Assembly (NCBI RefSeq): GCF_016432865.1
Contig: NC_067403.1
Coordinates: forward strand, 255,440,001-255,504,000
Length of the DNA: 64,000 bases
Direction: 5' to 3'
Source: Antechinus flavipes
Taxonomy: Eukaryota
Shown: positions 1 through 64,000 of the stretch, in pieces
How the letters are laid out: each line of letters begins with the position of its first letter
Position numbering within the stretch: the stretch's first letter is position 1
Made by a program: the position numbers and the translations under genes
The notes under the pieces: model-generated
Seen by the model: the letters and a program-made list of their open reading frames with translations, nothing else
Database searches by the model: none
What the model was told of the DNA's origin: nothing

Positions 1-577
1 CCAAAGCTGGCCCCCTCTCCCGCCCTCCAGCTCTGACTCTTGGACCCTGTTTACAAAACAGGAAACTGAGGCCCAGGGTGGGGCGCAAGGTCCAGGTTCC
101 GCAGGCAAAGTACTTTTGAACCTTAACGGCCTGTGTTCCTGCAGGCAGCTTCGGCACCTTATAACCCGCTCAAGATGGAAAACACAGGGCCTTGTTCCCA
201 GTCTGGGGGTTTCCGCGCTGTGGGAAAAATGTCTTTTGACCCTCTGACCCCGCTGCGGCTTTCGTAACCATTTTCACTTTCAAACCAGCTTCAGGCCCTT
301 TGGACAAGCTGGGGAAGGAAGATGATGGTTTTATGTTGTTTACAAAAAAGCCTTCCTCTTTCTGGTCTCAAGCATCTGTCAGAGAGCTTTTCAGTCGGCG
401 TTAATGAGACCCAATGGCGGGAGCCTGAGTAACCCAGAGCAAAGGATGGTTTGGGTTCCAGGCCAGAGAGACAATAAAACTCACCAAATGTCAGGACGGG
501 AGGAACCTTAGAACTAAAAGCCAAGGCTGGTGCTTCCAGCTTCAGACATGGAACCTCAGAGTGGCAGGACTTCAAAA

Positions 578-1035
578 AGAAATGTCAGAACTGGGAGGAA
601 GCTTAGAACAGGGAGTGTCAGAACTGGGAGGAACCTTAGAACAGGGAATGTCAGAACTGGGAGGAAGCTTAGAACAGGGAGTGTCAGAACTGGGAGGAAG
701 CTTAGAACAGGGAATGTCAGAACTGGGAGGAAGCTTAGAACAGGGAGTGTCAGAACTGGGAGGAAGCTTAGAACAGGGAGTGTCAGAACTGGGAGGAAGC
801 TTAGAACAGGGAGTGTCAGAACTGGGAGGAAGCTTAGAACAGGGAGTGTCAGAACTGGGAGGAAGCTTAGAACAGGGAATGTCAGAACTGGGAGGAAGCT
901 TAGAACAGGGAGTGTCAGAACTGGGAGGAAGCTTAGAACAGGGAATGTCAGAACTGGGAGGAACCTTAGAATAGGGAATGTCAGAACTGGGAGGAACCTT
1001 AGAACAGGGAATGTCAGAACTCGGAAGAACCTTAA
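578..1035. repeat. 33-bp minisatellite, ~14 copies (GTCAGAACTGGGAGGAAGCTTAGAACAGGGAGT)
   Basis: The GTCAGAA anchor recurs every 33 nt from 584 to 1013. It explains the repetitive ORFs 530-1090, 556-1263 and 561-974. Confidence 0.95.
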
Positions 1036-3019
1036 AAAATGGCGTGGTTCACAGAGGTTGGAGAGACTTACAGGGACTGATCCTAAGTAACATGAGCAGA
1101 ACCAAAAGAACATCCTACACGGTAACAAGAAAATTGTGCGATGTTCAGTTCTGATGTCCGGGGCTCTCTTCAGCAATGAGACAATCCAGGCCAGTTCCAA
1201 GGGTCTTGTGAGGGGAGAGCCGTCCGCATCTACAGGACTGCGGGGGCTGAGTGTGGATCCCAACAGAGCATGTTCACTCTTTTGTGGTTGTTTACTTGCA
1301 TTTTATTTTCTTTCTCATTTTTCCCTTTTTGATCCGATTTTTCCTGTCCCAGGGAATTGTATAAATGTGTCTGGAAGAACTGCACGTGTTTAACATATGG
1401 TGGATGACTTGCCATCTAGGGGAGGGGACGGGGGAAGGGAGGGAGAAAATTTGGAAGCCAGGGTTTTGCCAAGGTGAATGTTAAGAACGATCTATGCATA
1501 GGTTTTCAAAATGAAAAGCTCTAATGAAAAAAAAAAAAAAGAACATGGACTGTCAGAGCTGGGAGGGGCCTTCAAGACCACCTGATAAACTCCCCCATTT
1601 TACAGAGACAGAAAAGGAAACTCGAAGTGGGAAGTGATTTGCTTAGCCCAGAGAAGCGCTGGGAAGAAGCCTCCGAGTGGCCCGCCCTGCCCCCCACTCC
1701 GGCGGGGCCTCCGCACGCCTGCAGCACGCTTGGTCCAGCAGCATGTCCAAAAATGCCTCTAGCCCCAACCAAAGCGCCCCGGCCCTGTGGGATTTTCTCC
1801 AAATATGGGTGAGGAGCTGGGCCAGGAGCCTGCGGAGCATCTCGGGCTGAGAGCAGCCTCATTTTTTCCCATGGCCGGGATGTGTACGCAGCTCCGGCCC
1901 TTCCATTCCGCCAGCGCGGGCCAGATCTGCCAAAAGGGGGGGGCCGCAGGCCGAAGCGGGGAGCTCAGAGGCCCTGGGCGGCTGAGGTCACTCAGAGGGT
2001 GTGGGACAGGCCCGGGCGGGACAGATGCAAGCTCAGCCTCTGCTGGGAGGACCCCAGAAGCCTTCCCCTTTGCACTGTTCCCAGAAACCCCCTCGGGGGC
2101 AGCCAAGAGGAACCGGTGGAACTTGGGACTGGCCCCAGCTTCTCTGCAGACAGGATGCAGCTGGCTCTGGGCTGAGCCTGGAGGTCAGACTGGAGAGACC
2201 CTAAGCCTCATGTCACTGAAGGATGAGGCTCTGCTGGTGGAAGTACGAGCAGACACAGAGCAGTAACTAAGACCAGCAGGAAGTGAAGGAGGATCAGCCG
2301 CCCCGGCCGCCACCCCCGGTAGCATCCTCTGTGACCCACTACTCCCGCGGCCCGGGCACCTAGCAAGTCCCCGGGCTTCTGTGAGGCTTCGGCGCCCATG
2401 AAGTCTGGGGCCCTGGGTCGAAGCCACGGGGGCTCCACCCTAGTTACACTGCCTGATGGGGGGAGGGAGATACTCTTTCAGAACTCATTTCTACAATCAG
2501 TAACTGGAAAACAGTGGAACAGATTATGGTATCATTGCTTTAACAGACTAATGAGACACCGTAAAAACCCGAACCAACAAACCCCCCGGATCTCTTAGAC
2601 GTGATTCCGCAGAAAAATGGGAAGTCCTCTTTGAAGTACTGTAAAGCCAGAAGAGCCGGACCGCCCTATATTTTACTTTAGTTACTATTTTCAGTGAACA
2701 AAGGGCCCTTTTCTTCTCCCTACCCCCTATTTGGAGGGAAAAAAGTTAAAAAAAAAAAAAAAAAAGCCTTTGTAACAAATATGTGCTGATTACAGTTGCA
2801 TAAAAAGAAATAAATTCAAAGGAAGTAAGATATCGGATGGACGTGGAAACCGAGGAAAAAGCCGTTCTTCTTCTGCTTGCCAGCTCCTTTAGGTTCATGC
2901 TGTTAAACAGGCTACAATCGGAGCAGCAATGACCAATGCCCGACCCCTCCTGGCCTGGGAGAAGAGACGGGCAAATCTCCATTCTTCCTTTCTCTGGAGA
3001 GGGGGGGCCTTGTAGGGGC

Positions 3020-6000
3020 TGTGCCTGGCGTGCTCTCTGAACTCTCTGGGCTCTGTGGGCTCTCTTGGCATTCTGGGCTCTGTGGGCTCTCTGAGTTCTC
3101 TGGACACTCTGGGCTTTCTGGATTCTCTGGGTTCTCTGGATGCTCTGGACTCTCTGGATGCTCTGGGCTCTCTTGGCATTCTGAGCTCTCTGGGTGCTCT
3201 GAGCTCTGTGAGCGTTCTGGGCTCTCTTGGCATTCTGTGCTCTCTGGCTCTGTCAGTGCTCTAGACTCTGGGGTCTGTGGGTTCTCTGGACGCTCTGGGC
3301 TCTGTGGGCTCTCTCAGTGCTCTGGGCTCTGGGTACGCTGGGCACTCTGGGCTCTCTGGAGTCTCTGGGCACTCTGGGCTCCATGGGCACTCTGTGCTCT
3401 CTGAGTGCTCGGAACTCTCTGGGCTCTCTGGGCTCTTTTGGCATTCTGGGCTCTTTGGGCTCTGTGGGTGCTCTGGGCTCTATGGGCTCTCTTGGCATTC
3501 TGGGCTCTGTGGGCACTCTGGACTCTTTGGATTCTCTGGGCTCTTTGGGCTCTCTAGATGCTCTGAGTTCTCTGGATACTCTGGGCTCTCTGGACTCTCT
3601 GGACACTCTGGGTTCTCTGGATGCTCTGGACTCTCTGGACGCTCTGGGTTCTCTGGACACTCCAGGCTCTCTGGGCTCTCTGGGCTCTGTGGGCACTCTG
3701 GGCTCTGTGAGTGCTCTGGATTCTGTGGGTGCTCTGGGCTCTCTGGGCTCTCTGGGTGCTCTGGGTACGCTGGGCTCTCTGGGCGCTCTGGGCTCTCTGG
3801 GCTCCATGGGCACTCTGTGCTCTCTGGGCTCTTTTGGCATTCTGGGCTCTCTGGGCTCTGTGGGCGCTCTGGGCTCTGTGGGCTCTCTTGGCGTCCTGGC
3901 TCTCTGGGCTCTGTCAGTGCTCTAGACTCTGGGATCTGTGGGTGCTCTGGGCTCTCTGGACGCTCTGAGTTCTCTGGACACTCTGGGCTCTCTGGACTCT
4001 CTGGACACTCTGGGTTCTTTGGACGCTCTGGACTCTCTGGGTTCTCTGGACGCTCTGGACACTCTGGGCTCTCTTGGCATTCTGGGCTCTGTGGGCTCTG
4101 TGGGCTCTGTGGGTGCTCTGGGCTCTGTGAGTGCTCTGGACTCTGTGGGTGCTCTGGGCTCTCTTGGTGCTCTGGGCTCTGGGTACGCTGGGCTCTCTGG
4201 GTGCTCTGGGCTCTATGGGCTCTCTGAGCACTCTGGACTCTCTGGACTCTCTGTATTCTCTGTATTCTCTGTGCTCTCTGGGTGCTCTGGACTCTCTGTG
4301 CTCTCTGTGCTCTCTGGACTCTCTGTGCTCTCTGGATGCTCTGTGCTCTCTGTGCTCTCTGGGCTCTCTGTACTCTCTGGGCTCTCTTGACTCTCTGTGC
4401 TTTCTGGGCTCTCTGAACTCTCTGGACTCTCTGAACTCTCTGAACTCTCTGGACTCTCTGAACTCTCTGGGCTCTCTGGGCTCTTTGGACTCTCTGAGCT
4501 CTGTGGGATATCTTGACTCTCTGGACTTTCTGAACTCTCTGGACTCTCTGGGCTCTCTGGGTACTCTGGGCTCTGTGGGTGCTCTGGGCTCTGTGGATGC
4601 TCTGGGCTCTCTGGGACCTCTGATTGCTCTGGGCACTCTGGACTCTCTGGGCGTTCTGGGCTTTCTGGATTCTCTGTGCTCTGTGGGCTCTGTTGGCTCT
4701 GTGCGCTCTGTGGGTTCTCTGGGCTCTGTGGGCTCTCCAGGTGCTCTGGGCTCTCTGGACTCTCTGGACACTCTGGGTTCTCTGGATGCTCTGGACTCTC
4801 TGGACGCTCTGGGTTCTCTGGACACTCCAGGCTCTCTGGGCTCTCTGGGCTCTGTGCGCTCTGTGGGTTCTTTGGGCTCTCTGGGCGTTCTGGGTGCTCT
4901 GGGCTCCATGGGCGCTCTGGGCTCTCTGGACTCTGTGGGTTCTCTGGGCTATGTGGGCTCTCCAGGCGCTCTGGGCTCTCTGGGCGTTCTGGATGCTCTG
5001 GACTCCATGGGCGCTCTGGGCTCTCTGGACTCTGTGGGTTCTCTGGGCTCTGTGGGCTCTCCAGGTGCTCTGGGCGCTCTGGGCTCTCTGGACGTTCTGG
5101 GCGCTCTGGGCTCTCTGGATGTTCTGGGTGCTCTGGGCTCCATGGGCGATCTGGGCTCTCTGGGTGCTCTGGGCTCTCTGGACTCTGTGGGCTCTCTAGG
5201 GGCTCTGGGCACTCTGGGATCTCTGGGTGCTCTGGATGCTCTGGGCTCCATGGTGCTCTGGGCTCTCTAGACTCTGGGAGCTCTCTGGGCTCTCTGGGCA
5301 CTCTGGGTTCTCTGGGCTCTGTGGGCTCTCTGGGTGCTCTGGGCTCTCTGGGTTCTCTAAGCTCTGTGGGCTCTGTTGACTCTCTGGGCTCTGTGGCCTC
5401 TCTGGGCTCTCTGGGCGCTCTGGGCTCTCTGGGCTCTCTGGGCTCTGTGGCCTCTCTGGGCTCTCTGGGAGCTCTGGGCTCTCTGGGCTCTGTGGCCTCT
5501 CTGGGCGCTCTGGGAGCTCTGGGCTCTCTGGGCTCTGTGGCCTCTCTGGGCACTCTGGGCTCTCTGGGCTCTCTGGGTGCTCTAGGCTCTCTGGGTTCTC
5601 TGGGTGCGCTGGACTTTCTCAGCTCTCTGGGTTCTCTGGGTGTGCTGGGCTCTCTGGGTGCTCTGGGCACTCTGGGCTCTGTGGGCTCTCTGGGTGCCCT
5701 GGACTCTCTGGGCTCTCTGGGTGCCCTGGGCTCTCTGGGCTCCATGGGCTCTCTGGACTTTGTGGGCTCTCTGGGCACTCTGGGCTCCATGAGCTCTCTG
5801 GACACTCTGGGCTCTCTGGGCTCTGTGGGGGCCCTGCGCGCTTTGGGCTCTGTGGGGGCCCTGCGCGCTTTGGGCTCTGTGGGGGTGCTGGGCTCCATGA
5901 TCTGTCTGGGCACTCAGCTCTCTGGGTGCTCTGGGCTCTGTGGGCTCTCTGGGCTCTGTTGGGCTCTGTGGGCTCTGTTGGGCTCTCTGGGCGCTCTGGA

Positions 6001-6670
6001 CTCTCTGGGCGCTCTGGACTCTCTGGGCTCTGTGGGCTCTGTGGGCTCTGTGGACTCTGTGGGCTCTGGACTCTCTGGGCTCTGTGGGCTCTGGACTCTC
6101 TGGGCTCTGTGGGCTCTGTGAACTCTGTGGACTCTCTGGGCTCTGGACTCTGTGGGCTCTGTGGACTCTGTGGACTCTCTGGGCTCTGGACTCTCTGGGC
6201 TCTGTGGACTCTGTGGGCTCTGTGGGTTCTGGACTCTCTGGGCTCTCTGGGCGCTCTGGACTCTCTGGGCTCTGTGAGCTCTGTGAGCTCTGGACTCTCT
6301 GGGCTCTGTGGGCTCTGTGGACTCTCTGGGCTCTGTGGGCTCTGGACTCTCTGGGCTCTGTGGGCTCTGGACTTTCTGGGCTCTGTGGGCTCTGTGGACT
6401 CTGTGGACTCTCTGGGCTCTGGACTCTCTGGGCTCTGTGGGCTCTGGACTCTCTGGGCTCTGTGGGCTCTGGACTTTCTGGGCTCTGTGGGCTCTGTGGA
6501 CTCTCTGGGCTCTGGACTCTCTGGGCTCTGTGGGCTCTGTGGACTCTGTGGACTCTGTGGGTTCTGTGGGCTCTGTGGACTCTGTGGACTCTCTGGGCTC
6601 TGTGGGCTCTGGACTCTCTGGGCTCTGTGGGCTCTGTGGGCTCTGTGGGCTCTGTGGGTTCTCTGGGATA
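3020..6670. repeat. ~3.65-kb satellite-like array of mostly 9-bp units (GGCTCTCTG and variants GACTCTCTG, GGTGCTCTG, GGCTCTGTG, GGCACTCTG)
   Basis: Directly visible, with interspersed 7-bp units and larger block duplications (e.g. CTGTCAGTGCTCTAGACTCTGGG at ~3250 and ~3910). The + strand is very A-poor. Confidence 0.95.
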
Positions 6671-6999
6671 CGGTTGCTACAAACCTTGGTTTTCATGAAA
6701 TATTTTTTTCTGTTACAGGAAGAAGCCAATAGGCAGGGGTGGGCTGGGCTGGGGTGGGGAGTGTACCTGGGAAAGACTGTGATGTCAAAAAAAAGTCATC
6801 AGGGAAGGGTCTCCCCCAGACCCCCTTTATTTGGCCAGTGGACCCCACCACCTCCAGGGACCTCAGAGGCCAGTTCCACACATCCCCCTTAAACAGATGA
6901 GGAAAAGGGAGGGCCAGGGAGCACTAGCACTTATCCCTAAAAGTCTTAATAGAGCGGGGCTGGGCCTTCCGGCTCCCTCGGTGGGAAGTTGTGGGGAGG

Positions 7000-7950
7000 G
7001 GTTAGAGGGCCCAAGGCAACCTGATTCTGGGGGAGGGGCCCTGGGGGACCGGCTCCCACTCGCCCTCCACGCTGTCCAGATGCAGACTCCTACTGAAGGA
7101 GCTGGCTCTGGGGGCCAAGCTCAGGGACTGATTTTCGGGCCGCGAACTCCCCCTGCAGGCCAGGCCGGGAATCGCACTCAGTCCGGCGCTTCCCCAGTGA
7201 GCTCTCGTAGAAGCTTTTGGAGTGGTTTGATGGGGCGCGGGACCAAGGCTCCCCCTAGCGGTCGGCGTCTGTGCAGGGGGCCCGGCCCGGACTCGGAGGT
7301 CGGCGGTCCTGGGGCGGTTCCCGCCCCGGTCACGTGGCCCGATGCTGTCCACGCGGCCCGTCTCAGGCCCTTCTAATGGGGCTGAGGGTCTCGCTCCGCA
7401 TCCAGTCTTCACGGGGGCCGCAGAGGCGGAGTGGGAGGGGCTGCCCGGCCCTCGGGAAGCTCCGGTCACGGGACCGAGGATGCTGCGGGAGCGACTGCAG
7501 GGGCGCGTCACCCGGCATCCCCGGCGCCTTCCTGGAGGAGGCTAAAGCCCTGAAGGGAGGAAGGGGGTCTAACGGCCGGAGGCAGAGTCTCCGAGCCTCG
7601 GGAGCTGCCCGGGAACCTGGAAGGAGCGGGACGAAGCAGGGAGGAGAGGGACTGAGGAGAGAGGAGGGGGGGGAAGAGGAGGAGGAGGAGGAGGAGGAGG
7701 AGGAGAGGAAGAAGGAGGAAAGAGAGCCAGAGAAAGTCTCAGCTCCCGCTCTGGCGGGGGCGGCGGGGGCTGGCGAGCCCCTGTTGTACCAAGCCGGAAG
7801 CCGCTTATTTATGTGACGGGCCGGCTGTCTCCCGCAGAGATAATGACCTCAGGGTCCCCCACGCCCCGGGCGCCGTGGGCGGGGCCGGCTCTTTGTCCGC
7901 TTATTGGCCAAGATCAACCAAAAGAGGCACCCCGCGGGGGGGGGGGGGGC
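7000..7950 (-). promoter_or_regulatory. CpG island with minus-oriented core-promoter motifs; target gene not identified
   Basis: CpG-rich. TATA-like CATAAATAA on the minus strand (7805-7813), TGACCTCA (7844-7851), GC box (7877-7884), CCAAT on the minus strand (7903-7907), (GGA)n tract at ~7675-7705. Confidence 0.5.
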
Positions 7951-8249
7951 GCGAGCCGCGGGCGCTCTCCCTTAGGAGGGGAAAGGGAGGGGGGGGGGCA
8001 TTCCCAGAGTCCCAAGTCAGGGGGATTTGTCCCCACCCTCGTCCCAAAAAGATCCCTTTAGGTCTATTCAAAACAAACACACCAGGAGCACATGTTTTAC
8101 ATTGGACCCAACCCCGTTTTCCAGCTCAGGAAACTGAGGTCCGATGTTGAAATGAGCCAGCATCATGGGCTCTCCCCCCCTCCCCCGCTCTCCCCCGCTC
8201 GCCAGCTCGCTCTGTTTTACTGCAATCAGGGGCCCAGAAGCTGACCCGG

Positions 8250-8425
8250 AGTCAGGAAAACCAAGTTTGGGTCCTGCCCAGACCTTAACCAGCTGCGTGG
8301 CCTTGAACGAGTCACTTAATTGCTATCTGCCTCAGTTTCCTCCTCTGGAAAATGGAGGCAATAATAGCACTTGCCTCCTGGGTGTTGTGAGAATCAAAGA
8401 TCATCAAGAGCTACATAAAAGTCAG
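8250..8425 (+). mobile_element. MIR-family CORE-SINE fragment
   Basis: Contains the MIR core GAGTCACTTAA...TGCCTCAGTTTCCTCCTCTGGAAAATGG and the downstream GTTGTGAGAATCAAA. Confidence 0.75.
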
Positions 8426-9437
8426 TGATTAAAGGGGCTATTATCAGGGGTCCTCCCATGAGTCTCCCCTGCAGAGCCCCTGCTCCCGCCAGGGTCCCCT
8501 GCACGGGGCACACGACAGAGGGTGCCTGGTCTTTGCTTGAGGAATTCCGGCCCTCCCGGGGACCCTCCCTCCTCTTGCTGTTCTGGCCCAGCTGCCCCAG
8601 CCCAGCCTGTCCCGCCCAGGCCCCCACGCCCTGAGCAAATCCTTGCTTCAAGCACTGACCCATCCCGGCTGCCGTCTCCGGCCACAGCCCGGCCCAGCGA
8701 TGCCCCCTGTGTGCCCGGGTGCCCAGGGCTGCGTCAGCTCTCCAGGCGAGGGCGGCAGGCACGGACTCTCACTGCGCACCGGGCCTTGGTCCGTGGCGTC
8801 ACCCTCCACGTTTGGGGGCCTGTGAGCAGGGAGGTCCCGCGCTCCCTGAGCTGGCCCTTTGAGGAAAGGCTCTTTCCTTCTCCCTGCAGCCCTTGCGGGG
8901 CTGCCCCCTTCCCTCACTCCCCCCAAACCTTGCCTCTCCTCCCACCTGAAGTCTTCATTGCCTCATCTGGACTGGAATCGAGCCATGAAGAGAGGGGGGA
9001 GGAGGACCCTGGGGGAGGTGGGGAAGCTGGGACGCGAGCCAGGATGGGGGGATGGGAAGATGCTGAGGAAAGAGTGGGACGGAGCCGGGCCCGCCCATGT
9101 TCTGGAGCCCATCTGTGTGGGTGAGCCCGGGCACATCTCTTGTGTCCGCGTCTCTGCACTTGAGCACGTCTGGGCTCCCTGTGCACATGGACTTGCGCGT
9201 ACCCTCTGGATGACGCGTTCTATGTGGGTTAGGGGAGCTCAAGGTCAGGGGTAACAGCAAGGAAGCGGGGGGGGGGGGAGAAGGGGCTTCTGGGAAGGCT
9301 CCTTGTACTTGTGTCAGGGTCCAGGACCCAGGGGTCTCACTCTGTGCTCACCTCGCCTCTGAGGACCGATTGGACCAAATGACCTCCGGGAGCGATCCCC
9401 ACTAATTCCAGGATCCCGGGAGACCCCTTCCTCCCCC

Positions 9438-9483
<46 letters not shown>

Positions 9484-9597
9484 CCTCATCATTCAAATGT
9501 CAATAGTACTTCAGGGTTTAAAAATAGCTAAATTATTTCACTGGCCTAGAAGGGAGAGAAGAAGCAGAGGCTCTTGGGAATCCACATGAACACATGA

Positions 9598-10680
9598 TTC
9601 AGTTGAAGTCAACAAGCATTTATTCAATTGATCAATCGATAAGCATTTATTAAGCACCTATTACAGGACGGGCACTGTGCTAGGCACTGGGGGGAGAAAA
9701 AGAGACAAAAGCCAGTCCCTGCCCTCAAAGAGCTTACAGCCTAATGGAGGCGACCACAGGCAAACAGGTACGTACGAACAAGCGATATACGGCATAAATA
9801 GGACATAACGTTCCGATGGATTGCTCTGGGACCAAAAGGCTCCTGGAGAAGATGAGATTTTAATTGGGACTTAAAGGAAGCCAGGGAGACAGGAATTGGA
9901 ACAGAGGAGGGACAGCAATTCGGGCCTGGGAACAACCAGAAAAAATGCCCAGACACTGGGGCTTATTCATGGACTAGCCAGGAAGCGGGTTCACCGGCTC
10001 AGAGAGGATGCGTCAGGGAGCGAAGTGGAAGAAGACTGGAAAAGTAGGAGGGGACAGGAGGTGAAGGGCGTTGAAGGCCAAACAGCATCTTGTATTTGAT
10101 CCTGGGGCCATAGGGAGCCACTGAAGTTTATTGAAGGATCAGACCTGGACTTTAGGAAAATCCCTTTGGTGGTTGAATAGATGATGGATTGAAATGGGAG
10201 AGACTCGGACTCAGCAGAGAGGGAAGATATTTAGGTGTGAGGGGGTGAAGGTCTGCACTGGGGTGACCAGAGGTGATGCAGAGGTGAAAGTGACCAGAGG
10301 TGATGCAGAGTGAAAGTGACCAGAGGTGATACAAAGTGAAAGTCACCAGAGGTGATGCAGAGTGAAAGTGACTGACCAGAGGTGATACAGAGGTGAAAGT
10401 GACAAAAGGTGATGCAGAGTGAAAGTGACAAAAGGTGATCGTGACTGACCAGTGATGATGCAGAAGTGAAAATGACAAGGAATCCCCATGGTTAGAGGCT
10501 GATCTGGAGGAGGAAGGGGCAAAGGAGACAGAGAAGGGGTGGGCAGAGGAGAAGGAGGAGAACCAGGGTGGGAGGGGAGAGAAAGAGAAGGAGAGGTGTT
10601 CTGAAAATCTAGAAGACTCAGGAGAAGGGGGTGACCAAGTCTCCAAGGTCAGAGGGGTCAAGGAGAATGAGCAGCTGGGA
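9598..10680 (-). mobile_element. Degenerate L2 LINE 3' fragments with an internal minisatellite
   Basis: Starts with CAAGCATTTATTAAGCACCTA...GGCACTGTGCTAGGCACTGGG...CAGTCCCTGCCCTCAAAGAGCTTACAG, the reverse complement of an L2 3' end. Further L2-like blocks follow (GGGAGCCACTGAAGTTTATTGA, AGGAGGAGAACCAGG). Confidence 0.7.
10263..10470. repeat. 26-27-bp minisatellite (GTGAAAGTGACCAGAGGTGATGCAGAG) inside L2
   Basis: About 7 degenerate tandem copies are visible. Confidence 0.85.
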
Positions 10681-11548
10681 GATCCCTGATTACTTTAGGG
10701 AGATAGTTTCCTGGACCAATCAGATTAGGCTAGAAGGAGGGAGGGAGGATTGGACCCCAGGGCCTTGGTAAAGAACAGGTTTCCAGTTCTGTAGGTAAAG
10801 ATTGGGCTGGGGGGAGGAGGGTAATGATGCTTCTGGGAGCCCCCGGTGGCAGCAGGAAGGGCTTTGGGTGGGCCAGGGTCTGGCCTCTACAAGGCCTCAG
10901 ACTCAGTCCCAGCCCCAAAAGCTCACCTAAGATCAAGAAAGAACAAACTGGATCCTGTTCTTCACCCCCTGCACCCTCAGGGCAGCCTATGGCTGGTGTG
11001 GGAAGTGCCCAGGGAAGTGCAGGTGGCCCCCAGGCCAGCCACCCTCCACCACTCTAGAGCTGGAAGAACTTCCGAGGCCCCCAATCCAATGTGCCCATTT
11101 AACAGATGTCAAATCGACATGGCCATCCTCTAACTCCAAGGTCCCCTCCAGCTCTCGATCATGTGAGGGGTCACCGGTGGTCAGGGAGCCTGGACCTCCT
11201 GAAAGCCCTCCTGGATGGACTCCCTCTTCCTGTGGCCCACGCCCTTCCGGGGATCTCCTCTAGGAAGGGGCCCCAGTCACTCCCTGTACGTCCCTTGATG
11301 TGTCTCGGCCCAGCTGGGGATTCGACAGCCCCGTCTCCCCACCCCCACTGCCCGCCGGGGCGGGTGCACTGGCCACACTAAGTGTACGGCTGACATGTCT
11401 AACCCCTGGGGTCCTGAGGGAGGACTGGGGACGTGTCCTGGCCCAGGCCTTTCCCCCAAATAAACACCTGTACACTAAGGAGCAGGATTTCCTGTGGTTA
11501 AAACTGTATATGTGCACATTGAAAAATCTCACTTCAAATGTTCCTTAT

Positions 11549-11790
11549 TGGAGGCAGCTAGTTGGCACCACAGCATACAGAGCATCAGGCTTGGAGTCGG
11601 GAAATCGGAGTTCAAGTTTAGCCATGACACTCACTAGCGAGGCACTTAACTTATTTGCCTCAGTTTCCCCCTCTGTAAAATGGGGGACCTCCCTCCCAGA
11701 ATGGTTGTGAGGATGGAACGAAACCATAACTGCAAAGTCCTTAGCCCAGGGCCCGGCCCAGAGCAGGCGCCACATCAGCATTAGCTTGTG
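11549..11790 (+). mobile_element. MIR-family SINE
   Basis: tRNA-derived head GGAGGCAGCTAG, then GGAGTTCAAGT, the core TGCCTCAGTTTCCCCCTCTGTAAAATGGGG, and GGTTGTGAGGAT. Confidence 0.75.
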
Positions 11791-12116
11791 GAGCCGTGGC
11801 GTGCCCGCGGTGTGCCCACCTTACGTGGCACCTCGAGCCTCCCCCCAGGTGTCCCCCAACTAGTCCTGCCATTCCACTCAACTCAATAAGCATTTACTTT
11901 ACAACAAGCATCTAGTTTGTGCCAAGCCCTGGAGGGGGTGGGGTAAGGGCCCTCAAGGAGTCTGCCTTCTACCCCCCAGAAAGGGCCGTTGGTAGGAGCT
12001 GGTACAAAGCACTGCAAGTAAGAAGGGGGAATGGAGGCCTGGAAATTGGAGCTGAGCCTTGGGGGGAAACTGAGGAGTTCAAAGAGGCTGGAGGGAGGAG
12101 GGGATAGAGAGAAGGG

Positions 12117-12467
12117 NNNNNNNNNNNNNNNNNNNNNNNNNNNNNNNNNNNNNNNNNNNNNNNNNNNNNNNNNNNNNNNNNNNNNNNNNNNNNNNNNNNN
12201 NNNNNNNNNNNNNNNNNNNNNNNNNNNNNNNNNNNNNNNNNNNNNNNNNNNNNNNNNNNNNNNNNNNNNNNNNNNNNNNNNNNNNNNNNNNNNNNNNNNN
12301 NNNNNNNNNNNNNNNNNNNNNNNNNNNNNNNNNNNNNNNNNNNNNNNNNNNNNNNNNNNNNNNNNNNNNNNNNNNNNNNNNNNNNNNNNNNNNNNNNNNN
12401 NNNNNNNNNNNNNNNNNNNNNNNNNNNNNNNNNNNNNNNNNNNNNNNNNNNNNNNNNNNNNNNNNNN
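12117..12467. other. Assembly gap (351 N)
   Basis: Run of N characters. Confidence 1.
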
Positions 12468-12720
12468 GCCCAGCAGAGATGCTCCCATTTGGCCCTGGAG
12501 GCCTGAGGAAGCCCCGGGGCATCCCCATTCTCCTGTTTCCCTGCCTGCCAGTCTCTCCAGAGCCTGGGACCCAGAGCTCCTCTTCCCTGACTCTCCCCCA
12601 GTACCCGACGGGCTCCCGCCCCGGTAGCCGGATGAGGGGGGTCCTGGGGCTGGCTTGGCTGGACTTCCTGGGCCGTCCTCCTCCCCCACACCAGGCCCTG
12701 GCAGCTCATCCACGTGGGTA

Positions 12721-12813
12721 TTGAGGCGAACATACCTGTGACCTATGGAATTGGCAGCCAGAAGGGAGACTGAGGACTGGCTGTCAATTCATAGGTCAGA
12801 GCCCTGCGCACTC
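12721..12813 (-). ncRNA. MIR192: pre-miR-192 hairpin (mature 5p 12779-12799, CUGACCUAUGAAUUGACAGCC)
   Basis: Exact canonical mature sequence on the minus strand. The 3p arm CUGCCAAUUCCAUAGGUCACAG and the flank GUAUGUUCGCCUCAAU match the mammalian precursor. Confidence 0.97.
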
Positions 12814-12892
12814 TGAGGGGGAGGGGTGCAGCCCGCCCTTCGCCGGTCTCGGGGTGGGCCCCGCAGCCTCTTCTTTCTGCGGCGATCTGGGC

Positions 12893-12970
12893 TGCCCACC
12901 CAAGGTAACAGCGCCCCCACTGGAAGAAGGAAGCCGTCCCACATGGAGTTGCTGTTACAGGGGGTGGGCG
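12893..12970 (-). ncRNA. MIR194-2: pre-miR-194-2 hairpin (mature 5p 12938-12959, UGUAACAGCAACUCCAUGUGGG)
   Basis: 21 of 22 nt match canonical miR-194-5p. The 3p arm CCAGUGGGGGCGCUGUUACC pairs back. It lies just 5' of miR-192, as in the known cluster. Confidence 0.95.
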
Positions 12971-14954
12971 CCACGGCGGCTCCCCTCCTGCCGTCTTCCT
13001 CGGGTGGCGCCCGTGCCCGGCCTCCTGCGGGCCTCGGGGTCATAGTCTCTTTATTGGCTCCTTATCACCTGGCGCCCACTCGGCGTGCCCTCGCCCTGCC
13101 AACGCTCCTTACCCCGGGCGAAGTCCGTGCCCAGCCCCTGCCAGCCTCAATAAACTGGGGAGCGGCTCTGATTTACAGCCCGGGCCCCCTCCCTCCCTCG
13201 GCCTTCTTTGTCCTTTCGGTTTCCTGTTCCCAACCGTTGCCGGGGCCCCAGCGCCCTGGGCCTTCCCAACGGAAGGCCCCCCACCCCCCTCCCCAGGCCA
13301 CCCCACCCCTGCAAGGATTGCAGGCTCTGCTCGCCTCCTCAGGCCTGGGGTCACAGGAGACTGTCTCCTGAAAGATTTGGGGGTGATGGGCACAAAGGGA
13401 GGGACAAGCAGAGTCAACGGGGGCAGAGGGGCCGTCGCCAGGGAATGAGTTCCCCTGGCACAGCGGACCGGGGACTGGCTCCGGAGCGCCAGATTCTGGA
13501 CCCCGGGCACCCCCCCTGCATGGCCTCGGTTTCCCCCTCTGTAAAAGGAGCCGTTGAACCCCAAGTCCCTCTCAGCACAAGGAGCACGGCATTGGCCCCC
13601 TCACGGAGGAGGAAGCTGAGCCAGGTGATGGGCCCGCGGGACCTCGGACTTGGGACAGAGATGGAGGAAAGGGGACTTGCCTTTTGTTCCCAGAGGCACC
13701 CGCTGGCCGGGGCGCTGCCCAAATGGCATCAGACGCTAACGATCCCTTAATTTTGTCAAGGCCTTCCCAGCCAAGAGCCCATTTGGGCCTCCTGGGGGTG
13801 AGGGGGGCTTGCCTGCACCCACGGAGCTGGCCCGTAGCCCCAGGGGCCGAGTCAGGGCTCCAGAACCCTCCCAGAGGGGCCTCTCCCTCTTGTGCCAGGA
13901 CATGCAGGGCAGGCCCAGGGAGCTCCAAGGATACGGGTTCAAATTCTGACTCCCCCTTAGTACCTGTGGGAGCTGGGGCCTGTCCTCTCGCCTCCCTGGG
14001 CCTTTGGTTTCCTTTTCTGTAAAAGCCGGACTGGCTTCTCCTGGCTCTAGGAGGCTGGGCTCATCCTGGGGGAGTCTACTCTAGCCTAAGCAAACTCGGA
14101 CCTTGGGCCAGAGCCACGAGGAAGTGCTCCCCGAACGCTTGCTGCCCGACCGTCCCTGGGCTCTGGGCAGGGTGTGGGCGCAGAGGCTGCCCCCTAATCT
14201 CAGGCTCATTAAAGCTCCTCCACCCCTTGGGAGTTGGAGGTGGCCCAGAAAAGGGAAGTGATGGCAAAGCCGGCCCAGGATTCTGGGCTCCCAGGCCAGG
14301 AACGCCCGGGGGGGTGGATTCCCTCTGTCCCAGGACTTCCTGGCCCAGCTCACTTACCTTGGCAGGTATGATCTTGGACAAGTCATTTTCTCTCTATAAT
14401 ATAAAACAAAAGTTTTGGACTAAGAAAGTAGTAGGAAAACAGGGAAGGGGGTGAGGGGAAAGGGGGACATCACTGGGGGCCCTGTGACCCCTCCCTCGCT
14501 GCAAGCAGGCCCTTTATTCTGGCCAGAGGGGGGCCCGTCTCAGATCCTGGTCACAGCCTTCGGCCTCCGGCCCAGGAACGGCTGCTCTCGAGCCCTGCTC
14601 CGTTCTGGGCCGTCTCGGTGTCGGCCTGCACCCCCTTCTCAGACCCCCCCGCAGTGGAAGGCTGCCGGCAGCCCTCCTGGCAGCTGTGGTCACTGAGGCA
14701 GGAGGACCCAGAGCCGCAGCTGGCTGAGCTGGAGGGAGACTCCCTAGGGTCCCCCCCTCCTGTAGAGGGGCAAATGGAGGCCTTCGGAGGGGCGGCATTT
14801 TGTCCAAGGTCACCGGGGGACTTGGCAGAGCTCTGCCCTTGGAGCTGGCCCGGCCCCCCAGGCTGGCTGGATGCTGAGCGTTGGGAAGGGCAGGAAGCTG
14901 GGGGGGACCCTGACCCAGAAGGGAAGGGACGGAGGCGGGCGCGGGGCGGCTTAC

Positions 14955-15170
14955 CTTGCGGGTCCCTCCGTGGGGTCCGTGCCCGCGGCCTGCCGGGGGC
15001 TGTGCTCCTCGTGGGGCTCGCAGGGAGCCCGAGGAGGAAGTGAGCCCGAAGAGAGGACCTGCTGCCTTTTGAATGCCCGGCCAAGCCCAATGCCCCTGGG
15101 GGGTTAATGATTAGCTTGCCTGTCAATATGGGATCACAAGTGTGGTTCGAAGGGCGACCTTCGAACTTGC
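14955..15170 (-). promoter_or_regulatory. Putative promoter and first exon of the pri-miR-194-2/192 host transcript
   Basis: HNF1 near-consensus GTTAATGATTAGC at 15103-15115, DR1-like AGTTCGAAGGTCG on the minus strand at 15155-15167, and a strong donor CAAG|GTAAGC at 14955/14954, about 2 kb upstream of miR-194-2. Confidence 0.7.
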
Positions 15171-15344
15171 ACTGTGCCCAGGGTGGGGGTGGGGTGGGGT
15201 GGGGGCTCCAGGAACCCAAGCATCCTGGCCTGGCCCAGGCTAGCCTCCCAGACCGGGGTCCCCCCAGTGCTCGCACCCTTCCAGAACAAGGGAGTGTTTG
15301 GGGGGGAAGGGAAAGGTGTGACAGGGCGGGCGGCTGAGGCAGGA

Positions 15345-15450
15345 TGGTACAATGGCTCGGAGGCCAGGAGTCTCAAGTTCAAGTCTGGATCTTCTGAGAC
15401 CCCAAAAGTAAATCTTAATCTCTCTGGGCCTTAGTTTCCCCATCTGCAAA
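15345..15450 (+). mobile_element. MIR-family SINE fragment
   Basis: CTCAAGTTCAAGTCTGG...CTCTCTGGGCCTTAGTTTCCCCATCTGCAAA. Confidence 0.6.
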
Positions 15451-18052
15451 GACTAAACCTGGAGCATTGTGGGAAAGCCAGCTAATCTTATCTTCTACTC
15501 AGCATCCTGTTCTGTCAAGGAGTCTTTGGCTGGGACAAAGGTTGGTCCTAGGTGGCCTTTACCCACCCCTCCCTCCCTTGGGGCCTGGAAAATGGGGGCA
15601 ATCCCTCAAGGACAGTGACTCCTTTGCCAAATCTGAGCCCCGGCCCCCTGGGCCTCCGCCCTTGGCTCTGGGGGTGCGAGGGCCGGGCTCCTGGGCAGTG
15701 CCCAAGGGGGCAGCATGGCGCCATCAGCCAAGTGAGCGACGTGGTACCCTGTGCCAGGCGCTGGACGCGCCACGTTGCTGTGTCCACCTGCCCGAGAGCC
15801 TCGATTTCTCGGGGCCCACCACGCCTCCCGTGGCTCAGCCCCCGGTGGGTACAGTCTCCCCTTAGAGAACATGAGCTCGCCACGGGCCCGGCTTCACTTC
15901 CTCCTGCATCCCTGGGCCTGCCCCTTGGTGCTGGCAAGTGGGCCTCCCTTCCCCTCTGAATGGGGACCCCCTCAGGGAGTTCCCGCGAGATCCCCCACGT
16001 GCCCCGTGGCTGTCGAGGGCTTTCCAAACACAGCAGCCTCATCTCTTGGCCAGGGACGTCCTGCTTTGTTCCGTGGAGATGGGGGAGGGTGGCAGGGCAG
16101 TCCCTTCTGGGCTCTGGGGATTTGGGGGCCTTGGGGCCCTCAGCAGCACCGTAGCAGTCCCGGGAAGGGAGCCCTGCTTACGCCTTATGGGAAGGACTGG
16201 CCATAACCCGGGTGGCCTTGGCGGGCGCAGAGCCTCCCTTGGAGGGCTGGGGGAGCACCCCTACAGGTTGAATTTGGGGTGTTCACCTCCAATGTTTGCA
16301 CTTCTCTGGTGCGGGGTTCGATTTTCTTTCTGGGCGTCCATGGCCCAGGACACCTCGGCCTGAGGAGGCCTCCCGGGGCTCACGGGAGCGAACGGGAGAA
16401 AGGGCCGCTGCCGCTTGATGAGGACTCGGGATTGTCCCCACGATGTTCCTCAGCGTGACCGGGCGCTCCCGACCACCTCCCTCCGTGTCCCGGCCCCCAG
16501 AAGCTGCCTTGCTGATGGATTTCCTCCCACTGCCGTCTCGCCCAAGCACTTGGCCCTTCAAGCTGTTATGGAGAACCTTGGGAAGGCCCGGATGGGGCAG
16601 AACTTGGGTCTAGAAGCCGGCCAGCCCCCCGGGCATCCCGTCAGGAAGCTGGCTGCCTCAAAGTGGGGCTCCTAGGTGAGGTGGGGGGCCGGCAGTTTGC
16701 ATCCTCGCTTGGCAGAGCCCCATTGCTCTGTCAGCCTGGCCAAGTACCGGGGGAGAGGCCCCGGGTGACCAGCTAGGGCTGGACACAACAGCAAACTTGG
16801 AGAATATGGGGGGGGGGGGGAGCTACGGCTGCTTTCTACTCCCCCACCCCCTGTGGAGTGGGGGGGCTCCTGGGCTGAATCTTGGGGGAAGTAGCAGTGG
16901 CAAAGTCCAGGAAAGCTGGATCGGGCGCCCCGAGCTTCACCTTGCCCTCTCTGCCCCACCCCACCCCAGAGGCTCAGGGCAATGTCCCTACGTGCTCCCG
17001 AGCCCCCACCCTCTTCCCTGCCTTCACCACTACCTGGAGACCTTCAGCCTTCCTGCCACATCCCCAAGGAGGGGAGAGGGCAGCCCCGCCCTGGGAGTAG
17101 AAGAGTCAAGGGCGGCGATGGACAGAAGGTCCGAGGTGGGGGCAGGGGACCCCGGGGATCCAGGGATGCGCTGGCTGGAGCCCCAGCCCCCCGCCTCCGT
17201 CATCCCCAATCTGGGGCCATTTGCTCGGCTGGGACCGAGTGGGCCGGTCTAGATGGCTTCAAGCCAATGTCCTTTCTAGTCCAGTGCGAGAGGGAGCGCG
17301 GCTGGACCCGCAACTGGGTTCAAATCCACCTGACCCAGGAGCCCCTTTTAAACGTTTTTGCCTTAAACAAGGTTCCTGCTACAGCAACTACGAGATCTGT
17401 GCGTGAGCTCGGGCAAGTCCCTGGGGCCTCAGTTTCCTCATGTCAAGGGGTGGGGGAGGGATTGGCCTTGAAGGCCCCTTCCAGTCCTAATCCTGACCCT
17501 GTGACCTTCCCTTGAGGTGGGGAGCTGCGGGTCACTCCCTCACAGCCCAGCCCAGTACAGTAGGGAGCCCGGGCCTTCATCTGGGGATGGCCCCGGCGGG
17601 GAACAAGTCTTCCCAGAGCCGATCTGCAACTTGGGCTTCTGCAAAGCTCCTCGTGGCGTCTCTGGGCTCCGCGGACCCCGGAGGGCAGCCAGCACGTTGC
17701 CCCTCGGGACCCTGCCCTGGCCATGAGTGAGCTCCCTCCGATGGGGTCCAGGAGTGCCCTGGGAAGCCGGGTGACCCCATGGTGCTCCCCAGCCCAGCAT
17801 CCTTGGGATCGGCGCCCACCCCCTTCCAAGCCCTGGACACTAAGCTGGGGAAGCCCCCTGGCGCCCTCTGGTGGTGCGAGGGCAGAAGGGCGGAGGCGGC
17901 TTCCTGGATCGGGGCCATGGCCACTAAGTCAGGTGTGGCCAGCAGGGGGCAGGGGCAGGAGGACAAAGGGCTTCGCATGAGCACGGAAGGCAGCGGCAAG
18001 AACTCCCGGGCTGGGGAACAAAGAGGATGGGGGATGGCGGCTATGGGCACAA

Positions 18053-18058
18053 TTTATT
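18053..18058 (-). terminator. ATG2A: Likely ATG2A polyadenylation signal (AATAAA)
   Basis: TTTATT on the + strand, ~420 nt past the ATG2A stop codon. Confidence 0.6.
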
Positions 18059-18473
18059 CCACATCATGCAGAAGCCGCGACCCCCACTCCCGAGGGCTTA
18101 GAAAGTGATACACGGAACCACATGTGTGTCCCAGGGCCTGGCCCTCCCCCCGTCGGAACACGGAACTTGGCTAGGAGGGGGCCCCAGGGGTGAGAAGTCT
18201 GTGCGTCCTGGGGCTAGGCAGCAGCAGCAGGGGCTCGGGCCCAGGACGGTCCCCCAGCCCCTTCCTCCTCCTCGCGGCAGAAGGACTCCTCAGCCCAGGC
18301 CCTAAGGATGGGGACGGGGGATTGGCAGGGGGACTCGGAGTCAGTTTCGAGGCGGGGCGTCTTCCTGCGCCACCCTGGTAGCCACACGGCCAAGAACCCC
18401 CACTGGTCAGAGAGCCGAGGCCCACGGGCTCGCAGGATGCAATCGTCCCCGCAGCTGGACCCCATCGTCCCCC

Positions 18474-21400
18474 TCAGTCTTGCGGCTCCTCTGACCGCCA
18501 CTTGAGCGCGTGGTCCTTGTGGGCGTCAGGCAGGATCTGGTTGCGCATCCCTCCCAGCAAGTTGGACGTGGCTTCGGTGGCCAAGATGAGCGGCTTCACC
18601 ACCGTGGGGGGCAGCTGGCGGATCACCCCCCCGACGGCCCCCGTCAGCCCCTTCTGCTCGTGACCCCGAGAAGCAACATCACAGATGGTCTGGGCTGTGT
18701 CCAGGATGCCCTGGGAGGCGAGAGGAGGGAACGGGATAAAGCAACAATGAACAACAAAACAGGATTGTGGGGGGGGGAACACCAGGAGAGGGGGGAGGCT
18801 AGCTGGGGGGGTACCTCTCGCACGGTGTCGTAGGCCTTGGCCACACCTTCCCGAAGGTCGGCCGGCTGCTGTCCCTTGCGGAGTTTCCGGGCCGAGCGTT
18901 TGTCCTGAAGCGAGCGGGAGACCGGGGCGGCCGGGGACAGGATGTCATAAACTGTCTCGGCAGTCGCCTGGAAGGAGGAAGGCAAGGTAGAGGCCAAGCC
19001 CCCCGCACCCTCATCCTGCCCTGTCCCACTTCTGGTCAGTGGCGTCCAGCCCCTCCCTCTGCTGGGCACCCATGGCATCTGCCACCCCCACACATCCTTT
19101 ACACCATCTCTACATAAGGGCTCTTACAGGTGCTCCGCTTGGCCCTAGAGGGCCCACCTTGCCTTGGTGGGAGCTTACAGGGTGACCACCCCTTGACAAA
19201 ATCTCAAGCTGGAACTCCCAGGGCCGTCGAGTCCCACCCCGATGACATCAGCAGCTCCCGAGAACGAGCTGCTCTGTGAGGAAGAGAGCTCCCTGGGCCA
19301 GGCCCCTCCGCCCAATCTGGTCACCTGGATTGCCTGCACGAGCCGGTTACTGAGCTCCAGAGCAGCTGAAGCTGTGGAAGACCCGAAGGAGGCAGCCCCC
19401 CGCTGCAGCCCCCGCATGAGGCGTCCATCCCTCCGGTACTGCTCGATAGGAAGCCACAGCAAGTCTCTAAGGCCATGAACTAGAGCGAGAGAAGCAGGGT
19501 CAGGGCGCCCTCTCTCACCCCCGGCTTTTTCTACCCAACACGTTCTTCCCAGGAGGCCGAGAGTGGCCCACCCCCTTTCACCCTCTCGGGGGGCAGCCTT
19601 GCCATGAAGGTTTTTTCGGCCATCCCCACAAAAATGGTCACTTTAAAGCCCCTCCAACGTGGCCTGTCCGTGGATAAGCGGCACTCACAGAGCTGGACCA
19701 CTGAGTGCATGGGGCCCACGCCTCCCAGAAGCCCTGGCAGCTGGTTCTTCCGGATATCCTGTAGCCATTCATTGAGGGCATAGCCCAGCACCTTGTCAAC
19801 CCCCAAGAGCCTGTCCACAGAACACAGGGAAAAGGGGAAAGTTGAGTGGCTTCCTTCCAGAGTCACAAGGCCATCCTCACATGGAAGGCTCATGCTATAG
19901 TATCAGGATAGAGGGAGACGGATGCCCAGTTTTCAGCCTCAGACAGGGGCTTCCTGGGGGTGGAGGTGGGGAGAGAACATCACAGAGATTGGGGGTCTCA
20001 AGGAGCGGGGGTGGGGCTGCTGGGAAGGCTCACCCATGCCGACAGCAGAGACGTTTTAGCTTGAGCTCCGAACAATTTAGCTGGGCCAGGCCAATGAGGA
20101 TCCCAGCGAAGGTGCCCTGGGAGGGAGAGGTGGGCAGGTCGTTGCAGAGCCCGGGACTGGGGGGACTCAGGAGACCCCCAGACCCAGAGGGACACCTAGG
20201 CATCAGACACCAGGACTCAGGACCACTGCCTTCTATCCCTGCCACATCCCGGCCCCCTCCCCAGCCCGTGGAGATGATGCAACTCATGGCTCAGCACAGA
20301 GTCAACAAGATGGGGCTTGCTCACAGAGGAACCATGCACCATCCACCCCTCATTGTGGAGAACTGGGACCAGGCCACACAGCTACTCAATCGTGACCGGA
20401 CCAAGCACTTCGGGTCACCCTACATGCATCCATACATTCACCGGCAGCGGGCCCCAGGTTCCGGCACTCACCACTTGGTCCATGGTGACGTGCTTGCCGT
20501 GATAATCCAACCAAATCGGGACCTCGGAGGTAAATCGGAACTCCCTACAGAGGTACAATAAGGGTGGAAGGTGTATCAGCCCTCAGAGATGCTGGACCCG
20601 GCAGGCCGGCCTCCCTCCATTTCCTGTCCCGACTATCCCAGGCCCAATCAACACCTGAAATAAATGGGCTGCTCAGTGGAGGTTGCAGATGTGGATGTGG
20701 AGCTCTGTTCACTGACGGTGGTCTCCAGAGAGCTGCTCATCTCTGCCCCCTCTGGCAGCTTGTCTTGGGTGGCACTGGTCCGGACGGGAGGATCCTGGCG
20801 AGCTGAAAAGGAGGAGAGGAACAGGATGGACCCAGGTGTGAACGGGAGGCCCACTGGATGCCAAGAAGCCTGGGCAAGAGTGAAGGGCAGTGGGAAGGTC
20901 CCTGGGGGACCTTGCTCCTTACCACCTCCCACTCTGCTCTTCGGGAATCGGGTTCTCCTTTGCCCGACTTCAGATATGGGAGCCTAAAAGGCATTACAGC
21001 TTAAAGAATGGTCAGGAAGCCACATTTCTGCCTCTGGAACCTGAGGAGCCACCTTCTAAGCGAGTATCAATCAGGAGAGACCTTGGGGGGCACAGCACAG
21101 GGTGGCCCAGACTCAACTTACTTAGCCCCACTATGCCACAGGCAAACCTCTTAGACAAAGGCATAGGTCATCTGCTACTGAGAAGTCTCAGGCTTTGTTT
21201 CCTCTCCTGTCAAAGGAAGCTAATTCTAACCTGCCTATACCATCACAAGGTTGTGTGAAGGAAAATGTCAACAGCTGCAAGCTGCACCACTGCGGGCTGT
21301 AAAGAGAAGGGAATGAGGAGGAAAGGCCTCAGTTGTGCTGCTTTTCCCTGCCTGCGGTTCCTGGGCACTGGGCGGCAAACTGTCACCACTTGGTCTGTTC

Positions 21401-23062
21401 TGGGGGTTTCCTAACTGGACACAGCCTCAGGGCCTTCCAGACCATTTCTACACAACTACCACAGTACTTATCCTCACGGGTGTACTACTAGTGCTGAAAC
21501 TGATGGATAGAATATATGTACAACTAGCACAGTGCTCGTCCTCACGGGTAGGACGTACATATAACTATCACAGTGCTTGTCCTCACGGGTAGGACGCCTG
21601 TACAACTATCACAGCGCTTGTCCTCACGGGTAGGACAAACACACAACTACCACAGTACTTATCCTCACGGGTGTACTACTAGTGCTGGAACTGATGGATA
21701 GAACATATGTACAACTATCACAGTGCTTGTCCTCACGGGTAGGACGTACATATAACTATCACAGTGCTTGTCCTCACGGGTAGGACGAACACACAACTAT
21801 CACAGTGCTTGTCCTCACGGGTAGGACGTACATACAACTATCACAGCGCTTGTCTTCACAGGTAGGACGCCTGTACAACTATCACAGCGCTTGTCCTCAC
21901 GGGTAGGACGAACACACAACTATCACAGTGCTTGTCCTCACAGGTAGGACATACATATAACTATCACAGTGCTTGTCCTCACGGGTAGGCCGTACATACA
22001 ACTATCACAGCGCTTGTCTTCACAGGTAGGACACCTGTACAACTATCACAGCGCTTGTCCTCACGGGTAGGACGCCTGTACAACTATCACAGCGCTTGTC
22101 TTCACAGGTAGGACACCTGTACAACTATCACAGCGCTTATCCTCACGGGTAGGACATACATATAACTATCACAGCGCTTGTCTTCACAGGTAGGACACCT
22201 GTACAACTATCACAGCGCTTATCCTCACGGGTAGGACATACATATAACTATCACAGTGCTTGTCCTCACGGGTAGGACGTACATACAACTATCACAGCGC
22301 TTGTCTTCACAGGTAGGACGCCTGTACAACTATCACAGCGCTTGTCCTCACGGGTAGGACGCCTGTACAACTAGCACAGCGCTTGTCCTCACGGGTAGGA
22401 CGTACATACAACTATCACAGCGCTTGTCCTCACAGGTAGGACGCCTGTACAACTAGCACAGCGCTCGTCCTCATGTTACCTGTGAGAAAGTAGAATTCCT
22501 TTAGCAGGCATTTAAAGACACATTTAGTTTTTATCCATTATTTTCCTTGCACTTTACAGTCCAGCAAATTGCCTTCTTGTTGTTCCCCACATCTACCACC
22601 CTATTTCTTGTCTCCAGGCTTTTGTACGTTCTACAACTTCACCTCCATCTCTTAGTTTCCTTCAAAGCCTAGCTAAAGTGATACCTTCGACATGAAGCCC
22701 ATCTAACCCTGCCCCATAACTCCATCTCCAGTGTAACCCTGATACAGTGCCTGGCCCCCAATAGGTTCCTGAATGAAATCCTCCCTTGCAAAGCGGATCC
22801 CTCGTTTCTGAGAATGCCCGCTAGACAAGCTGGAAAAATGAGCAGCTCCCATTCCTGGTGCCGAGAGAACTAAGCTCGGAGCAGAGAAGGCCTCATTCCG
22901 CCTCTGTTCTTTGCCCCAGCCTCTCACCTTCAGTTGCTGTGTCCATGGGAATGACAGGGTTAATGCCAGCAGCCAGACTAGTGAAGAAATCTTTCAGGAA
23001 GAACAGGGCATCCTGCAAAGTATGAGGGGGCAACCCCAGAGATTAGAGAACGGCTAAGGACC

Positions 23063-23110
<48 letters not shown>

Positions 23111-26100
23111 CACACGCAAAATCGTGCACACACACACATTTACACATGTACACTCATGCACACCCACATGAACTCACACAATTTACACACACACATACAC
23201 TCACTCACTCTCTCTGGAAAAAACCAATCTCACCTGGTCAATATTGAGCCGCAGGGGCATGAGGGAAACTCGGAGACAACATTCTGGACCTCCCAGGCCG
23301 GCCTCTGGGGCCACATGGAGGGCTTTTATAGTGAGCTGGGGGGGGACGAGGAAGAGAAGTCACTGCCCCAGACCCCTCTAGATCCTGGAATCCCATGAGG
23401 ACTCCTGCCCGGGATGCCCACGGCTCCAGCTGGCACTTTCCCTTTCCGGCCCAACTTGGGCTCCTGAAAGCCAGGAGCCTTGCCCACCGCTCTGCCCCTT
23501 GAACAGAAAGGACTCATGGTCCAATCAAAGGGCTTCCTCTGGAGGTTGACAATTTCCCCACCGAAGCCCTCGGTGCACATCTCCCTTGCCATTTTAGAGA
23601 CGAATACTTGCCCGCCATTAGTCACAAGTAGAAAACCAAGAGTCATATGTGAACTTAGCTGTGTGACTCCTGACTCAATGGCCCCCAAGTCCCTTCCGGC
23701 CCCAAACAATAGTCTTTCGATTCTTCAACATCGGGAGAAGCCCGTGTGGCTCGCACAGGGGCGGCTCTCACGGTCTACCCTCCCCACCCCTCATGCAGAT
23801 TGTGGACGCTCCCGCCCCATACCATGTTAGAATGAGCCCGCCGGGGCATCTTCTCGCTTGTGTACAGGTAAAGGAACTTGTTGATCTGGGAGGAGGCCAG
23901 GCGGTCTCGAATCTCCAGCTCCTGGACGATGAACACCTGGCGGGCCAGGGGCTGCTCCCCCAACTCGGCGCCAGGGGCTGCTGCTCTCTCTGTTGGGTAA
24001 GTCTCGTGCTGGAAGCTCACCTTGGGGGACAGCAAGTGGCACGCACACACACACACACATGCACAGAGACACAGAGACGCACACAGAGACACACACGCGC
24101 GCACACACACATCAATCACTTGATGACTTGTAAGCATTTACGGATGTGCCAAATACTGTGCTAAGTTCCCGGGAGGCACAGAGTAGTCAAAAACAGCCCT
24201 TGACCTCTAGGAGCTTCCATTCTTCTCCTGCCCCAGACAGCACGCAGGCAGCTTGGGACAGTGAATTTGGATGACCCTGGGCCATAATCACCTCCCTGGG
24301 ACTCCCCATCCTCATCTGTAAAATGAGGGGAACTATATAGTTATCCCTAAAGTCTTTCCCAACTCCCGATCTGTGGTGCTAGGTTCTCAGTTTCCCTCTC
24401 TGTAACGAGAGCCTCTCGGCTCTGGACCCCGCGCCTCCTCTGCCCTTACCTTGCTGAGCTGGATCTCCATGAGGATGTGGTGCTGCCGGCCACTGCCGCC
24501 CTGGGTGCGCCAGGAGTTCTGGGGCCTATTGAGCCCAGAGCATCGTGAGGGGGAGCCCCGGGGACCCGAGAGGCCAGCTTTTGTCCTGCCGGGAAGGAAG
24601 GGTGCGTCAGTCAGCATTTATTAAGCCCCTGTTAAGTGCAGGGACAGAGAGAAGACAGCGCTGCCTTTGTGAAGCTGGGAGGGATTGCAGACCGACCCCA
24701 CCCCCCCATACTGCAACTGGAAGCGCTGAAGAGGCGGCAGGCAGATCAGGAGACCAAAGTCGTCGTCACCATGACAGGAAGTCAGGGAATAACCACGGAC
24801 GTGTTTGCCTCTTGTACGTGTGACCTCCTGCGAACCTGCCGCCACAAACACTGAGACCGAGTGACTTGTCTGGGCTCATCCGCCGAAGGGGTGACCCGGG
24901 AGTCTTCAGGGTCTCAGAAGGCGGCAGGAGCAGGACTGCAAAATTGGGAGGTGGGGGAGGGGGCTTGAGGGGAGGAAGTAGGAGGGATGAAGAGGAGAGG
25001 AGGTGGACAAAGACTGAAACAGGCAGAGAGAGACAGAAAAGGAGAGAGGAGGCAGGGAAGGAGAGGAACAGCTAAAAAAAGAAGGAGGAAGCAAGGCAGA
25101 GACAGGGGTGAGGGAGTATGCACTCGGGGTGGTAGCCATAGAGGGACCAGCAGCCCGAAAGAGGTCATGACTGGAAGGCTGGAAAGCTCAGTGGGTGGCC
25201 AAGGTTACTCTGGGGCTCTGGGAAAGGCTCCCTCTGCCTATTCCAGATGCTGCAGGCCCTGGGAGCCGTCCCAGGTTCTTATAGCTACGTGGTGGGCCCA
25301 GACACCCCCACACGAGTGATCCTCCCTGAGCCCAACCCTATGGCCGCCTCACAGGGCTTGCAAGATGTGCCCTATGACCATGCCGCCCATCCCTACCTGT
25401 GGCTGTGGTGAGGACCAAAATCGTGGCCCCCGTAAAGGTGCCAGATCAGAGAGACCTCTCGTAGCACCAGACGGTTGGTGGGCATGGGGAAGTGGGCAGG
25501 TGCTCGCAGCAGGTCCGTGCTACCCAGGGGGCGAGAGAAGTGACCGTCCCGGACCGTGATGGAGCCAGGCTGTAGCTTGGTCACCACCGGCTCGCCGTCT
25601 CGGGGCTGGAGAGAGAAGCGGTGGGGAAAGCAGACTGAGAGGTCAGGATGCCCGAGTCCCCCACTCTCCTTCCCTGCCCCCTCCCGGGCACGCACAGGGA
25701 TGCCGAGACCAGGGGCATCCAGGATGCAGAACTCATCGCTGTCCAGGGCATCCCCATCTCCGTCCTCCTCCTCCTCTTCCTCCTCCTCCTCTTCTGCTTC
25801 CTCCTCTTTGACTCCAAGGCTGCTTTCAGAGGCACTATCAGGGGGCGGAGGGGGCTGGGCCCCACCCCGCTCACCCGGGAACAGGTAAACGGACACGGGA
25901 GAGGCCTGCCGCAGGGGCCCACCACCTGCAGGGACGGAAAAGCGGGGGACGGACAGCTGGGTGGCGCCGCCGGGGGGGCACAATCCGCCCCGTGCCGCCG
26001 GCCGCCTGCCCCAGCCCGTACCTGGAGGCAGGGCCAGATCCCGCAGGCTCCGCTCCGTATCAATGAGGGCATCCGTCAGGTCCCGCTGATTGATAAGGGC

Positions 26101-29100
26101 AGTCTCAGCCGGGGGGCAGGAGGGCAGGGAAGCCGGGCTCTCCGAGAGCTGGGGGGGAGCCAAGGGGTGAATGGGAAGGAAGGAAGATAGCAAAGCTCCC
26201 CACGAGCAAGCCCAGCTGGGGCGGATCCCAAGGGGCACTCTGAGCTGTAAGCAGAGGGAAGCTGGCCCACGTGATCCCCAAGGCCTCTCGACCCCAAGGC
26301 CCACTCCCCCTCCTACTGCAAGGACATCCCAGCCAACCTCGGCAGAGAGGCCTCCTTGGGCCCTCCCTGCCCTCATCACCAGAGCAGGCGCCCACCACAA
26401 CATCCACCCCCCCCCCCTCACCTGAACCTTCTGGCCGGCGATCTCAGTGGGGCTGGGGGGCCGGGCTGGAGGGTGCAGATCCCCGGAGCCCACCACATAC
26501 TGCAGCAAGTTGGCCAGCAGGGCGCAGGAGTCGGCACAGCTGTGCAGATGCACCACGTTGTTGGAGCAGCGCAGTTCAAAGAGGGGCTGGCTCTGTGGGG
26601 AGGAGGGCACTCAGGAGGCGGCCCGGCCCAGCAGGGTCACCCAGAAGCTTGGGGTGGAGGCAGGAGCGCCCTGGCCACCGCGTGCTTGCCGTATGACCCG
26701 GGGGTCCCTTTCTCTGGGCCTGTTTTCTCATCTGGGATGAGAAGGGCCTTGGGGGCTGCTGGGAGCTCATCTCCCCTTCTCAAAGCCTGGGGTCCTCCAG
26801 GGAGGGGGCGGCCCCACAATGGCTGGGTCCCATTATTTCCCAACCTGTGGGATCTCCTGAGCTTGGCCCTTGACTTTTCCTTTCCCTTGTGACCTCTCAC
26901 CCTTGTGAGGGATGAGGCCACTGACTCGGCAGGCGCAGAGGGCTGCCCCAGGGCCACCTCTCACCCCGAGGTTCCTTCACCTTGCTCTCGGCTTGGGGCC
27001 CCCGTATCTCCTGGAGGGGATTGGGGGGCAGGTGGAGGGGGCATCTGCGCCCCGCCATATGCTGCTGCTCACCAGTTTGCCCTCCGTGCTGCCCTTCCAG
27101 GTCTTGATCACAAGCTCCAGCAGATCCACGTCCAGAACACAGACATAATCTGCAGGAAAAGTGAGGGAGGGGCTCAGCTGGCCTGGGCAGAACAGCCCCC
27201 TCTGACCTCTGAGAGGTTCCATGGTTCATTCAGCAAACATTAAACACCCATGGTGTGCAGAGCCCTGCCTGAGCGTGATCCCTGCTGGAGGGAGGGTATA
27301 TTCCTGGCCTGGCTCAAGCCCCAGATACAGCCCCATGATACACAGGTCTGAGCAAAGGCTCATTATTGGCTCCCTGAGGGGCTGGGCTGGAGGTGGGAAT
27401 TGGAGGGGGGGCTTCCTCAAGCTCCCTCACCTCTTGGGCCTCTCACCTTTGCGCAGATCGAGGGGCTCATTCCCACACCTGTCGGACAGGTAGATGGCGG
27501 AATCATCGAGGATAAACCTGGCAAGGGAGATGGGGCTGTGAACACGGGGAAGGGGGGACGGGGGGGAACTCGACTCCTCAGCCCCGTCACCTCTAGGGTC
27601 TTCGGCCCTGCCCAGCCCGAGCCATCTGCCTCCCTGCCAATCTCTCCCAACTCCAGGTCTTTGCCCTGGCTGTGCCTCCTGCCTTCTCTCTATCCGCTGG
27701 CTCACACACCACCTTCTTCCCCATGACACTCCTGAGCCCCCCAACCCCCAGGCTCAACCTCTCCTGGGCTCTCCCTTAATGAGGGCCCGTGCTTGGCCGG
27801 CTCGATGGAGGGAGGCAGAGAGCAGGACAGCCTTAGTGGGCAGGAAGGGGCGAAGGACAGGGGCCTCTGGGGCGACCCGCCCACTCCGTCCCACCACGGA
27901 GCCTTGGGTCTGCTGGACAGCCCCATCCTAGTGGGAACATCCACCCGAGACTGGACGAGCAAGGACCCAAGAGGCCAGTTTTTCAAACAAATTAGGGTTT
28001 TCTCCCCGTTGTGAGCCCCCCATTTAATGTCCCCGAGATTGCCCCCAAGCCCAAGGGGGGGTAGCTGATGTGGCCGCGGCCGGGAAGGCTGGCTGGAGAC
28101 GAGAGCTTCCCAGGCCGGGCCAGACCAGGGGCTTCTGGGAGAATGAGCTTCCTGGCCTGGCACCAGGCGGTGCTCAAGAGATACTCGCTGGCCTGGCCCG
28201 AAGTGCTAATCTGCCACAACCACCACGGGGGCTCCCTCCCAAACCCGACCCCACACGCAGTTGCCTCAGAGCCCCCTCTCCATCAGACAAGGTACAGCTC
28301 TGGTGGAGCTCAGCCCCCGGGAGCTCTGAGATGGCCCCTGGGCCGCTATAAGACCAGACCCTGGGCTCAATGGGCACCAGCAGTCCCGGGGGGAGGGGGG
28401 AGAGCATGGTACAGGGCCAGCCACCTGAGCAGGAAGGTGGAGGTGTCCATGATAATGTTGCTGGAGAGGGTGAAAGTCTCTGCAGTGATGAGGACGCGCA
28501 CGGGAAGGTGGAGAGGCCTGGGGGGAAGGGGCAGACATCAGTTACAATCGCAGCAGCGCAGACCCTGGGCAACGGCGGCCCTGAACCCCGGGTACCTGTA
28601 GTCAACGGCGCAGGAGAACAGGTGCGTGTGCAGGACGGTGATGACCGTGGGCGGCAGGAAGCCAAGGATGGGGTCGTCCAAAACATCCAAGAAATCCAGG
28701 AGCTACAGAGCAGAGAAAGGGGGTGAGGGGGGGCAGCAGGGGCTCAGAGCAGCCCCCTCACCTACCCCCCACTCACCTGGCAGTGCCAGCTTTGGTTGGG
28801 CAGGGCCATGCGGTGGCGAAGGGTGGCTCCATGTAGCCGCAGCGTAACCAGGAACTCCTGGGGGAGGAGAAATACACATTTGGAGTGTGATGGGTACTGG
28901 GGGGGCCTCCCGGGCACACGTCCGCCAAGAACCATGGGTCAGGGTGGCACAGTACCTTGACGTTCTTCTGGGGGTCCAGATGAATGCGTACAGCCGTGGA
29001 GAGCATTCGAGGGCCCTGGCCCTGGCCCTTGCGGCTCGCAGACCCCCGATCCGTCACCCCTTCCTCCGAGGGGTAGATGGTCGGGGCCAGCTGGGCGGGT

Positions 29101-32100
29101 GGGGTGAAGCTGGGCACCTCGAGGCGGGTGGGCAGCAAGTAGTCGTCCACTACGGCTGTGGGGAGGGCAGAGCCTTAGGGAGGGGCGCCCTGCTCCCCGT
29201 CCCCTCCCCCAGCCCCAGCCCATCCCCCATACCTTGGTGGTAGAGGGCCGCCTTCTCGGCCTCCAGGCAGAGGTAGCCGAGCCCCGGCTGGCCCAGATAC
29301 TGGGAGACGCTGAAGATGGTGCCCTGGGTCACATCGAGGACCAGCTCTCCATGGCAGTCGTCCAGCTTCTTCCCACCCTCCCCCTAGGGGGGGACAAGCC
29401 TGAGTGAGCCCATCCCTGCTCCGTCCTGGGCCCCACCCCAAAGGGGCTCTAGGGCCCCAACCTATTGCTCTCATGCAACTTCTCTCCTCTCAGGTCTGAA
29501 ATTCAAATGTAAAATGGGCCGAGATCATCCCTCATCCTTTTTGGCTGGAAACCCTTTGAGGAGGCCCAGGGGAGGCCTCTGCTCAGAAACTGCTCTCCTG
29601 CTGCTTCTTTATCAAGTTTCAACCCCTTTGCTTGGCATTTGAGACCCTACATCATCCTGCCCCCCCCCCTTTCAAGTCTCACCCCCTGAACTGACAACTC
29701 CTCCCAAACACACAGGGCCTTCCCTCTGCTCCGTCTCTCCCCCTGGTTCAAGCTGCACTGGCCCCTTGCTACAAAGCTGCCCCCATTTCCACTGTGGGCT
29801 AAGAACCACCTGGAGCCCTGGGTCTGCCTGATGGGTGGTCATCCCAAGTTCCCATCTTTTGGGACAGACGCGCCCTCCCGCCCAACTCACCTTGGTCTCA
29901 CATAGAACAGTGATCCGCCCCTTCAGCACCGTCACCAGCGTGGAGAAAGTGCTCTGGGTACGGGGACTCCGCGGCTCTGGCGCAGGGGGCTGTGGGACCC
30001 CCGACTCGTCCACCGAGAAGAAGTGCGCATCTTCATCTTCAGAGTCCGAGTCTGGGCAGAGGAAGAGGGGCGGGGTCACCAGGGGCCCAGTTCCCGAGCA
30101 TTGCCCCCGGCCAGGCCCTCCTTCCCAGCATCCCCGGCCTGAATGGGGTGGAAGCGACGGCCTGCGTACCCAGTTTAAAGGCGGATTTGCACATCTTGAA
30201 GTCTTCCTGCCAGAAGGCGGAGGGCCCGGGGAAGCCAGGGGCGGCCGCGGAAGCAGCAGGGCCAAGGTCGGGGAGCAGATCTCCAGGCTCCCACATGAGC
30301 AGGTCGTTATTGATCCTGGAGGGAGGGAAGGGGGTGGGGTGAGAGGAGCAGGGGCTCCCCACCCTCCCCCGCTGGGCCCCCAGGGGCTCGTTACCTGTTG
30401 TAGATGCTCTCGTAGACCTCCTTGCTGGGCAGGAAAATGTGGGCGCTGGGCAGGGTCAGCTCCAGGCTGCACCGCGACAGGGCCAGCGTTCGGCTCTGGA
30501 ATTCGCCCATCTCCTCGGGATCCCCGGGAATCACCATCTGGGGGCCGGAGGATTCCCCAAAGATCAGTGGGGATCTGTAAGCTAGTCTGGACAAGGAGGT
30601 TCTGCCAGGAGTTCACCAGAGCTCCGCTAGCTCATTCCACATTGTAGTCTTTGGAGGATAAGGTTAAAGGCGACACCCCAATGGGACAGGGGTTAAATGA
30701 TCTGCCCCAAAGCGGCTGAGCTGAAGAGGTGACCCGAGGCTTGATGTCAGAAGCTGCTTCCTAACAACCCAACTGTACCAAAGTGGAATGGACTGCCAGG
30801 AGTGAGCTCCCTGTCACTACAGGTCTTCAAGTAGAAGCTGGATGGCCAATTTTCCGTCAACCTGCTCGTCCCCACCAGCCTTGTCCGAGGCCCCGGATGG
30901 GGGCCTTTCTGGTCAGAAACCCCTCTATGGTTCCCCACCATTTAAAGAGCTCTAGACCCTGGCATTCAAGGCCTTGCATGTCAAGCTGTGTGAAGCTTCT
31001 GACTCGACCTTTTGATACGCCTACATCCCAGGCAAACCGGGCTTCTACACACAAGAGGGCGCCATGACGCCTAGAGCCCAGAAAGACCCAAGTTAAAGTC
31101 TTGCTGCCTGCCTGACCCGAACGAGGCCGTTTGCCTCACCGAGGCAATAACCTCACCTACCTCGCAGGACTGTTGTTAACGATGAAATGAGATTAGATCT
31201 GTAATATGCTTAGCACAGGGCCTGGCACACAGGAAGTGCCGTAGAGATGCTTATTCCCTCTCTCGCCTCCCAGTTCTCACTCGTAAATCCAAAGGCCTTT
31301 TCTCTGTCCTCATTCCCCTTGTTCTCTCAGCAGCCTTGGATACTGTTAGCCACTCTTGTGGCTATTCTCTTCTCTTGAGGTTTCTGGGACATCCTCCCCG
31401 CCCCCTTTCCTGGCTCTCCTCCTTCCTTTTTGACCGCGCTGTCTCCTACTCCAGATCATGTCTCCGGACATAGGGGTCCCTCAGGAATCCGTTCTGGACT
31501 CACTCCTCTTCTCCATGCTGCTTTACCTGGAGACCTCGTCAGCTCCCATTGATTCAATGACCACGTCTACACTAATTACTTTCCTATGTCCCTCTCCGGT
31601 GTCTCAGCCTTTCTGCTGATCTTCAATCTCCAATTGTTTTTCTGATGACTCTGGATATCACAGGAGACATCCTAAACTCGGTCTGTCCTAAAGTGACCTC
31701 ATTATCCTTCCCTCTAACCCCTCCCCCTCAACCTTCCCAATTACTGTGGAGAGCAAGGTCATCTTCCTAGAACTCCCAACCTAGGGCTCACCCTGGACTC
31801 CTCTCTCATCCCTCAAATCCAAGATGACCCTAAGGCCTGTGGATTTCACCTCTGCAACACCTTTTGTAGATTTCACCTTGCTAACATCTCCAGCAGATTT
31901 CACTTTTCTAACATCTCTTGTACATTTCACCTCTGCGGATACTTCTGGCAGATGTCACTCATGTAGAGGTGAAATCTACTAAAGATGTTACGGATCTCTC
32001 TGGCAGATTTTGCCTCTCTAACATCTTTTGTAGATTTTACTTCTGCAAACACCTCTAGCAGATCTCATCTAACATCTCGTTTTCATTTCATTTCTGCATA

Positions 32101-35100
32101 TATTTCTGGCAGATTTCACCCTAACACCTTTTGTCGATTTCACCTTGCTAACATCTCCGCTAGAGTCTCTGCTAGATCATGGCCTCGTGCCCTTGACCCA
32201 GCATAAACCTGGGGCAGACAAAGCCCCACCCATTCACCCTGGACTGCTACAGCTGCCCCTGGGGGTTAGCGTGCTCCAAGTCTCTGCCCACTCTTATCTA
32301 TTCAGCCACAAAAGGGATTTTCTTAAACCCCAGCTCTCTCACTACCAGAATTAAATACAAAATGACTTTCCTACTTTTCCAGCATTCAGAGAAACAGAGG
32401 CTTATGGCCATTTCCTGGCCCCCCGGCTTTTCCAGACCTGGAACACCCACCACAATCCAGATTTCCATTTCAATGAAAGCTCTGACTTTTTATGAGAAGC
32501 CCCTCCCAAATCCCCTCAAACTATTTTATGACTCTGAGATAAGACCTAAGCAAGATGATTTGGAGATTATTTTACCCAGCTCTTATCTTGGCATCCAGGC
32601 AGGGACAAAGATTGTTTTCTTCTTTCTATCCCTAGCACCTGACCCAGTACATAGTAGGTGCTTAATAAATGCTGGCTGATATGATTTGACATTTGATGGG
32701 AGGACTTCAAGTGGAAGTCTGCTTAGGCCTGCCCAGTTTGGCTGTCCCTCTGCACCCCAACAATCTCTCTCTCTCTCTCTGCTCTCATTCTAGGACAATC
32801 AAATAGGGCCCTGGGACTTGACCCTGGGCTGGTCAGTAACCCTCTCACTGTCAGGGTAAGTGGAGGGGGGGGGAAGATGCCCCCCCATTCCTCCTCAGTC
32901 TCCCCCACCCTCCAACTCCAGCAATCCTCACTTTCAGGGAAAAGCAAAGGCGGGGGGTGGGGGTGGGAGCGGGTTCTCACCTCCTCAGTCTCATACATGG
33001 TCCTCTTGGAGGAAAAGGGCGAAGGCTCAGGCTGGCGCAGCTCACAGGGGCTCTCGGCTGATGACAGCTCCACTTCTTCCCCCTTCTCCAGGACCACGTC
33101 CCACTGGGAGCTGCTATACTGGGGGTTCAGGGTCACCACTGCCCTGCCAGGGAGCAGGGCTGTTACTGGGGGATGGGAGCACAGATTTCCCAGACCCAAC
33201 ACCTCCCCTCCCCCCAACCCCCAGGGTCTCCTCTGCTGGGGGGGGGGTGTCCCCCCCACACTTACTTGGGCAGGATGTACTTGCGCTCAGGGCCCTGGGG
33301 ATCCAGGGTCTTGGAAACTCGAAGGCAGGGGACAGCAGGCTTCTCCCTGTCCTCGTAAGTTCCTACATCGGGGCAGGGGAAGGAAGGAGGGTTGGTCACG
33401 GCTGTGCCGAGTCTGGGTCAAAGTTCTGGGAGGGACCTGGGGTGGGTTCCGAGGCTCCCCTACCGTGCAGGTCGCTGCAGGTCAGCTCCAAGCGGGTGGG
33501 GGCCTGTGGGCTGGGGCCATGGCTCAGCTCAGACCGAAACTCCAGGTCCGTCAGCTCGAGGCGGAGAAGTTCCTCCCGCACGGCCCGGCCCGCCCAAGGG
33601 TTGCGCTGGGGGCGCAGGTCGGGGATGGGGAATCGCAGCCGAAGGGTGGCGTGAGGGGCCGCGACCCGCAGGACCGTCTGGCGCTCCACGGTACAAGGAG
33701 GCCCCCCTGGAGAAAGACGGGGCTCAAAAGGGCTCATGCCATCTCCTGCCTCCTCCCTGCGTTGGGGAGCAGGGCGGGGGCTTCTTGCCCAACACTGTCC
33801 TGAGACCAGAAACTGGGACTGTTCTTCCATTTTACCCATGAGGAAACTGAGGCCCAGGGTGGGGCCCACCCCCATTCTGTCCCCCACAGACAGAGAATGT
33901 GCGCTTGGCAGAGGCCCCGTCTCCGCTCTCTGCTTTCACAGGGCAAGAGAATGAGAGGGGGCAGCAGGGGATGGGCAATTGAGAGGGGGATGGGCACAGG
34001 ATCAGGGTCCCGAGGCCTCAGAGGCTCAAGTTCAAACTCCTCCCTCCTTGTAAGTCCTGGGCCATGAGGGACCAAGTTAACCGAAGCAGAATTTTAACTC
34101 AGATCCTCAGAACCTTGGTCAGGAGACTTGACTGCTCAGCTCCCACCCGCGTGGGCTGGCAAGGGCAGGAGCCGGGGCTGCCCAGGGAACCCCGGGCAAT
34201 CCCTGAACAACTCTGGCCCGTTCCCTCGCCCGAAAAATCGGGAGGCCCCCCGAGCCTGCCTGCCTTTCCCAGGAGACCCTAAGCCTTCTTGGCTAGGATG
34301 TCCATGGCCTCAGAAGCTGAGAACGTCGGGCTCTGTCCCCTCCCCGGCAGGCTCCCTATATTCCTGAAATCTGGCCCAGCCCATAAGCCAACAAAACCCT
34401 GGAAACTGAGACCTCTTCCACCCTCTAAGTCCTGGGCAAAATCCCCTTTTCTTTGCTCAGGAAAGCGCTTTTTCACCGGTCCCAGGCCTGGGGCGCCCTC
34501 CCATCTCTCCTCTGCCTTAGAGCCCACCTTGCTCCATTTCCTTGCCCAGCTTCCAGAGCTCCGTCTTCCTCAAGGGCAGCTGTGAGTTTGCTGCCAAACT
34601 GCTTCGAGCTCTCGTTCCTTTCCCCAGCCCTCCTCCCTCTCGCTCCCTCCTCCCACAGGCTGGCTCACCAGCAGGCCCTGCTCCCGGGCCATCGGGGTGG
34701 TGGCAAGATGGAAAAGCGCCCCGAGCCGGTCCAGAGCCCCCAGCTCCACGTCAGACTGGAATTCGGCCAGTTCCAAGGACAAGTCGGAGGTACAGAGGCA
34801 CGAGGCCGGCCGCCGGGGGTGGCTCTATCGGTGGACAAAGGCGGAAGGACACAGGGTTAGAGGCGTGCCGGAGACAGGCCTGGAAGCAAGTCGGAAGCCG
34901 AAACCTCGTTCTGCTAATGAGGGGATCCTTACCTTGGGGATCCGGCGCTGGGTCTGGATGTACCGCAGGTGTGCACAGGGGCGGGCCGAGGCCCCGAAGC
35001 CGGAGCCGTTGGGGAAGCTCAGGAGCTGGTGGGACAGGAGGCGGGGGAGGGGGGAGTGAGGGCCTGGCAGCCCCCCTCGTACTTCCCAGCAGGGCCGGGA

Positions 35101-38100
35101 TCCTCCGCCCTCCCCCTCGCTCACCTCTGTGTATTCGGGCTCAGCCGCCCCTTCAGGCCACAGACACTCCAGCACCTCCAGCTGCCCAAAGAGCAGGTCA
35201 GTGCTAAAAGCCCGGCCCCTGGCGCCGGCCCCTCCGCGCTGCTCCCAGCTCAGCTGCACCGCGGAACCCGTTAGCCTGCAAGATCCAAGGCTCAGCCCAC
35301 CGCCAACCCCAGGCGGGACCCCCAGCCCAGGCGGGACCGCCACAGCCGCCAGTACCTCACGTGGCTTCGGGGACAGGCCTTCTGGAAGCGGGGCCGGAGA
35401 TGGTGAAAGTCCCGGGACCCAAAGGGTCCCTCTTTGGCAGCGTCAAACTCGGCAAAGAAGCGGGCAGCGAGGTCGGGGGGACAGCCGGGGGGGGCCCCGG
35501 GGGGCTGCTGCAGGGCCGTCAGCGTCATCCCGCCCAGGGTCACTTTCAGCAGCGACTCTGGGCGCAGGCTCTCGGGGGGGATGGGGGCCGCTGCCTTGCC
35601 TGCAGGAAGAGGGTGGGACAGGGGGCAGGGGAGGAGGGGGGTGAGGGCCCGGTCCCCCTACTTCCCAGCAGGGCCGGGATCCTCCACCCTCCCCCTCACT
35701 CACCTCTGTGTATTCGGGCTCTGGGGGATCCCTGGTGTGCCGTCCCCCACCCCAAGTGTTCCCCTTTAACGCGATCGATCAAGAGCTCGCCCACAAACGC
35801 TCACTCGTTCAAAGCCCGGGAGGACAACAGGCAGCCGCATGGACGGAGCGGCGGGTCAGGGTGGCGTTCAGACTCGGGGAGACCCTTCCGTACTCTCCCC
35901 CCACACCCCTCGGGTAACTCCTGCCCTAGAGCTGGTCCTTCGGGACCGCCCCCAGCCCGCTGGGCCAAGGCCCCGCGCCCCCTTCCGTTAGGGGAGAGGG
36001 AAGGGGGGAGGCCCAGTTCCCTCCCTCACCAGGCAGGCGGCTGAGACCGTGGAGGGCAGGGTGGGTGTGGGGGCGCCGGGGGGTCCCTTCGCTGTGCAGG
36101 GACGAGCCCAGGTCCACATCGGAGAGGGAAATCTCGGAGACAGAGCGCGCGGACGTCACGCTGCTAGTCAGAGCGGCCATGGAGAAGAAGAGATCTGGGC
36201 GGGGGGAGAGGGGGCGGGCGGCTCAGAGGGGGGTCCCGGGCTCCCCCGCCCCGGCCAGCGCAGGCTCCCGGCCCGTACCTGTGCTGTCCATGCCCACCAG
36301 AGGGTCCGAGGAGAGCGTCGGGCCGCCCCCCTGGAGCTGCTGGCTCAGGTCCTGCTCGATAAGCCGCAAGTCCTCGGCCCTGAGGGGGCGGTTCTTGTTC
36401 GCCTTCTCCGACAGCCCCTCCGTGTCTGGGGGGGCACAGGAGAGACGCCTCAGGCTCCCGCCCACGGGCGGCCCGGGCCCCCCTCCCCGGCTTGGGCTGG
36501 GGGCTCACCTGCTAGGCTCAGGGCACTGAGGAGGTCCTGCAGCTGCAGGAGATGCTGCGGGGCCAGGAGCAAGTGCAGGCAGCCTAGCTGCCCCGACACC
36601 TCCATCTGCCGAGGGCGGGCGAGAGCCTGGTTAGTGGTGGGCGCCGGGCGTTCCGGTGAAGGAGGGAGGGGCCCCATTCTGTGGAGGCCCAGCCCTGCCC
36701 GGGCACCAGGACACCCTCAGCTGTCCCGCTTCCTCCTTCCCTCCCCCCCGCGCCCCCCCAAGCGGCCCCTCTCCCCCAGGGCAGCCCCAGCTCCCTACCC
36801 TGGGCCCAGGAAAGGCCTCGTTCTGCTTCAGTTTTACGGTCAGCTCCATGTACCCGGAGCAGCTGCCAATCTGCAAGGGGGGGCTGGGGGACTCTTCCTG
36901 GAGGGAGAGGGCAGAGGTCAGAGGTCAGAGGGGAGGGACCCCTCCGGCCTTGGTGCTTCTGTCGCCTCCCCTCTCCACCTGGGGCCCATCCCCCCTCCAG
37001 AGCTCGCTCCCACCTGAGGGGGACACTCTTCATAGTGAAGCTTGACGCCCGAGAGCTGCAGCAGCTTGTGCAGGAAGGCGGGGGGCTGGTGCACGTCCAC
37101 GGGGGGAGCCTGGCTCGGGTCCCGCACGGCCTCATCACAGTATTCCAGTCTGGGGGGACGAGGGCGGCCCAGGTCAGGAGGGGACAAGTACCCGGGGGGC
37201 GCCGACGGAGAAGCAGACGGGACCCCGGCCCCGGGGCCCCCGTCCCCACGGGGAAAGGAAAGGGAGGGCGCCCCGAGCCGGGCAGAGCAGGGGCAGGGAC
37301 GGGCGGCAAAGGTGGGGAGGGGGCCCAAGGAGTGAGCTCGGAAAGGAGCTGGGGGCAGGTCAGCTTCCGGTCCCTCCCGGGCCCTGCCCACCTCTGAATG
37401 TGGATCTCCACCGCCATGCTGCTGTCTCCGCCACCTGGCGCGTGCTCCACCCGCACAATGGTGTCCAGGAAGGTCACCTTGATCCTCCGAAGCACTGGGG
37501 GGCGGGAGAGGCCGGGGTCAGGCCCACGCAGGCTCCCGGGCTCCCAGGAGCTGGGACGGGGAGGGGGGCGGGGGGCCGAGCCGGACCCGGGGCTCACCTG
37601 TCTCGATGGTCTGGCGAACATCTCCAGGCCCTCCAGGGGCTGGGGGGGCTCGGAGGGCTCGGGGGGGCCCTCGCGAAGGCACTCCTGAGCTAGCTGCAGG
37701 CTGGTGGTCATGCAGGACGTCCAGCTCTGGGATTCTGCCGTCCCAGGCACTGCGGGAAGCGGGCGTCAGGACCGAGACCCCCCAGAACCCCCAGCCCCCG
37801 GCCCGCCGCCCCGGCCTCACCTTGCCCGCTCCGCGGCCGCAGAGTGAGCTGCAGGCCGGACACCTGCATGGTGCAGTGGTCGGTGAGGAGGGCGGCCCAG
37901 GGCACCGCCACCTCGATGGAGCCCACGAAGCCATCGACCAGCTCCAGGGGCGATTCCACCGACTCCAGCAGCTCGTTCACAGACTAGGAAAAAGGGGCGC
38001 CGGGGCCAAGGCAGAGTGAGGGCCGCGGGACGTGGCCCCCTCCCTCCCGCGGAGCCGGCCCCGCTCCCAGTCTCGCCGGCAAAGACGCTTCCTGGCTGTG

Positions 38101-40040
38101 GCCCCGGACGAGGCGCTTCGCTTTGCCTCAGTTTACTCATCTGCAAAATGAGCTGGAGAAGGAAGCGGCCAGCCCCGACCGGGCCAGGGACAAGGGCTCC
38201 CCAACCTGGGGCTCATCGCTCCCACTTAACAAAGGAGGGAACTGAGGCCCAAAGCCCGGGGCTGCTCCCCCCGGACCACTCCCTGCTCTCTGACCACCTC
38301 GGAGGCCTGAGGGACACAGCCCCCAACCAAGGACAACTCTGTGGCCTGAGGGGTTCTGACCCTCCTTCCCTCCCCTGGAGGGCGGGTCCATGTCAATCCC
38401 CTCACCCCACAAAGTGGAGGCGATTTCTGACCTGGAAACCCAGAGGAAGGGACCCCAGAGTGAGGGTCCTGGGGGGCCCCAGCCCTTGTTTTCGGGCTCT
38501 GGGGGAGGGGAAGAGCTGTAGTCCACTGACCTAAGGTCCCAGACTGCCCAATCACAGGGGAGGGGCGGGCATGAGACCAGCCCAGCTGCTGAGGTCACAG
38601 GTCAGATGCCGAAGGCTCCCCTTCGGAAGCAGCAGGCGGCCTGCCCGGCCCCCTCAGTCTGCGGCTCATCTCTCAGGGAGCCCCCATAAATCTGAGGGTC
38701 CTCTTCCTTCAGCCCCAGGGTCTGCTCAGTTTCTCTGACCTCTTTCCGGAGGAAAAGCCTCCCATGATCCCTCAGGGTGCCCCTTCTACCCCCCCTGCCC
38801 CCTTAGCCCAACCTACGTCCCCATACCCTGCCGGGGAGCCCCTCTGACCCAGGGTAGCCCCGAAATCAAAGCTTCCTAGGGCTCGGGGCCCGGGGCTTTG
38901 GCCGGGGGCGGCAGCCTTGGTCGGGGCGGGGAAGAGCGGCAGCTTCGGAGTCCGAAGCCTGTAATTTGTAGTTCCTTCTGGGGTCAGCTGAGCTATGAAT
39001 CACGGTCCAGCACCTAAGCCCCGTCCCTGCCCCACCCCCAACACTCCCCCCCAGCTGAGGGGTCCTGGTCCCCCCGCCCCTCCCTCGGATCCTGCTCCCC
39101 CCGGGGGTTCTTCCCCAGTAAGAGGCCCCTGCCCCTGCCGGAAGTGACAACTGTTGCCAAACAGTCCCAAGGCATGTTGATCAACAAGAGCCTGACGTGA
39201 GCTGTTGTTGACATCAGGGACGCCAGGACGGGGGTGGCCCCTCCTCCGGGCCCTTGGGGGAAAGGGGTTGCCCAGACCCCCCTAAGCCCCGTGGGGGATG
39301 GGGTCTGAAGGCCCCTTCCCAGCTTCCTGCCCTTCCTCCTCCCGGCCTGGGACCCAAGCCCCCAATTCTAATGGAGGGGAAAAGTTGGACGGGGAGGGTC
39401 TGCCTTCTCCAGCCCCAAGACCTTCTCCTTCACCCTTTAATGGGGGGGCAGACTTCCTCCTCTGGGCTGGGGGCTGCCTCCCCCAGGCTGGCCCCCCGGG
39501 ACAAGACCCTTCTCTCCAGAATTCTAATGGGGAGGGGGCGTCTGATTTCAGCGTCTGCCCTCCTCCTTGGCCGAGTGTTTCCCCTTCCTCCTCCAGTCCC
39601 GAGCCCCTTCCCCGTCATTTAACTGGGGGGGAGGGGGGTGTTTCTGCCCCGGGTGAAGGCTGTCCTTCCCCAGCCGGCCCTTTGCCTCTCGAGACTGGCT
39701 GGGGCCCGGGGAGGGTGGGGGAGTCTGGGCCGCGGCTCCGCGGACTCTGTCGGGGCCTCGTTTTGCCCCATCCGTGCAATGGGAGCCCTGCTGGGGCCCG
39801 GCCGCCTGGCACTCCGGCGTCCCGGCTCCCCGCCCCTCGGGTCCCCCGGTCCCGACCCCGGCCGCTCACCCATACGTCCAGGTGGATGTCCCGCAGCCCG
39901 CCGCTGCCCTGGTACAGGTCCAGGCTGAGCTGCTCCAAGCTCAGCCGCTCCTGCAGGAAGTGGCCCAGATAGTGCTGCAGCAGGTAGCGGCAGGCCCGTT
40001 TCTTCATGCAGCTCGACCACGGCCACAGCCAGCGCGACAT
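18474..40040 (-). CDS. ATG2A: Autophagy-related protein 2A (lipid-transfer protein); 41 coding exons, ~1946 aa after correcting two 1-nt deletions
   Basis: Starts MSRWLWPWSSCMKKRACRYLLQHYLGHFLQERLSLEQLSLDLY, contains the LIR SDEFCIL, and ends DHALKWRSEEPQD*. Exons (GT-AG; phases consistent except the two noted): 39870-40040, 37821-37983, 37598-37749 (1 nt short), 37392-37494, 37014-37149, 36799-36897, 36509-36605, 36279-36425, 36030-36194, 35356-35599, 35125-35275, 34933-35025, 34669-34824, 33464-33706 (1 nt short), 33266-33362, 32981-33143, 30395-30537, 30170-30315, 29891-30051, 29233-29383, 28956-29155, 28777-28857, 28596-28702, 28425-28517, 27447-27517, 27073-27149, 26422-26592, 26022-26148, 25696-25925, 25397-25605, 24450-24585, 23823-24020, 23234-23335, 22928-23012, 20655-20802, 20472-20544, 20034-20116, 19689-19810, 19325-19479, 18815-18967, 18474-18710. 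Confidence 0.96.
21455..22470. repeat. 41-bp VNTR, ~23 copies (ACAACTATCACAGCGCTTGTCCTCACGGGTAGGACGTACAT), in ATG2A intron 34
   Basis: The period was measured directly (CACAG at 21801 and 21842). Confidence 0.95.
23064..23205. repeat. (CA)n microsatellite and degenerate extension
   Basis: Directly visible. Confidence 0.9.
31260..32690 (+). mobile_element. Degenerate L2 LINE fragment with an internal minisatellite (31845-32160), in ATG2A intron 16
   Basis: L2-like blocks (CTCCCATTGATTCAATGACCAC, CTATTCAGCCACAAAAGGGATTTTCTTAAA) ending in the L2 tail CATAGTAGGTGCTTAATAAATGCT. Confidence 0.7.
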
Positions 40041-40450
40041 GGCCGGATCCGCCCGCCCGCGCTCGCCGCCGGCCGCGCCGCTCACTCGAGCCCCCGGCTC
40101 GGCCCGCCGCTCAACCCGGCGCCAGGCCACACCCCGCCTCGCTGCCATTGGTCGGCCCGGAGAGCGAGACTCGTTGATTGGTCGTATGGGCGGGGCGCCG
40201 GAAAGAGCCCCAGTTTTTCGCGGAGCGACATAGGTCTCGTGATGACGATCTGCGCCTGCGCGTTGCCCTCGGTCTTAGATGTCTTGAACTTTCCGAATGG
40301 GGCAAACAAGGTCGCGTGACGGCTGAGTCCGAGAAATAAGTCCCGAGGCGCAATGCGCATGTGCATTTCCGCCCCACCTCCCAGCTTCGGGCTCATGAAT
40401 TAAAGGGACAGTGTCCAATCAGCTACCCCTCTGGAGCTAAAAGGCATCGT
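39600..40450 (-). promoter_or_regulatory. ATG2A: ATG2A CpG-island promoter
   Basis: CpG-rich. Two minus-strand CCAAT boxes (40147-40151, 40177-40181), a GC box (40188-40195), and an NRF1-like TGCGCATGTGCA (40354-40365). Confidence 0.8.
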
Positions 40451-41300
40451 AGCCCAGCTTCGTATCCAACCCTCACTTTTTTACAGATGGGGAAACTGAG
40501 GCTCGGGGCGAGAGGAAAGGAAGGTCTTTGTCACGGTCACTGGAGTAATAAGAGGCAGACCTGGGACTTGAGCCTGGTCCCGCCCCCTCCCACCCAAGGT
40601 TTTGGGGACCAGCTGGGGGGGGGGGAGGAGACCCTCCTGGGCAATAGGTGGCCACGTGGGGGAGGCGGAGCATTGAACGCCAGGCAAACTTCTGGGGGCT
40701 GGAGGGAGGGCAGGGCAGGGCTAGCCCTGAGATAAGACTCCGAAGGGGCCCCTCCCTGCAGCGCCCCCCCTGCTGTGGGGGGCTTGGCCCCGGGGCAGGG
40801 TCCCCAGGAGCTTCCGGGTGGGAGGAGGGGGAGCGGGCCCCAGGCCCCGCCTCCTCGGGTCCCCACTCCAGCCTTGGGAGCTGGCGCCGTCACCATCCCC
40901 CCCTGAGGAAACTGAGGCACCAAGAGAAGGGACTGGGCAGGGCCCCTGAGGCAGGGTGTGGGCTGGGGCGGGGCCAGGGCAGAAAGGGTCTGGGGGCGCC
41001 CAGAGCCGGGGTTTGGGACCGGGACCATGATTCCCAAACAGGAGCCAGGTCGGGAAGCGGCTCTTCCCAGGGAGCTTTGCATCTGCCCGGAAACGGACAA
41101 CCATCAGGTGTGACTGGCTTTCCCTGGGACCCTCAGTTTTGTGTCGCGCGTGATTCTGAGAAGGACTTTCCTGCCTAAATGCCTCTGCCCACCGGGAGCA
41201 GCCCCTTGTCCCCCTACCGCAGATGGGGAAACTGAGGCCCAGATCGGGGTCAGGGAGCGGGGTCCCCACCAGGCCAGGCAGGAGCGCCGTTCACTAGGTG

Positions 41301-41306
41301 TTTATT
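41301..41306 (-). terminator. Likely polyadenylation signal of the SLC22-like gene
   Basis: TTTATT on the + strand, ~640 nt past the predicted stop and before the ATG2A promoter. Confidence 0.55.
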
Positions 41307-41671
41307 GGGTGAAACAACAGTGGGGCTTTGGGGGGAGCCTGGAGACCCATCTGGGAGGAGCCGCAGAGGGCCTTCCCCCCTCCCTGCCCCAGCCTCCGCC
41401 CAGCGCAGGGAGCAGTGTCTGAGGGCCGGAGCCTCCCGCAGGTGCGGCCGGGCCCAGAACGAGGGCGGTGCCGGCGAACACCTGTTCTGGGTCACGGCCT
41501 GTAACTAGGACAGAGTGAGGGAGTGAAGGAAGCAGGAAATGGTGCCGGAGGCCGGGGGCGCCTGCTCTTACTCAGGCTGGTCCCGGCTGGGAAAACTCCG
41601 GCTGGGAACCGCTGGGAGCGGGCAAGGGCCCGGGACGGAGCCGGTCTGAGGTGAGAGGGGAAGGGCCCGGC

Positions 41672-41975
41672 AGCTCCGGAACTCGGGTCTGGCGGCTCCA
41701 GAACTCAGGCCCGGCAGCTCCAGAACTCGGGTCTGGCGGCTCCAGAACTCAGGCCCAGCAGCTCCAGAACTCAGGCCCAGCAGCTCCAGAACTCGGGTCC
41801 AGCGGCTCCAGAACTCAGGCCCGGCAGCTCCAGAACTCGGGTCTGGCGGCTCCAGAACTCAGGCCCGGCAGCTCTGGAACTCGGGCCTGGCAGGTCCAGA
41901 ACTCAGGCCCAGCAGCTCCAGAACTCGGGCCCGGCAGGTCCAGAACTCAGGCCCGGCGGCTTCGGAACTCGGGTC
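41672..41975. repeat. 21-bp VNTR, ~14 copies (CAGCTCCAGAACTCAGGCCCG-type)
   Basis: Directly visible. It lies in the 3' UTR of the SLC22-like gene and overlaps the predicted stop. Confidence 0.9.
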
Positions 41976-44900
41976 TCCTGCTTCTGCCGCGCCGGAGCCT
42001 CTGTCCTCCCCTGCGCTGCGCTGGGGCCATCTCTTCGCAGGGACTAGAGCTTGGTCTGGAGGGGCTGGGCCCCCCGCCGTGGTTTCCTCAGCAGTCTGCT
42101 CCAGCATCTCCGGACCCTGGGGATGGGAGGGAAGTTGCCCCTTTTGGGGGCTCGGCCCCCCTTTGCCCCCAAGGGAGCTCTGGAGGCCTGGCCAGGAGAG
42201 GGTGAGCCCTGGGGGGGGGTGACTATACCCGGGCCAGAGACACCCCTGCGGAGGCCTGGAAGGGCCAAGGGAAGGAGGGCTGGGGGTCACCTACTGGCTC
42301 TGCGCTTGTTCCAAGGTGTCGGGCAAGGGCGCGCCCCTCGTCTCGGGCAGGAAGAGGACCAGGCAGCTGGTGGCCAGGACGCTGGCCCCGAAGAACACGG
42401 GCGGCAGGAGGGGGAGCGTGGGGCCGGCCAGCAGGACCAGGGGGGCCGTCACCCCGCCCAGGTGGCCCACCATGTTAGTGACGCCCATGCCAGTCATCCT
42501 GCGGAGCCGGGGGAAGGGCCGGGATTGAGAGCACAAAGACCCTCTCTCGGGGAGAAAGGGCCTCATCGGGGCCCCAGAGCTCGGAGCCCCAGAGCCCCAC
42601 AGAGCTCACTGCTCATCCAGTCGGTGCTCGGGAAACGTTTGCTCAGCAGCCTTCGAAGGGGCCCGGGCCAGGGGGGAGGGGGACAGGGGGGGCGCGGGGG
42701 ACTCACCGGAGGGAGGTCGGGAAGACTTCAGAGGCCACGAGGACAATGCAGCTGAGGGAGGCTGACATGAGCCCCTTGGACAGCACTGCCAGCCCCATGT
42801 GGAGGCGGCCCAGCTCTGCGGGCACAAGGGGTGGAGACCGCGTCAGCCAGGCCTGGGGGATGGGGAGCCGGGGGGGGATGGGGAGCTAGGGGGGATGGGG
42901 AGCCGGGGGGGGATGGGGAGCTGGGGCAGATGGGGAGCCGGGGGGGGGAAATGGGGAGCTGGGGGGGATGGGAAAGGCGAGCCCCTCGGGCCAAGCAAGG
43001 TCAGAGCCGGGAGGGTGAGAACCTGGACCGTGTGAGCCCGGAGAAGCCCTTGGAGCACTAAGGGACCTCCTGGGAGAGACTGAGAGCCTCAGGTGGCCCA
43101 AGGAGGCTCCCGTCCGGTCTAAATGGGACTAGCGGCCACCGCCTTCCTCCTCCCGGGCCCGGGATCCTCCCCAAAGCTCTTCCCACCAAAGCCGCCCCGA
43201 GTCCGTGTCTCGGCTCCCGCGCCCCTCAGAGGGGAAGGCTGAGTTGAGGGTTGAGGTCGGCCTTCCATCGCCCCCCACCTCTGCAGGGGGTCTGGCCGGG
43301 ACCCACCCGCTGGCACTGGGATGGCCCCCAGGAGGAGCCCCCCTCCGAGCAACGTGCAGGAGGCCAGGGTGAGCCTGCGTCCCAGGCAGTCGGCCAGCTT
43401 GGGCACCAGGAGGCGAAAGGGGAGATCTACGATCCCCAGGACGACCTGAACCAGGTACGGATCTTCGCCCGGGAAACGCTGGATGTCCAGGGCCAGAGAA
43501 AAGAAGGCCAGGCTGGCCGAGAACCTGGGACGGGAAGGCGGGGGTCACCCAAAGACCCCTCCCCACTCCCTCCCAGGGCGCCTCCCCTGGAAAAGGCCGC
43601 CGGTCCGGCGCCGGTCTGGACATGGCCGTCACTGCTCGGACCTCTTCTTCCCCGGCGATGGCGCGAGCCAGACTGGGGGCTCCAGGTCCCCCCGGGTCAG
43701 ACGTGCCCAGGTTGCCCTGCTGACCTTCTGTGTTCTACGTTCCACGGTCCCTCCCCCCTTCATGTTCCATGTTCTAGGTTCCACGGTCCCTTCTCCCTCT
43801 GAATTCTCGGTTCTGAAGCCCCTCCCACGCCCGGCGCGCCACGGTCTCTGTTCCGCGGTCACGGCCGTGTTATGCTCTAAGTTCTCCCCTAGCTCTGCCC
43901 TTGGGAGCCCCGAGGTTCTCTGCGCTTCTCCCATTCTGTGACCCACGAAGAGCAACACGACAAAGCTGCGGCCCTGAGGCCCCTTTAAGGAGCAGCAGCT
44001 GCTCAGTCAGCGGGAGCCCCTTCCAAAGGCTCGGCCGCCCGGACTTGGGTCCAGAGAAGCTGTCCCCGGGCCCGGCAGGAGGGGCTTTTCTCCCCCAGCT
44101 CCAGGCCTCCCCCTTGCCCCAGAGGCCTGGCTGTTGGGGTTCCGGGGACCTGCCAGGAGACCCAGCCCCCCCCTCGCCCTCGGCAGATGAAGCTGAGGCC
44201 CAGAGGGGTGACCCACCACCCGGGTGGTCTTGGGCGGGTCATTGCTCCTCTAGGCCTCAGTTTTCCCCATCTGTAAAACGAGAGGGTTGGGCGCAGTGAC
44301 TGGCTCTAGAACTAAGATGCTGGGAAGGACCTGGCCTCCCCTCCCCCCGCCCTTCCTTCCATCTTTGCCCCCCACGTTCCTGCTTCCCCGGCTCGCTCAC
44401 CAAATGCCCATGATACAAGCCAGCAGGGCCAGCATCTCCCGGGTCCGGAACAGGTCCAGGGTGGCGGCCCCTGGGGCTCCTGCAGCCTCCTCCTGAGAGT
44501 AGTCGGATTCCAGCATCTGTGGGCAAGAGAAAAGCCTCCGGGGGTGGGTGGGGGTGCCTGGAGAGGGTGATGGGCAGCCCCCCAGCAACCAGCCCCCCCC
44601 CGCTCTCCCCCCCTCCCCCCTAGGGAGAGCTACCCCCCCCCCGCTCTCCCCCCCTCCCCCCCAGGGAGAGCTGTTCCCCCCCCCCCCGCTGGCCCCTCCC
44701 CCCCAGGAGAGCTGCCCCCCGCCCCTGCCTTCCCCCCCTCACCTCCAGGGAGAGCTGGGCCCCCGCGGCCGGGACCCCGTTGATCCGCGACACCAGCTTC
44801 AGGGAGCGCAGGGCCTCTGCGAGGCGGCCCCTCACCGCCAGCCACCGGACGGACTCTGGGAGCCACCTGCGGAGCGGGACAGGGTGGGCGGCAGCCGGCC

Positions 44901-46482
44901 AGGCCTCCCCCGCCCCCCCCACGGCGAGGCCCCGGGTGCTCACCAGCCGCAGAGGAAGCAGAGGGCGAAGGGGGCCCCGGCGGCCAGCTGCAGGTGCCTC
45001 CAGCGCCGGAGGCCGAAGGCCAGAAGGGCCAGGTTGAGCTGCCCCAGACTGAGCACGAAGGAGAGGAGGCCGGACACGGCTGCGCGGCGGGAGGGCGGCG
45101 TCCACTCCAGAACTGGGGAGAGAGGCCCGGCTCACGCCCGGCAGGGGCGCTTTCGGGCCTGGTGATGGGCGAGGGCCGCCGGGAAGCCCGAGGTGGCAGC
45201 GGGGCGTGATCGGGCGCAGGGGCGGCGGAGCCGGGAGGGTCCCGGGGCAGCGTGGGGGGCAGTCTGGCCCCAGGGCGGGCGGGGGGTCACCTGCCCCTCA
45301 GGGAGCACCCCCCTCCCCCGGCCCCCTCCCCCGCACTCACCCAGGCCCAGGCCGTTGAGCACCAGGCCGGACATGCCGGAGCCGCAGAAGCAGCGGCACA
45401 CACAGTACACAGAGAAGGAGGGGGCCAGGGCTGCCCCCGTGCTCAGGGAAGCCACCTGGAGGAGGCACCAGAGGAAGACAGTCCGGCGGCCCAGCCTGGG
45501 GGGCGGGGCCGGGGTCAGGGCAGCCTGGGCTGGCCCGGCCCCACAGGCCCCCGAGCGGGGGAGACACCCCCAGGAAAGGGCCTCGGCCGCCCCATCTCGG
45601 GGACCCCCGACCCCCCTCCGGCTCCGGCTGCCCCGACGCTCACCTGTCCGCCAGCCCCCCGAACACGACGGCCCCCAGGAACACCCCCGCCATGTAAACC
45701 GACTGGGCCACCCTGGGGAGGCTTTTCAGGCTGCAGACCAGGTCCCACTGTGGGGGAGAGGGAGCAGAGCGAGGGGGGCTCAGGCGTGAGCCCGTGGAGG
45801 CTTGCCTCAGTTTCCCCCCTGCGTCTCCGGGGCCATTGCGGGGGCGTGGCACTAGTCACCTGCCTGGCAAAGCAGCGGGGGGGGGGGCAGAGTCTGGGGG
45901 AGGGGAGGGAAGAAGAGGAGGACCAGGCGGCCGAACCCTCCCCCTCTGCATCCAGGCGCCAACCTCCCCGGTCTCCCTTCACTTCTCACCTGGCAGTTTG
46001 CCTCCCTCCAAGACACTTGGAAGGAAACGCTCCTCCATCACCCCCCCCTTCCTTGGCCCCTTAGCGCCCCAGACCGGAAGCTTCAGCGGGGCCCCCAGCA
46101 CCGCAGGGGCTGCATAAGTGTCTAGGACGGGGCATTTATTAAGCACTTACTCTGTGCAAACGCCCCTCAGCTCTCGGCTTTTGCACCGTTTCCCCCCAAG
46201 CCTTTGCCCTGCCTCTCCCTTTACCGTCCGAGTAATTTGTTTTCTTCAGGAAATACGGCCCAAGAAGCAGCTTGCACAGGAACCCCCCCCCCCCCAGCTG
46301 CTGGTCCTCACCCCCCCCCTTACCTTCACACACACACACACACTCACACACACTCACACACACTGTGAGACACACACTGACACACATACACACTTACACA
46401 CACAGTGACACACACACACACACACACTCACACACACTCACACACACTGTGAGACACACACTGACACACATACACACTTACA

Positions 46483-46513
<31 letters not shown>

Positions 46514-47554
46514 TCTCCATCAGAGTGCAACGCCAGCCTCTTGACAAGAGGAAGGTTCCATTTTTGTCTTTTTGCATCCTCAGTGTGTACAGCTCAATGG
46601 CTGGTATACAGTAGAAATGTAATAAATGCTCCATCAACTTCTACCTCGTGACCTTGGGCAATCACTTCGCCTCCCTGAGCCTCAGTTTTCTGTAAAACAA
46701 TGGGTTTGTTGGACTCGTCTGCCCCCCGGCCCCCACGTTAGGGCTCTCTCGCAGTCCTTCTCACCCACGCCCTCTCATGACCAGCTTCGCACGGTGCCTG
46801 GCACATAGTAGGCGCTTTGCCCTTCCGGACGATGCTCTCCTCTTTCCCCATCGGTTTTCACACTGAAACCCGGCCCATCCCTCGAGGTTCCCCTCCTCCT
46901 CCCAGGAGGCTGCTGCCCCGGCCCTGCAGCCCAGAAGGGACTTCTCCCTCCTTGAACTCCCACGATACCTTGTTTTTTTACCAAGTTATTTCCCCAGATG
47001 TTTCTCATGCTCTTCCTGGAGAACTTTCCCGTGACCTTTAAAGCCCCCCACAGGGAGACCCGCGTTCCAACCTGCCTCAGATGCTGCCTAGCTGTGTGGT
47101 CTCAGGCCAGTCACTTTCCCCTTTGAGCCCCAGTTTTCTCATCTGGAAAGGGGGGAGATGGTAGCAGCCCCTCCCCTGGTTGGGAGGCTCGGGGTGATCC
47201 GGGTACCTCGGTGACAATGGTGGTCTGAACTGTGGTGAGGTTGTAGACCCAGCCTTCCCGACAAGCCTCCGTCTCATTGGTAGCGTTGCCCCGGGGGCGA
47301 AGGCAGGTCTCCGGCTGCCCCCCGGCCTCCGCCGGCCACGGCTCGCTGGGGCTCCTGCAGTGATGGTCGGGGGTGGAGGCCGTGAAGTTCTGGAGGAACC
47401 CGTGGGTGCCCACGAAGGCAAAAGGCACGAACAAGATGGCCAGGTGGACCATCTGGAAGCGACCCCACCCTCCCACCTGCTCCAGCAGGCTCCCCAGCCC
47501 CTTTGCCTTCCTCCCCGTCCCCCCTTCCGCTCCCGGGGCCCCGTTCCTGCCCAT
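41947..47554 (-). CDS. SLC22-family (organic anion transporter-like, MFS) protein; 10 exons, ~551 aa (516 aa if intron 9 is read through)
   Basis: Family motifs LLEQVGGWGRFQ, QNFTA-TPDHHC, GWVY-TIVTEWDLVC, GGLADRLGRR, EWTP, WLPESVRWL, DLFRT, LGRR, SEVFPTSLR and FLPETRGAPLPDT. Exons, all GT-AG and phase-consistent with no stops: 47207-47554, 45644-45747 (104), 45341-45495 (155), 44944-45112 (169), 44743-44866 (124), 44401-44516 (116), 43307-43524 (218), 42707-42815 (109), 42295-42498 (204), tentative last exon 41947-42055. The exon-size series matches the OAT/URAT1 gene structure as I recall it. The paralogue cannot be named. Confidence 0.9.
42856..42972. repeat. G-rich ~13/26-bp tandem repeat (GGGGATGGGGAGC..)
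   Basis: Directly visible in SLC22 intron 7. Confidence 0.8.
46325..46512. repeat. Compound (CA)n tract with an 84-bp direct duplication
   Basis: CTGTGAGACACACACTGACACACATACACACTTAC occurs at 46363 and again at 46447. Confidence 0.9.
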
Positions 47555-47599
47555 GCTGCCCCAGCCCTCAAGCCGCCCTCCTTGGAACTGACCACACTA

Positions 47600-47700
47600 A
47601 CTCAGGGAGAGCAAGGTCCAGTTTATTCAACCGAGAGACGCTGAGTTACCAGAAGCCAGCTTGGGATGCTGAAAGGTCATAGGGCAAAGGTCACTGGATA
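47600..47700 (-). promoter_or_regulatory. Putative proximal promoter of the SLC22-like gene with overlapping DR1 (HNF4-type) sites
   Basis: AGGTCA-T-AGGGCA-A-AGGTCA at 47674-47693, ~120-140 nt upstream of the ATG. An AT-rich GAATAAA (minus strand) lies at ~47624-47630. Confidence 0.65.
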
Positions 47701-48149
47701 TGGGTATTTGGGGAAGCACAGGATGTGGGGCATGGGGTGAGGGGTCAGAAGCCGAAGATGGGGAGTCGGAATATAAGGGGTGAAGAAGTCTGGGGGGAAG
47801 GGGAAAGGGCTTGGCGGGTGTGGGGTCTGGCCAGGCCAAAGAAAAGGAGGGTGGGGGCAGTTAGAGGAGGAGGGGCTGGGGGTGGGATGCTGGGAAGGAC
47901 TTCAGGAGTGAGACCCAGGGCTGGCAGCCTCACACTCCCCTCCCCATCACTTCAACTAGTTTTTGCTTATTTTTGCAGTAAGTGCCCCTCCTTCTCCCCC
48001 TCGGTGGGCCCCCAGACCGAAGTCCCCATCAATTCGTTTCATCCAGGGAGGGGGCTGACTCTGGCGGGGCGGGGTTAGTCATCCCTCTCCCCCGCCCCCC
48101 TCAATTCCAATCTGGCCCTTTAATCCGGAGACTATGATGTCACCGAAGA

Positions 48150-49800
48150 CTGTGCAGAAGGGCGGGGGACTGCAGGAGTCGGGCTGACTTCATTTCCCGG
48201 CAGCCTCAAGAGAACTACATCTCCCAGCGGCCCCTGGCTTGACCGACTCCGGTTAACCCTTTGGCTGCTGGCTCTCCCGGGGACCGACGTTCTGATGGCA
48301 TCGAGTAGCCTCCCAGGCAGCGGGAGGAGAGGCTGTGGGCTCTGGTGTAGGGAGCTCCCGGGAGCCCGAGCGTCCCCAAATGCAGTCGACAAACATGGCT
48401 TGAGTCGAGCCCTGCGCGTGTGCGCGGAGAAAGGGACTGAGAGGCCGGCCGGCAGCAGGAGTCCCTGGAGAAGCTCCCGTCCAGTGGGGAACTAGAGCAG
48501 GGCAGGGCTGAGAACGCCTTCGAGCCCAAGTGCCACGAAATCACGTGGGATAGCGGGGACCCGGAGGACAGAAAGCGAAACTGAGTCCCGGGGTGGGGGG
48601 AGGGAGCGCTGCCCCGGAGCAAAGCCTCTTCCCTCGGGTCGGGCTGGCCGCCCCGGGGGCTTTCTGAGGAGGGGGCAGGGCCTTGAAGGACAGTTAGGGC
48701 TCCCCGCCAGGCGCTCGCGGGTTCCCCCGAAGCCAGGCGGCTTTCCTCGCAGAGCGCAGGCCTGGGGCACGCAAAAGGGGAGTCGGGCGGAGAGGGGGGA
48801 CGTTCGGGACTCCTTTTCCGGGTGGGGAAACCCGGGAGGGGGAGGGGCAAATGAGCCGTGCGGGTCCCAGAGGCCGGGGGGACGGAATCGGATTTTGACA
48901 GAGCTCGCAGACTTCCCGGCTCTTTTACAAAGGGGCGAACTGAGTCCCAGGGAACGGGAGGAACTTGCCTCGCCCAGGTGGCAGGATTTGATTTCAAGCC
49001 CCTCACCCCGGAGCCCGTCCTCCTCCCGCCCCGCGCCCCCCGCCTGTCCGCGGCGGAGCTGGACCCACGGGCCGGCAGCGCCCACGGCGCGGGCTGGGGA
49101 GCGGGGCTCCGGCTGCCGGGCGGCCGGCGCCTTTAAGTCGGGAAGGACTACATTTCCCGGGCCGCCCGGGCCGCGCTGACGCAGCCCCCCCTCCCCTCCC
49201 CCGCGGGGAGGCGCAGGGCGGGCGGGGGGAGGTGACTTGATGTCATTCTGAGCAGCTGGGGCGGCCGGTGCAGGCAGGCGGAGCGCACGGAGCTCCCGGC
49301 CCCCTCCCCGCCGCCCGCCAGCGCCCCCCAGAGCCGGGAGCGGGGCCCCCCGCAGTCGCAGGGGCCACAGGGGAAGGGGGGATCAGCAGCAGCTCCGGCA
49401 GGCGCCCCTTCTTCCCCTTCCCTGCGATTGCTCCCCAGGACCCCGGCGCTCGGAGCTCCCCGCACGCACCCCGAGCCCGGGCTCAGCCCCAGCCCTGGCC
49501 CCGGCCCCGGCCCCGGGAGGGGGGGGGTGCGTGCGGTGGGGGATGCCCCAGCGCCCGCAGGGGACCCCCGGCCTCGGGCTTCCCCAGCTGGGACGGACCC
49601 CCAGGGGTGCTGCCTCCGCTCTCCATCCCAGGCCGGAGCGGGGCCGGACCCTCGTCGTGCACCCTGACCCCTGAGGGGGGGCTCTAGCCGAGGATCCCAC
49701 CCGGCCTCGGGGGCCCCAACACTTGGGCCCCGGGAGGTGAGTGAGTGGCCCGGCTCCGGCTTTGGGTACGTTCCTCTTCAGCCACGCTCGGACCTCGGAT
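48150..49800 (+). promoter_or_regulatory. PPP2R5B: PPP2R5B CpG-island promoter and non-coding first exon (donor at 49736/49737; exon 2 acceptor at 49906/49907)
   Basis: CpG-rich. ZNF143/SBS-like motifs AACTACATCTCCCAGC (48213-48228) and GACTACATTTCCCGGG (49146-49161). Donor GAG|GTGAGT and acceptor CTCTAG|G. Confidence 0.7.
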
Positions 49801-50227
49801 GAAGATTAACCGTTTCTCTCCCTGGTCTTTCTCTCCCTGGTCTTCTCCTCCCTCCCCGCTCCGGCCCCCTCCCTCCCTCTCTCCACCGCCTCTGTTTCTG
49901 CTCTAGGATCATTCTACCTCGACTTCCCCTCAATAAGAACTCTGTAACCAGCTTCTCCTGCCCCTCCCCCAAGGGCCTGCCACCTGAGGACCCCCCTCTT
50001 CTAGCTGCCCCCCAGGGACTGACTGGTTGCTTGGTAGGGCCCTGGGGGGGAGGCAGGGGGCGTAGTTCTTGTCTCTGAGCCCCTCGTTACCAGGTCCGTA
50101 CCCTGGCCAGCATGGGTCAGCCAGGGGCTCCCTGTTAGCCAGGACTTTGGCAGAGTAGGCATCTGGTAGTGGGGGGACACCTTCCCCTCCCCCCGTGCCC
50201 CCCGACGCTGCGGCCCCCTTAGTCACC

Positions 50228-53200
50228 ATGGACACCAAGCTGCCCCCAGCGAGCACCCCGACCAGCCCTTCCTCCCCCGGGCTGTCCCCAGTCCCCCCGC
50301 TGGACAAAGTAGACGGCTTCTCTCGGAGGTCCCTCCGGCGGGCCCGGCCCCGGCGCTCCCACAGTTCTTCCCAGTTCCGATACCAGAGCAACCAGCAGGA
50401 GCTCACCCCCCTGCCGCTGCTCAAGGGTGAGTGGGCCCGGGGCTGGGAGGGACCCGCTGCTCTGCCCCCAGGGCGCTGCCCCTGCTCGGGCTGGGCCGAG
50501 TCTGCTGACGCACGTTGGGTTCTGCCTGTCATGGATGGAGCCGGGCCTGCCTCGGGGTCGCCCAGCGGGGCTTCCCTCGGTCGGGGACATCCCGGCCGGG
50601 CCAGGCCGGTTCTGCCGATGCCGGGGGCTCACGGGCCCCGAGAGCTCCTGAGAGTGTGTGCTCAGCCGGGATCCCCCGGGCGCCGCTCCTAGCTCCGGCT
50701 CACCCTCCCGGGGGACGCCGAGACTGTTTACCTGCTCCTGGCCCTGCTGCCGGCTGCCGGCCCGAGTGGGCTGGGGCAGAGGGAGCCGGGAGCAGCGGCT
50801 GCCCCGGGAAGCCCGGGGATCCCGGGCCAGATTTTACTTCTAAAAACTTGCTACCTTCCAGGGAAGGGAAAACGAGAGGCAGGAGAAGGGACGTGGGTGT
50901 CCGGGCAGGGTCCAGGAGGGCAGGGGCAGCAGTGGGAGGCCGGCCTGGGCGGGAGGGAGCGGGGCCCGGGACGCCCCCCTCTGGCCTGGCCGCGCTGCTG
51001 GGGTCCGGCCCCGGGGCTCAGGCCGGCGGCGGTTCCCCCCCCAGATGTGCCGGCCTCGGAGCTCCACGACTTGCTGAGCCGGAAGCTGGCCCAGTGTGGG
51101 GTCCTCTTCGACTTCCTGGATTGTGTGGCCGACCTGAAGGGGAAAGAGGTGAAGCGGGCGGCCCTCAACGAGCTGGTGGAGTGCGTGGGGGGCACCCGGG
51201 GCGTCCTCATCGAGCCGGTGTACCCCGACATCATCCGCATGGTGAGCGGGCTGCGGCGGGGCGGTGGGGGCGTCGAGGCCGGCCCAGGTGCCTCGGGTTT
51301 AAGTGCAAGGACTGGTCCGGGGTCACACGTTCCGGGCCCGGGTCCCTGACGCCCCAACTAGCCAGCTTTGGAAGGGCCCTCGCTGAGCGCCCCCGACCCT
51401 CCCTCTTAGATCTCGGTGAACATCTTCCGGACGCTGCCGCCCAGTGAGAATCCCGAGTTTGACCCTGAGGAGGATGAACCCAACCTGGAACCTTCCTGGC
51501 CACACCTGCAGGTATCCGGGCCCTGGGCACACGGCCCCCTTCTCCCCCCTCGCCAGCTGGCAGTACCCGGGTACCCGGGGCTGTGGGCTCGGAGGTCCGG
51601 ACGCTGCAGCCCGGCAGCAGGCCTGGGGCCCTGGGCTCACGGCCCCCTTCTCCCCCCTCGCCAGCTGGTCTACGAGTTTTTCCTGCGTTTCTTGGAGAGT
51701 CCGGACTTCCAGCCCTCAGTGGCCAAGAGATACGTGGATCAGAAGTTCGTGTTGATGGTGGGTGAGGCTGGAGCCCAAGGGCCTGGCGCTCTGAGGCCGG
51801 CTGGGGGGGGGGCTGGGGAGCAGCCCCTGGGGGTCCGGATGGAGGGACCCCCGGCCAAGGGAGGGAGGGAAGGAGTGGGCCTTGAGGCTGCCTGGGGCCT
51901 CCCCTCCGCCAGCCCTGGCCCTGACCTTGGGCCCCACAGCTCCTGGAGCTGTTCGATAGCGAGGACCCCCGGGAGCGCGAGTACCTCAAAACCATCCTGC
52001 ACCGCGTCTACGGCAAGTTCTTGGGCCTTCGCGCTTACATCCGAAAGCAATGCAACCACATCTTCCTGCGGTGAGCGAGGAAGCCCCTGCACCGGGGAGG
52101 GGGTGCGGGGGGGGGGGGGGCACAAGCACGCAGGGTGGAGGAGCGTGGCTGGGGGGCAGGGAGGGCTCCGCCCTTACCTTCCCCCTAACCTCTCCCCCTC
52201 TCTCCAGGTTCATCTACGAGCTGGAGCACTTCAATGGCGTGGCCGAGCTGCTGGAGATCCTAGGGAGGTAAGTGGGAGCCACAGCCCCAGTCAGACCGAG
52301 GTAGCTGCTCCCAGGGAGCTGTCCAGCGTCTGAGCCACCGGGATTCTCCTCCCTCCTCCTCCTTCCTTCTGCCTCCTCCCTCCTATTCCTCATGCCCTAT
52401 TTCCTTCTCTCTATCCCTCCTCCCCTTCTTCCTCCCTTCTTCCTTCCTTCCCTCCTCCTTTCTTCCTTTTTTTTTCCTAGCCTTCCTCCTTCCCCTCTCC
52501 TCCTCTTTGCCTTTCTCCTTTCCTCCTGCTTTCCTCCCTCTTCACCCCTTCTTCGTTCCTTCCCTTCGTCCCTTCTTCCCTTTTTCCCACTTCCCTTTCT
52601 TCCTCTCCTCCCTTCTCTCCCCTTCTGCTCCCTTTTTCCCTTCTTCTCTTTTCCTTCTCTCTTCCCTCCTTCCTGTTTCCTCCTCTCTCTCCCTCTCCCT
52701 CCTGTTCCCTTCCCTTCCCCCTCATCCTTTTGCCCTCACGCGTCCTCCCTCCTCCACAGCATCATCAATGGCTTTGCTTTGCCCCTGAAGACTGAGCACA
52801 AGCAGTTCTTGGTCCGCGTGCTGATCCCCCTACACTCAGTCAAATCTCTCTCCAACTTCCATGCCCAGGTGAGCCCCTTCCCTCCCCTCCCCCCGGTTCC
52901 CGTCCCCTGGATGGAACCAAAGGCTCGGGCCCGAAAGGGGCTCCAAGGCCCCGCGGCCGAGCCCTTCTCTCCCCGTGACCTTCAGAGGGCAACGGCTGCG
53001 CCCCGAGGCCAACAGGAGGCGGATCTGAACGTCTTAGGGGGGCATCCGGGGGCAGTGGAAAGGGGCCGACCATTGCCCGGCAGGACGTTGGGCCCGTCTG
53101 GGTCTCAGTTTCCTTATCTGGGCGATGGGGGCAGGGGGCTGCTGATTGACCTCCCCCCTCCTGACGGCCCCCCCGCCTCTGCAGCTGGCGTACTGCGTGG

Positions 53201-56200
53201 TGCAGTTCCTGGAAAAGGATGCGACCCTGACCGAGCACGTGAGTGACCAGGGCGCCGCATCCTCCCTGGGGGGCGGGCGGCCTCCGCTCCCTCCTCTGAC
53301 CCCCCTCTGCCCCGCAGGTGATCCGGGGATTGCTCAAATACTGGCCCAAAACCTGCACCCAGAAGGAGGTACCGGGGAAGCTGCTGCAGGGACGGGGGGG
53401 GGGGGGGCATCTCCGGGGGGGGGGGGCATCTCCGGCGAGGGGGGACTGAAGGCCGCCCGTCCGCAGGTGATGTTCCTGGGGGAGATGGAGGAGATTCTGG
53501 ACGTCATCGAGCCCTCCCAGTTTGTCAAGATTCAAGAACCCCTCTTCAAACAGATTGCTCGCTGTGTCTCCAGCCCCCACTTCCAGGTATGGGGGGAGGG
53601 CAGGGCGGTGCCTCAGATCCGGCCCCGGACAGCACCTCGGAGCCCCCTGTCACCTGGGGGGAGACACAGGAAGGACCCGGGGGGTCACCGGGTCCAGCTT
53701 CTTTGTTTACAGATGGGGAAACTGAGGCCCAGAAAGGCGGGGCCCGAGAGGAGGCCCTTAGACCAGGGGGACAAGAGATCCGTGTCCTTAGTCCAGGAAT
53801 AGCCCCTTCCTTGCCCTTCACCACGTGGGTGACGTTGCGCCCCGTCAGTGCCATCTCTGTGCCTCGCTTTCCCCATAAGGGTGGGAGTCGGCCCTGGAAG
53901 TTTCTAACCCGTCACTGTGAGTCGCCGGCAGCCCCGGCCTCTCTGGGCCTGTCTCTAAAACCAGAGAGTTGGGCCGGGTGCGGTCGGAGTCGGCTCCCAC
54001 TCGACAGGGCGCCTGGGGAGCGCGGGGGGCCGGCTTTGGCGCTGCCCTCTGCGGGCCTCAGTTTCCCCCGTGTTCCGGCCCAGATCTAGACCCCTGGGAC
54101 GGACCCCCCGAGGGGGCCGGGGAGGGGCTTCGGCCCAGCCCCCGCTCACCGGGCGCCCCTTCCCCAGGTTGCAGAGCGGGCTCTGTATTTCTGGAACAAT
54201 GAATACATCCTGAGCCTCATTGAGGACAATTGCCACACCGTGCTGCCTGCTGTGTACGGGACCCTCTACCGCGTCTCCAAGGAGCATTGGAACCCGTGAG
54301 TGCCCGCGGGACCGACTGCCCCCTCCCCCCCGCCCAGGCCCAACGTCCTGGGCCAGCCCTGGCTGAGTGCCCGCCGTGTGCCCGGCCCCGGGCCCCGAGA
54401 AAGGCAAAGCAGCTACCGGGAGGAGTGGGGTCGGTGCAGGGGGCGCCCGATGGAAATGCGGGAGCGGCAGGGCCGGAGCCCCGGGGTGCAGGAACTACAG
54501 GTGGGGGCGGCCAGAGCCAGGATCTCACCTTTGAGTCTGGGGGTCATGGGGAGCCCGGGGATTGTTGAAGGGGGAAAGGGATGGTGTGGGGGACGTGATC
54601 AGAGCTGCCCCTTGGCACCGCAATGTGACAGCTGAGTGAAGGGGGGGGCAGGGATGGCCTGTGTCCTAAGGCTCTCCCAGCCCTGACACCCCCTGTTCTA
54701 GGTCCCTCCCAGCCCTGACATTCCATGTTCTAAGGCTCTGACATCCCTGTTCCAAGCTCTCCTAGCTCTTACATTCCCAGTTCTAAGCCTTCTCCCAGCC
54801 CTGACACCCCCTGTTCTAAGTCCCCAGCCCTGACATTCCATGTTCTAGGTCCCTCCCAGCCCTGACACCTCCTATTCTAGGTCCCTCCCAGCCCTGACAC
54901 CCCCTGTTCTAGGTCCCCGGCCTCCGGCCCATCTCAGAACTCTAGAGCTCGGCAGCCAAGGCCGCCCTGAGCCCAGCGCGCTGGCTCCTCACTCCCTCCG
55001 AGGGGGAACGCGGGCCCTGCTTGCGGACCTCCAGGGATGGGGGTCGCCCCTTCCGGATCAGCCGGATTGTCGGGAATCCGTCCCTGACTCCGGCCACAGG
55101 GGGCTCCCTCTCCCCCTCCTCACTGCCCCCGGCCAGCCCTCGGGCCCAAACCCACGGAGCCGGTCCCTTGCCTGGGATTCCCTCGGATGCTCCGGCCCCC
55201 CAGGAGGCCGCCCGCGCCCCGTTTCTTTGTGAGCCACGGATGGGAAGCCCTCCCTCCTGGCTGCCCCCCCCACTGGACCTTCTGCAGCTCTTCACTGCCC
55301 TCCTAGAGCCCAGGGCTTCAGTGGGGACCCCCAGGGCGGGGCCCAGCAGGCCTACGGCCCCTCATCCTCCAAGCTTTCCTCTCTGTGCAACCCAGGGTCC
55401 CGGCAGCTTTCTCCGATGCCCCATCCCACTCATTCACACTCCACTAAGACCGCCGGGTCTTTTTCAGATGGGTGATATTTAGCAATGTCTCCCATGCCTC
55501 ATGAAAATAATTTCTCGAGCCCTGGGCTAGAACTGGCTCCGACATTTAGCACCCGGTGACTTTGTGTAGGTCCCCGAACCTCTCTGGGGCTCATTTTTCT
55601 CCTCTGTCAAATGAGACGTGAGCTCTGAGGTCGCGTAAAGCCCTCCCCTCACCCCCGTGGCTTCTCTGCTCTGGGTTCTGGGTTCGAAAGCTGGGTCCGT
55701 TCCGAGAAATGGAGCTTTGTTGCTGAGGGAGGCCGGGGGGGGGGGGGCACTGCCCTCCTGTTTCCTGCCCAAGTCAGAGCCTGTCTGAGGGCTCGGCTCC
55801 AGGGGCGGGAGTCGGGATTTTCTCCTGGAAAAGACTTGGGGGAGCACTGGGGCGGGAGGACCGGCGAGTCACCGGCAGGAGGGATCAGCGTTGGCCATCG
55901 TGGCCTGAGAGGCAAAAGTGGGAGAGCATGAGGGCAATTAGCGGGGGTGTGGGAGGGGCTCTGTGCCACCGAGGGAGGCCTTTAGGTGTGGGATGGCTGC
56001 CTCTCACTGACGGAGGCCTTCAGGCAAGGACTTGCCCAGGGTCCTGGGTGCTGGGAGGGGGGGGCTGCCCCTGGCCCCGGCTCCCCCTCCGCCTCCCAGG
56101 TCTCACCTCCTGCCCTTCTCCCACCCCCAGGACCATCGTGTCTCTGATCTACAACGTGCTTAAAACCTTCATGGAGATGAACGGGAAGCTGTTCGATGAG

Positions 56201-56706
56201 CTCACGGCTTCTTACAAACTGGAGAAGCAGCAGTGAGTGGGGGGGCAACGGCGCAATGGGCACAGAATGGGACATGGGCATGGGGGAGGGGCCTCAGTGG
56301 GCACAGGGCGGGACGTGGGCATGGGGGGAGGGGCCTCAGTGGGCACAGGGTGGGACGTGGGCATGGGGGGAGGGGCCTCAGTCGGCACAGGGTGGGACGT
56401 GGGCATGGGGGGAGGGGCCTCAGTGGGCACAGGGTGGGATGTGGGCATGGGGGAGGGGCCTCAGTGGGCACAGGTTGGGACATGGGCATGGAGGGTAGGC
56501 CCGGGGGGCACTCGGGCGGGCAAGTGCGCCCCGCTAACTCCTCCTCGCCTCCCCTCGCCCGCTGCAGGGAGCAGCAGAAGGCCCGGGAGCGGCAGGAGCT
56601 GTGGAAGGGCCTGGAGGAGCTCCGGCTGCGGAGGCTGCAGGGGGCGGACGAGCCTCCGCCGCATCGGCCGGGGGCCAGGCCGGCCCCGGGAGGGGAGCAG
56701 AGCTAG
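50228..56706 (+). CDS. PPP2R5B: PP2A regulatory subunit B56-beta; 13 coding exons, 494 aa
   Basis: Starts [24 protein letters not shown] and contains [26 protein letters not shown] and the B56 core. Exons: 50228-50426, 51045-51241, 51410-51511, 51665-51757, 51940-52070, 52208-52267, 52760-52868, 53185-53238, 53318-53368, 53467-53586, 54168-54295, 56131-56232, 56568-56706. Total 1485 nt, frame intact. Confidence 0.97.
52340..52755. repeat. Polypyrimidine (CT-rich) low-complexity tract in a PPP2R5B intron
   Basis: Directly visible. It explains the spurious ORFs 52392-53246 and 52477-52725. Confidence 0.85.
54660..54915. repeat. ~32-bp degenerate minisatellite (CCCAGCCCTGACACCCCCTGTTCTAGGTCCCT)
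   Basis: About 7-8 copies, similar to the reverse complement of the 33-bp unit at 578-1035. Confidence 0.85.
56262..56490. repeat. 42-bp VNTR, ~5.5 copies, in the last PPP2R5B intron
   Basis: Unit GGGGGGAGGGGCCTCAGTGGGCACAGGGTGGGACGTGGGCAT; the spurious ORFs show a 14-aa period. Confidence 0.9.
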
Positions 56707-57240
56707 AGGCCCCCGCCCCCCACATACACACAGGCAGTTGAAGCATTCACCCCAGCCCCACTGCTCCCCACCCCCAGCCCGCCCCCCGGGGGCCACTGCA
56801 AGGCACGACCCCCCACCCGAGCACGGACCTGGGGCCGGAGGGGAGGGGCCGCAGACGGACTTGACGGGCCGAGGGCCCGGGAGCTGTCGGCACAGGGTGG
56901 GCGCTCCCCCGGGCCGGGCTCTGCAGCTTCAGGAGTCCCGTTCCCCCCTCCCCCCCAAGCCCCCGGAACCCCTGCCAGGACCCTGGGAGCACCTCGTGCC
57001 AGCGCGAGGCCTTCCCTCTCTCCCCGCCCACCCCACGGGCTCCAGGCCATATTTATTGCCCTCCCCCGGCCTCAGTCTGGGGCACCCCCTCCCCCCTGCA
57101 GAACTTCTTCCCCTTTTTATTTATTGGGCAGGGAGTAGATAGGGGAGGGGTCGGGGAGAGGGGCTCCCAAGGTCCTGGGGAAGGGGGGTTCCTACATGAA
57201 TCATGATCTGCTCCCTCTTCCCACTCTTGGGGGTGGACTC

Positions 57241-57246
57241 AATAAA
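57241..57246 (+). terminator. PPP2R5B: PPP2R5B polyadenylation signal (AATAAA)
   Basis: First + strand AATAAA I found after the stop codon. Confidence 0.7.
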
Positions 57247-57270
57247 GAGAAAAACTCCGAAGCTGCTCAG

Positions 57271-57276
57271 TTTATT
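57271..57276 (-). terminator. GPHA2: GPHA2 polyadenylation signal (AATAAA on the minus strand)
   Basis: TTTATT on the + strand, ~170 nt past the GPHA2 stop. Confidence 0.7.
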
Positions 57277-57443
57277 TTGGGGGGGCCCCACGTCAGGGCA
57301 CAAAGCTCGAGGCCGAGGCCGCCCGGAGGCAGGAGGGCGGCGGGCTGAGAATGCGGAGCCGGGGGGCAGAGAACTGGGGGTTCAGAGCTGGGGGCTCCTC
57401 GGACGCAGACGCCCTGGTGCAGAGCCTCTGGCTCCCGGCCCCC

Positions 57444-58052
57444 TCAGTAGCGGGACAGGCGGCACATGTCGCACTGGCAGGCCCGGGCCGTGAAGATCTC
57501 CAGCTGCTCCCGCCGGTCCCCAGGGCACTGCAGCTCCACCTTCACCTGGGCGGGGGAGAGCGGGGGTTCCTCCTGGCCCCTCTGCGGGTGCCCCCGTCCC
57601 CCGGGCCCCCCCCCGGCCCGGCCCCGACCTTCTGCAGGCGGCTGATGGTGCAGCACCGGGACACGGAGGTGATGTTGTGCTGGAAGCCGCTGGCTGCCCG
57701 CACCGAGTGGCGGGAGGGGAAGGCGCTGGACTCGCAGTAGCCCACGCAGGCCTGAGCCACGTGGGAGCCCCGGCAGGGCCCCTGGCGCTCGCTCCGCACG
57801 GTCACGTTGATGGCTGGAAGGCCGGAGGGGACCGTGGAGGACGCTGCTGCTCCGGGCCGGGCCCCCCAGTCCCGAGGCTGCCCCCCCCCCCGGCCTCCCG
57901 AGCCTCCTGTCCCCGGGGGCTTCTCCCCCAGCACCAGTCACCCCCCAGTACTCACGGTGCAGGAAGCAGCCCGGGACCCCGGCCTCCTGGCCCCGGGCCC
58001 CCGCGGCCACCAGGAGCAGCAGGGGCAAGAGCAAGGTCTTGGGGAGGGCCAT
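57444..58052 (-). CDS. GPHA2: Glycoprotein hormone alpha-2 (thyrostimulin alpha subunit); 3 coding exons, 127 aa
   Basis: Signal peptide MALPKTLLLPLLLLVAAGARG and cystine-knot motifs PGCFLHP-NVTVRS, QACVGYCESSAFPS, NITSVSRCCTI, FTARACQCDMCRLSRY*. Exons 57956-58052, 57629-57813, 57444-57545. Confidence 0.97.
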   Translation of the reverse strand: MALPKTLLLPLLLLVAAGARGQEAGVPGCFLHREYWGVTGAGGEAPGDRRLGRPGGGAASGLGGPARSSSVLHGPLRPSSHQRDRAERAPGALPGLPRGSGLRGLLRVQRLPLPPLGAGSQRLPAQHHLRVPVLHHQPPAEGRGRAGGGPGGRGHPQRGQEEPPLSPAQVKVELQCPGDRREQLEIFTARACQCDMCRLSRY

Positions 58053-58129
58053 GTTGGGGGGGTCTGAAGCAGCCTGGGCAGGGGGGAGTGTGTGTGCTGG
58101 GGATCTCTGACTGGAGCCACAGGCTGGCC

Positions 58130-58510
58130 ATCCCCAGCCCTCCTTGCCCCCACTCAGTGCCCCCGGTCCCCAGCCCTCCTTGCCCCCACTCGGTGCCCCT
58201 GGTCCCCGAGCCCCCTTACCCACATTTGGTGCCCCTGGTCCCTCGCCCCCCTTGTCCTCAGTCCCCCGTCCTCCTTGCCCCTGGTCCCCGAGCCCCCCTC
58301 ACCCACACTTGGTGCCCCCGTCCCCCGTCCTCCTTGTCCCTGGTCCCCCTTGCCCCCACTCGGTGCCCCTGGTCCCCCGCCCCCCTTGTCCTCAGTCCCC
58401 CGTCCTCCTTGCCCCTGGTCCCTGAGCCCCCCTTGCCCGCATTTGGTGCCCCTGGTCCCCCGCCCTCCTTGTCCCTGGCCCCTCTTGCCCGCACTCAGTG
58501 CCCTCAGTCC
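58130..58510. repeat. Degenerate ~30-36-bp C-rich tandem repeat in GPHA2 intron 1
   Basis: CCTTGCCCCCACTCGGTGCCCCTGGTCCCC-type units. Confidence 0.8.
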
Positions 58511-58561
58511 CCAGCCCGGCTCTGTCCCTCCAGGCCTTCTCACCACTTTGGGGTCACTGAC

Positions 58562-58640
58562 GCCGGCTTGGGGGGCAAGGCCCGGGTCCTTCCTCCCGTG
58601 GGTCTCTGGCCCGGGCTCCGCTCTCCAGCTTTTATCCCTC
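58562..58640 (-). promoter_or_regulatory. GPHA2: Putative GPHA2 TATA-like box and non-coding first exon
   Basis: GATAAAA on the minus strand at 58630-58636, donor GGC|GTCAGT at 58562/58561, and acceptor CCCAG|G at 58074/58073, 21 nt before the ATG. Confidence 0.5.
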
Positions 58641-60231
58641 CCTGGCTTTGGGGCCACACCCTCCGGCTGGATCGGCTTTCACCACCCCCACCCCTTCCCC
58701 CCTGAAAGCCTCTGGGGGAACTCCCACCAGGGAGGGGCCCTTGTCTCCCTTCCCCTGGGCCCCCCCAGCCGGGAGGGAGCCCTGGGTCTGTGGGGCAGTG
58801 GGGTTCCCAGCCCCCTCCTCGATAAGCTAAGTGGGAAGCGGAGGTACAGGTGGGGCGAGTTCCGCGGGCCCAGGGAAGGAGGGAACGTTGACTGTGCAGG
58901 ATGCCCCCCGACCCCCCCCCATGGGGAGCTGGAGGGGGGAGAAGGCGCGAGACGGGCTAAGAGTTCTGAGTCAAAGGGGAAGGCAGTGGGAGCCCAGCTC
59001 TAGAGCCCAAAGGGCCTCGGAGGCCATCGAGGCCGGCCCCTTGTTCTACAGAGGGGGAAACAGAGGCACAGGGAAGGGGCTGTGCCCCGTGAGGGCGCCT
59101 CTGTGTCTGAATTGGGTGTTCTCCCCCCCGGGGAGCCTCCACCAGGGCTGGGCCCTCGCCAGGGATGTACAGGATCCAAGGAGGCCGTTCCTGCCAGCCC
59201 TGAGTCAGTCTCGTCCCTGCTCGTCCCTTTCTGAGGTACCGGAACAGGGGGAGCACGGGCGGGGAGAGCAAGGCGAGCGCAGGACCCTGAAGTTTCCTTG
59301 GAGGGAGCACCAGAGGGAGGACCAGGCCTGGCCCAGAAAACGCCTGCAGTTCAGCCTTGGCTCTAGGACGCTCAGGGCTTTCTCTTGGCCCAGGGCCCTC
59401 CGAGCACCCCCCACTGAGCAGCACAGCCAAGTCATTCAAGCTGGAACAGAGACCCAAGGTCAAATAGGTCTTCTGGGCCCCAAGGGGCAAGTGGTCATCG
59501 CCCCATTTTACAGGGTAACTATGGGGAAACTCCAGCCCTGAGGGGTTCCCGTGATGGAATCAGGACTCACACCCTGAGGCCCGCAGGCGAGGACCTCTGC
59601 CCAGGTGGATGCAGGCATCGGGCCGGGGGGCAGGGGGAAGGCAGTGGTCAGGGAGGCTCTGAGGTTGTGGGGACGGTCCTGCAGAAGACACCCCCAAACT
59701 GAGCTGCTGCCGGGAGGCTCCCCAAAGGAAGGCCAGGGCTCCCAGGAGGCAGGAAGGCCGAGGGGCCGGAGTCTCAGAAAGAGGCCTCAGTGTGCCTCTG
59801 GGGCCCGAGGGCCTGTGACTGGGGACGAGTCGCTTCAGTTCCAAGGGCCCGGCCTAAGGCTCTCTGCCACAGACGGGCTGCTCTGGGTGTCCCCCTTACC
59901 ACCCCCACCCCCGCCTTCCTCACCCACTCGGAGGAAAGTGTGAAAATTAAAAGGACGGCTCAGGGCAGAGCGGGACTCGGGGCTGCCCCAGATTACGCCG
60001 GCGGGCAGGAGCTGGGCCTGGGAGGGGGGGCCTGTCTCCAGGACATTGCTTCTATCCAAGGAGGAAGGGAGCCCTCCCCCTCCCTCCCTTCCTCCTTCCA
60101 CCGAGCCCAATCGATAATTCTTCATAAATAATTTGTCGCCAGGACCCTAAGTGCTGGAGGCGAGAGTCCCAAACCGCTGCTCGGGCCAGTAACAAGCTCC
60201 TCGAGGACCACCAGAAAGGAACAGCGCTTCA

Positions 60232-60237
60232 TTTATT
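60232..60237 (-). terminator. MAJIN: Likely MAJIN polyadenylation signal
   Basis: TTTATT on the + strand, ~305 nt past the predicted MAJIN stop. Confidence 0.55.
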
Positions 60238-60289
60238 CATCAGCCGCTGACTCTGAACAAACGGACTGCCAAGGTCAAGCGGGGAGCCA

Positions 60290-60470
60290 GAGCCCTGGCC
60301 GTCTCTGGCGAGCCCCGGGCCCTTCTGGCGAGCCCCAGGCCCTCCTGGAGAGTCTTGGGCCCTCCTGGAGAGTCTTGGGCCCTCCTGGAGAGTCTTGGGC
60401 CCTCCCGGAGAGACCCGGGCCCTCCTGGCAAGTCCCGGGCCCTCCAGGCGAGTCCCGGGCCCTCCGGCCG
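60290..60470. repeat. 21-bp VNTR (GGGCCCTCCTGGAGAGTCTTG-type) in the MAJIN 3' UTR
   Basis: About 8 degenerate copies. Confidence 0.85.
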
Positions 60471-60542
60471 GCCAGACGAGAGGGGACGGGGCTGAGGCAG
60501 CCGGGCTGGCTCGGGAATAGGAGGCCCCTTTCTCCGACAGGC

Positions 60543-63169
60543 TCACTGGCTGGCCCTCCTGCCGAACAGCCTGAAGGGGAAGAGGGAGCTGGAGGGAACA
60601 GAGAAATGCCAGGACTTAGGACTTGGGACTGGGAAGGGGCAGCCCTGTGCCCCTCCCACAAGGGATGACAGACTTCAAGCTGAAAAGGCCCTTAGAAGCC
60701 AGTTCCCCCCATGCTACAGCTGAGGAAATGGGGCCTAAAGAGGAAAATGGGAATTGCCAATAACCTACAGCTTTTTCCTTTTCTTCTTCTTCTTTTTTGC
60801 TGAGGCAATTGGGGTTAAGTGACTTGCCCAGGGTCACAAGCCAGGAAGTGTTGAGTCTGAGGTCCTCCTGACTTCAGGGCCGGTGCTCTATCCATTGCAC
60901 CATCCAGCTGCCCCCAGACTTCCCATTTCTATTACCTTTTTTACATAGTATAGAAGGCTCTTGAGTTGGGCCGGGGGGGGGGGGGGGGAATACCCTTTTC
61001 TTATGATTCTTGTTTTAGAGAGAGGGGATTATTTGATTGGTCTCAAGTCAAAAACAAGAGAGAAGCCCTTTCTCACCTTAGAAAGCCCAGAAGTCCGGCA
61101 CGTTTTTGCGTGGGGGGCCCTTCAGAAGGCGGGCTGCTTGCCTTTGCAGGGGGTCTCTGTTGCTCTCTCAGACTAGACCCAGATCCTGTCGGGGCACCTG
61201 GAGCAGACGGGCAAAGAGAGGCCATGAGAAAGCAGGGGCCCTGTGGGCCCAGGGCACCCAGATGTCCTTTTCAAGCCAGGACTGCAGGCTCAGAACACCA
61301 AGCTGTCCAGACACGCGCGGAGCCATACTCTTGGAGAAGGGCATCTCCACAAAATCTCAACCCAAGCTGAGTCTCGATCTGTGATGGAAGGTCCTCGGGG
61401 GGCTTCGAAAGTGACCCATGCCCCCGCAATGGACAGGAAGTAAAAAAAATCAATTCAACAGAGAGGGAAATAGAACAGTCCATCCTGCAGGGAGCGGCAG
61501 CATCAATTCACTGTAGAAAGATGGGCAAGACTCCCTTAGAGTACATAGGCTGGTGCTCATGAGGGTCCCCCCATATACAATTAATAACTAGATTTTTGTG
61601 CATTTTTTAACCATCAGAATCATCTCCCCTCGTACCACTTCCTAATCAATCCTCCCTCACAGCAGAATTTGGGCAAAACCCAACAGCCGTGTCTGTCAAA
61701 ACATAGCAATCTGTACCCATAATCCCCTGCCTCTATCAAACCGAGAAGTGTTTCCATTTTTTTCTGGGACAAGATTAGGCATTACCACTCATCTGAGCTG
61801 GGCAACGTTGTTCTGGGTGTTATTTTTATGGACATTACTAGGACTGTTCTAGAGACCTTGCCTTTATTCTCTTTGCCACACATCAGTCCAAACACATTTT
61901 CCCATGATTCTCTGAACACCTCCATTTCTCATTTCTTGGGGGAGAGGGGGCAATAATCCTCCATGGCATTTGTGCCCTAATTTGTTTAGTCATCCTCTCA
62001 TTGAGGGGTGCCCCTCTTCATTCCTAGCTCTTTAATTCCCCCCACCCTGGAAAGTGCTGCTGTGGACGTTTTGTTGGAAATGCCCAATGTTGTGATGGCC
62101 GGGCTGAGGAATACGAATGAATTCGTGATTTTTCTTGCATAATTTTAAAGTATGATCCAGAAGGCTTAGAATTTCACTTTGCTATTGGTCTATTAGGGTG
62201 ACTCTTTCGCCATAGCCCCTCCAATATTAACTTGTTTCCATTTAAGAACACGAAGCTATAGTCAGAGTCAAACCGCACCCCTGGCACTTCGTACCAGGAT
62301 GCCATTGCTCAGGTTGGGTAACATTTATCGGCCTTCGTTTCCAAAATTGCTCGTTGTAGATAATCTCTGAAGTTCTTTCCAGATCTAGACTTAGGGCTCT
62401 ATCACCCTTTGTTGAAAGGAACCAAATTCTCACTAATTTGGGGGACAGTTTGAGCACACATCCGCTCACCCTGAACAATCTTTCATTCGGTTGTTGATGG
62501 CTTACATTTCTTCTTTTGAGAACCGTGTGTTCTGCTCCTTGACCCAGGTGTTCTCATTGAGAGAAAGGGATTTCTTGGGGCTTACCATGGTCCTTGAAGA
62601 AAGAAATGTCAGAGTCCTCAGTCTCCCCCTCTTCTGAGGCAGATTCTCGGGTCCAGTTCTGATCAAAAGAGAAATAAGGGCCAGCTTTCACCTGGGAGCG
62701 GGTGGTGGGAAATGAAGCCGTTGGGCTCTGACGACCGAGGAGCTGACCTCTGGCCGGCACTGGGGCTGGCTTTCCGTGGCTAATTTGGCCCTGATTTTGC
62801 TGTCTATAGAGAAAGTTAACTTTTGGGTCTCTTTCCATTTGAGCTACTCATGACCGACCCACCCCAAACCCGATCCCTTGAGGTTTAAATGCCGAGAACA
62901 AACAAGGCTAGGGTTACCGGGGCCGAGCTGAGCTGAGCTGCCCGGTCCGGGTGAGCCCCGTCCTGAGAGCCCAGGGCAGTCCCGGGCCGGCCCCCTTCTC
63001 TCTGTTTAGGAGATCTAATTCCACAAACGCCGGCCCAGTGCTCGTCCCGCGCCAGCCCGGGGCCGGTGAGAGGACGACTGTTTGGAGAAATGGCATCTCC
63101 TTACAGCCACAGAGCTTCCCCCAGCGTAAGAAGCTTGCTCTGTATATTTTCTTTGGGTTTCATCTCCAG
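60543..63169 (-). CDS. MAJIN: 3' exons of membrane-anchored junction protein (meiotic telomere complex TERB1-TERB2-MAJIN); partial, 5' part outside the window
   Basis: Exons 61077-61197 (..ASSPPSEGPPTQKRAGLLGFLS) and 60543-60588 (SLFPFRLFGRRASQ*) join in phase to give GLLGFLSSLFPFRLFGRR, which matches the recalled mouse C-terminus GFLGFLSALFPFRYFFRK. Position and strand next to GPHA2 fit synteny. Upstream candidate exons 62586-62658, 62748-62803 and one starting at 63169 are much less certain. Confidence 0.75.
60778..60915 (-). mobile_element. WSINE1-like marsupial SINE (internally deleted)
   Basis: T-rich tail, then CTGAGGCAATTGGGGTTAAGTGACTTGCCCAGGGTCACA..GGTCCTCCTGACTTCAGGGCCGGTGCTCTATCCATTGCACCATCCAGCTGCCCC. 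The family name is from memory. Confidence 0.75.
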
Positions 63170-63597
63170 CTGCGGGATCAGCCCAGAAACAGACTCAGCA
63201 TCTGGTGGTTCTGGGGGTGCCGGCAGGGGAACGAGGTCTGCCAGGGGTCAGGGGACTGTCATTGCCCGCCGGGGCCCGAGTTTGGGGAGAGGGTGAGGCC
63301 GTCAGGCCCCAGCCTGTCCGGGAAGGGGGATACCTGGGCGGGGCGCCGCTCAGATTGAAGAGTTAGGGGGAGGAGACACGAGGGGATGTAACGGGCACCC
63401 TGCCAGCCATCCCATCGATCCACAAGCGCCAACTACGTTCCAGGCACTGGAATGAGCTCTGCCCATTCACCGTGGGCACTCAGATCCTCTGCTCTGCTGG
63501 TGTGGAAATAGCCTCCACTGCTCCTCCCAGGCCAAGCAGGAGAAAGCTAATCCCTCTTCTCTATAACACAGCCCTCTAAATATTTAAAGACCTTATC

Positions 63598-63690
63598 ATG
63601 TCAGTTAATGAGCCCATCAACAAGCATTTATTAAACTCCTACTGTGCTCCAGGCCCTGTGAGCTCTGGGGATGAAAAAACAAGAGAGTTT
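63598..63690 (-). mobile_element. L2 3'-end fragment
   Basis: CAACAAGCATTTATTAAACTCCTACTGTGCTCCAGGCCCTGTG. Confidence 0.6.
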
Positions 63691-64000
63691 ACTTCTTTCT
63701 GGAGACCCCGGCCTCCCCGGGGCCTCCCCAAATCTTCTCTTCCAGGCACTACTGTTCCTTTAGCTTAACACCCTAGGACAGCCTCCCCCCCCGGTTCTCC
63801 AGATTATCTGTCCACGTCCTTCCTAGAACGAGGTGCTCAGAGCTGGACCCCCTACTCCAAGGGTGATCCCCCCTGGAGAGCCTACAAGGGGAGTCTCCCT
63901 CCGCCCACCGGGGACACTATATTCTGCTCCTGGCATTCTGGGGACAGGTGGGAGTAGCTGTCACCCCCACATTGAGCTTGTGGTCCCCTAAAAGCCCCAG

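What the first reader, a model, noticed from the sequence alone, without database searches (positions are those of the whole stretch)
41301..47700. An intact, divergent SLC22/OAT-like gene between ATG2A and PPP2R5B
Seen: a 10-exon ORF with canonical splice sites, no frameshift or premature stop, the family exon-size series, a promoter candidate and a poly(A) signal. Established (from memory): in human, ATG2A and PPP2R5B are head-to-head neighbours with no protein-coding gene between them, and the OAT genes lie elsewhere on 11q12-13. Inference: this is either an ancestral paralogue lost in eutherians or a marsupial-specific translocated duplicate. Retained introns exclude retroposition. It may be an uncharacterised SLC22 subfamily member.
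Basis: partly seen in the sequence, partly recalled or inferred. Interest (0 to 1): 0.85.

Follow-up and report, generated by a model that had tools for sequence, protein, structure and literature searches.

The report
Ancient OAT-type transporter gene placentals lack
Between ATG2A and PPP2R5B this marsupial keeps an intact, selectively constrained SLC22 organic-anion-transporter-type gene that echidna and turtles have at the same spot, that no placental protein set contains, and that databases label inconsistently as OAT1-, OAT3- or OAT6-like.

Summary
On the minus strand, 47554 to 42044, lie 10 coding exons (348/104/155/169/124/116/218/109/204/73 nt), all GT-AG, with no internal stop. One AATAAA lies 737 nt after the stop.

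The window is from a dasyurid: the protein is 95% identical to the Sarcophilus model. RefSeq already predicts the gene at this position in about 11 marsupials, named variously SLC22A6-like, SLC22A20(-like) or OAT3-like. It is none of these.
- Marsupials have separate true OAT1 and OAT6 orthologues.
- The ML tree puts the gene with echidna/platypus, turtle, caecilian and crocodilian/snake genes.
- An AU test rejects union with OAT6 (p=7e-5).

Echidna shows the same PPP2R5B / gene / ATG2A order; Trachemys has the gene directly upstream of ATG2A. No placental protein joins the clade. So "ancestral paralogue lost in eutherians" is supported and "marsupial-specific duplicate" is rejected.

Purifying selection acts on it (omega 0.20; LRT against 1 gives 2dlnL=381).

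All seven marsupial sequences carry His at the TM11 arginine (OAT1 R466), which is Arg in all 34 other sequences compared. Several alpha-ketoglutarate-site residues also differ.

The scan earlier noted a different extra OAT gene beside SLC22A6 in this genome.

The parts
47207..47554 (-). Coding exon 1 (348 nt). It holds the ATG at 47554-47552, a 17-aa N-terminal extension, TM1 and a shortened extracellular loop with 4 Cys and 4 N-x-S/T sites.
   Evidence: The PDB search gives OAT1 as best match at E=1e-18. It is 72% identical to Gracilinanus XP_044536672.1 over residues 5-116.
45644..45747 (-). Coding exon 2 (104 nt). It holds the TEWDLVC motif, TM2 and the start of the MFS motif GGLADRLGRR.
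45341..45495 (-). Coding exon 3 (155 nt).
44944..45112 (-). Coding exon 4 (169 nt). It holds TM5, with Ser220 and Leu223 in place of OAT1 Gly227 and Tyr230.
44743..44866 (-). Coding exon 5 (124 nt).
44401..44516 (-). Coding exon 6 (116 nt), encoding the central cytoplasmic loop.
43307..43524 (-). Coding exon 7 (218 nt, against 215 in OAT1). It holds TM7-TM8, with Arg376 in place of OAT1 Lys382.
   Evidence: The 218-nt size is shared with the echidna and turtle genes.
42707..42815 (-). Coding exon 8 (109 nt). It holds TM10, with Leu432, Ser433 and Val436 in place of OAT1 Phe438, Asn439 and Phe442.
42295..42498 (-). Coding exon 9 (204 nt, donor CA|GTAGGT). It holds TM11-TM12. The His460 codon CAC at 42464-42462 replaces the Arg that all the other compared OAT-group sequences have.
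42044..42116 (-). Coding exon 10 (73 nt including the TAG). It encodes the cytoplasmic tail VRRCWSRLLRKPRRGAQPLQTKL.
   Evidence: The size and tail match five other marsupials.
41301..42043 (-). Putative 3' UTR. It ends at the only AATAAA (41306-41301) and contains a 22-bp x 14 minisatellite at 41664-41970.
   Evidence: The transcript end is inferred, not observed.
47555..47800 (-). Promoter-proximal block conserved among six marsupials. It includes two TGACCTTTG-type nuclear-receptor half-site repeats (HNF4-like DR1) at 47669-47694.
   Evidence: The motif reading rests on my own knowledge of the HNF4 consensus, and binding was not tested.

Best explanation
This is a functional, protein-coding member of the OAT (SLC22A6/8/20) subclade of the SLC22 major-facilitator transporters. 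It belongs to an old tetrapod lineage of ATG2A-linked SLC22 genes. Marsupials and monotremes kept one copy between PPP2R5B and ATG2A. Turtles keep it plus a tandem neighbour of the crocodilian/snake type. Placental mammals lost it. The 539-aa protein should work as a 12-helix rocker-switch carrier in a plasma membrane, because the gating salt-bridge residues are intact (OAT1 R161, E212, R219, D378, K431, E447, R454). Its substrate cavity is remodelled. Across the turtle-to-marsupial clade the alpha-ketoglutarate-site residues are changed (G227S, Y230L, Y353F, K382R, F438L, T463M). In marsupials alone, the TM11 Arg that OAT1 needs for chloride and anion handling is His. I therefore infer that it does not run the OAT1-type dicarboxylate/organic-anion exchange, and that it carries a different substrate set, possibly less anionic or pH-dependent. 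Shown here: gene structure, orthology, synteny, selection, fold and residue states. Inferred: transport activity, substrate class, expression and promoter use.
For: The gene is an intact 10-exon ORF. It aligns without gaps over 516 aa to Gracilinanus, and the exon sizes are identical. Orthologues occur in about 11 marsupials, echidna, platypus, turtles and crocodilians, and no placental protein exceeds 42% identity. The careful ML tree supports marsupial+monotreme at 100/100, plus turtles at 97/93, plus caecilian at 100/97, plus crocodilian/snake at 99/96. The order B56 / gene / ATG2A holds in Sarcophilus, Sminthopsis, Dromiciops, Trichosurus and echidna. In Gracilinanus and Trachemys the gene sits directly upstream of ATG2A. 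The tandem neighbour in turtle is of the snake/crocodilian type. Pairwise dN/dS is 0.16-0.29 and the tree-wide omega is 0.198, with lnL -5018.6 against -5209.0 at omega=1. The AlphaFold model of the 95%-identical Sarcophilus protein has pLDDT 83.6, and its best PDB matches are OAT1 and URAT1 at TM 0.78-0.92. The roles of OAT1 R466, K382, G227, Y230 and F438 come from PMC10643130.
Against: A search for spliced protein fragments spanning exons 2-6 found none in the protein collection. Placental loss rests on the absence of annotated proteins and on my memory of the human and mouse gene order, because no placental genome could be searched. The marsupial proteins score only 376-381 bits on TIGR00898, against a cut-off of 551 and 670 for OAT1. 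That shows strong divergence. R466A and R466K abolish transport in human OAT1 (PMC10643130), so a His at this position could in principle mean loss of classical activity.
Confidence: 0.82

Rival explanations
1. It is simply the marsupial orthologue of SLC22A20 (OAT6), as RefSeq names the Sarcophilus gene.
For: The RefSeq name of P0173 is 'solute carrier family 22 member 20 [Sarcophilus harrisii]'. From memory, human SLC22A20P lies a few hundred kb from PPP2R5B.
Against: Marsupials have a separate gene that is 69-72% identical to placental OAT6 (P0355, P0377 and P0378). The window protein is only 39% identical to OAT6. The tree places true marsupial OAT6 with placental OAT6 at 100/100. The AU test rejects uniting the window clade with amniote OAT6 (dlnL 70.5, p=7e-5).
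Confidence: 0.02
2. It is a marsupial-specific duplicate of OAT1 or OAT3 that was translocated into the ATG2A-PPP2R5B interval.
For: RefSeq names it 'SLC22A6-like' or 'OAT3-like'. OAT1 is the best solved-structure match.
Against: Echidna has the orthologue between the B56 gene and ATG2A, and Trachemys has it directly upstream of ATG2A. These genes group with the marsupial genes, not with OAT1 or OAT3. The clade-specific 218-nt exon 7 is shared with echidna and turtle, against 215 nt in OAT1.
Confidence: 0.03
3. It is a silent or decaying gene: the ORF is still open, but in this species it is no longer expressed or useful.
For: No transcript evidence was obtained. The protein is fast-evolving, with stem branches of 0.59 and 0.44 substitutions per site. 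It has lost a residue that is essential in OAT1.
Against: Omega is 0.20 across six marsupials that span the deepest marsupial split, and 0.16 on the window-Sarcophilus pair alone. All ten exons, the splice sites, the start and stop codons, the poly(A) signal and the proximal promoter block are conserved. The gating residues are intact.
Confidence: 0.06
4. Placentals did not lose it. Instead the placental URAT1/OAT4 pair (SLC22A12/A11), which lies nearby on the same chromosome arm, descends from this ATG2A-linked cluster after relocation and rapid change.
For: Placing URAT1 inside the 17-sequence ATG2A-linked clade is not rejected (dlnL 8.5, p-AU 0.13). URAT1 shares Phe353, Met463 and Met455 with the marsupial gene. 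The published view is that A11/A12 are a mammalian expansion (PMC4633038).
Against: URAT1 as sister of, or nested within, the mammalian copies is rejected (dlnL 40.4, p=0.003). The free tree puts URAT1 outside the clade. URAT1 keeps Lys382 and Arg466. Long branches make both tests fragile.
Confidence: 0.07

Closest known systems
SLC22A6 (OAT1), the renal organic anion/dicarboxylate exchanger (rat and human cryo-EM structures such as 8SDU, 8BVR and 9MAU)
   Same: It has the same fold (Foldseek E=5e-35, TM 0.78-0.86). The 10-exon plan has nearly identical exon sizes. It keeps the four loop cysteines, the MFS motif and the gating salt-bridge residues.
   Different: Identity is only about 40%. The extracellular loop is about 24 aa shorter, and there is a 17-aa N-terminal extension. 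G227S, Y230L, Y353F, K382R, F438L, N439S, F442V and R466H change all three ligand or chloride sites defined in PMC10643130. Marsupials have their own OAT1 about 1.3-1.8 Mb away.
SLC22A20 (OAT6), the olfactory-mucosa OAT whose name RefSeq gives to the Sarcophilus orthologue
   Same: It belongs to the same OAT subclade and the same chromosomal neighbourhood.
   Different: Identity is 39%. The two form separate clades, and the AU test rejects their union. A true marsupial OAT6 exists.
Unnamed RefSeq 'SLC22A6-B-like' genes of echidna, platypus, turtles, crocodilians and snakes
   Same: They form the same clade and sit at the same locus beside ATG2A. The echidna and turtle genes have the 218-nt exon 7. 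The monotreme, turtle and caecilian genes share the Arg382, Phe353 and Met463 signature.
   Different: They keep the TM11 Arg, which marsupials changed to His. Identity is 60% to monotreme and 45-47% to turtle proteins. The crocodilian/snake type is a tandem sister copy that mammals lack.

Membership tests
SLC22 / MFS transporter (TC 2.A.1.19) | 12-helix MFS fold with a large TM1-TM2 extracellular loop and a TM6-TM7 cytoplasmic loop | tested here: met
   The AF2 model of the 95%-identical Sarcophilus orthologue has pLDDT 83.6 and pTM 0.83. Its top 45 PDB matches are all SLC22 structures. The test was made on the orthologue because the spliced window model has no reference.
SLC22 / MFS transporter (TC 2.A.1.19) | Match to family profiles (Pfam PF00083/PF07690; NCBIfam TIGR00898) | tested here: inconclusive
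   The orthologues carry PF00083 and PF07690. TIGR00898 matches at E=1e-112 but scores 376-381 bits, below the 551 cut-off. Human OAT6 (499) and the turtle orthologue (496) are also below it, while OAT1 scores 670. Single exons are too short for Pfam.
SLC22 / MFS transporter (TC 2.A.1.19) | Signature motifs: the G-x-x-x-D-R-x-G-R-R loop after TM2, the TIVTEWDLVC motif before TM2, four loop cysteines and N-glycosylation sequons | tested here: met
   These were read directly in the translation: GGLADRLGRR, TIVTEWDLVC, Cys66/84/98/121, and N57, N90, N93 and N105. The motif definitions come from my own knowledge of the family.
SLC22 / MFS transporter (TC 2.A.1.19) | Family exon plan (104/155/169/124/116/215/109/204) | tested here: met
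   The window has 104/155/169/124/116/218/109/204. Gracilinanus OAT1 has 104/155/169/124/116/215/109/204.
OAT subclade (OAT1/OAT3/OAT6/URAT1 group) | Groups inside the subclade in a phylogeny | tested here: met
   It lies inside the 100/99 clade that holds OAT1, OAT3, OAT6 and URAT1, to the exclusion of the SLC22A13, OCTN-like and fly sequences.
OAT subclade (OAT1/OAT3/OAT6/URAT1 group) | [quoted passage not shown] | tested here: not met
   It is His in the window and in all six other marsupial orthologues, and Arg in 34 of 34 other sequences.
OAT subclade (OAT1/OAT3/OAT6/URAT1 group) | Alpha-ketoglutarate-coupled exchange site (Gly227, Lys382, Tyr353) | tested here: not met
   The window has Ser220, Arg376 and Phe346. 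This bears on the coupling mode, not on ancestry.
SLC22A20 (OAT6) orthologue | Sister to placental OAT6, as the single copy in marsupials | tested here: not met
   A separate marsupial OAT6 exists at 69-72% identity. The AU test gives p=7e-5.
SLC22A6 (OAT1) orthologue | Sister to placental OAT1 and located beside SLC22A8 | tested here: not met
   Gracilinanus OAT1 (P0221) is 69% identical to rat OAT1, groups with it, and lies about 1.75 Mb away.

The most novel reading that the evidence does not exclude
In marsupials this carrier may no longer be an organic-anion/dicarboxylate exchanger. The TM11 Arg has been replaced by a titratable His that stayed fixed under purifying selection since the deepest marsupial split, and the aromatic cavity residues have been replaced by aliphatic ones. 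The protein could therefore have switched charge selectivity or become pH-gated. That would make it a functional SLC22 subtype that placental pharmacology has never sampled.
Probability: 0.3. Interest if true: 0.6.

Novelty: new member of a known kind. Interest (0 to 1): 0.45.

Why it matters
OATs set the renal and barrier handling of drugs, toxins and metabolites, and the family's evolutionary accounts are built on human and mouse gene sets. This locus shows an OAT-subclade gene that dates back at least to early tetrapods and was dropped by placentals. Automated annotation mislabels it as OAT1, OAT3 or OAT6, which would corrupt orthology tables and comparative pharmacology for marsupials, including drug dosing in devils, koalas and wallabies. 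It is also a natural experiment on the TM11 arginine, which is treated as a defining feature of OATs. Together with the separate extra OAT beside SLC22A6 noted earlier in this scan, it suggests that the placental OAT repertoire results partly from loss and not only from expansion.

Tried and rejected
No read-level evidence on splicing, expression or base accuracy was obtained. The tandem-repeat scan stopped at 46600. The whole window was used again only in a local script alignment against the Sarcophilus locus.
2. The sequencing-run list is coded and most rows have unknown type. The two RNA runs hold only 6% of the words, which could be repeats. This is not used as evidence.
3. Pfam on single exons gave nothing above threshold.
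4. My first model ended at a TAG after exon 9, giving 516 aa. That was a misparse of the donor CA|GTAGGT, and the orthologue exon maps corrected it.
5. A search with Sarcophilus residues 115-337 for transcript-derived fragments found none. This is a blank, not proof of silence.
6. Literature searches found no paper that describes this paralogue, and none on ATG2A/PPP2R5B adjacency.
7. The spliced window protein was joined only inside scripts, for alignment, the tree and dN/dS. It was not sent to any database tool. Searches used exon 1 by reference and stored orthologue proteins.
Full report
**Observation**

The region holds a minus-strand gene. Stop-to-stop frames and splice-site inspection gave nine clean exons. 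Comparison with orthologue gene maps fixed the last junction. Exon 9 ends CA|GTAGGT at 42295, and exon 10 (42116-42044) supplies the G of that codon, 23 further residues and the TAG.

The model is 348/104/155/169/124/116/218/109/204/73 nt, which gives 1620 nt and 539 aa. All introns are GT-AG and there is no internal stop.

The exon series is that of the family. Gracilinanus OAT1 is 381/104/155/169/124/116/215/109/204/85.

The only AATAAA between the stop and ATG2A is at 41306-41301, 737 nt downstream. Sarcophilus, Sminthopsis, Dromiciops and Trichosurus each have one AATAAA 430-770 nt after their stop. The window's putative 3' UTR carries a 22-bp x 14 minisatellite.

**Context**

- The window stretch 18477-18674 (minus strand) is the C-terminus of ATG2A (E=4e-35 to 8KBX).
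- The stretch 54123-54296 (plus strand) is a PP2A B56 exon.
- Collinear alignment with the Sarcophilus locus puts the ATG2A start near 40350 and the B56 start near 50215.
- The order is therefore PPP2R5B on the plus strand, a 2.7 kb gap to the transporter's ATG, the transporter gene running away from it on the minus strand, and then the ATG2A start about 1 kb beyond the transporter's poly(A) signal on the same strand.
- Calling the B56 gene PPP2R5B rests on synteny and on product length (494-497 aa), not on a direct test.

**Species**

The protein is 95.0% identical to the Sarcophilus model and 88.6% to Sminthopsis. Non-coding identity to Sarcophilus is about 80-87%. The window therefore comes from another dasyurid.

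**What the gene is**

Exon 1, searched by reference against 1.84 billion representatives, has one outstanding hit. It is Gracilinanus XP_044536672.1 'SLC22A6-like' (E=3e-47); the next hits are at 1e-16.

Searching with that protein lists orthologues at these identities to the query:
- about 11 marsupials at 74-92%;
- echidna and platypus at about 60%;
- turtles at 46-48%;
- crocodilians at 45%;
- the best placental proteins are OAT1 at 39-40%.

Source names for the marsupial genes vary: SLC22A6-like, SLC22A20-like, SLC22A20 and OAT3-like.

A search with dugong SLC22A20 shows that marsupials have a separate, true OAT6 at 69-72% identity (P0355, P0377, P0378). Gracilinanus also has a true OAT1 that is 69% identical to rat OAT1.

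A careful IQ-TREE analysis (50 sequences, LG+C20+F+G4) gives these supports:
- marsupial copies 100/100;
- plus monotremes 100/100;
- plus turtles 97/93;
- plus a caecilian 100/97;
- plus a crocodilian/snake group 99/96.

This clade is apart from OAT6 (which includes marsupial OAT6), OAT1, OAT3 and URAT1.

The AU tests gave these results:
- Union with amniote OAT6 is rejected (dlnL 70.5, p=7e-5).
- Union of the mammalian copies with URAT1 is rejected (p=0.003).
- URAT1 somewhere inside the wider 17-sequence clade is not rejected (p=0.13).

**Synteny**

- The order B56 gene, transporter, ATG2A holds in Sarcophilus, Sminthopsis, Dromiciops and Trichosurus.
- In Gracilinanus only ATG2A was recorded as a neighbour.
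- Echidna has the same three-gene order.
- In Trachemys the gene lies directly upstream of ATG2A. A second SLC22 gene sits just upstream of it, and that gene is 64-69% identical to the snake/crocodilian group.

The locus is therefore ancestral to amniotes. Mammals inherited one copy, and no placental protein set contains it. That human and mouse have nothing between ATG2A and PPP2R5B is from my memory and was not tested.

**Is it functional?**

Codon alignments of six marsupial coding sequences (528 codons) give pairwise dN/dS of 0.16-0.29; window against Sarcophilus is 0.164. A GY+F3X4 model on the species tree gives omega 0.198. Fixing omega at 1 costs 190 log-likelihood units, so 2dlnL=381.

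The start codon, splice sites, stop codon, poly(A) signal and about 150 nt of proximal promoter are conserved. The promoter block includes a doubled TGACCTTTG element at 47669-47694. It resembles an HNF4-type DR1 site, which is my reading and is untested.

**How it probably works**

The AlphaFold model of the Sarcophilus orthologue is confident (pLDDT 83.6). Its best solved matches are OAT1 and URAT1.

The gating residues of OAT1 are all kept: R161, E212, R219, D378, K431, E447 and R454. The ligand sites defined for OAT1 (PMC10643130) are altered.
- Mostly shared with the monotreme, turtle and caecilian genes: G227S, Y230L, Y353F, K382R, F438L and T463M.
- Marsupial-specific: N35G/S and F442V/I.
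- Fixed in all seven marsupials at positions that are at least 90% conserved elsewhere: L146F, R336L, A465G and R466H.

In human OAT1, R466A and R466K are inactive, and Gly227 marks the alpha-ketoglutarate-driven members. I therefore infer a working carrier whose coupling and substrate range differ from OAT1. The specifics are inference.

**Novelty**

I found no paper on this paralogue. Automated models exist, so the gene is not unseen, but its identity as a distinct ATG2A-linked lineage missing from placentals is not recorded in what I could search.

The scan's note s1-196613 had flagged the Arg-to-His change, and I confirm it. Note s1-184864 describes a different extra OAT beside SLC22A6 in this genome. 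In Gracilinanus I saw a second SLC22 gene just 3' of OAT1, which fits that note.

The spliced window protein was built only inside scripts. It was never sent to a database tool.

Noticed in passing
L003:1-5544 (Trachemys scripta, upstream of the orthologue): A second SLC22 gene (568 aa) lies in tandem just upstream of the turtle orthologue. It is 64-69% identical to the snake and crocodilian '6-B-like' proteins. The ATG2A-linked locus was therefore once a two-gene cluster.
   Followed up: partly
L008:10001-49654 (Dromiciops gliroides): A very divergent extra SLC22 gene (P0255, named 'SLC22A20-like') is 34-42% identical to everything compared and sits on a long branch. It lies about 270 kb from the transporter on the PPP2R5B side and has an Sdh5-domain ORF inside an intron. 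Its identity is unresolved.
   Followed up: partly
L009:28570-36632 (Gracilinanus agilis): Another SLC22 gene (539 aa) lies directly 3' of marsupial OAT1. I did not determine whether it is OAT3 or the extra gene.
   Followed up: no
window 41664-41970: A 22-bp x 14 minisatellite (GGCCCGGCAGCTCCAGAACTCA) lies in the putative 3' UTR. It accounts for about 300 nt of the 737 nt between the stop codon and the poly(A) signal, a distance of 430-770 nt in four other marsupials.
   Followed up: partly
window 42855-42972, 44593-44764 and 46327-46513: Three introns carry repeat arrays: a G-rich 17/35-bp array in intron 8, a C-rich 41/84-bp array that begins in intron 5 and runs about 20 nt into exon 5, and an exact 84-bp x 2.2 CA-rich duplication in intron 1.
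   Followed up: no
window about 2750-6900: A long block of short tandem repeats on the plus strand reads through as WALWAL/LGSVGS-type pseudo-ORFs of up to 265 codons. It is probably a minisatellite array.
   Followed up: no
window 12117-12467: A run of 351 N, either an assembly gap or masking. It was left untouched.
   Followed up: no
window 47669-47694 (minus strand, about 115-140 nt upstream of the ATG): A doubled TGACCTTTG(CCC) element is conserved in dasyurids and Dromiciops and partly in Gracilinanus and Trichosurus. It resembles an HNF4 DR1 site, the factor class known to drive OAT1 and OAT3 in kidney.
   Followed up: partly
L004:1-209 (Sarcophilus): A cystine-knot/DAN-type gene lies beyond PPP2R5B. 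From memory, this matches GPHA2 as the next gene in human, so the wider gene order is conserved.
   Followed up: no

What the first reader, a model, noticed from the sequence alone, without database searches (positions are those of the whole stretch)
42440..42500. The anion-selecting TM11 arginine is histidine, and the substrate pocket is remodelled
Seen: TM11 reads RMTGMGVTNMVGHLGGVTAPL (His codon CAC at 42462-42464). It aligns without gaps to OAT1 RQTGMGMGSTMARVGSIVSPL, placing H at R466. Established (numbering from memory): this Arg determines anion selectivity in OAT1/OAT3/URAT1, and OCTs have Asp there. Other pocket positions also differ: N35>G (THGFLQNF), Y230>L (SFVLSLGQ), Y353/Y354>FF (SLAFFSL), K382>R (DLPFRL), F438>L and F442>V (SASLSCIVL); D378 is retained. 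Inference: probably not a classical anion exchanger. A titratable His suggests pH-dependent or neutral/zwitterion transport, i.e. a new specificity class.
Basis: partly seen in the sequence, partly recalled or inferred. Interest (0 to 1): 0.8.

Follow-up and report, generated by a model that had tools for sequence, protein, structure and literature searches.

The report
Marsupial OAT transporter lacking its anion-binding arginine
An intact organic-anion-transporter-like gene, which placental mammals appear to lack, has in all 12 marsupials checked replaced the pore arginine that every studied relative needs to bind anions, yet the gene is still under purifying selection, so it probably carries something different or works differently.

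Summary
The His codon CAC lies at 42464-42462 on the minus strand, in exon 9 of an intact 10-exon, 539-aa SLC22 gene (47554-42044). The exon aligns without gaps to human OAT1 456-521, which puts His on R466. The other residue claims also hold: N35G, Y230L, Y353/354FF, K382R, F438L and F442V, with D378 kept.

His is not private to this assembly. It is CAC/His in 9 of 12 marsupials from four orders. Wombat and wallaby have Tyr and bilby has Gln. Echidna, platypus, turtles, crocodilians and all 45 other OAT-clade sequences aligned have Arg. The Arg was therefore lost on the marsupial stem and has not returned in any species checked.

The gene lies between PPP2R5B and ATG2A. It belongs to an unnamed clade sister to SLC22A20/OAT6, and no eutherian member was found. 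Its dN/dS among marsupials is 0.18-0.29.

In human paralogues the same change impairs transport or causes disease (URAT1 R477H, OCTN2 R471H), and in rat OAT1 R466A and R466K do not support function. A departure from the classical OAT mechanism is therefore well founded.

The specific "titratable His" idea is weakened by the Tyr and Gln replacements. Half of the claimed pocket remodelling predates the Arg loss. Substrate and expression remain untested. I class it as a new variant of a known kind, of moderate interest.

The parts
47207..47554 (-). Exon 1: start codon, 17-residue N-terminal extension, TM1 (THGFLQNF, with Gly52 at the OAT1 N35 position) and an extracellular loop 24 residues shorter than in OAT1 that keeps its Cys residues and NxT sites
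   Evidence: Gene model. phmmer alignment to human OAT1 4-123.
45644..45747 (-). Exon 2: end of the loop and TM2 (WDLVC ... GGLADR)
   Evidence: GT-AG junctions. Same 104-nt exon in eight orthologous loci.
45341..45495 (-). Exon 3: MFS motif A (LGRR), TM3-TM4
   Evidence: Weak MFS_1 hit.
44944..45112 (-). Exon 4: TM5 with Leu223 at the OAT1 Y230 position, and TM6
   Evidence: phmmer alignment to OAT1 212-263 without gaps.
44743..44866 (-). Exon 5: LPESVRW motif and start of the cytoplasmic loop
   Evidence: Weak Sugar_tr hit.
44401..44516 (-). Exon 6: rest of the cytoplasmic loop and start of TM7
43307..43524 (-). Exon 7: TM7 (Phe346/Phe347 at Y353/Y354), TM8 (Asp372 at D378, Arg376 at K382) and TM9
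   Evidence: phmmer alignments to URAT1 360-426 and OAT1 347-416.
42707..42815 (-). Exon 8: TM10 (Lys425 at K431, Leu432 at F438, Ser433 at N439, Val436 at F442)
   Evidence: phmmer alignments to OAT1 424-454 and URAT1 429-465 without gaps.
42295..42498 (-). Exon 9: TM11 and TM12, the stretch in the finding
   Evidence: phmmer alignment to OAT1 456-521 and OAT4 462-530. The donor CA|GTAGGT joins exon 10 in frame.
42462..42464 (-). His460 codon CAC at the position of OAT1 R466 / URAT1 R477 / OCTN2 R471
   Evidence: The same CAC codon is in devil, dunnart, monito del monte, possum and opossum, and CGG (Arg) in echidna. TAC in wombat and CAA in bilby.
42044..42116 (-). Exon 10: C-terminal tail ending ...QTKL, plus the stop codon
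   Evidence: Matches the C-termini of the marsupial and monotreme orthologues.

Best explanation
The stretch is TM11 of an intact, selectively maintained SLC22 carrier of the OAT clade. The gene lies between PPP2R5B and ATG2A. It belongs to an unnamed tetrapod paralogue group (marsupials, monotremes, turtles, a caecilian, crocodilians plus snakes) that is sister to SLC22A20/OAT6, and no eutherian member was found.

Shown: on the marsupial stem the family-invariant TM11 arginine became His (CGN to CAC). Since then it has drifted only among residues that carry no fixed positive charge (His, Tyr, Gln) and has not reverted in any of the 12 species checked. Shown: the rest of the transport machinery is kept. 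This includes the fold, MFS motif A, the ESxRW and PET motifs, the four loop cysteines, the D378-K431 pair and a basic residue on TM8 (Arg at K382).

Inferred: the protein still works as an alternating-access carrier, but it has lost the TM11 anion/chloride site (OAT1 R466 with S462/T463, here His, Asn, Met). It should therefore be chloride-independent. It should be unable to hold a substrate's anionic group, or a second carboxylate, the way OAT1, URAT1 and OCTN2 do. With a single basic pocket residue, and Gly/Leu/Val in place of Asn/Tyr/Phe, it should favour mono-anionic or uncharged amphipathic solutes, or use different coupling.

The exact side chain at the site appears not to be critical. 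What is conserved is the absence of the arginine.
For: Gene model and alignments.

Orthologues and site states. His in 9 of 12 marsupials, Tyr in 2, Gln in 1; Arg in both monotremes, 4 turtles and 2 crocodilians.

Of 62 columns that are at least 97% identical in 45 non-marsupial OAT-clade sequences, 6 differ in at least 8 of the 10 marsupials in that alignment. Among the substitutions, only the R466 column loses a charge.

No compensating basic residue was gained in the pocket.

Purifying selection: pairwise dN/dS is 0.18-0.29 among six marsupials, and eight loci share an identical 10-exon GT-AG structure.

Synteny B56-SLC22-ATG2.

Tree: the clade has 100/99 support and is sister to the A20 group at 95/88. 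True OAT1 and A20 orthologues are present separately in marsupials.

Fold: AF2 model of the 95%-identical devil orthologue has pLDDT 85.5 and pTM 0.86. Foldseek top hits are OAT1 and URAT1 at TM 0.77-0.89.

Literature: all OATs carry this Arg; R466A and R466K do not support function; Cl- is held by R466 together with S462/T463 (PMC10643130). URAT1 R477H is a hypouricaemia variant that hampers urate uptake (PMC11528023). OCTN2 R471C/H/P are implicated in carnitine deficiency (PMC12780140).
Against: The TM8 Arg, D378 and K431 are retained, so anion transport through site 1 alone is not excluded. URAT1 tolerates R477K, and an R477S mutant could be solved structurally, so the site is not structurally essential. 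Three changes at the site within marsupials could mean that it no longer contacts substrate at all. The absence of a eutherian orthologue rests on a word-based protein search and on synteny recalled for human, not on a genome search.
Confidence: 0.6

Rival explanations
1. Classical organic-anion transport is retained. The TM8 arginine (K382 position) and the remaining polar pocket residues are enough to bind anions, and position 466 has simply become tolerant in this paralogue.
For: The basic TM8 residue, D378 and K431 are all kept. The site varies His/Tyr/Gln as if weakly constrained. K382R, Y230L and F438L were already present in Arg-bearing monotreme and/or turtle orthologues, so the clade's pocket already differed from OAT1.
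Against: In every SLC22 member tested, removing this Arg abolishes or strongly reduces transport: OAT1 R466A/K, URAT1 R477D/E/H, OCTN2 R471A. Arg is 45/45 in other OAT-clade sequences. Reversion is a single transition (CAC to CGC), yet it is seen in none of the 12 species.
Confidence: 0.22
2. One reading: the His acts as a titratable switch, giving pH-dependent or proton-coupled transport.
For: His is the ancestral and majority marsupial state (9 of 12 species). It sits mid-membrane in the cavity-lining helix, by homology with OAT1 and URAT1 structures.
Against: Wombat and wallaby have Tyr and bilby has Gln, in genes that are otherwise intact (wombat and bilby exon structure verified; wallaby full-length 539-aa isoform). 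Neither residue titrates near physiological pH. No acidic partner was gained nearby.
Confidence: 0.1
3. Transport has been lost. The protein survives in another role (receptor or chaperone-like, as proposed for some atypical SLC22 members), or the gene is slowly decaying.
For: The substitution is a loss-of-function change in human paralogues. The mammalian and marsupial stem branches are long (0.56 and 0.42). No RNA support was obtained.
Against: dN/dS is 0.18-0.29 across marsupial lineages that span the deepest splits in the group. Full-length open reading frames were found in all 12 species, with splice sites verified in the eight loci that have DNA. 56 of 62 family-invariant columns are kept, including the gating and MFS motifs. 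The AF2 fold is confident.
Confidence: 0.07
4. Sequencing, assembly or gene-model artefact.
For: No reads could be laid on the window.
Against: The same CAC codon, in the same exon structure, is present in five independent assemblies of other species. All junctions are GT-AG and in frame.
Confidence: 0.01

Closest known systems
SLC22A6 / OAT1 (rat and human cryo-EM structures, e.g. 8sdu, 9mau, 8bw7)
   Same: Same fold (Foldseek TM 0.77-0.89, about 40% identity). Gap-free alignment of TM5, TM10 and TM11. D378, K431, a basic TM8 residue, the loop cysteines and the MFS motifs are kept.
   Different: Not the orthologue: marsupials have a separate OAT1 (P0204 groups with eutherian OAT1 at 100/100), and the genomic neighbours differ. 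R466 is His, and the chloride-staple partners S462/T463 are Asn/Met. N35, Y230, F438 and F442 are replaced by Gly, Leu, Leu and Val. The extracellular loop is 24 residues shorter.
SLC22A20 / OAT6
   Same: Nearest named group in the tree: the sister clade, at 95/88 support. Some automatic annotations name the marsupial gene 'member 20(-like)'.
   Different: True SLC22A20 orthologues exist separately in marsupials (P0351 groups with human, lemur and guinea pig at 100/100). All A20-group sequences examined keep the TM11 Arg.
SLC22A12 / URAT1 and SLC22A11 / OAT4
   Same: Best PDB sequence hits for exons 7-9. [quoted passage not shown]
   Different: They form a separate clade. URAT1 R477 binds urate directly, and its natural R477H variant hampers urate uptake and is associated with hypouricaemia (PMC11528023). 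Here the equivalent change is fixed.
Monotreme and turtle orthologues of the same gene ('SLC22A6-B-like')
   Same: Same clade, with the same 10-exon structure and PPP2R5B/ATG2A neighbours verified for echidna. They already share K382R, Y230L/V, Y353F and, in monotremes, F438L.
   Different: They keep Arg at the TM11 site, Asn at N35, Tyr (His in platypus) at position 442, and Ala at 465 and 469.
OCT1-3 (SLC22A1-3)
   Same: Another SLC22 lineage in which the TM11 Arg is replaced and charge preference differs.
   Different: OCTs have Asp at the site (PMC9521027) and lack the TM8 Lys. This protein has no acidic residue there, keeps the TM8 base, and is phylogenetically an OAT.

Membership tests
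SLC22 family (MFS fold) | 12-TM MFS fold with a large TM1-TM2 extracellular loop and a TM6-TM7 cytoplasmic loop | tested here: met
   AF2 model of the devil orthologue (95% identical): pLDDT 85.5, pTM 0.86. Foldseek top 46 hits are all SLC22 structures. Orthologues carry PF00083 and PF07690.
SLC22 family (MFS fold) | Sequence motifs: motif A G-x3-D-R-x-G-R-R after TM2, ESxRW after TM6, LGRR after TM8, PET-x-G after TM12, and conserved loop cysteines | tested here: met
   GGLADRLGRR, LPESVRW, CLGRR, LPETRG and the Cys of HHC, ETC, EAC and DLVC are all present in the model. 56 of 62 family-invariant columns are kept in marsupials.
OAT subclade of SLC22 | Phylogenetic placement inside the OAT1/OAT3/OAT6/URAT1/OAT4 clade | tested here: met
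   Careful ML tree: inside the 64-row OAT clade (100/97), away from the A13, OCTN and OCT-like outgroups.
OAT subclade of SLC22 | Conserved TM11 arginine (OAT1 R466, rOAT3 R454, URAT1 R477) | tested here: not met
   His460 in the window. His, Tyr or Gln in all 12 marsupials.
OAT subclade of SLC22 | Conserved TM8 basic residue (OAT1 K382, URAT1 K393) | tested here: met
   Arg376 aligns with K382. The charge is kept but the residue differs.
OAT1/OAT3-type chloride-regulated exchanger | Chloride site formed by R466 with S462 and T463 (PMC10643130) | tested here: not met
   The three positions are His, Asn and Met.
OAT1/OAT3-type chloride-regulated exchanger | Organic anion / dicarboxylate exchange activity | not testable with these tools
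   Requires uptake assays.
SLC22A6 (OAT1) orthologue | Groups with OAT1 in the tree and lies beside SLC22A8 | tested here: not met
   A separate marsupial OAT1 (P0204) groups with eutherian OAT1. This gene lies between PPP2R5B and ATG2A.
SLC22A20 (OAT6) orthologue | Groups with eutherian SLC22A20 | tested here: not met
   Dromiciops P0351 groups with human, lemur and guinea pig A20 (100/100). The window gene is in the sister clade.
OCT (SLC22A1-3) | Asp at the TM11 site and no TM8 Lys | tested here: not met
   His at the site, Arg on TM8.

The most novel reading that the evidence does not exclude
The marsupial protein is a natural, charge-neutralised OAT. A carrier of OAT ancestry, it has been selected for tens of millions of years without the TM11 arginine, and it moves uncharged, zwitterionic or cationic solutes, or mono-anions by a chloride-independent single-site mechanism. 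If so, it is a living intermediate between OAT-type and OCT-type selectivity. The Arg-bearing monotreme orthologue would serve as a ready-made control.
Probability: 0.22. Interest if true: 0.7.

Novelty: new variant of a known kind. Interest (0 to 1): 0.5.

Why it matters
[quoted passage not shown] Changing it to His in URAT1 or OCTN2 is linked to human disease. Here a whole mammalian infraclass carries that "pathogenic" state in an otherwise well-conserved OAT paralogue, and sister lineages (monotremes, turtles) still have Arg. This gives a clean evolutionary pair for asking what the arginine contributes to charge selectivity, chloride regulation and gating. It also flags an uncharacterised SLC22 gene, seemingly lost in placentals, that may matter for marsupial renal, hepatic or olfactory handling of metabolites and toxins. 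It has no direct human orthologue, which limits its biomedical reach.

Tried and rejected
1. Pfam on single exons gave only sub-threshold MFS_1 and Sugar_tr hits because the pieces are too short. Family membership was taken from the orthologues and the fold instead.

2. Read evidence failed. The look-up of sequencing runs gave RNA runs holding only 5-6% of the words, plus probable DNA holders. I therefore have no expression data and no read-level confirmation. The only later uses of that part of the window were local scripts in the closed sandbox, including a blastn of the devil locus against the whole window file. The TRF call stopped at 46650.

3. The look-up of encoding contigs found nothing for the X2 isoforms of wombat, wallaby, bilby and koala. 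The X1 isoforms from the listing of cluster members gave wombat and bilby DNA. Wallaby and koala codons were not seen at DNA level.

4. The koala X2 model looked as if it had Arg there. This is an aberrant isoform; koala X1 has His.

5. I looked for a compensating new Arg or Lys in the marsupial pocket and found none. There is only a Lys five residues after the TM8 Arg, and basic residues in the TM9-TM10 loop, where OAT1 is also basic.

6. I considered that the gene is OAT1 or OAT6, as the automatic names suggest. The tree and synteny reject both.

7. Literature searches for this paralogue (SLC22 plus marsupial; SLC22 plus ATG2A plus PPP2R5B; SLC22A20 plus reptiles) found no description of it.

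8. Mouse Oat1 numbering is offset by 6 at this site. Human numbering was taken from the PDB alignments instead.
Full report
**What is there.**
- The finding lies on the minus strand. Reading 42520 to 42280 on that strand shows an acceptor (…ccgcag|G) followed by ATG ACT GGC ATG GGC GTC ACT AAC ATG GTG GGC CAC CTG GGC GGG. The His codon CAC is at 42464-42462.
- A three-frame scan of 47700-42200 picked up nine further coding pieces. With GT-AG junctions these join into one in-frame 10-exon gene of 539 codons. The exons are 47554-47207, 45747-45644, 45495-45341, 45112-44944, 44866-44743, 44516-44401, 43524-43307, 42815-42707, 42498-42295 and 42116-42044.
- The Arg that precedes MTGMG is a split codon across the exon 8/9 junction.

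**Checking the alignment claims.**
- I ran each exon with phmmer against all PDB chain sequences. This gives human OAT1 numbering from deposited sequences rather than from memory.
- Exon 9 aligns residues 2-67 to OAT1 456-521 with no gap, so His falls on R466. Its best hit is OAT4, where His falls on the Arg of VGRLG.
- Exon 1 puts Gly on N35 and shows an extracellular loop 24 residues shorter than in OAT1.
- Exon 4 puts Leu on Y230.
- Exon 7 puts Phe-Phe on Y353/Y354, Asp on D378 and Arg on K382, with a one-residue insertion in the TM7-TM8 loop.
- Exon 8 puts Leu on F438 and Val on F442, and keeps K431.

**Is the His private to this assembly? No.**
- A full-library HMMER search with exon 9 found a 539-aa protein 74% identical over the exon. 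A word search with that protein returned automatically named orthologues ('SLC22A6-like', 'A20-like', 'OAT3-like') from 11 marsupial species, both monotremes, turtles and crocodilians.
- The window's protein is 94.8% identical to the Tasmanian devil's. The window therefore comes from another dasyurid.
- States at the site:

| State | Species |
|---|---|
| His | window species, devil, dunnart, brushtail possum, sugar glider, koala (isoform X1), monito del monte, Gracilinanus, Monodelphis |
| Tyr | wombat, tammar wallaby |
| Gln | bilby |
| Arg | echidna, platypus, four turtles, two crocodilians, and every OAT1, OAT3, URAT1 and A20-like sequence aligned |

- I rebuilt exact CDSs from eight loci. 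All have the same 10 exons with GT-AG junctions. The codon is CAC in all six His species that have DNA, TAC in wombat, CAA in bilby and CGG in echidna.
- The simplest history is Arg to His once on the marsupial stem. Three single-base changes away from His followed: wombat after its split from koala, wallaby, and bilby. There was no reversion, although CAC to CGC is a single transition.

**Is the gene functional?**
- Pairwise Nei-Gojobori dN/dS among six marsupials is 0.18-0.29, with dS up to 0.50. Against echidna it is 0.28-0.39.
- Of 62 alignment columns that are at least 97% identical in 45 non-marsupial OAT-clade sequences, 56 are kept in marsupials. Six differ in at least 8 of the 10 marsupials in that alignment: a deleted loop Asn, L to F, A to S, R to K, G to S/A, and R466 to H/Q/Y. 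The last is the only substitution that removes a charge.
- MFS motif A, ESxRW, LGRR, PETxG and the loop cysteines are all present.
- An AlphaFold2 model of the devil orthologue, built with a 60-sequence alignment, has mean pLDDT 85.5 and pTM 0.86. Its best Foldseek matches are rat and human OAT1 and human URAT1, at TM 0.77-0.89.
- This is not a decaying gene.

**What gene is it?**
- In the devil the neighbours are a B56 (PPP2R5B) gene upstream on the other strand and an ATG2 gene downstream. The echidna has the same arrangement.
- The window is collinear with the devil locus over 25 kb. This puts PPP2R5B at about 50.1-56.7 kb (+) and ATG2A exon 1 near 40.0 kb (−). It agrees with an earlier first-reader note on this window.
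- A careful ML tree of 72 sequences places marsupials plus monotremes (100/100) with turtles, a caecilian, and crocodilians plus snakes in a clade with 100/99 support. That clade is sister (95/88) to the SLC22A20/OAT6 group.
- Marsupials have separate true orthologues of OAT1 and of SLC22A20. The automatic names are therefore misleading.
- No eutherian sequence falls in the clade. The best eutherian hits to the query are OAT1 at 39-40% identity, against 60% for echidna.
- I found no description of this paralogue in the paper library.

**What the pocket comparison says.** Splitting the changes by lineage is informative.
- K382R, Y230L/V and Y353F are shared with monotreme and turtle orthologues that keep Arg at 466. 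F438L is shared with monotremes.
- Phe-Phe at 353/354 is also the URAT1 state.
- The marsupial-specific changes are N35 to Gly/Ser/Pro, Tyr to Val/Ile at 442, and a tight TM11 cluster: Q455 to Met/Leu, A465G, R466H and A469G.
- No new basic residue appears in the pocket.
- Within marsupials the site has three changes on the species tree. It ranks among the 14.5% most variable columns, inside an otherwise invariant N-M-V-G-x-L-G-G motif.
- What is conserved is 'not Arg', rather than 'His'.

**Link to known mechanism.**
- Parker et al. state that all OATs carry this Arg and that neither R466A nor R466K supports function in OAT1. They also show that chloride binds 3.5 Å from R466, with S462 and T463 completing the network (PMC10643130). 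Here those three positions are His, Asn and Met.
- In URAT1, R477 binds urate. R477D, R477E and R477H hamper uptake, and R477H is associated with hypouricaemia (PMC11528023).
- In OCTN2, R471 salt-bridges the carnitine carboxylate, and R471C/H/P are implicated in systemic primary carnitine deficiency (PMC12780140).
- OCTs carry Asp at this position (PMC9521027).
- The marsupial state is therefore one that disables or impairs the classical mechanism in three different paralogues.

**Conclusion.**
- The inference that the protein departs from classical OAT behaviour is reasonable, because the anion/chloride site on TM11 is gone while the rest of the carrier is maintained by selection.
- The specific proposal of a titratable His switch is weakened by the Tyr and Gln replacements.
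- The idea of a concerted pocket remodelling is only half right, since half of the changes predate the Arg loss.
- What the protein carries, and where it is expressed, remain unknown.
- Sporadic His at this site also occurs in a few other unnamed or fragmentary SLC22 predictions, for example an Arapaima fragment. The substitution is therefore rare but not unique.

**Limits.**
- They were only present in local sandbox scripts that read the whole window file (for example).
- I had no access to model coordinates. 'His lines the cavity' therefore rests on the gap-free alignment to solved homologues, not on a residue-level superposition.

Noticed in passing
window ~39870-40040 (-): First coding exon of ATG2A (MSRWLWPW...LRDIHLDVW), about 2 kb downstream of the SLC22 gene's stop codon on the same strand. 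The devil and echidna loci show the same order.
   Followed up: partly
window ~50140-56700 (+): PPP2R5B (B56), placed by collinearity with the devil locus. It is head-to-head with the SLC22 gene, about 2.6 kb from its start codon. The human ATG2A and PPP2R5B genes are, from memory, directly head-to-head, which would fit loss of the SLC22 gene in eutherians.
   Followed up: partly
window 41664-41970: A 22-bp minisatellite of 14 copies, 82% matches (consensus GGCCCGGCAGCTCCAGAACTCA), just 3' of the gene's last exon, in the interval before ATG2A.
   Followed up: no
window 46327-46513: A CA-rich microsatellite in intron 1 that contains an exact 84-bp duplication (2.2 copies, 100% matches).
   Followed up: no
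window 42855-42972 and 44593-44764: G/C-rich 35-bp and 41/84-bp tandem repeats inside introns 7 and 5. The whole gene sits in 65-73% GC DNA.
   Followed up: no
window 12117-12467: A run of 351 N (assembly gap or masked). Left untouched.
   Followed up: no
L006 (echidna) 10001-43950: The echidna orthologue has the same 10 exons but spans 34 kb, against 5.5 kb in dasyurids. The introns are much larger.
   Followed up: no
P0239, P0276-P0286 (proteins): Marsupials carry several additional 'SLC22A20-like' paralogues (58-74% identical to each other). These group with a carnivore and platypus 'A20-like' set, distinct from true SLC22A20, so this is a second OAT6-related expansion not present in humans.
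   Followed up: partly
P0207 (Gopherus evgoodei UniRef isoform): One tortoise isoform shows Trp at the TM11 Arg position, whereas other Gopherus entries have Arg. It may be an annotation variant.
   Followed up: no
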